A stretch of DNA of 20,000 nt from an uncultured virus (IMG/VR IMGVR_UViG_3300029448_000016). Lineage: Duplodnaviria > Heunggongvirae > Uroviricota > Caudoviricetes. Shown here in pieces: positions 1 through 20,000 of this stretch. The position numbers were made by a program, and so were the translations under genes. The number at the start of each line of letters is the position of its first letter. Position 1 is the stretch's first letter. The notes under the pieces are model-generated. The model searched no databases and was not told where the DNA came from. It saw only the letters and a program-made list of their open reading frames with translations. The stretch lies in IMG/VR virus record IMGVR_UViG_3300029448_000016; one strand, written 5' to 3'.

Positions 1-929
1 TGAACCATATACTCATACACTGCTTGTATTGCAACGAGACTGGACGCTCGGTCTGTATATGCTGGAGCTAAGGCTCTAGCAAAGAACTGAATATGTTTAG
101 CATGTTTCTTTTTACGCTCAGCATCTAAAGCTGAGGGAAACCTAACTAAAGATAATAGTGTATTCAAAACATTACCGAACTCACTGTCACCCTCAGCCAT
201 CTTTTCACCATGCTTCTCAAAGTAATGGGTTTTAACTTTTTCGATGTAACTAGTAAAACCACCATGTGTTTTAGCTAACTGAGACTCTATATACTCATCT
301 TCGATTATGTTACCAATATTGTGTAACAAACTCTGTTGCCATGTCAAGAGGTCTTTGTCTCTACCATAGGTGCGTTCCCAACTAAGTAATGGTTTACTGT
401 GAACTAAATGTAACTTCTCGTGTATAGCTAGTCCGGCTACTACATCTAACTTATCATCATTATCCTCTAACAGAGAACCGTCAACATATATGAGCCCACG
501 ATTAATACTAGAGTAACTACTATCAGTTGAGTAGTTTAGAGTATGCTTCACTGTTGGGTCTACAACTTTACAAAGAGAATCTAAATGTCTTTTATTCTTT
601 AACATTCTAGTCTTCTTATCTGACTGAGATGAGGAATGACCCCACATAGAGGTCATAGCACTAACGCCTCTGTTCCACCATGAACCACCACTACCCCACG
701 TATAACCTGAGGTGCGACCATAAAGGTCACCACTGGCTGAGACAGTTGGTGCAGTTGAACTATAAGCAGTTGCTACTGCTGGGCTAATGAATGGGTCGAC
801 TGATTTATATTTGATACCACATGCTTTACAGTTACCATGACCATCGTCATCAGTCCAGTCATCACATGCGTCACAGAAGTCATCCTCTGTGTCCTCAGCC
901 CACTCGTCTATTGAATGTCCGTAATCCAT
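1..929 (-). CDS. CobT-like/VWA-partner protein with N-terminal CxxC..CxxC and HExxH metallopeptidase-like domain (runs off window start)
   Basis: Not in ORF track; translated by hand from ATG 929: MDYGHSIDEWAEDTEDDFCDACDDWTDDDGHGNCKACG...GLAIHEKLHLVHS...NIIEDEYIE. HExxH plus NxxED is typical of CobT-like partners of MoxR/CobS ATPases, and such an ATPase lies two genes upstream. Confidence 0.75.
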   Translation of the reverse strand, partial: MDYGHSIDEWAEDTEDDFCDACDDWTDDDGHGNCKACGIKYKSVDPFISPAVATAYSSTAPTVSASGDLYGRTSGYTWGSGGSWWNRGVSAMTSMWGHSSSQSDKKTRMLKNKRHLDSLCKVVDPTVKHTLNYSTDSSYSSINRGLIYVDGSLLEDNDDKLDVVAGLAIHEKLHLVHSKPLLSWERTYGRDKDLLTWQQSLLHNIGNIIEDEYIESQLAKTHGGFTSYIEKVKTHYFEKHGEKMAEGDSEFGNVLNTLLSLVRFPSALDAERKKKHAKHIQFFARALAPAYTDRASSLVAIQAVYEYMV

Positions 930-1279
930 TGTTCTACCTTTTTTACTTCATCTTCTTCTTCAGCTATGAACTTGAACTGAAAACATTCAAGAGTTCTCTT
1001 AGCTGAACCTACACTACAATTATATATAAACATATCTTCAGCTGAGACTAACTGGTGAGCTAACTTAGTAGCTTCGTTCTTACCCATAGTTGGTCTATCT
1101 GGAAGAATTAAATCTTCTTGATTGACTATTCTTCTTTTGTATGCACCGATGTGTCTACCATTGATATCAGTCTCGGGGAACACATCTTGAATGATGCGTG
1201 AACACATGGCTGGTTTGAATCCACTGAGAATTAATATCTTAGCCAAACCATGCCAGTATGTGTGTTTTACTCTACTCAT
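908..1279 (-). CDS. hypothetical protein (ORF track extends to 1375; likely start MSRVKH at 1279)
   Basis: Open frame with GGAG just upstream of ATG 1279; overlaps the start of the next gene. Start is uncertain. Confidence 0.6.
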   Translation of the reverse strand: MSRVKHTYWHGLAKILILSGFKPAMCSRIIQDVFPETDINGRHIGAYKRRIVNQEDLILPDRPTMGKNEATKLAHQLVSAEDMFIYNCSVGSAKRTLECFQFKFIAEEEDEVKKVEQWITDIQ

Positions 1280-1444
1280 AAATATACTCCGGTTCTCGGT
1301 TATCAAAGTCTGAGACGAGCTGAGAAAGGATGCCATATATAATACTCTCTTCGTATGAGTCACCCATAGGTTCAAAGGTCGTGAAGTAGTCAGCTAAGAC
1401 ACTGAACTCTTCTAAGGTTAAACCTACTACGAACTTAGGCACTC

Positions 1445-2401
1445 TTAGTCCCCCATTGATTGAATGACCTGTATAACTCTGACACGTTCTGAGTCATCAC
1501 CAGCTTGAACTGGGTAGAACGGTAGACAGGTGTGTTTGAGTGCTTCGATTAAACTCATGCCGTCAACTACTAACTCTGAGACTGCAAGACACATACGTGT
1601 TGAGACTGCTGTAGTTAGTTCGTCTGAGTTGTGTAAGTCGCGAACTCGCTTAGCAAAGTCTACAATCTTTTCAGCACTGTATTTGTCCAGCTGAGGGTTA
1701 CGAATCATAATTAATTCCATCTCTTTCTTCATAGGTAGGTATTCTAACTCATAGATACCACCAGTGAATCTATCTTTCCATGCTCGGTCTAAGTCATGAG
1801 ATGCACCGAGATACTCTCTACCTATATTAGCAGTAGCGTAAAAGAATGCTTTCTTATTGACTGAGACACTGTCAGCGTCTTCACTCTCATCAAGAGCTAA
1901 ATACTTTTGACCATCTAAAACTGGCATAAGAATGTTAGCAAGGTCACCTGTTCGGTCACGAGTAACCTCATCTAACATAATGAAGGAATTACTTTGGATT
2001 GCGTTAACAAACCGAGAAGGCTTGAACCACGTTCCTGCTTCCTTATCATATTTAGTATCACCCAGCAACTTAGCTGAGGGATTCATAGTATCACCAAAGT
2101 TAAAAGAGTAAAACTCTTTGTTGGTAATACCAGCTAATATCTTACCGAGACTAGACTTACCACAACCGGATGGTCCGGTGATGAGGATGTTCTTACCTCG
2201 ATATATATTGCGTAACATTGTATAGAAAGTAATATTGTCAGCAAACTTAAACTCTTCAGGTATCTGAACTGAGCCTTTAAGCTTAGACATGACTGTCTCT
2301 TTCTCAACTACTGGTTCCGGTTCACTGGCCGGTGCCTCTTCTATCTCGGGAGTATCTGACATTAAGTCATCAATTCCTCTGTGTCGGTATTCTTCACTCA
2401 T
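1445..2401 (-). CDS. MoxR/CbbQ/CobS-type AAA+ ATPase
   Basis: Walker A GPSGCGKS, Walker B IMLDE, ATAN, LDRAWKDRF, STR motif. Start moved from 2413 to 2401 because the TATA box at 2425-2432 lies 24 nt from that ATG (leaderless spacing). Confidence 0.9.
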   Translation of the reverse strand: MSEEYRHRGIDDLMSDTPEIEEAPASEPEPVVEKETVMSKLKGSVQIPEEFKFADNITFYTMLRNIYRGKNILITGPSGCGKSSLGKILAGITNKEFYSFNFGDTMNPSAKLLGDTKYDKEAGTWFKPSRFVNAIQSNSFIMLDEVTRDRTGDLANILMPVLDGQKYLALDESEDADSVSVNKKAFFYATANIGREYLGASHDLDRAWKDRFTGGIYELEYLPMKKEMELIMIRNPQLDKYSAEKIVDFAKRVRDLHNSDELTTAVSTRMCLAVSELVVDGMSLIEALKHTCLPFYPVQAGDDSERVRVIQVIQSMGD

Positions 2402-2420
2402 TGTTGTATCCATAGTGTTT

Positions 2421-2440
2421 AGGGTATTTAAAGGTTTCCC
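2421..2440 (-). promoter_or_regulatory. archaeal BRE/TATA promoter GGGAAACCTTTAAATACCCT
   Basis: 19/20 identical to 3210-3229; TATA 24 nt from ATG 2401. Confidence 0.75.
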
Positions 2441-2449
2441 TATTCCTTC

Positions 2450-2794
2450 TCAGTTCGCCCTCCCACGTCTGATGAGAGTTCTGTCAACTCTGGACTTATC
2501 GTATCCATAGGTTCTCTTTCCGTGTATTCCGGACGAGGTGCCTTTGACTTCATATTTGCGAACTGTGTTTGTAATCTTATTTACATCTTCAGGTTCCATT
2601 GTGCTGAGAGCGTCAATGAACTTTCCTAAGTTCTGACTCACAGACCAAGCGTTATCCTCTACATTATCAAATGAAGCGGAGAGGAATTCTCTCAACACAG
2701 TGAAACGATTATCTTTAATTGACTGCACACTTAACAAAGGAACTCTGTCAGTATGCTGAGTCATGAAGTTATTGAACTTCTCTATTGGGTTCAT
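2450..2794 (-). CDS. hypothetical protein
   Basis: 114-aa ORF, GGTGG upstream, ATGA overlap with the preceding gene. Confidence 0.7.
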   Translation of the reverse strand: MNPIEKFNNFMTQHTDRVPLLSVQSIKDNRFTVLREFLSASFDNVEDNAWSVSQNLGKFIDALSTMEPEDVNKITNTVRKYEVKGTSSGIHGKRTYGYDKSRVDRTLIRRGRAN

Positions 2795-2904
2795 AGTCCA
2801 CCTTCTATATGAAAGTTTACTAAACAGTGTTCACAACATGATGCATTTATTTCATGTCCACCGTTATCAGCCCAAGAATATTCACCACAGTCTGAACAAA
2901 TCAT
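2791..2904 (-). CDS. 37-aa zinc-finger microprotein
   Basis: Hand translation MICSDCGEYSWADNGGHEINASCCEHCLVNFHIEGGL; CxxC..CxxC; ATGA-coupled at both ends. Confidence 0.75.
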   Translation of the reverse strand: MICSDCGEYSWADNGGHEINASCCEHCLVNFHIEGGL

Positions 2905-3191
2905 TGTTTCCTCACTGTAACAAATGTAGCGTTCTTAGTTTGGTTGTTTACTTTCTGAGACAACCATTTGTCTATACCTATTTCATGTATGTAATCTACT
3001 GTGTCTGAGTAGACACCGTAAGTGAGACAGTGATGTGGTTTCGGAGCGTGTTCGAAATACTTCTCAGTTGCTCTAATCTTTTTGGCTTTAATTGTGGAAC
3101 CATCTACAGTAGAGGTTCTAGTCATCAACTGTTGTAGTTGACGTGGCGTTAATTGTTTTAGCGTTGCAGCTAATTGGTCGACTTTTGTCAT
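2901..3191 (-). CDS. hypothetical protein (true start MTKVDQ at 3191)
   Basis: TATA box at 3214-3221 lies 23 nt upstream of ATG 3191; the ORF-track extension to 3296 reads through the promoter. Confidence 0.7.
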   Translation of the reverse strand: MTKVDQLAATLKQLTPRQLQQLMTRTSTVDGSTIKAKKIRATEKYFEHAPKPHHCLTYGVYSDTVDYIHEIGIDKWLSQKVNNQTKNATFVTVRKQ

Positions 3192-3209
3192 CTTATTCAG
3201 ATAGTATAG

Positions 3210-3229
3210 AGGGTATATAAAGGTTTCCC
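3210..3229 (-). promoter_or_regulatory. archaeal BRE/TATA promoter GGGAAACCTTTATATACCCT
   Basis: Near-identical to 2421-2440; leaderless spacing to ATG 3191. Confidence 0.75.
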
Positions 3230-3379
3230 CTCTTGAACTGAGAGCCCAGCACGAAAAATGAACTGAGTATAAAAAACGGGGGGCTTTTTCATGCAAAACC
3301 TTATATAGTTCAGCTTCCCTATATTAACTATATTAAGATATAGATTAGTTATGCTATAGTATTGCTATAAGTAAAGAGA

Positions 3380-3456
3380 CTAATAGAGCATGCTTAGTTT
3401 AGCACTCTTATGTCTTAGTATAGCATGGTTAGTAGAGCATGTTTAGTAGAGCATTC
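3380..3456. repeat. five degenerate 14-bp tandem repeats (consensus TTAGTAGAGCATGN)
   Basis: ctaatagagcatgc 3380, ttagtttagcactc 3394, 7-bp gap, ttagtatagcatgg 3415, ttagtagagcatgt 3429, ttagtagagcattc 3443. Confidence 0.75.
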
Positions 3457-3766
3457 TTAATATAGGCTTCTTAATTACTTACTCTACTTTGTCGCATGAA
3501 CACATTTCATCGCGAACTAAGAACTTAAACTGGTTTTAGTTTGGGTTTTAAGCCCTACTAAGCACTTTTATTTTCTCATTGGGGCCTACGGTTGTGCTCA
3601 GTGGAGCCCTGAGCCCGACTGAGACAGTTTCTCACTGTGCTTTACGGACCTCCCCTGTTTCTTTATAGAGCCAACTGAGCAATGTTTTCTCACCTCGCCT
3701 TACCGAGCTTTCTCACGAAGGTTTAAAGCTCAACTGAGAGCCCACGAGCTGAGTAGAGCGAAGAAG

Positions 3767-3784
3767 TTTCACTCGAGTGGAAAA
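3767..3784. repeat. terminal copy of the cassette palindrome without TATA box (TTTCACTCGAGTGGAAAA)
   Basis: Matches the palindromic half of the 32-bp repeat; core CACTCGAGTG is a perfect palindrome. Confidence 0.75.
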
Positions 3785-3806
3785 ATAAAATTTATAAAAA
3801 ATAATA

Positions 3807-4025
3807 GGATGAGTAGGAGGATTTATTGTATACCTCCAAAGGGTTTATGCCACTACAAAGTAGAACCCTTACCAGCTTTGCATCCCTCCAGCAGTCGCTT
3901 CTCGGTTTGCGCAGTTCTGTGCCTTAGTCCGTGGCGGACTTGTTCGGCCATACTCGATTACGGAAGAGCTACTTCCATAAATATAAGGTGGGTAGTTGTT
4001 CGAGATACCCAGCTCGATTACTGAT
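3807..4025 (-). ncRNA. putative structured RNA / long structured 3' element (~220 nt)
   Basis: No convincing ORF. Stems GGATG/CATCC (3807/3881) enclose GGAGG/CCTCC and AAGGGTT/AACCCTT; further stems AGTCCG/CGGACT, GGAAG/CTTCC, TGGGTA/TACCCA. Followed by a T-rich tract on the minus strand. Confidence 0.45.
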
Positions 4026-4028
4026 TGC

Positions 4029-4361
4029 CTATTTAATTAGACCTGCCTTTTTCATAGCTTTCTTCAAATCAGCTTCTGACATCTTACCTGATGCAAGAGC
4101 AGCAACAACAGAGTCCACTGAAGGAGCTTTGCCAGTTACTTTTCTTTGTGATTGAAGTTCATGTGTGCGTGATGCAACCATAGATGCAGTTTTATCATTT
4201 GCAGATATTACATCGCAAATGGCAACGAGTGCATCATACTTTACACCAGTAGGATATCTTTCGGAAGTTCCTACTTTTTCTATTCCTAGTGAGTCCAATA
4301 AAGAACTCACGAGCTTTTCATCCTTTGGTGCCCAAAGGTAATCCATCTTGGCCTTAGTCAT
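4029..4361 (-). CDS. hypothetical early protein, leaderless
   Basis: 110-aa ORF; TATA 4382-4389 and TGGT element upstream of ATG. Confidence 0.8.
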   Translation of the reverse strand: MTKAKMDYLWAPKDEKLVSSLLDSLGIEKVGTSERYPTGVKYDALVAICDVISANDKTASMVASRTHELQSQRKVTGKAPSVDSVVAALASGKMSEADLKKAMKKAGLIK

Positions 4362-4390
4362 AATATACCATCCGCTAGTGCTATTTAAGC

Positions 4391-4627
4391 TTATCCCCTG
4401 CTGATGACTTGACGAAGTTCGTATTGCTCAAAGACGTCTGGATTAGATAATCTCACAGAGTCTGCAATTTCTTGATGGCTTCCTCGGCTACCAGTGCCAA
4501 CCGGAATCATTTCTTTATACATTCCATACTTACCGTATGGGGTAGTGCCCACTTCTACGAAGAAGTCGACTTCTTTCTCACTGCGACCCTTCCATGGAAG
4601 AGACGTCTTGGTCTGAATTCTGTTCAT
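4391..4627 (-). CDS. hypothetical early protein, leaderless
   Basis: 78-aa ORF directly downstream of the repeat-linked promoter. Confidence 0.8.
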   Translation of the reverse strand: MNRIQTKTSLPWKGRSEKEVDFFVEVGTTPYGKYGMYKEMIPVGTGSRGSHQEIADSVRLSNPDVFEQYELRQVISRG

Positions 4628-4647
4628 GTATAACCAAGGGAGGGGGT

Positions 4648-4680
4648 CTATATAAAGGTTTTTTCACACGAGTGGAAAAA
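4648..4680 (-). promoter_or_regulatory. 32-bp repeat: palindrome + BRE/TATA promoter
   Basis: plus strand CTATATAAAGGTTTTTTCACACGAGTGGAAAA; TATA 22 nt from ATG 4627. Confidence 0.85.
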
Positions 4681-5096
4681 GATGCAACTTCACCCAAGGC
4701 TCTAATTAGAATTTAAAGCCTACCTTGGGGAGCGGTTGCCTGAGGGCGCGACAATCTTCATAGGTAGCGCCACACGTGGGGTGACCTGTCGCCAGTCAAA
4801 AGCCGAAGCTTCACGAAAGGCGAACACAAACAGAACAGGTGTGATGCAGCATAGCGAATACGAGAAGACATATAACAGGGACAAAGTGATTCAAAGGTGA
4901 TACATAATGTTAGCTACACGTCTTTAATCAACTAAGATGGCCATAGACCGGCAAGGGATTGGTCAGCACTGTTCAGCTAATGTTTGTTATTTTGTCTTTC
5001 GTATTTGGCGTATGGTCGATTTTGTTTCTTTGTCAGGTCACGGTGTTACAGCTGATAACTGTAAGTGAGCGGGGGTAATTTGGGCTCCCCGCTCTG
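4681..5096 (-). ncRNA. putative ~415-nt structured non-coding RNA
   Basis: Own promoter (TATA 5117-5124 + TTGGTTATAC) followed by AGAGCGGGG instead of ATG; two 5' hairpins, long-range nested helices, 3' hairpin, then a T tract. Confidence 0.7.
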
Positions 5097-5128
5097 TATA
5101 ACCAATAGGGTATGCCTATTTAAGCTTT
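5097..5128 (-). promoter_or_regulatory. TATA promoter with no downstream start codon
   Basis: AAAGCTTAAATAGGCATACCCTATTGGTTATAC; last 10 nt identical to the promoter upstream of ATG 4627. The stop codon of ORF 5120..5389 lies inside the TATA box. Confidence 0.75.
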
Positions 5129-5389
5129 GCCCCTTACAAAGTCAATTACTTCATTTGGGACTTTAGTTCCATATTTTTTAATCTCAGAGACATAGACATC
5201 ACCAAGTTCGAATTCTCCGTAAGTGAAATTACTTTTCACCGCACAGAACCAACGAGCGTGAGCGTTCTTTGCTTCGTTTTCTTCGTTTTGGTATTTCTTT
5301 AATACTCTCCATTCAAAGCCATTAGCTCCAGTCCAGACCTCGTATGGGTCGTCAGCACTACGGGATTTACCGCACATGTTTTTAGTCAT
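5120..5389 (-). CDS. hypothetical viral protein, leaderless
   Basis: 89-aa ORF (…ARWFCAVKS…GEFELGDVY…) downstream of the repeat-linked promoter. Confidence 0.8.
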   Translation of the reverse strand: MTKNMCGKSRSADDPYEVWTGANGFEWRVLKKYQNEENEAKNAHARWFCAVKSNFTYGEFELGDVYVSEIKKYGTKVPNEVIDFVRGKA

Positions 5390-5409
5390 ACAATACCAAG
5401 TGTGGGGGT

Positions 5410-5441
5410 CTATATAAAGGTTTTTTCACATGAGTGGAAAA
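5410..5441 (-). promoter_or_regulatory. 32-bp repeat: palindrome + BRE/TATA promoter
   Basis: CTATATAAAGGTTTTTTCACATGAGTGGAAAA; TATA 22 nt from ATG 5389. Confidence 0.85.
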
Positions 5442-5444
5442 GGC

Positions 5445-5466
5445 GGGGGAGAGGCTCTACTCCCCC
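5445..5466 (-). terminator. GC hairpin before T tract
   Basis: GGGGGA-N10-TCCCCC; on the minus strand followed by GCCTTTT of the next repeat. Confidence 0.45.
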
Positions 5467-5491
5467 TGAGGTGTCCGAAAACTTGCGAAAA

Positions 5492-5566
5492 CTATTTGCT
5501 AGCCTTTTTGATAATCTTATTTGTTTTCTTTTTCCAACTGCGTTCCAATGGTTTATCGTAGCTCAT
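5492..5566 (-). CDS. 24-aa basic peptide
   Basis: MSYDKPLERSWKKKTNKIIKKASK; ATGA overlap with the upstream ORF. Confidence 0.5.
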   Translation of the reverse strand: MSYDKPLERSWKKKTNKIIKKASK

Positions 5567-5679
5567 TGGTGACACCCGCAGCAAGGTGCGTCTTCACACC
5601 CGCAGAGAACAATGTAGTCCCCTGCTTCACTTATACCAGAGATGACCATGTCATCTAAAATATCCAAGATGCTCTTCAT
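5563..5679 (-). CDS. 38-aa Cys-rich microprotein (CGCEDAPCCGCH)
   Basis: MKSILDILDDMVISGISEAGDYIVLCGCEDAPCCGCHQ; ATGA-coupled at both ends. Confidence 0.7.
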   Translation of the reverse strand: MKSILDILDDMVISGISEAGDYIVLCGCEDAPCCGCHQ

Positions 5680-5876
5680 TCCCACACCCTCACGTTATTG
5701 TGGTGGTCTGTCAAGGGAATGTTAGCTGGGTCTTCCTTGCGTGGGTCGTCTGTTAGTCCCATGTCAATTGCTTTTAGCTGGTCTAGTAAACCAGAGTCAA
5801 CTAAGTTTTTGGTTTGGGTTCTTCGGGCGGCTTTGCGGAAACGGAAGTCGTTTCTCATGTCCTGTATTTTACTCAT
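5676..5876 (-). CDS. hypothetical early protein, leaderless
   Basis: 66 aa; TATA 5897-5904 + TGGTATAAT upstream of ATG. Confidence 0.75.
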   Translation of the reverse strand: MSKIQDMRNDFRFRKAARRTQTKNLVDSGLLDQLKAIDMGLTDDPRKEDPANIPLTDHHNNVRVWE

Positions 5877-5912
5877 ATTATACCATTGAGTGTCCCTATA
5901 TAAGGGTTTCTC

Positions 5913-6023
5913 TCAGTCCCCCGTCCAGAAGGTCGCAAACATTTCTGTATCGCAATCCTCACACAGTCCACCGAATAATTCGATATCTTCCAAGCCACAG
6001 TCCTGACACGTTTGATTAGTCAT
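5913..6023 (-). CDS. 36-aa acidic zinc-finger microprotein, leaderless
   Basis: MTNQTCQDCGLEDIELFGGLCEDCDTEMFATFWTGD; TATA 22 nt upstream. Confidence 0.8.
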   Translation of the reverse strand: MTNQTCQDCGLEDIELFGGLCEDCDTEMFATFWTGD

Positions 6024-6043
6024 ACAATACCAAGAACACTACC

Positions 6044-6075
6044 CTATATAAAGGTTTTTTCACTTGAGTGGAAAA
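6044..6075 (-). promoter_or_regulatory. 32-bp repeat: palindrome + BRE/TATA promoter
   Basis: CTATATAAAGGTTTTTTCACTTGAGTGGAAAA. Confidence 0.85.
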
Positions 6076-6325
6076 GCTGGCGCCCCTCCTAAGAGGGGGT
6101 AACCTGCGCCCAGCTGTCCTACCTCAATGGGCTGGCTCACTGGGCTGAAGATGCGTCGCTACGTTTAACGCTCGGGCGGACTTATGCCGTAGGCCCTTCG
6201 CCATCTCTTGTCAGGCGTCTTCTCTTGTCTTTACCAGTTTATTAGACTGTTGTCCTCTCACCGCTTCCAAACGGGGCGCCTACTCCTTGGGCCACCTATT
6301 TACAGAGAGCAAAGACTCATGGAAC
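6075..6325 (-). ncRNA. putative GC-rich structured RNA / long structured 3' element (~250 nt)
   Basis: ORF-free in the track and more GC-rich than its neighbours. Nested stems GGCCC/GGGCC (6192/6289), AGGCG/CGCCT (6213/6277), CAGT/ACTG; terminal AGCTGG/CCAGCT encloses CCCCTC/GAGGGG. Confidence 0.5.
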
Positions 6326-6484
6326 TTAACCCCAGTATCCCGACGCTACACAGAACTTGTGCGTGTTGAATCTTGGGTTGTGTTTTACCATTTCACCAGA
6401 CATAGCGAGTATTAGGTCCTCGCTTGCGTCATTGTCTTTTAGTATTTTTGCGATTGCTTCAAAGTGTTTTCTTGTCATAGTCAT
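6326..6484 (-). CDS. 52-aa viral protein (MTRKHFEAIA…NPRF type), leaderless
   Basis: MTMTRKHFEAIAKILKDNDASEDLILAMSGEMVKHNPRFNTHKFCVASGYWG; TATA 6505-6512. Pattern resembles a small hypothetical phage protein family (from memory). Confidence 0.8.
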   Translation of the reverse strand: MTMTRKHFEAIAKILKDNDASEDLILAMSGEMVKHNPRFNTHKFCVASGYWG

Positions 6485-6514
6485 AATATACCATAGAGTG
6501 TGCCTATATAAGGT

Positions 6515-6661
6515 TTACGCTCTTCTCCTCCAGCGCAACATTCTCAGCAACATGCCCTGAGTTTTTATAGGTTGTTTATAAAATTCCTCAAATGTTTGTT
6601 TGCCGCCTAATTCGACGTAGTCGTGCCAGTTGTGGATTGTTTGTATTTCGTATTTGTCCAT
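6515..6661 (-). CDS. 48-aa hypothetical protein (start MDKYEI at 6661), leaderless
   Basis: TATA 6682-6689 lies 21 nt upstream; the track extension to 6700 reads through the promoter. Confidence 0.75.
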   Translation of the reverse strand: MDKYEIQTIHNWHDYVELGGKQTFEEFYKQPIKTQGMLLRMLRWRRRA

Positions 6662-6680
6662 ATTATACCAACGGGTGTGC

Positions 6681-6712
6681 CTATATAAAGGTTTTTTCAC
6701 ACGAGTGGAAAA
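6681..6712 (-). promoter_or_regulatory. 32-bp repeat: palindrome + BRE/TATA promoter
   Basis: CTATATAAAGGTTTTTTCACACGAGTGGAAAA, identical to the 4648 copy. Confidence 0.85.
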
Positions 6713-6715
6713 GTC

Positions 6716-6880
6716 CTACTTGAGCTGGCTTCTTTTGAAACCAGCCCACACGTGACCCTTATCCCAAATGTATTTACTACCACCTGTAGCAGGGTCATAG
6801 ACTAACCAATAGTTATTACCTCTGGCGTCTGTTCCTTTATTGATTATTTTATATCCGTCTTTGGTGTTTCTTTTTCTCAT
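6716..6880 (-). CDS. 54-aa basic hypothetical protein, leaderless
   Basis: MRKRNTKDGYKIINKGTDARGNNYWLVYDPATGGSKYIWDKGHVWAGFKRSQLK; TATA 6902-6909 + TGGT element. Confidence 0.75.
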   Translation of the reverse strand: MRKRNTKDGYKIINKGTDARGNNYWLVYDPATGGSKYIWDKGHVWAGFKRSQLK

Positions 6881-6909
6881 GAATTACCAATAGGGAATCC
6901 CTATATAAA

Positions 6910-6972
6910 GCTTTCTCACCTAAGCGCTTTCTCACCTAGGCTGCTTTCTCACCCCACGCGGGTTTCTCACCC
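6910..6972. repeat. four direct repeats of TTTCTCACC upstream of a TATA box
   Basis: Copies start at 6912, 6928, 6945, 6963 (spacing 16, 17, 18 bp). Confidence 0.8.
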
Positions 6973-7012
6973 ACGCAGGTTAAAATCCCTCGTTTTGAGG
7001 GCCATTAGGCAT

Positions 7013-7144
7013 TTATCTAAGTCTGATAAGACTATTTCTTAATGCTTTTGCATATGTTGATTTTGGTAAATTGATTTTACAATCTTCGTTTTGAAGTTTA
7101 TATTTCAATGCACTAATCACGGCTATTGATGTTTTGTTATCCAT
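7013..7144 (-). CDS. 43-aa hypothetical protein
   Basis: MDNKTSIAVISALKYKLQNEDCKINLPKSTYAKALRNSLIRLR; GGAGGT SD upstream. Confidence 0.65.
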   Translation of the reverse strand: MDNKTSIAVISALKYKLQNEDCKINLPKSTYAKALRNSLIRLR

Positions 7145-7213
7145 TTTAGTTACCTCCATGTTTGGGTTTGGGCTGAGAGAGCCGGAGCTCTCCCATACCC
7201 CCTAACACGGCCT

Positions 7214-7354
7214 TTATTGTTGGTCGTGTATTTGGTCTATGATGTTATGTAATATGTCTAACATATAACCATAAGTTATCACATCATTGTGTCCATATCG
7301 ATTCTTATTCATTTGGTCGATATCATACTTATTTAATTCTATTTCGAATTTCAC
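7214..7354 (-). CDS. 46-aa hypothetical protein (GTG start)
   Basis: MKFEIELNKYDIDQMNKNRYGHNDVITYGYMLDILHNIIDQIHDQQ; GGAGGTGA SD upstream; abuts the previous stop. Confidence 0.65.
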   Translation of the reverse strand: MKFEIELNKYDIDQMNKNRYGHNDVITYGYMLDILHNIIDQIHDQQ

Positions 7355-7597
7355 TTATTCACCTCCTTTTGTATTGATTCCTTCGTTTTTACCTGTCTCG
7401 AATTCTTTAACGATTGTTTGTAATCGCTCGATTACATGACGGCCGTATTTATTCAAATCATGACCCTTCATGCCGGCAGTATCTGAGAGATACATTAGTT
7501 GCCCCATTAAATGGTGTAATGCGTTGGATTCATGATAGTTCGACCTATTCATGTCAGTTGTTGCGTATGCCCTTTTCATATATGTTTTTACGTTCAT
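7355..7597 (-). CDS. hypothetical protein
   Basis: 80-aa ORF in the minus-strand gene run. Confidence 0.7.
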   Translation of the reverse strand: MNVKTYMKRAYATTDMNRSNYHESNALHHLMGQLMYLSDTAGMKGHDLNKYGRHVIERLQTIVKEFETGKNEGINTKGGE

Positions 7598-7666
7598 ATT
7601 TTTTTTCCTATATCAGTATTTGATATTTAGTGCCCTAGCTCCGGAGAGCTAAGGTCACCTATCAGT

Positions 7667-8002
7667 TTACTTATTACCCCCGTAAGTATAACCTTTGTTA
7701 CCTATACCGGCCATGCCTTGAAACTTTGGTTCTTTACCGTATTTCTTGACATGGTCCCAAACTAAGTTTGCTTCATGTGCTAAGCCCTCAAAAACATTAT
7801 CAAATTCAGCCATAACAATTAGGCTGATATCTTGACCCTTTTTAGGTCGGTGCTTAGATAGACGGCTTTGAGGGTCTGAGGTGATACCGTAATACACAGC
7901 TTCCTTAGTTGCCTCGCTACCGAAATCAGCATCTAGAAAATGATAGGATGTCTTTTCTTGCTGTTGGGCTAATCGATACACAAAATACTTTTGATTATTC
8001 AT
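7667..8002 (-). CDS. stand-alone GIY-YIG nuclease-like protein
   Basis: YFVYRL…VYYGITSDPQSRLSKH…LAHE: GIY/YIG-like strands, conserved Arg/His and downstream Glu. Confidence 0.7.
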   Translation of the reverse strand: MNNQKYFVYRLAQQQEKTSYHFLDADFGSEATKEAVYYGITSDPQSRLSKHRPKKGQDISLIVMAEFDNVFEGLAHEANLVWDHVKKYGKEPKFQGMAGIGNKGYTYGGNK

Positions 8003-8180
8003 TGAACTCCATGTAACAATCGAAACACATTTCTACGTTATGGCTCTCATGTGTAGCCTCAACTTTATCAGTGAACAACTCAAAACAAGGCTCACAAAAT
8101 ATCTCTATATCACTATTAGGTAGTGACTCCTCAAATCCTATTTGGATTAACTCGCTATCGGACAAATGGTTTTTTACCAT
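7995..8180 (-). CDS. 61-aa acidic zinc-finger protein, leaderless
   Basis: CEPC…H…CFDC; CTTTATAAG at 8201-8209 lies about 22 nt upstream. Confidence 0.7.
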   Translation of the reverse strand: MVKNHLSDSELIQIGFEESLPNSDIEIFCEPCFELFTDKVEATHESHNVEMCFDCYMEFNE

Positions 8181-8547
8181 ATACTCAGAATAGCAACCTA
8201 CTTATAAAGATTTTAGGTCAATCCGTGCTTAGCGTTTCACTTCCTAGCTACAAAATAGATACCGTTTTATGTTTATTTTTTCTCAGTTTCTCATTAAGTA
8301 TATTCTCAGTTTGTCAGCATGTGCCCCCGTCTAAAAAGAAAGGCCGCATCCTCTATTATCGTCGACTACCCCTAAAAACAAATCGAGTGAAATTTTGAAA
8401 GTCATTATATAGCTCTATATAGGTATAGTAGATAAGCTACTACTAACAACAATAATGAGCTCTATAAAGCACTCCTCAGTTCAGGGACAGAAAGCCTTAT
8501 ATACTGTCAAAGGTTAAAATTATTACCAAAAGGAGAAACTAACTTCA

Positions 8548-9042
8548 ATGACAACAAAAACGCAAAATTCCATTAAGTGGATATGTAATGAAATCAGGGA
8601 TTTGCTATTAGCCAAGAACAAAGCATATGGCGATAGTGCATTAGAACCTGACAACATTTTTAGTAAGCTCGACTCAGCACAGGCTATCTGTGCACGAATC
8701 GACGACAAGCTCAGCAGGATAAAGAATGTAGGGCTTGATGACAAAACAGAGGACACCCTTGATGACCTCATAGGATATTTAATCTTACTCAAAATCGCGA
8801 GGAGCAATGCGACAGCAAGAGCGACAGTATTCACTACGTGTAATTGCGAACATGGGTGGCATAATTGTACATGCAAAGTAGAGCTTAATACTAATGGTGA
8901 TGGTACCTTTGCTGACTATAGCGAAGGTTACGCTCCCCCGTGGAGCCATGAGGTACCTAGGGATGTTAGGGTGTTCGTTAGTGACCCCGGAGATGAGATG
9001 ACTTCAATAAAAAAGAAGTCGGAGATGTGCGATAATGACTGA
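8548..9042 (+). CDS. DUF1599-like / nucleotide-modification-associated (MazG-like fold) protein with C-terminal Cys/His extension
   Basis: KNKAYGDS…RIDDKLSRI…EDTLDDLIGYLIL; tail CNCEHGWHNCTC; TATA 8497-8503, AAGGAG SD. Confidence 0.7.
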   Translation: MTTKTQNSIKWICNEIRDLLLAKNKAYGDSALEPDNIFSKLDSAQAICARIDDKLSRIKNVGLDDKTEDTLDDLIGYLILLKIARSNATARATVFTTCNCEHGWHNCTCKVELNTNGDGTFADYSEGYAPPWSHEVPRDVRVFVSDPGDEMTSIKKKSEMCDND

Positions 9043-9169
9043 TGGTAAGAAATGGAGAACTCGTGTTGAGAAGAAGATTGAGAAACTCGAAGCTAAGCTT
9101 GCAGAGTTACACGCTCGCAAATTAGAGCTTAGTATCAAGTTAAAGAAATGGAAAGGTAGATTATTATGA
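9035..9169 (+). CDS. 44-aa basic coiled-coil peptide
   Basis: MTDGKKWRTRVEKKIEKLEAKLAELHARKLELSIKLKKWKGRLL; overlaps the previous stop. Confidence 0.6.
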   Translation: MTDGKKWRTRVEKKIEKLEAKLAELHARKLELSIKLKKWKGRLL

Positions 9170-9207
9170 GTGAAGTAAAAAGAGCAGTGACAAGTAGAGC
9201 TTAATAC

Positions 9208-10212
9208 ATGAAGAAGACAATTTTAATAACCGGAGTAGCAGGATTGCTAGGCTCCCGATTAGCTGATTGGCTGATAGAGAATACAGAGCACGATGTAATA
9301 GGCGTTGATGACCTTAGTGGTGGATACTTAGAAAACGTTAACCACTTCGTTGACTTCTATAGCTTTGATTTAAAAGAATTAAAGTACGTGGATAATATGT
9401 TTGAAGAGAATAAGATAGATATTGTTTATCACATGGCTGCTTACGCAGCAGAAGGCCTTAGTCCGTTTATGAGGAAACATAACTATGAGAATAACTTGAT
9501 AGCATCTACTAATCTAATTACAAATAGTATTAAACATAATGTAGAACGCTTTGTGTTTACTTCTTCGATGGCTGTGTATGGAGATAAACATACTCCACCA
9601 TTCCACGAAGATTTACTACCCTCCCCGATTGACCCTTATGGTATAGCTAAACTCGCTGTAGAACAAGACTTAGAAGTAGCTCGCCGTCAACACGGCCTAA
9701 ATTATACAGTGGTTCGGCCACATAACTTTTATGGACGAAACCAAAATATCTGGGACAGATATAGGAACGTACTAGGGATATGGATGTATCAGATTATGAA
9801 TAACATACCTCCTACAATATTTGGTGATGGTAAGCAAAAGAGAGCGTTTAGTTATATAGATGATGCTCTTGAACCACTTTGGAAAGCATCACAATCAGAT
9901 GAGTGTATAGGAGAAACAATCAACCTAGGTGGTGTCAAAGAATACACTATCAATGAAGCTTGTAATATTTTATTAGAGGTAACAGGAACAGATTTAAAAC
10001 CAGTACACCTAGAACCACGGCATGAAACTAAATATGCGTGGTCTACATGGGACAAGTCAGTAGAACTATTAGATTTCAAACACAATATAGATTTAGAAGA
10101 AGGTTTAACTAAGATGTGGGAATGGGCACAGAATGCACCAGAACATAAAAGAAAAGAATGGAAGAACTTTGAATTAGATAAAGACATATATAACTTCTGG
10201 GAGAAACAATGA
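9208..10212 (+). CDS. NAD-dependent NDP-sugar epimerase/dehydratase (extended SDR, GalE-like)
   Basis: ITGVAGLLG, DDLSGG, FTSSMAVYG, YGIAK, IFGDGKQKRAFSYIDD. Confidence 0.92.
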   Translation: MKKTILITGVAGLLGSRLADWLIENTEHDVIGVDDLSGGYLENVNHFVDFYSFDLKELKYVDNMFEENKIDIVYHMAAYAAEGLSPFMRKHNYENNLIASTNLITNSIKHNVERFVFTSSMAVYGDKHTPPFHEDLLPSPIDPYGIAKLAVEQDLEVARRQHGLNYTVVRPHNFYGRNQNIWDRYRNVLGIWMYQIMNNIPPTIFGDGKQKRAFSYIDDALEPLWKASQSDECIGETINLGGVKEYTINEACNILLEVTGTDLKPVHLEPRHETKYAWSTWDKSVELLDFKHNIDLEEGLTKMWEWAQNAPEHKRKEWKNFELDKDIYNFWEKQ

Positions 10213-10760
10213 AAGTACCACCTAGTACCGTAGACCACAACCCTACAGATGGTAATACACCATTTCTTTGGACACACCCTCGTAATCACGAGTTTATTAG
10301 TCTTATACCTAGAAGCCCATACTTCATTAAGATAGCTACAATAATACGTAGTACTCCAGACCACGAATGGACAATAGACCAATGTGTAGAGAATGCACAT
10401 TCTATATCAGAACAAGTAATAGTACTAGATGACACACCACATAACGAAGGTATAAAACATATCGAAAAAGATATAAAGTGGGTATTGTTCTTAGATGGAG
10501 ATGAAGTTATAGACACAGAACTGTTTGGTAACTTTTTAAATGACCCAGAGACTTACAACTACGCTATGTATCAATTCGCTAGTGTAGGTTCTGTTTTGAT
10601 AAGAAAAGAATTTGCTAACATGAATACCTCTATATCATCAATAGATGATTGTAGATATCAATTACATTTGTGTAGGTATTGTTCTAACTTCCAATCAAAG
10701 AGTGGACACCTCTATGAAGTGCAATACAACGATGAACCAATGATAAGGAGAATAAAATGA
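10209..10760 (+). CDS. short/divergent glycosyltransferase family 2-like protein
   Basis: VIVLDD and WVLFLDGDE (DxD) motifs; only 183 aa. Confidence 0.55.
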   Translation: MKVPPSTVDHNPTDGNTPFLWTHPRNHEFISLIPRSPYFIKIATIIRSTPDHEWTIDQCVENAHSISEQVIVLDDTPHNEGIKHIEKDIKWVLFLDGDEVIDTELFGNFLNDPETYNYAMYQFASVGSVLIRKEFANMNTSISSIDDCRYQLHLCRYCSNFQSKSGHLYEVQYNDEPMIRRIK

Positions 10761-11650
10761 AAGAAGACCCAGCAATAGAACATGAGAATGTACACACCTA
10801 TTATGATAATAAAAGGAGTGCAGAGAATAAAATACCTGTATTAGGAACTTTAGTAGTACGACAACCTAAATGGGTAAGACAACAAATAGAAAGCGTAGAC
10901 TTTCCAGTAAAGAACTATATTATATTTAATAATAATGGTAAAGGAGAAATAACAGAAGAGCTAGATAAATTAGTTACCGAACACCAAGATAATAAATTTA
11001 TAGATAATCTTCAAGTATGTCACCTTCCATGCAACATAGGTATAGCAGGTGGATGGAACCTAATAATCAAATCATTTATGATGGAACCATATTGGTTGAT
11101 TGCTAATGATGATGTTTCTTTTGGTAGTGGATTCCTCGCAGAGATGTGCGATAAAGCTAAAGACCAAGAAGTTGGAATGATTCATGGGTTTGAAGGTGAC
11201 TTTACAGGAATAGGTAGTTGGAATGTATTTTTATTAAAGGACTGGGTAGTACAACAAATAGGATTGTTTGATGAAAACTTTTACCCAGCTTATTGTGAAG
11301 ATAGTGATTATATAATGCGTATCTTTTTGAGAGAACGTAACATAGGTGGTTCCCCTATAAAACGTATCATGTCTTTAGATAGCACCTACTACCATGGTGG
11401 TGGTGATTCTAAACAAGACAAAGATGAATACTACGAATATGGTATGCAGACTAGTCAAGGAGATGATGAGATTAGAAGAAAGTTAGAATTCTCTAATGTT
11501 ATAAATTTCGAATACATGGAACAGAAATGGGGGCCATGGTGGAGAACTTGTTGGCCATGGGGTAATGGTCCATTTGACAATAAAGATTTACCTTTGTCCC
11601 ACACAACATACGATTTACAATTTGTAAGAAAAAAGAATACGGGGTTTTAA
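10757..11650 (+). CDS. glycosyltransferase family 2-like protein
   Basis: NIGIAGGWN, WLIANDDV, IGLFDENFYPAYCEDSDY. Confidence 0.8.
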   Translation: MKEDPAIEHENVHTYYDNKRSAENKIPVLGTLVVRQPKWVRQQIESVDFPVKNYIIFNNNGKGEITEELDKLVTEHQDNKFIDNLQVCHLPCNIGIAGGWNLIIKSFMMEPYWLIANDDVSFGSGFLAEMCDKAKDQEVGMIHGFEGDFTGIGSWNVFLLKDWVVQQIGLFDENFYPAYCEDSDYIMRIFLRERNIGGSPIKRIMSLDSTYYHGGGDSKQDKDEYYEYGMQTSQGDDEIRRKLEFSNVINFEYMEQKWGPWWRTCWPWGNGPFDNKDLPLSHTTYDLQFVRKKNTGF

Positions 11651-11651
11651 G

Positions 11652-12695
11652 ATGACAATAAAAATGCAAGATTTATGTACAACATCAATAGTTAAAGACG
11701 CAGGTAAAGAAGGAGCACTCACAGCACTCATTATAGATGCTGAACTTACAAATGGTTTAGGATTAATGAATCCTACAATATTAAAAGATAATAACGATTG
11801 GATAACTAATGTAAGAAGTGTATCTTATACATTACATCATTGTGACCCACCTAATCCAGAAGGTAGCGAACAAGATGGTAGATTTCAAACACCATGGGGT
11901 CCATTGAACTATGTTCGCCCAGATGACGACCCATATCTTAGAACAGATAATTATATAGGATATCTTAATGAAGGCAAAGGAATAGAAGGATATCACAAAA
12001 TAGATACTACTAGGTTTCCTAAAATGCCTGATTGGGATTTTATAGGACATGAAGATGGTAGATTAATGAAATGGGATGGTCAACTATGGTTTGCAGGAGT
12101 AAGGAGACATGCCCCAGATGGTAAAGGTAGAATGCAAATGTCTAACATTCAACTAACACCCACAGGAGCATATGAGTTAGAAAGACACATAATAGAAGTA
12201 GAAGACAAACAATCTTATTGTGAAAAGAACTGGATGCCTATTCTTGATATGCCATATCATTTTGTTAAGTGGATGAATCCTTTAGAGATAGTAAAAGTAG
12301 ACCTTCTTGAAAATAAAGCTACTCAAACAAAATTAGGAGATACATTACCTTTTGATAATTTAGACTTAAGAGGTGGTTCACAAGTAGTACCCTATAAAGA
12401 TTATAGAATAGCTATTACGCATGAAGTAGATGGGTGGGTATCTGAAAGAGGCGACCGCGAAGGTCATTACAACCACAGACTTGTAATATGGGATAAAGAT
12501 TGGAATATAGTCTCAGTATCTAAACCATGGAAATTTATGCATGGTAAAATAGAATTTTGTTGTGGATTAGCAATAGAAGGTGACACCCTACATATAACAT
12601 TTGGATATCAAGATAACTCAGCTTATTTATTTAGAGTACCTTTTGATTTTATGAACAACTTACCTAAGGAGGAAGCTTATGAAAGAAGTAATTAG
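11652..12695 (+). CDS. five-bladed beta-propeller glycoside hydrolase/phosphorylase-like (GH130-like) protein
   Basis: NPTI, EDGRL, EKNWMP, LRGGS, IEFCCGL, TFGYQD motifs. Confidence 0.7.
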   Translation: MTIKMQDLCTTSIVKDAGKEGALTALIIDAELTNGLGLMNPTILKDNNDWITNVRSVSYTLHHCDPPNPEGSEQDGRFQTPWGPLNYVRPDDDPYLRTDNYIGYLNEGKGIEGYHKIDTTRFPKMPDWDFIGHEDGRLMKWDGQLWFAGVRRHAPDGKGRMQMSNIQLTPTGAYELERHIIEVEDKQSYCEKNWMPILDMPYHFVKWMNPLEIVKVDLLENKATQTKLGDTLPFDNLDLRGGSQVVPYKDYRIAITHEVDGWVSERGDREGHYNHRLVIWDKDWNIVSVSKPWKFMHGKIEFCCGLAIEGDTLHITFGYQDNSAYLFRVPFDFMNNLPKEEAYERSN

Positions 12696-13392
12696 ACCTA
12701 CATACGCAGAACTAGAACAACAAGTCAAAGAACTACAAACAGAGTTAGATTCGAGACCTGAAATAACATTTCATCCTGTTGCTCACTTTACTAATCTTTA
12801 TCCTTATATCAATAACCCTACACCACAGAATATGTTTGCTTTAGGTTTAGAATATGAAAAGATGGGACAAACAGCATCTGCCATAGGATATTATCATCAA
12901 TGTGCTGAAAGAGCTGTTGATAATAATTTATTAACCTACGAAGCTTTGATAAGGATGTCTTTATGTTATGAAAAGCAAGGTGGTAGAAAAGCACACGAAA
13001 AATTAGCATTACAACATGCGATAGGAGTTATACCAAATAGACCTGAAGCATATTACTTCTTAAGTAGTTTGTATGAAAGACAAGGTGCAGAAGATAATCA
13101 TGAGAGATGGTTTGATTCATATGGGGTAGCTTGTATGGGTGAAAGCCATGAGTTTAATCTAGCAACTAAGATTCCAGATTTACAACCATTACAAACCGAC
13201 ACAGGTTATTATGGAGTACACGGTTGTACATTCCAAAAAGCCGTAGCACTGTGGTGGATAGGAAGAGGTGACGATGCTCGTAAGTTATTTGCAGAACTAG
13301 ATAAAAGGAATGACTTTCCTAGTAACATAAGAGAACTCATTACTAGCAATATAAAAATGTTAAAATCAAACGAAGGGAGACAACCAGAATGA
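12679..13392 (+). CDS. TPR-repeat protein
   Basis: FALGLEYEKMGQTASAIGYY, PNRPEAYYFLS helical repeats. Confidence 0.75.
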   Translation: MKEVIRPTYAELEQQVKELQTELDSRPEITFHPVAHFTNLYPYINNPTPQNMFALGLEYEKMGQTASAIGYYHQCAERAVDNNLLTYEALIRMSLCYEKQGGRKAHEKLALQHAIGVIPNRPEAYYFLSSLYERQGAEDNHERWFDSYGVACMGESHEFNLATKIPDLQPLQTDTGYYGVHGCTFQKAVALWWIGRGDDARKLFAELDKRNDFPSNIRELITSNIKMLKSNEGRQPE

Positions 13393-14036
13393 AACTAATA
13401 GATAACAAATTCTATATACCAGATAATATGGAACAATACTTAGGTGACAACAACGCGTTACCTGAAGAGTTAGTTATTGAATGGTGTAAAAATAATATTA
13501 AGGACACAGAAAAATTTATAGATATAGGAGCTCATGTAGGAACATACGCATGGTCAGTTGCTCCATATTGTAAGGAAGTTATTGCTTTTGAGCCAACACG
13601 TCATAATTACAACATGATGTGTGCAAATATAGCATTAGCAAATTTATCACACAAAATACAAACACACAACATAGGTTTATCTTCTGAAGATACATACCTA
13701 ACTTTTCACGAAAGAGATAGTGATGGTGGTACAAACGGATTTGATACACCATACTTAGGAGAAGGAAACACACAGAGATTACAAGTAAAACAGTTAGATA
13801 GTTTTATAATAGAAGATATAGGACTAATCAAAATAGATGTAGAAGGGCATGAGCTAGAAGTATTGAAAGGAGCTATAAGAACTTTACAAATGAATGGTTT
13901 TCCACCAATATTATTTGAATGTTGGGATATACCAGAATTAAAAGAACCACTATGGAATTATTTAAATTCTATGGGTTATAGTATTTCTAATGCATCATCA
14001 GAAGAAATGTATATAGCATACAAGGAGAATAAATGA
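13389..14036 (+). CDS. FkbM-family SAM-dependent methyltransferase
   Basis: FIDIGAHVG, IAFEP, LIKIDVEGHELEVLKGA, ILFE. Confidence 0.92.
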   Translation: MKLIDNKFYIPDNMEQYLGDNNALPEELVIEWCKNNIKDTEKFIDIGAHVGTYAWSVAPYCKEVIAFEPTRHNYNMMCANIALANLSHKIQTHNIGLSSEDTYLTFHERDSDGGTNGFDTPYLGEGNTQRLQVKQLDSFIIEDIGLIKIDVEGHELEVLKGAIRTLQMNGFPPILFECWDIPELKEPLWNYLNSMGYSISNASSEEMYIAYKENK

Positions 14037-14824
14037 ACGACGAATTTTATAAGAAAGAATACGACTCTGAGGGTTGTAAGTTGCCTAGACAAATTATGGC
14101 AGCAGAAACTAGAACGCCATCTATTGTGGTTGTAGACCATTTTTACAATGACCCTGATGAAGTAAGAAACTGGGCAATAGGAGAAGGTCATTTCCAAGAA
14201 CCCGGCAGTCATGGTGCTGTAGGATATAGATGTGAACAAGAACGTAAATTTTTTAGTAATGCTAAAGAATGTATAGAAAATGTTATGAATGGTAAAGTAA
14301 TAGAAGGAAGCGAAGAAGGAGGTTGGGAATATCCTACTAACGGATGTTTTCAATGGTGTCCAGCTGGTACACCTGTTGCATACCACAGTGATAGCCAACA
14401 GTATGCAGGTGTTTTATTTTTAACACCAGACGCACCACATGACACAGGAACTTCACTCTATAAGCACAAAGACACAGGTATAGACTATTTACCACAAACA
14501 GAAGAAGAATGTCAGAAATACTTTGGTTGCTCATGGCAAGAATTACACAATGCTGTATTTGGTAAGTATCACGGTAAACTAGGAACACCAGACCCTAATC
14601 CACCTAACAACCCAGATATGTTATTGAGAACATACGAATCTAATTACTTAGATGGTACTCAGTTCGAAGAAACTGATAGAGTAGCTAATATATACAATAG
14701 ACTAGTAATCTTTGATGCTAGAAAAATACATTCAGCTACAGCGTACTTTGGAGATAATATACACAACAGTAGATTATTTCAATTATTCTTTTTTAATTTA
14801 GAAAAAGAGGAGGACAAGTTATGA
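14033..14824 (+). CDS. 2OG-Fe(II) oxygenase (DUF6445-like)
   Basis: VVDHFYNDPDEVR, HSD, GVLFLTP, GTSLY, YNRLVIFDARKIHSA, RLFQLFF. Confidence 0.85.
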   Translation: MNDEFYKKEYDSEGCKLPRQIMAAETRTPSIVVVDHFYNDPDEVRNWAIGEGHFQEPGSHGAVGYRCEQERKFFSNAKECIENVMNGKVIEGSEEGGWEYPTNGCFQWCPAGTPVAYHSDSQQYAGVLFLTPDAPHDTGTSLYKHKDTGIDYLPQTEEECQKYFGCSWQELHNAVFGKYHGKLGTPDPNPPNNPDMLLRTYESNYLDGTQFEETDRVANIYNRLVIFDARKIHSATAYFGDNIHNSRLFQLFFFNLEKEEDKL

Positions 14825-15795
14825 GTGAAGAAAAATGGACAGCAAGTCATATGAGACTAAGCCCGAGTAAGATTAATACTTACTTAAAGTGCCCGAGAGA
14901 GTTTTACTATAATTATATAGCTAAACTACCTCAGAAGAAAACCATACACCTATTCAGAGGTACATTGGTGCACCAAGTATTGGAAGACCTATTTAAAAAA
15001 CAATTCCGTACTTTACCACAATGGGAGAAAGGAGTACCTAAAGCTTGGGTACAAGAACAGTTTGAAACTGGTTGGGAAGAAAAGATAGCTAAACATAAAT
15101 GGTTATGGGACGTACACACCAATCAAGAAATGGATTCTATGTATACTGAGACAGAAGCTCTATTACAAAACTTCGTTGACTCAGTTGATAAGAAGTTAAC
15201 AGAAATGGTAGATTGGAAGATATTCAAAAACAAGCAACAAGCTTGGAATGCAGTAGCACCTAAATATGCTGAGAAGTGGGTTAAGTCTAAAGAATATGCA
15301 ATAGTAGGAGTTATCGATGTTGTTTGTAATGATTTCGATGGTGGTACCACATTGTTAGATTACAAGACGAGTAAGCGCTACGGAGCATACTTACCAGAAG
15401 AATACTATCGTCAACTAATTATCTACGCTTTTCTATACACATTAGAGATGGGAGAGATGCCTAATTTTGTAGGCGTTAATTACCTACGCTTTGATGATAC
15501 CTTCTTTGTTAAAGTTAATCAACAAGTTCTTGATGAAGCTAAAGACTTAATTAAGATGGTACACGACTGTATAAAGGAACGCGAAGAGTACGAAGATAGA
15601 TATGAGCAAAAGCCTCAGAACTTATGTAAGTGGTGCTCGTTCTATAAAGGTAACGGCGGCCCTTGCGATGTAGAGCTTCCTAAGTGGAAACCTAAGTTCT
15701 CTAAGCGTAAAAAGGAAAATTACGCTGATGTGAGTAACACGTTAAAAGGTACCCTTGATATAGAGAGTCAATCTCAATTTCCTGACTTCGATTAG
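14821..15795 (+). CDS. PD-(D/E)XK nuclease, Cas4/RecB/AddB-like with probable Fe-S cluster
   Basis: LSPSKINTYLKCPR, GTLVH, GVID, LDYKT, QLIIYA, CKWC…C. Confidence 0.88.
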   Translation: MSEEKWTASHMRLSPSKINTYLKCPREFYYNYIAKLPQKKTIHLFRGTLVHQVLEDLFKKQFRTLPQWEKGVPKAWVQEQFETGWEEKIAKHKWLWDVHTNQEMDSMYTETEALLQNFVDSVDKKLTEMVDWKIFKNKQQAWNAVAPKYAEKWVKSKEYAIVGVIDVVCNDFDGGTTLLDYKTSKRYGAYLPEEYYRQLIIYAFLYTLEMGEMPNFVGVNYLRFDDTFFVKVNQQVLDEAKDLIKMVHDCIKEREEYEDRYEQKPQNLCKWCSFYKGNGGPCDVELPKWKPKFSKRKKENYADVSNTLKGTLDIESQSQFPDFD

Positions 15796-15810
15796 GGTAA
15801 TCTTTAAATA
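15796..15810 (+). promoter_or_regulatory. putative late promoter GGTAATCTTTAAATA
   Basis: 14/15 identical to 18828-18842; 23 nt upstream of ATG 15833. Confidence 0.7.
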
Positions 15811-15832
15811 GTAGCGTCATGTAAAATAATAC

Positions 15833-16786
15833 ATGGCGCGCGATGATTACGGTGCTATCTCTGTAATCTCTGATGAAGAACGTGAAGCATTAGGACTAGG
15901 AGATAGAAAACCTGAGGAAGATGAAGAAGGTCTATTTGAGACAATCGGTAAAGCAGGAGATAAACTTGGTGAGACAAAACTAGGTAAAAAGCTTGGTTCA
16001 ATTCTTACAGTTTTAATTTTAGCCTTTTTTGGAGGCGGAGGAGATTTAAGTGCGTTTGAAAACATTTTTGGAGGAGAGGAAGAGCCCATATCGAAGGGTG
16101 GATGTATGGACGTTGGAGCTATCAATTATAAAAAAGATGCAACTTTTGATAATGGTAGTTGTGTATTCCCTCCTCCTGTTGTGTATGGATGTACTAACCC
16201 CGATGCAGATAATTATAACTCACAAGCTACTCATGATAATGGTAGGTGTCAGTTCCTTGGCGGACCAGTAGATAATGGTACGGGTAACGAAACACAAACT
16301 AACGAAACAGTATATGGTTGTATGGATATAGATGCTGAGAACTTTAACGACCGAGCTGAGGAAGATGACGGTAGTTGTGAATATGAAGAGTATGAATGTA
16401 CATCTAACAGAACCTATTTTTATAATGGTATGGAATTTGGAAACTATTCTAGAGAATCTAATTCTTTAAATATAACAGTAGATATTGATACAGATTGTGA
16501 CCAAGACACATTACCAGTTATGGTTTATTATGATATAGGTCATATGAAAGTAAACGATGATAACGAAACAGTATGGAATGGTTACATGTATAATAATTAC
16601 TTTTTCAATGTTACTGGATGGGAAGGTAATGAGTATCAGTTATCATCAGGACCAGAATACTTTACAGAACCTTATACAGGATGGTATATGGTATATGTGA
16701 ATTTATACGCTGATTATAATAGAGATGGCAATTACGAGTATGTTAATTATTTTTATATAGATGAAATCATTTTGGAGGAGGAGTGA
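15833..16786 (+). CDS. membrane-anchored acidic protein with three Cys-bracketed GCxD/NxxAxNY..DxGSC repeats
   Basis: TM LGSILTVLILAFFG; repeats GCMDVGAINY…DNGSC, GCTNPDADNY…DNGRC, GCMDIDAENF…DDGSC; many N-x-S/T sequons. Confidence 0.8.
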   Translation: MARDDYGAISVISDEEREALGLGDRKPEEDEEGLFETIGKAGDKLGETKLGKKLGSILTVLILAFFGGGGDLSAFENIFGGEEEPISKGGCMDVGAINYKKDATFDNGSCVFPPPVVYGCTNPDADNYNSQATHDNGRCQFLGGPVDNGTGNETQTNETVYGCMDIDAENFNDRAEEDDGSCEYEEYECTSNRTYFYNGMEFGNYSRESNSLNITVDIDTDCDQDTLPVMVYYDIGHMKVNDDNETVWNGYMYNNYFFNVTGWEGNEYQLSSGPEYFTEPYTGWYMVYVNLYADYNRDGNYEYVNYFYIDEIILEEE

Positions 16787-16905
16787 AAGCAAAACATATG
16801 CTTATCCTAACTAAAATGCTATCTACAATAATATCTGAACTGGATGATATGAAAGCTATCTTAAAAGAAGCTGTTATGGATGAGAGTTACGGAGACGAGG
16901 AGTGA
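16783..16905 (+). CDS. 40-aa hypothetical protein (GTG start)
   Basis: MKAKHMLILTKMLSTIISELDDMKAILKEAVMDESYGDEE; GTGA-coupled at both ends, GGAGG SD. Confidence 0.65.
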   Translation: MKAKHMLILTKMLSTIISELDDMKAILKEAVMDESYGDEE

Positions 16906-17426
16906 TAGAATGGATAGAAGTACTAGAGATATTAGCAGTCACAATGGCTGCAATGGGTTGTGTACTTGCTTTCGGGGTACTTGTGGGATTTGCGCGCCGC
17001 TTATTAACACAAGAAAAAACCACGATAGTCGAAGTGATAAAAACAAAGAAGGAGAAAAAACCAATGAGTAAAGAAGCAAGAGAAGGAGTCACATTCAATG
17101 ACATATTTATGTTTATGATAGCAGTGCCTTTAGTTTTACTGTGGGTTGGGTTTGCAGGGTTCGTTATACACACCGGACTTAATAACTCATCTGTCCTTGA
17201 AAACATAGAAGCATATACAACTTTGATAGCTATATTAGGTGGGCCAGCCCTTCTAATTATCAAAGATGCTTTAGATGTTTGGAAACAAGAACAAGCAGAG
17301 AAGACTGCTTTCTATAAAATCAAAGCTCAAGCAGTTATTGATTATAATGATGACGTACTTAAACAAGCACAGTCTATAGAAAGTAAAGCACAAGAACAAG
17401 AACATAAAATGGAAAACAAAAAATGA
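16902..17426 (+). CDS. membrane protein with about 3 TM segments
   Basis: Hydrophobic stretches at aa ~11-31, ~68-89, ~107-120. Confidence 0.75.
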   Translation: MIEWIEVLEILAVTMAAMGCVLAFGVLVGFARRLLTQEKTTIVEVIKTKKEKKPMSKEAREGVTFNDIFMFMIAVPLVLLWVGFAGFVIHTGLNNSSVLENIEAYTTLIAILGGPALLIIKDALDVWKQEQAEKTAFYKIKAQAVIDYNDDVLKQAQSIESKAQEQEHKMENKK

Positions 17427-17554
17427 ACGACTTTGAATTAAAAAGTTTGTACCAACAAGTACAACAAATGAAGGCTAAATTGGATTTAGCCATAGAACAC
17501 ACAAAACAAAAAGACTGCGGTTGCGAATGTGATTGTAGTAAAAAGGAGGAATAA
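17423..17554 (+). CDS. 43-aa peptide, coiled coil + CxCxCxC
   Basis: MNDFELKSLYQQVQQMKAKLDLAIEHTKQKDCGCECDCSKKEE; ATGA overlap. Confidence 0.65.
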   Translation: MNDFELKSLYQQVQQMKAKLDLAIEHTKQKDCGCECDCSKKEE

Positions 17555-17555
17555 A

Positions 17556-17849
17556 ATGCCAACAGAAAAAATATATAACAACCTTTTGAAAGGTGAACAT
17601 TTTCATAAGAATAACGCAGATATGAAGTTGGATTTTGCGAAACCTTCCAAAGCAGAAATAGATGAGATGAATTATAAAAAACCAATCACATCCTACGAAA
17701 GCTTACCAGATAAGCCATTTAAATTGAATGAAGATTCAGGGAACGGACTATCTAAGGAAGGGTTTTCAAATATCCATACTTTAGAATATTTAGGAAGAGT
17801 TAAAGACTTACCTAATGATAGCTCAAGTATAACAAAAAGAGAAGAATAA
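17556..17849 (+). CDS. hypothetical protein (start MPTEKI)
   Basis: AGGAGG SD upstream of ATG 17556. Confidence 0.7.
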   Translation: MPTEKIYNNLLKGEHFHKNNADMKLDFAKPSKAEIDEMNYKKPITSYESLPDKPFKLNEDSGNGLSKEGFSNIHTLEYLGRVKDLPNDSSSITKREE

Positions 17850-17851
17850 AT

Positions 17852-18091
17852 ATGAATCAAAATAAGAAATACGATATAGATAAGACCCTTACAATGAGAA
17901 AAAGTGGTTCTGGTGAGAAAGTCTTTAGTCACGAAGGTGGTAAGACTCATGCACTAGAACACAAAGCTATTTCTAAGGAAGAGGCACTCAAACAGATTAG
18001 AGATGTTACAGAAAGCGAAATCGCTAGTAGAGAACATCATGGTCATCATATCGGTAAAAAACAACAATCTAAAACAAAATATAGGAATTAA
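17852..18091 (+). CDS. hypothetical basic, His-rich protein
   Basis: 79-aa ORF tightly packed in the operon. Confidence 0.7.
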   Translation: MNQNKKYDIDKTLTMRKSGSGEKVFSHEGGKTHALEHKAISKEEALKQIRDVTESEIASREHHGHHIGKKQQSKTKYRN

Positions 18092-18093
18092 TT

Positions 18094-18369
18094 ATGGCTC
18101 CGCGTAAAAAAACGACCGCAGCTAAAAAGAAACAAGCAGCGGCACGTAAGAGAAAAGGTGGGTCGAATGCAGGAAAGTATAAAGGAGTAAAGGCATTTGC
18201 TGGACCTTCTGGTGGCGCGCCAGCCGGTACCTTCCCTATCAACACACTTGCTCGTGCGAAGTCGGCTATTAAACTATCAGGCAATGCTCCAAGACCAGCA
18301 GGTATTAGAGCCGCCGTATATAGAAAATATCCACAACTTAGACCAAAAGCTAAAGGGAGGAAAAAATAA
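18094..18369 (+). CDS. very basic small protein
   Basis: 91 aa, K/R/A/G-rich, no acidic residues. Confidence 0.75.
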   Translation: MAPRKKTTAAKKKQAAARKRKGGSNAGKYKGVKAFAGPSGGAPAGTFPINTLARAKSAIKLSGNAPRPAGIRAAVYRKYPQLRPKAKGRKK

Positions 18370-18545
18370 TGGTAGCAAAGAAGAAAGGCTTGTATGCAAA
18401 CATACATGCTAAACGTAAACGCATTAAAAAGGGTTCAGGCGAAAAGATGAAGAAGAAAGGAGCCAAAGGACGCCCAACAGCTAAACAATTTAAAAAAGCA
18501 GCCAAGACTGCTAAAAAGAGAACATACAAGAGGAAAAAGAAATAA
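18369..18545 (+). CDS. 58-aa very basic protein (GLYANIHAKRKRIK..GSGEKM type)
   Basis: Hand translation MVAKKKGLYANIHAKRKRIKKGSGEKMKKKGAKGRPTAKQFKKAAKTAKKRTYKRKKK; TAATG-coupled on both sides. Confidence 0.8.
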   Translation: MVAKKKGLYANIHAKRKRIKKGSGEKMKKKGAKGRPTAKQFKKAAKTAKKRTYKRKKK

Positions 18546-18832
18546 TGGCACCTAAAAAGAAAAAAGATGCTAAGTTAACTAGAGCTGGAGTATCAGCTTA
18601 TAATAAACCTAAGAGAACCCCGAACCACCCTAAAAAGTCACACGTGGTTGTGGCTAAAGAAGGAGGTAAGACTAAATTAATTAGATTTGGTCAACAAGGT
18701 GTTAGCACAGCAGGTAAGAAGATGGACCCTAAGTCCAAAGCCCGAAGAAAGAGTTTTAAAGCGCGTCACGCTAAGAATATCAAACGGGGTAAAATGTCTG
18801 CTGCATACTGGGCTAATAAAGTTAAATGGTAA
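18545..18832 (+). CDS. very basic conserved viral protein
   Basis: KRTPNHPKKSHVV…IRFGQQG…RRKSFKARH…SAAYWANKVKW, a pattern I recall from aquatic phage hypotheticals. Confidence 0.8.
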   Translation: MAPKKKKDAKLTRAGVSAYNKPKRTPNHPKKSHVVVAKEGGKTKLIRFGQQGVSTAGKKMDPKSKARRKSFKARHAKNIKRGKMSAAYWANKVKW

Positions 18833-18842
18833 TCTTTATATA
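18828..18842 (+). promoter_or_regulatory. putative late promoter GGTAATCTTTATATA
   Basis: Matches 15796-15810; overlaps the stop codon of the upstream gene. Confidence 0.7.
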
Positions 18843-18944
18843 CTAGGGCCTTCTAAATATAATAGGCTCTCACAGTAGGGCCAAAGCTTCACAGGATACT
18901 TATCGCAAGCGTCTTTGAGGGAGCCCAAACAACAAAGGACAACT

Positions 18945-19376
18945 ATGTCAAATAATACAAACAATGAAACAGCAGCCAACGAAACAGCTGACGATGGAAA
19001 TATCACAGCTCTTCTTGAGACTGTAGAAGAATCTGGAATGTTAGACCAAATAATGGACGAACCAATTTTAGCAGGATTAACTACTATGGTATTAATTTTA
19101 GCTAGCGCAGTAGCTTATCAAGTACCCGCAGTTAAAGAATTAATATTCAAGTACTTAAAAAATAACGAAGCTGAATTGATGAAGATGTTAGATGGAAATC
19201 TAAGCAAAGCCCAGATGAAAGCTTTTGAAAAGCTAGATGAACAAGCACAGAAGCACGTAAAAGACTCATTAGTTCGAAATGTATTGATAACAGCATGGGA
19301 TGAGAAAGACGACGAACTTGCCGCATTAGTCAAGTCTAAAGTCAAATCAGCCCTTGATGAAGGCAAATCACTTTGA
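18945..19376 (+). CDS. single-TM membrane protein (start MSNNTN at 18945)
   Basis: AAGGA SD; TM ILAGLTTMVLILASAVAY; N-terminal N-x-T sequons. Confidence 0.7.
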   Translation: MSNNTNNETAANETADDGNITALLETVEESGMLDQIMDEPILAGLTTMVLILASAVAYQVPAVKELIFKYLKNNEAELMKMLDGNLSKAQMKAFEKLDEQAQKHVKDSLVRNVLITAWDEKDDELAALVKSKVKSALDEGKSL

Positions 19377-19708
19377 ACGTAGAGGATTACGAGCAGCGGT
19401 TACGTCAGCGAGTAGGAGAAGGGGAATATGAACGTCATAAAGAACTTGTACGCTTGCTGGCTCGCAATCTTGCTCTTGAAGACATACTTTGGGAAGAAAT
19501 TCTTGTATGTATTCGGGATGTACACGCTCGAACAGAGCTCTTGCGTCAAAGAAATACAATCGTTAAAGACATACATACAGAGTTCAGAGCGCTGAACATA
19601 GAAGTACCTACGACTGTAGAAAAGAATACCGAAGCCTTTGCTTCATTTTTAGGAGAATTGTCAGATGATAAAGGAACAGAAGAATCTAAAAAGCCTGATG
19701 ACAGGTAA
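19373..19708 (+). CDS. putative terminase small subunit
   Basis: 111-aa helical protein immediately upstream of and overlapping the large subunit (positional inference). Confidence 0.5.
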   Translation: MNVEDYEQRLRQRVGEGEYERHKELVRLLARNLALEDILWEEILVCIRDVHARTELLRQRNTIVKDIHTEFRALNIEVPTTVEKNTEAFASFLGELSDDKGTEESKKPDDR

Positions 19709-20000
19709 AGGTGGATTAGATTCAAGAAGTTTAGAGAAAATATTCAAACAATGTAGACAAGATAAGGAAAAAATGCGCAAATTGCTTAAAGCTTTTTGTA
19801 CAACATATCTTATCGACGGTGAACAACGACCATTACTACTTAGGCCATTACAAGAAGATATAGTTTTAGAATGTTTAATGGAAAGAGATGACGACAAACA
19901 AACTAAATTAGCAATATTAGCTCCACGAGGCAGTGGGAAATCGTTCGCATTGTCTGTAGCGGTGACTATATATATGTTTTTTAATAGATTTAGAGATTTA
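19665..20000 (+). CDS. terminase large subunit, N-terminal part (runs off window)
   Basis: Hand translation from ATG 19665 (AGGAG SD): …LLLRPLQEDIV…LAILAPRGSGKSFAL: adenine-binding Q motif + terminase-style Walker A. Confidence 0.8.
   Translation, partial: MIKEQKNLKSLMTGKGGLDSRSLEKIFKQCRQDKEKMRKLLKAFCTTYLIDGEQRPLLLRPLQEDIVLECLMERDDDKQTKLAILAPRGSGKSFALSVAVTIYMFFNRFRDL

Follow-up and report, generated by a model that had tools for sequence, protein, structure and literature searches.

The window analysed in this study, a 20,000-nt stretch of DNA from an uncultured tailed virus (IMG/VR record IMGVR_UViG_3300029448_000016), carries an array of nine unrelated small ORFs and three structured RNAs, and all of the array genes lie on the minus strand. 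Read in the direction of the genes, the array and its flanks contain the following features.

6912..6970, minus strand: four GTGAGAAA(G/C)C iterons in tandem, spaced by 16-18 nt, immediately ahead of the first promoter
6878..6909, minus strand: palindrome-free promoter of the first small unit (TATA 6909-6902)
6716..6880, minus strand: fam29, 54 aa, leaderless, in the unit with the palindrome-free promoter
6681..6712, minus strand: repeat copy 1, with T-run, palindrome TTTTCCACTCGTGTGAAAAAA, BRE-like CC and TATA TTTATATAG
6515..6661, minus strand: fam63, 48 aa, first gene of unit 1
6505..6512, minus strand: second TATA of unit 1, without palindrome
6326..6484, minus strand: fam2, 52 aa
6076..6325, minus strand: structured RNA X, core about 6108-6316, no ORF
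6044..6075, minus strand: repeat copy 2 (pattern match)
5913..6023, minus strand: fam9, 36 aa, four Cys (CxxC...CxxC)
5897..5904, minus strand: second TATA of unit 2, immediately 3' of the fam9 stop codon
5676..5876, minus strand: fam10, 66 aa, basic N-terminus
5563..5679, minus strand: fam14, 38 aa, Cys-rich C-terminus
5410..5441, minus strand: repeat copy 3 (pattern match)
5120..5389, minus strand: fam5, 89 aa
5116..5123, minus strand: second TATA of unit 3, containing the fam5 stop codon TAA
4680..5098, minus strand: structured RNA S8, about 420 nt, no ORF
4648..4679, minus strand: repeat copy 4 (pattern match)
4391..4627, minus strand: fam3, 78 aa, conserved in 13 sequences
4381..4388, minus strand: second TATA of unit 4, adjoining the fam3 stop codon
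4029..4361, minus strand: fam4, 110 aa
3806..3980, minus strand: manA RNA (Rfam RF01745), full-length match
3767..3785, minus strand: terminal palindrome copy without BRE or TATA (member of family D5)
3628..3716, minus strand: a further three GTGAGAAA iterons outside the array, within the ORF-poor stretch 3300-3766

An archaeal-type promoter block of about 56 bp is used four times in a row, and the 32-bp repeat makes up its upstream portion. A pattern search of the window with CTATATAAAGGTTTTTTCACWYGAGTGGAAAA gave exact matches at 4648, 5410, 6044, and 6681, where 0 copies were expected, and no match was found in 200 dinucleotide-preserving shuffles. The four copies and the TATA-less terminal one reported in a first-pass annotation of the sequence are real. 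On the gene strand, the repeat is composed of a run of four or five T, the palindrome, a BRE-like AAA(C/G)C, and the TATA box TTTATATAG. The conserved stretch (family D1) is 56 nt long and extends past the 32-mer up to the start codon, with nine variable bases 3' of the TATA box, followed by TTGGTAWWWT and then the ATG. Because the ATG is situated about 20 nt downstream of the 32-mer, the mRNAs look leaderless. The palindrome core (family D5) is present in five copies, including the one at 3767-3785, and has the form TTTTCCAC-N4-GTG(A/G)AAAA, in which the arms are invariant and the four central nucleotides are free to vary. The same was seen in about 45 palindrome copies from 10 sequences, in which CCAC and GTG were invariant and the 4-nt centre was variable. 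As RNA, the palindrome folds weakly (-3.5 to -4.6 kcal/mol, z of -0.9 to -1.5), not beyond shuffles. Since the stem never covaries while the loop varies, we suggest that the sequence, not the shape, is recognised.

Each of the four units contains a second promoter with the same core but without the palindrome. The palindrome-free TATA boxes are found at minus-strand positions 6909, 6512, 5904, 5123, and 4388, the last four of which correspond to the second TATA boxes given earlier, in plus-strand reading, as 6505, 5897, 5117, and 4382. As had been proposed, these second promoters stand on or next to the stop codon of the first ORF, which is overlapped by the TATA box or its BRE. The division into four units was confirmed, but a further palindrome-free unit, with its promoter at 6909 and its ORF at 6716-6880, lies upstream of them, and the first ORF of unit 1, which had been assigned a GTG start at 6700, starts at 6661 instead. 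The two promoter types alternate strictly in the window, as first described, but this is not a general rule, as the second promoter is degenerate in some relatives (TTTATAAA within the fam2 coding end). A TATA-to-ATG spacing of 27-29 nt was observed for 11 of the 34 TATA-to-ORF pairs in the window, with eight within the array and one at the next promoter (3220), and for 11/72 pairs in the complete relative G004. The exception in the array to the rule that an ORF follows the TATA box is 5123, after which an ORF-free RNA comes next.

None of the nine array ORFs, fam3, fam4, and fam5 included, had a match in Pfam, PHROG, or PDB, and no candidate palindrome-binding protein was found. The ORFs of different units belong to different families (all-against-all blastp, E 1e-4), in agreement with the earlier view that the cargo is unrelated between units. 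The fam29 gene also occurs in the relatives L009 and L068 (87-93% DNA identity), and the location of fam9 varies between relatives. fam5 was modelled as a small beta-barrel (mean pLDDT 80.6) and fam4 as a helical protein (mean pLDDT 74.4); these two models gave only weak fold matches (Z <= 4.7).

The array cargo also includes real structured RNAs, as the first reading had proposed. Compensatory changes were found in 23 of 54 predicted pairs of RNA X (15 sequences, 98.3% of cells paired), whose 3' end carries a GC hairpin and a T-run, and in 18/40 pairs of S8 (14 sequences), whose core is closed by a helix of GUGACCUG (5041-5034) with CAGGUCAC (4788-4781); an Rfam search gave no match for either. 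The manA RNA scored 62.1 bits against a gathering score of 55.2, has a T-rich tract without an ORF on its 3' side, and keeps its position in 6/8 relatives. Contigs from RNA libraries mainly cover S8 (4745-5059), X, and part of manA, which is a hint of expression.

The genomes of the relatives carry capsid, portal, TerL, and tail genes and are therefore those of tailed viruses. An aIF-1A gene was identified in 6/6 relatives examined, in one by NCBIfam NF003084 (107 bits against a cut-off of 91) and in five by PF01176, and an archaeal Hsp20-like gene was also found. The nearest cellular aIF-1A among the few candidates tested was that of a Nitrosopumilales MAG, with 42% identity. Together with the archaeal-type BRE/TATA promoters and the leaderless starts, which lend further support, this suggests that the virus, which is of marine origin, probably infects archaea, as had been supposed, a host call based on a gene in relatives (one contig is 98% identical to the window over the overlap) and not in the window itself.

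We put forward, with moderate confidence in the account as a whole, that this is a marine tailed virus with a four-fold promoter block, a regulatory palindrome, and recombination between the blocks. Host TBP, TFB, and RNA polymerase would initiate at or just before the ATG, yielding leaderless mRNAs. The palindrome abutting the BRE is a putative binding site for a protein dimer, probably encoded by the virus, that would co-regulate the first gene of every unit. Tandem copies of what may be the same half-site (GTGAGAAA) bracket the entire block: the motif was matched nine times in the window, where 0.95 matches would be expected; on the minus strand, seven of these lie to either side of the array, and the GTGAGAAA(G/C)C form is similar to the palindrome's right half-site. 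The second promoter, which has no palindrome and overlies the stop codon at the end of the first ORF, would express a second cargo consisting of a small protein and/or a structured RNA; this cargo could therefore be made both by read-through and independently. Each unit is probably terminated by a GC hairpin together with the T-run from the following palindrome, and the TATA-less copy 3' of manA would end the array. The promoter blocks are the sole sequence common to the units and to co-infecting relatives and could therefore provide patches for homologous recombination, a process that may have reshuffled the upstream two units. Reshuffling by homologous recombination has likewise been proposed for the PeSLs of T4-type phages.

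It is conceivable, although we consider it unlikely, that the palindrome and its T-run are a unit-end terminator or insulator rather than an operator, preceding a promoter only because the next unit follows; the palindrome-free promoters would then be internal and would need no terminator ahead. Such a role would explain the TATA-less copy that closes the array 3' of manA in the window and in seven related loci, and a GC hairpin indeed stands ahead of each of the four promoter-linked palindromes (MFE of -17.9 to -25.6 kcal/mol, z of -1.7 to -4.7; for example, at about 5445-5466, 3' of fam14), whose first arm provides the T4-5 run. In L014, a CCAC-N4-GTGG palindrome is separate from the TATA box, with a GC hairpin in between, and the repeat of the haloarchaeal virus HGTV-1 has a strong GC stem-loop, with T-rich and A-rich arms on either side, upstream of the promoter. 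According to the accessible text of PMC2839356, PeSL stem-loops are terminators. The terminal copy, as well as extra TATA-distal copies in L009 and L012, suits a unit-end element better than an operator. However, the weak RNA fold and the absence of covariation in the stem despite the variable loop argue against this role, and so do seven arrays in which the first promoter bears the palindrome directly after the iterons, with no unit upstream. A scan for terminators by bacterial rules was empty at the unit ends. In archaea, a T-run suffices for transcription termination, and the empty scan is therefore weak evidence.

In an IMG/VR scan, the palindrome-promoter was found in 39 stretches of 19 contigs, all belonging to one clade, and in each of two complete genomes all four copies are in one 1.9-kb cluster in one orientation. 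The first-pass annotation had regarded the units as exchangeable cassettes, which was borne out only in part. In the 17 typed arrays, the upstream two units are arranged in four ways, with several breakpoints at promoters, but the downstream two have a single order in 12/12 arrays reaching them, and other breakpoints are at the edges of an RNA gene. The window arrangement was found again in the independent contig L072. Homology endpoints were within 10 nt of a promoter element in 48/120 cases against 19% expected, an approximately twofold enrichment, and in 18/49 cases when distinct endpoints were counted (binomial p 0.003), with endpoints that come from related genomes and are not independent. 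Moreover, nearly every gene boundary bears a promoter, so that "at a promoter" is inseparable from "at a gene boundary". The more distant relatives L013 and L015-L018 keep fam5, fam3, and fam4 without the palindrome, which, like the invariance of the downstream two units, speaks against the account put forward above.

The array could be regarded as an ordinary co-regulated early cluster, in which the repeats are promoters only and illegitimate recombination with selection has put the breakpoints at gene boundaries. The fixed downstream units, the modest and non-independent enrichment, and the many endpoints inside genes or clustered at the repeat-free 5' and 3' edges of RNA X are in line with this, as is the lack of any weighty repeat-to-repeat joint in contigs from a DNA run, where the only such joint had a depth of 3.8 and a shorter side of 21 letters. 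Nevertheless, we find this explanation quite unlikely, considering that homology blocks end inside promoter blocks (the homology between the window and L009 runs from a plain promoter to the TATA box of repeat copy 1 and ends there), that the fam9 module is flanked by the palindrome and, at its opposite end, by a plain promoter and occurs in two different contexts, and that fam2 is under a palindrome promoter in 15/17 typed arrays but under a plain one in the window and L072.

True mobile cassettes, with the palindrome recognised by a dedicated site-specific recombinase as in integrons, would also account for palindromic sites bounding all units, a terminal site without a promoter, and unrelated cargo. 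This is very improbable, however, because a Pfam scan of 39 larger ORFs of G004 detected a RecU-like resolvase and a PD-(D/E)XK nuclease but no integrase or transposase family, several junctions coincide not with the palindrome but with plain promoters and the edges of RNA X, and no circle-type joints were seen in the contigs examined. A bacteriophage whose repeat acts as a sigma-70 promoter, with TTTATA as the -35 and an extended TGGTATAAT as the -10 element, is scarcely credible: the copy at 6689 agrees with 10/12 consensus positions and has a TG extension, TerL has many weak matches to cyanophages and pelagiphages, and cyanophages and two gamma-proteobacteria are known to carry manA RNAs (in the accessible part of PMC2864571), but the other copies have no -10 consensus (TTATAC, TAATTC) while GGT and the TATA spacing are kept, sigma-70-like sites are not enriched (7 against 5.7 expected), the relatives encode an aIF-1A-type factor and not bacterial IF-1, and a -10 element would touch the ATG, so that transcripts would start within every ORF.

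The array is a PeSL-like regulatory cassette array. As first suggested, it resembles PeSL cassettes in its repeated promoter and palindrome ahead of small orphan genes and in forming a variable early region. It is also comparable to HGTV-1, in which a conserved TATA-like box with an inverted repeat precedes most ORFs of one arm; this motif, of which we counted 21 copies in the HGTV-1 record, was already likened to PeSLs in the available text of PMC3950731, and the earlier view that no description existed is therefore not supported. The array places a manA RNA, a family known until now from cyanophages, in a virus that probably infects archaea.

The array is organized around an exact 32-mer, CTATATAAAGGTTTTTTCAC(A/T)(C/T)GAGTGGAAAA, at window positions 4648, 5410, 6044 and 6681, which had no match in 200 dinucleotide-preserving shuffles; the four repeats reported in the first-pass annotation are thereby confirmed. 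Repeat finding widened the conserved block to 56 nt (family D1) and returned a fifth copy consisting of the palindrome core alone (3767-3785, family D5), which is the TATA-less terminal copy described in that annotation. Every candidate gene of 3767-6975 is encoded on the minus strand. Read in this direction, the repeat consists of a T-run, the palindrome TTTTCCAC-N4-GTG(A/G)AAAA, AAA(C/G)C and TTTATATAG, followed by 9 variable bases, TTGGTAWWWT and the ATG. Four palindromes are preceded by GC hairpins of -17.9 to -25.6 kcal/mol, where the T-run is also found. The second TATA boxes without a palindrome that had been proposed within the units are present as plain promoters of the same core; the ORF before such a promoter has its stop codon overlapped by the plain TATA or by the BRE. 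As expected of archaeal-type promoters, in which the BRE/TATA precedes the start site or ATG by some 25-30 nt, a TATA-to-ORF spacing of 27-29 nt was found for 11 of 34 pairs in the window and 11 of 72 in the complete relative G004. The plain promoters and the cargo of the array, in minus-strand order, are as follows.

6909, minus strand, TATA of a plain promoter
minus strand, fam29, small ORF of 54 aa, first of nine
minus strand, fam63, 48 aa, second
6512, minus strand, TATA of a plain promoter
minus strand, fam2, 52 aa, third
6076-6325, minus strand, structured RNA X
minus strand, fam9, 36 aa, fourth
5904, minus strand, TATA of a plain promoter
minus strand, fam10, 66 aa, fifth
minus strand, fam14, 38 aa, sixth
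5120-5389, minus strand, fam5, 89 aa, seventh
5123, minus strand, TATA of a plain promoter
4680-5098, minus strand, structured RNA S8, about 420 nt
minus strand, fam3, 78 aa, eighth
4388, minus strand, TATA of a plain promoter
minus strand, fam4, 110 aa, ninth
3806-3980, minus strand, manA RNA (Rfam RF01745)

A third promoter class, with the same BRE/TATA core and a CTCAGTT(C) element in the place of the palindrome, was also observed. The window contains 13 copies of CTCAGTT, where 3.25 would be expected, and several of them are just 5' of promoters outside the array. The promoters of this class are:

3221, minus strand
2432, minus strand
8475-8503, plus strand

The palindrome core, TT(C/T)CAC-N4-GTG(A/G)AA, is present in 10 of the 19 sequences examined (the window and 9 related loci), with 1-6 copies per sequence and 4-6 where the whole array is covered. 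All copies are inside the array and oriented with the genes, and the TATA-less copy 3' of manA is found in the window and 7 loci. The four promoter-linked copies share one 1.9-kb cluster in each of two complete genomes, and none is found elsewhere. When 2.9 million IMG/VR contigs were scanned, 19 contigs, every one from the same clade, carried the palindrome-promoter, in a total of 39 stretches. More distant relatives (L013, L015-L018) keep fam5, fam3 and fam4 and have no palindrome, and in L014, another such relative, a CCAC-N4-GTGG palindrome is set apart from the TATA. The arms of the palindrome are constant, its four central bases vary freely, and as RNA it folds weakly (-3.5 to -4.6 kcal/mol, z of -0.9 to -1.5). 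Because of these three properties, recognition of the DNA sequence by a dimeric protein is a better explanation than an RNA hairpin, which argues for the palindrome as a putative DNA site for such a protein. The palindrome could instead serve as a terminator or insulator, as the terminal copy without a TATA and the context of T-run and hairpin would suggest, but we consider this role improbable. As for the source of a protein binding the putative DNA site, TTCCAC-N4-GTGGAA showed no enrichment across 61 Nitrosopumilales genomes, 2 of which contained it, compared with 7 for the reversed control. It is thus ruled out as a common host motif within this set, and a viral origin of the binder, if one exists, is more likely.

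Nine copies of the motif GTGAGAAA, which is similar to the right half-site of the palindrome, were found in the window against 0.95 expected. These iterons include four tandem copies just upstream of the array and three just downstream. In addition, the ORF-poor DNA that separates the array from the next operon holds overlapping tandem copies of about 14 nt (TAGTAGAGCATG..., family D3) at window 3381-3473; these and the iterons at 3628-3716 could jointly be a replication origin or control region.

The window DNA had no close match among 50,697 phage records, with none at all for 3500-7300, and tblastn with the major capsid protein of a relative also gave no match. Related loci, 18 in number, were collected from IMG/VR through the AAA ATPase (AAA_5 + CbbQ_C, CobS-like). 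The complete relative G004 (67 kb, direct terminal repeats) encodes an HK97-type capsid, portal, TerL, a tape-measure-like protein and a family B DNA polymerase, as well as the CobS-like ATPase with a VWA protein, an Hsp20 nearest to the archaeal type (NCBIfam) and an eIF-1A-family protein. The last is assigned to archaeal/eukaryotic IF-1A by NCBIfam NF003084 (107 bits against a cut-off of 91). Its gene lies at L020:11917-12249, L020 being a locus of G004, and was also found in 5 of 5 further relatives (G002, G003, G005, G006 and G008), including a contig 98% identical to the window in their overlap, and hence in 6 of 6 relatives examined. Among three confirmed cellular matches of this aIF-1A, the nearest is from a Nitrosopumilales MAG (42% identity). 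An 82% match is carried by L023, the 10.9-kb contig NZMJ01000097.1 labelled as a Maricaulis sp. MAG, which is probably a contig of this virus group mis-binned into a bacterial MAG. A virus-encoded aIF-1A is unusual given the leaderless-looking early mRNAs.

The cobS/cobT pairs are uninformative on the host because they occur in bacterial and archaeal tailed viruses alike (PMC8651126). Marthavirus identity was not adopted, since the Marthavirus marker RadA (PF08423; PMC7678222) was found in 0 of 3 relatives, despite the CobS-like and VWA genes. No tRNAs were found in the window or G004. The aIF-1A and Hsp20 evidence, the promoter type and the predicted leaderless starts make an archaeal host likely, with Nitrosopumilales plausible, so that the earlier assignment to an archaeal virus was right in kind. 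A bacterial sigma-70 reading of the promoters fits one copy at 10 of 12 positions, but it would start transcription inside every ORF, and the number of such sites, 7, is close to the 5.7 expected, so that there is no enrichment. The array stretch (window 3700-7000) is nearly identical, that is, at 83% of sampled words or more, in 16 DNA runs from several marine studies of 2014-2025.

Two observations concern the surroundings of the array. On the plus strand, window 9208-14824 holds a sugar-modification cluster between a divergent promoter region and a PD-(D/E)XK nuclease, comprising an NAD-dependent epimerase/dehydratase, a galactosyltransferase-like protein, a TPR protein, an FkbM-type methyltransferase and a DUF6445 protein. 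At 7667-8002 on the minus strand, a short way upstream of the array, a 111-aa ORF has a sub-threshold GIY-YIG match (20.9 against 22.6 bits).

The nine array ORFs are separate families, most of them conserved in 10-13 related sequences, and none matched Pfam or PHROGs. Profiles of fam3, fam4 and fam5 found nothing credible among PDB sequences; a single match at 3.6e-06 was discarded, as it covers only 15 residues of a designed repeat protein. For fam5, the ESM Atlas gave a top score of 0.77, which is under the lead level. The fam4 model is helical (pLDDT 74) and that of fam5 is a small beta-barrel (pLDDT 80.6). Foldseek with both models returned no match at E <= 0.001, and the best VIA-align Z scores (4.2 for fam4, 4.7 for fam5) are weak fold matches. 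In its model, fam5 looks like a small SH3/Tudor/Sm-like barrel of no nameable family. Its gene is always directly upstream of the S8 RNA, and it is conceivable that the two are a candidate protein-RNA pair.

Three ORF-free stretches of the array are RNAs, namely manA, X and S8. RNA X, with a core of about 210 nt, was aligned in 15 distinct sequences, where 98.3% of the cells of its 54 predicted pairs do pair, compared with 87.1 ± 0.7% in shuffles and 36-50% when the partners are slid. Compensatory changes occur in 23 of the 54 pairs (14.1 ± 2.0 in shuffles, 2-7 when slid), and an invariant 24-mer of X is found in 17 IMG/VR contigs, all of this clade. An ORF family within X ('MAKGQWHKSARALNVATHLQP', window 6124-6204) was rejected as spurious because conservation there lacks codon periodicity and the pairs covary. 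RNA S8, aligned in 14 sequences, lies behind the plain promoter at 5123, from which, by its position, it is predicted to be transcribed. Here 99.2% of the cells pair against 88.9% in shuffles, and compensatory changes affect 18 of 40 pairs (6.7 ± 1.7 in shuffles, 1-5 when slid); for example, the long-range helix GUGACCUG/CAGGUCAC is replaced by GUGACGAA/UUCGUCAC in L009, a related locus, both sides having changed together. Neither X nor S8 matched an Rfam family at E up to 10, and our literature searches found no paper on non-coding RNAs in marine archaeal viruses. By covariation, support for which equals that of curated families, X and S8 are two unreported families of predicted structured RNAs. 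The structured-RNA cargo claimed in the first-pass annotation is thus real, with manA above its threshold and X and S8 showing covariation.

Three RNA libraries were compared as contigs. One of them yielded error-free contigs over 4745-5059 (S8) at depth 35-56, one further contig over 5549-5670 with 5 mismatches at depth 6, and nothing over the remainder of the 4-kb stretch. The other two contained variants of S8, X (6081-6290), part of manA and the fam14 region. These data hint that the array RNAs are abundant, with DNA carry-over possible in a contig-based comparison, and the appearance of X and S8 without the neighbouring genes is a hint at expression, not proof.

The manA copy of the window scores 62.1 bits against a gathering score of 55.2 and covers the model over its full length (positions 1-192). 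At the same place, 6 of the 8 relatives scanned pass the threshold, as does G004. Its conservation in five close relatives is 88-95%, compared with 67-80% for the neighbouring fam4 gene. Single-stranded blocks that are invariant in manA and X suggest that these RNAs may form a binding pocket. manA is a riboswitch candidate (Weinberg et al. 2010, PMC2864571) that mostly occupies 5' UTRs; it is described from T4-like cyanophages, two gamma-proteobacteria and marine metagenomes (PMC2864571, PMC9964418). The source of the window is likewise marine and viral. The copy described here differs in that it is an ORF-less module at the 3' end of a unit in what is probably an archaeal virus. It does not lie in a 5' UTR: manA is followed by a T-rich tract and by 480 nt in which no ORF is convincing, the next feature downstream is the terminal palindrome, and no ATG-start ORF of at least 30 aa is present on the minus strand between manA and the promoter at 3221. 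In L014 (3777-3951), manA is upstream of the small-gene array rather than after fam4, and fam9 is duplicated; therefore the RNA module itself has moved. The 61 Nitrosopumilales genomes gave 0 matches to manA, and the control likewise matched nowhere. The occurrence of manA outside bacteria and their phages is new here.

The units had been described as exchangeable cassettes, and this was overstated. We compared 21 arrays: the window, 10 from the AAA-ATPase loci and 10 from the palindrome-promoter scan. Within the palindrome clade, the downstream half has one order in 12 of 12 arrays reaching it, whereas the upstream half shows four arrangements among 17 typed arrays. With PAL for the palindrome-bearing and plain for the palindrome-free promoter, and F20 and F28 for further array members, the orders are as follows.

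Downstream half: PAL fam5, plain S8, PAL fam3, plain fam4, manA, terminal palindrome
Upstream half, type A (7 arrays): PAL fam9, plain F20, X, PAL fam2, fam10, fam14
Upstream half, type B (2 arrays, the window and L072): plain fam29, PAL fam63, plain fam2, X, PAL fam9, plain fam10, fam14
Upstream half, type C (3 arrays): fam9 elsewhere, plain fam29, PAL F28, X, PAL fam2, fam10
Upstream half, type D (5 arrays): fam9 behind another promoter, small ORFs, X, PAL fam2, fam10, fam14

It follows that fam9 and fam2 swap around X and that fam2 switches promoter type. The fam9 module common to types A and B has its limits exactly at a palindrome and 12 nt beyond the plain promoter that follows (window 6078-5864), and the block shared by the window and L009 (6916-6680) runs from a plain promoter to the TATA of repeat copy 1, where it ends. 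Contigs of a 2014 marine run have the arrangement of the window over 6004-6710 and 5621-5994, their independence from its source being uncertain.

The proposal that breakpoints coincide with the repeats is supported in part. Counting the internal ends of homology blocks of at least 100 nt between the window and the other arrays, 48 of 120 endpoints are no more than 10 nt from a promoter element, where 19% would be expected, in genomes that are related and not independent. With endpoints merged within 5 nt, 18 of 49 are at promoter elements (binomial p 0.003, again among related genomes), and others cluster at both edges of RNA X and inside genes. Nearly every gene boundary in the array bears a promoter, so that "at promoter" is inseparable from "at gene boundary". 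No integrase or transposase families were found among 35 ORFs of the window or 39 of G004; an integron-like array would have a site-specific recombinase gene beside cassettes bounded by recombination sites. When contigs of public runs, which drop rare forms, were examined for circles or unit deletions, they contained no weighty repeat-to-repeat joint; a single repeat-adjacent joint is weak (depth 3.8, shorter side 21 letters). The best reading of the upstream variation is homologous exchange at promoter blocks, as the aligned arrays suggest, and dedicated mobility of the units is unlikely.

In T4-type phages, the PeSLs combine an early promoter with a stem-loop. These composite motifs flank orphan genes in hyperplastic regions, serve as promoters and terminators, and recombine, by which modules are shuffled and mini-circles arise (Arbiol et al. 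2010, PMC2839356; Comeau et al. 2014, PMC4122927). The array has the same clustered composite motif 5' of small orphan ORFs: a repeated promoter and palindromic element in a variable early region, with expression signals of its own for each unit. Differences between relatives that map to the motifs, and crossovers between promoter elements and start codon, may be a further likeness, some endpoints being at promoter elements and others at the edges of RNA X, with two units that never vary. However, PeSLs have a sigma-70 promoter and Shine-Dalgarno sequence, and the array has an archaeal-type BRE/TATA 27-29 nt from the ATG and apparently no leader. Moreover, the array palindrome is upstream of the promoter and weak as an RNA fold, copies number 4-5 per genome compared with about 50, and the units carry a second, palindrome-free promoter inside together with structured-RNA cargo. 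Terminator activity and mini-circles were demonstrated for PeSLs and are putative for the array. By comparison of layout and variation pattern, the array can be called PeSL-like.

The first-pass annotation knew of no description with such strict promoter alternation and ncRNA cargo, and it overstated the novelty; a closer precedent exists in the haloarchaeal virus HGTV-1. The ORFs of one arm of this virus are preceded by a conserved TATA-like box and inverted repeat, which were likened to PeSLs (PMC3950731, citing Sencilo et al. 2013). The HGTV-1 record (L093) contains a 68-nt repeat in 21 copies, spread over 15.9 kb. In each copy a strong GC stem (CTCCTCGTG/CACGAGGAG) is framed by a T-rich and an A-rich arm, and a promoter stands about 20 nt after the repeat and about 28-31 nt before the ATG. 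A second conserved element, CGAAAG(R)CTTAAK, was observed on the gene strand at L093:33000-48855 (record 128000-143855), between the 68-nt repeat and the start codons and about 28-31 nt before the ATG; thus the HGTV-1 motif is a palindrome followed by a separate promoter. Both are tailed viruses, archaeal in the case of HGTV-1 and probably so here, in which small ORFs of one arm each have a T-rich arm, a palindrome and an A-rich/TATA-like arm, with the promoter at a similar distance from the ATG, and the window too has a TATA-like box and inverted repeat before such ORFs. The HGTV-1 TerL is also the best archaeal-virus match of the clade's TerL (24% identity over 77% of the query). The repeats themselves share a design and no sequence likeness (CCAC-N4-GTG against CTCCTCGTG-GCA-CGAGGAG), and the array has a short palindrome that is AT-flanked and joined directly to the BRE/TATA. 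A non-systematic look at HGTV-1 showed neither two-promoter units nor RNA cargo. What is new here is the lineage with its likely host, the operator-like palindrome fused to BRE/TATA with matching iterons, and the two-promoter unit.

In the host-takeover module of the Bacillus phage SPO1, short early genes stand singly or in pairs behind strong repeated early promoters of the sigma-A type; this module is not known to have units bounded by palindromes or to carry RNA cargo. The earlier interpretation of the array was right in kind, in that PeSL-like cassettes with RNA cargo are present in a probably archaeal virus, while the host-takeover role remains putative.

We tentatively propose, as a reading that is possible but as a whole somewhat unlikely, that the array is chiefly a viral non-coding-RNA platform, with X, S8 and manA as the real cargo acting on a marine ammonia-oxidising archaeal host. 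Each RNA would stand behind a plain second promoter, and the first promoter of the unit would be gated by a viral regulator. Rather than a bacterial 5'-UTR riboswitch, manA might be a viral RNA that acts in trans or senses a ligand and is employed in more than one domain (cyanophages and archaeal viruses), and many manA sequences labelled "marine metagenome" may stem from archaeal viruses. The small beta-barrel fam5, encoded directly 5' of S8, could be its partner, and the 56-bp promoter blocks might double as linkers for module swaps between co-infecting viruses.

To our knowledge, viruses of marine Nitrosopumilales and other planktonic archaea have come almost solely from metagenomes, and their gene regulation is unknown. 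The array offers a readable regulatory code for such viruses, in which a single promoter core is combined with an operator-like palindrome, with iterons and with unit ends. The presence of manA in an archaeal-virus context and outside a 5' UTR bears on the long-open question of its role. PeSL-like architecture, previously described for T4-type phages and a single haloarchaeal virus, is found here in a marine lineage that is widespread.

Follow-up and report, generated by a model that had tools for sequence, protein, structure and literature searches.

What does a virus make from a promoter that leads to no start codon? The window, our name for the whole 20,000-nt stretch of DNA analysed here, comes from an uncultured tailed virus (IMG/VR record IMGVR_UViG_3300029448_000016), and a sequence-only reading of it had described nine promoters of the TATA...TGGT type, eight of them leading to an ATG. 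We recovered all nine, with TATA elements at 6908, 6688, 6511, 6051, 5903, 5417, 5123, 4655 and 4388; eight reach an ATG 27–29 nt on, and the promoter at 5123 leads to ACAGAGCGGGG instead. We conclude that uncultured marine tailed viruses, probably infecting archaea, carry here a stand-alone gene for a structured and unclassified non-coding RNA (ncRNA), and that this gene is a new ncRNA class. Our main reading, that the RNA oligomerises and also has a protein-binding role, carries a probability of roughly 0.55 when both parts are taken together.

A promoter-driven RNA gene

The promoter occupies 5098..5128 on the minus strand, with TATA at 5116-5123, TGGT at 5101-5104 and a predicted RNA start at 5095-5097. 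Such a layout, combined with leaderless starts, is archaeal in type, and the leaderless-promoter array that holds the RNA gene is probably early. Of 62 homologues, 56 have a TATA element upstream of the RNA, and the remaining six come without upstream DNA. Downstream of the promoter, the 422 nt from 4675 to 5096 fold with an energy of −120.9 kcal/mol (z = −3.9, with 0 of 100 shuffles as good), in agreement with the earlier description of a highly structured RNA, and every pairing proposed in that description exists on the minus strand. The fold z-score is −3.3 for the minus strand and −1.2 for the plus strand, while the inner rod by itself (4815-5030) is not significant against shuffles (z = −0.44). 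The use of G·U pairs and of UUCG and GAAA loops suggests a single-stranded RNA of the minus strand. From these features and from the homologues described below, the minus-strand element is almost certainly a functional RNA.

Searches with the Rfam 15 covariance models at E<=1 returned nothing on the element in the window or in six related loci, although the same runs detected manA and one tRNA, and the lack of a recognisable family thus stands. ARAGORN identified no tRNA or tmRNA, the T-loop motif of tRNA-like structures is found in 0/75 copies, and of 17 short matches to GenBank phages by blastn, all due to chance, none covers more than 9% of the query. No reading frame is kept among the homologues: a 54-aa open reading frame at 4720-4884, considered as a coding candidate, is open in just 13/62 of them, and core lengths fall into all three mod-3 classes. 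An antisense role towards the virus's own genes was also rejected, G002 (a related viral record) holding only three 13-nt matches. The element is not an untranslated region, and a cis-regulatory leader is disfavoured: in L006-L009 the orientation of the element towards the upstream gene is reversed, and the gene that follows is driven by a promoter of its own. It is single-copy wherever whole records were searched. The idea of a new, large, promoter-driven viral ncRNA is therefore borne out by covariation, the absence of an Rfam family, the lack of a kept frame and contigs in RNA libraries.

Homologues and the conserved core

Homologues were collected with flanking-protein scans (9 and 15 loci) and a motif scan (21 viral matches and at least 117 metagenome matches). 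Among the 117 metagenome matches listed, 71 are full copies, 7 are partial copies at contig ends and 39 are chance. The matches listed yield 62 distinct close cores, the window included, which are 227-266 nt long, 47-100% alike and equivalent to about 27 effective sequences at 90%; the invariance of GTCAC and of the CSTGA/TTTG motif in this set is built in, because the motif-scan pattern fixed them. A covariance model found the distant copies L020 and L006-L009 (the latter on the opposite strand), and the distant set comprises 13 distinct copies. Of 13 distant loci fetched with a 110-aa viral protein, 12 hold the RNA, and L309 was found through polB. A second model, run over 20 records, matched in 13 and in 7/10 records that are at least 90% complete. 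The three misses among these are G008, which ends inside the element (L018), and G005 and G014, which also lack the 110-aa gene and whose polB is 48% identical. An exact-pattern scan of GTDB genomes returned 10 matches, none with the fold or with a profile score above 13 bits, which excludes near-identical cellular copies only, and among 9 matches to the L020-type closing helix only L020's own contig qualified. The shortest copy, 207 nt long (L273:2482-2688), has its own promoter and keeps site A, the side hairpin and the apical palindromes that are described below.

The conserved unit consists of a core of about 260 nt and one 5′ module. The core (4781..5041, minus strand) is closed by a helix of 5034-5041 with 4781-4788 and contains a three-way junction, a long interrupted rod and an apical domain. 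In the curated structure 96.1% of 2959 cells are paired, as compared with 77.6% in shuffled and 27-44% in slid alignments, and 0/500 shuffles reach the observed value, in a test that relatedness inflates; 30/48 pairs show double changes in the 62-copy alignment. These helices thus covary, as had to be checked for the earlier proposal, and the same alignment redraws its inner part. An inner helix TTAGCT/AGCTAA is fully paired in 1/62 homologues and a GACC/GGTC pairing (4946-4964) is whole in just 32/62, while an alternative apical helix of 4945-4951 with 4914-4923 is whole in 60/62. This apical helix (4914..4951, minus strand) has 307/310 cells paired, shows C-G/A-U/U-A swaps and presents a loop of about 21 nt.

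Three elements of the core are candidates for recognition by a partner. The side hairpin (4789..4823, minus strand), stacked on the closing helix, combines a C(C/G)UGA / UUUG motif with a variable, stable loop and is a candidate protein-binding site; it covaries, its C-G, G·U and A-U pairs are kept in the distant set, and the exact motif is found in 11/13 distant copies. An unpaired UC(C/A)CU lies in the upper internal loop (4954..4958, minus strand; 62/62 close and 12/13 distant copies), and a second unpaired UCCCU lies in the lower internal loop (4877..4881, minus strand; 58/62 close and 9/13 distant copies). In box C/D RNAs and K-turns, box C (RUGAUGA) joins box D (CUGA) by way of tandem G·A pairs. 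We rejected this identity for the side hairpin, which has G·U and A-U pairs instead, with box C in 2/62 close and 0/13 distant copies. An AUCACC segment, which we take to resemble an anti-Shine-Dalgarno sequence, was likewise set aside, since by eye it pairs with a conserved 5′ UGA.

Around this core, the outer hairpins of the sequence-only reading do exist as pairings, yet the first 5′ hairpin and both 3′ hairpins prove optional among homologues. The first 5′ hairpin (5067..5094, minus strand) is exchangeable between lineages, with an extra 5′ hairpin of several unrelated sequences in 29/56 leaders. The 3′ hairpin A (4745..4771, minus strand) is variable, and the 3′ hairpin B (4684..4739, minus strand) is found in 54/62 copies with a conserved CCGCUCC/GGUGAAG internal loop; the 3′ hairpins are missing in 8/62 close copies. 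A pattern scan for the 3′ hairpin gave 57 matches, of which those that fold as a hairpin sit in element-bearing contigs and the others are chance-like. A linker of the form AC(C)UUA / ACCCUA recurs after stems before and after both ncRNAs of the array (5060-5066, 4773-4780 and 3981-3992, minus strand), in homologues too, and is possibly a processing or protein-binding signal. Distant viruses have another conserved 3′ module just 3′ of the core (L006:6330-6447; L269/L270/L272/L275/L276/L278), a three-way junction with GGGACGCCC and a CCCC-TTATATA-GGGG hairpin, which may represent a 3′ domain, an RNA of its own or a promoter on the opposite strand.

The T tract near 4680, previously taken as the transcript end, is not a private terminator, because it belongs to a repeat common to neighbouring promoters. 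The tract and its CCAC-N4-GTG dyad (4659..4680, minus strand) may act as terminator and/or operator. The full repeat, TTTTCCAC-N4-GTGAAA, is a candidate operator or terminator with five copies within 3000-8500 (3767-3785, 4662-4680, 5424-5442, 6058-6076 and 6695-6713), four of them directly before a promoter. The small-gene array is flanked at 3300-3800 and 6905-6990 by short AT-rich tandem-like repeats and (GC)TTTCTCAC repeats, a possible replication origin or genome-end region.

Loop segments that conserve symmetry

By comparison of the homologues, the RNA has two to four short self-complementary loop segments in which symmetry, not sequence, is selected. These loops are the most constrained feature of the element, were absent from the earlier description and point to RNA–RNA oligomerisation. 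All four sites, A to D, are found in 49/62 copies. Site A is universal, because it is found in all close and distant copies: 62/62 of the former, in 18 spellings, and 13/13 of the latter, including L309. It is a near-palindromic 5′ module (5045..5059, minus strand), a weak hairpin whose self-complementary loop CAGCTG (5049-5054) is predicted to form an intermolecular duplex; the calculated energies in close copies are −15 to −24 kcal/mol for the homodimer and −1.5 to −5.5 kcal/mol for the monomer. The site A loop of one close copy holds an octamer.

Site B, the palindromic octamer ATGGCCAT (4937..4944, minus strand), lies in the apical loop and is a Watson-Crick palindrome in 60/62 close copies, with 13 spellings; at a fixed site, an octamer would be palindromic by chance with a probability of 0.004. 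Of the two exceptions, one retains its symmetry via G·U; in the other, a deletion has left the same loop with a 14-nt palindrome. The top covarying pair of the whole alignment consists of 4941 and 4940 (MI-APC 1.31), which cannot pair within one strand because the bases are adjacent. In the numbering of the alignment, the neighbouring columns 110/111 and 125/126 covary as base pairs, and such pairs are possible only between molecules. On a tree computed from the other columns, the spelling of site B changes 19 times or more, a number that overcounts independent events because the tree is a mosaic. In distant copies, the segment matching site B has a self-complementary stretch of at least six nucleotides in 6/12 rows parsed (two mis-parsed), with 26% expected by chance, and site B is clade-limited.

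Sites C and D extend the pattern. Site C, the hexamer TGATTA (4925..4930, minus strand), shares the apical loop with site B and needs G·U to be self-complementary; self-complementarity holds in 52/62 copies, in 27 of these only with G·U, and all three pairs show double changes. Nine of the ten copies without it have the octamer ACGGCCGT, mostly extended to 14 nt. Site C could alternatively form a 3-bp intramolecular hairpin. Site D, the palindrome TCTAATTAGA (4701-4710, minus strand), lies in the loop of the 3′ hairpin B, and a palindrome of 4-10 nt is found on the 3′ side of that loop in 54/54 copies with the hairpin; the evidence is weaker here because the palindrome is often just 4 nt, and a random 10-11-nt loop holds one about 40% of the time. 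A control column scan found no variable-palindrome column in manA (32 sequences) or in three neighbouring genes (55, 46 and 52 sequences). Taken together, the loop segments very probably pair intermolecularly to form a dimer or a higher oligomer, to judge by their covariation and predicted energies.

Could the symmetry instead act in the DNA, through restriction-site decoys, replication or recombination signals, or template-switch products, with transcription being incidental? Many spellings do contain 4-6 bp dyads, and the region is a recombination mosaic. However, 27/52 site C hexamers are symmetric only with G·U, one DNA-binding protein cannot read 13 different sequences, and the long-range helices covary. 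The adjoining CCAC-N4-GTG dyad, moreover, lacks a kept symmetric centre, its N4 being palindromic in only 15/134 contexts across related loci. We consider a role in the DNA extremely unlikely and return to intermolecular pairing of the RNA.

Presence in RNA libraries

Among the sequencing runs listed, 20 hold part of this stretch and 12 of them are on record as RNA. We examined four RNA runs from four studies (X1, X12, X9 and X6), leaving out shares below 0.2 in other runs. In X1, a marine metatranscriptome, window-identical contigs cover 4745-4912 and 4893-5059 at depths of 125-132, and variant contigs reach 266. X12 and X9 contain related pieces at depths of 5-7, and X6 touches the 5′ edge only. 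The X1 contigs span 4745-5059, and the flanking genes, manA and the outer hairpins are without window-identical cover, in contigs that cannot show ends or absence. Because the runs were chosen for holding this stretch, the contigs indicate presence in RNA libraries, and not strand, ends or level.

The virus, its host and the linked genes

Relatives in IMG/VR are tailed viruses of 58-81 kb, with one contig that matches at 98.5% identity across 2.65 kb. Among the products of G002 are polB, a primase, the major head and tape measure proteins, a VWA protein (weak CobT_C), a GT4 glycosyltransferase and a match to class II-type ribonucleotide reductase. This set resembles the Krittikaviridae (magrovirus group E), for which the available part of PMC11706807 describes polB, primase, tail, CobT-VWA, GT4 and chaperonin genes, chaperonin apart; the chaperonin reported for Velanvirus is absent in 4/4 records searched, two being the same contig. 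Based on this resemblance and on promoters that are archaeal in type, the host is most likely a member of the Poseidoniales archaea. Elsewhere in the window, a plus-strand cluster at 9208-14824 (nucleotide-sugar epimerase, glycosyltransferase-like, TPR, FkbM methyltransferase and DUF6445 genes) is probably for glycan modification.

The gene array also contains a second ncRNA, manA (RF01745; 3806..3980, minus strand; 62.1 bits against a gathering score of 55.2), about 700 nt downstream of the RNA and co-occurring with it in related loci. In the window, which is probably from an archaeal virus, manA is not in a 5′ UTR, and about 500 nt of repeats follow it. In 32 aligned viral copies of manA, two 3′ loops covary by eye (TTG/CAA, ATG/CAT, CTG/CAG, AGG/CCT), matching the L8-L9′ kissing contact of manA cages in the accessible text of bioRxiv 10.64898/2026.07.01.735769. 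One distant virus has a tRNA gene between manA and the RNA region (L006:5117-5189).

The gene for the 110-aa protein (4029..4361, minus strand) keeps its linkage to the RNA across both close and distant viruses. Its product has the conserved motifs MDYLxAP and RxPxGVKYD and a helical model (pLDDT 78), and it gave no family or fold match with Atlas, Foldseek or VIA-align (best Z 4.3); the neighbouring genes have no Pfam or PHROG family match. The RNA might therefore be the partner of this protein, either within a ribonucleoprotein of the virus or as the antitoxin-like half of a pair that resembles type III toxin–antitoxin systems, in which tandem pseudoknot repeats precede the gene of a toxin RNase. 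The RNA lies within 1 kb of the gene in 12/13 distant loci, a count biased by fetching loci with that protein; L309, found via polB, has the RNA and the gene adjacent; the two invert together in L006-L009; and four records without the RNA are also without the gene. In contrast, G021 (a fragment, 52% complete) has the gene and no RNA match, the protein resembles no known family or fold, and there are no tandem antitoxin repeats: among the 20 largest repeat families listed, none forms tandem units inside the element. The linkage may also just reflect a shared module, and we consider such a partnership quite unlikely.

A proposed mechanism

We propose that the viral ncRNA is made, probably early, from its own leaderless-type promoter and adopts a rod fold with a three-way junction and a side hairpin. 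Identical molecules would join through their self-complementary segments, into either a two-fold dimer held together at the 5′ end, at the tip and often at the 3′ end, or a higher oligomer. The assembly would display the C(C/G)UGA/UUUG hairpin and the single-stranded UCCCU motifs in several copies and may thereby engage a host RNA-binding protein or a defence factor, as its multivalent decoy or scaffold, while the virus takes over the host. This last step is the weakest and is inferred: given a functional RNA that oligomerises, we put a decoy or scaffold role at slightly under even odds, and the decoy idea, first raised in the sequence-only reading, is plausible.

Alternatively, the assembly may consist of RNA only and need no specific protein target, in the form of a filament, cage or condensate by which, perhaps jointly with manA, the infected cell is organised or viral molecules are shielded. 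Four sites in 49/62 copies, located at opposite ends of the rod, would suit such a structure. Moreover, engineered four-armed RNAs with palindromic kissing loops condense, as stated in the available part of PMC11567899, and manA, which co-occurs here, forms 8-, 10- and 60-mers (the accessible part of bioRxiv 10.64898/2026.07.01.735769). Yet a single C2 dimer could close all sites, the 3′ hairpins are missing in 8/62 copies, and the sequence-conserved unpaired motifs suggest a partner. An RNA-only assembly is thus unlikely. In the boldest form of this idea, which we likewise regard as unlikely, the RNA would be a natural multivalent building block, rigid and equipped with three or four self-complementary loops, that polymerises into a filament, cage or condensate inside infected archaea, as a counterpart of engineered kissing-loop nanostars; it would adjoin the self-assembling manA, and lineage-specific spellings would keep the assemblies of co-infecting viruses apart.

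The natural variation itself points to the intermolecular contacts, including pairs between adjacent positions. Therefore, a 260-400-nt transcript and swaps of natural palindromes allow an immediate test of the quaternary structure. Large ncRNA classes known from viruses are few, and we found none described from marine archaeal viruses; the present one is relevant to the question why oligomers are formed by phage RNAs such as GOLLD, ROOL and manA. For RNA nanotechnology it provides a ready set of lineage-specific sticky ends, and in metatranscriptomes it can mark the active infection of uncultured Poseidoniales.

Comparison with known systems

No description of this RNA was found in the literature, with most subscription papers outside the search; the accessible part of PMC10160649 contains nothing relevant to the RNA and no mention of tRNA. 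The candidates of Fremin et al. are at most 151 nt long, according to the available text of PMC10690425, and a fragment of the RNA may already be among them.

The signal recognition particle (SRP) RNA and 6S RNA share with the element a long bulged rod of 200-300 nt. Helix 8 of SRP RNA is marked by a CAGG/AGCA loop and a GNRA tetraloop. A monomeric mimic of a host RNA, either SRP-like or a 6S-like polymerase sponge as suggested in the sequence-only reading, would fit the size, the rod shape with internal bubbles and the position among small genes of the host-takeover type. However, no SRP or 6S model matches at E<=1, the helix-8 motif is found in 0/62 close and 0/13 distant copies, and the side hairpin is on the 3′ side here. 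Nothing links the RNA to RNA polymerase, the virus seems to rely on host-type promoters, and the palindromes would be left unexplained. We therefore regard this mimicry as unsupported and very unlikely, and compare the element with RNAs that oligomerise.

The palindromic-loop hairpin of the HIV-1 dimerisation initiation site (DIS) can form a kissing complex and an extended duplex, and its spelling differs between lineages. The element studied here does not serve as a signal for genome packaging but is an ncRNA in its own right, encoded by a dsDNA virus and with up to four sites. ARRPOF is a 255-nt homodimer, similar in size to the RNA, and the HYER1/5 ribozymes dimerise via palindromic pairing, as may be the case here (both from the accessible portion of PMC12990946). 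In contrast to these, the element has no Rfam match to ARRPOF or group II introns and sits in a viral gene array, not in a plasmid replication region or intron. The marine viral ncRNA manA self-assembles as well (available parts of PMC2864571 and bioRxiv 10.64898/2026.07.01.735769), yet it is unrelated in sequence and fold, uses the heterotypic kissing loops L5-L7′ and L8-L9′ in the latter source, and has no variable palindrome column in 32 sequences.

The closest likeness in kind is to GOLLD, ROOL and OLE, large structured ncRNAs that form homo-oligomers (cages, dimers) with covarying intermolecular pairs, GOLLD and ROOL coming from phages and prophages, as far as the accessible text of PMC12286853 describes them. 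The RNA resembles them as a large structured ncRNA with covarying pairs that would fit intermolecular contact. It gives no match to their family models, and its core of 227-266 nt is without an ornate multi-junction fold of at least 500 nt: it is a 230-420-nt rod with few junctions, whereas theirs are ornate folds of 580-830 nt in that same text. Its contacts are predicted self-complementary duplexes and its promoter is archaeal in type; among self-assembling viral RNAs, it is apparently the first from an archaeal virus lineage.
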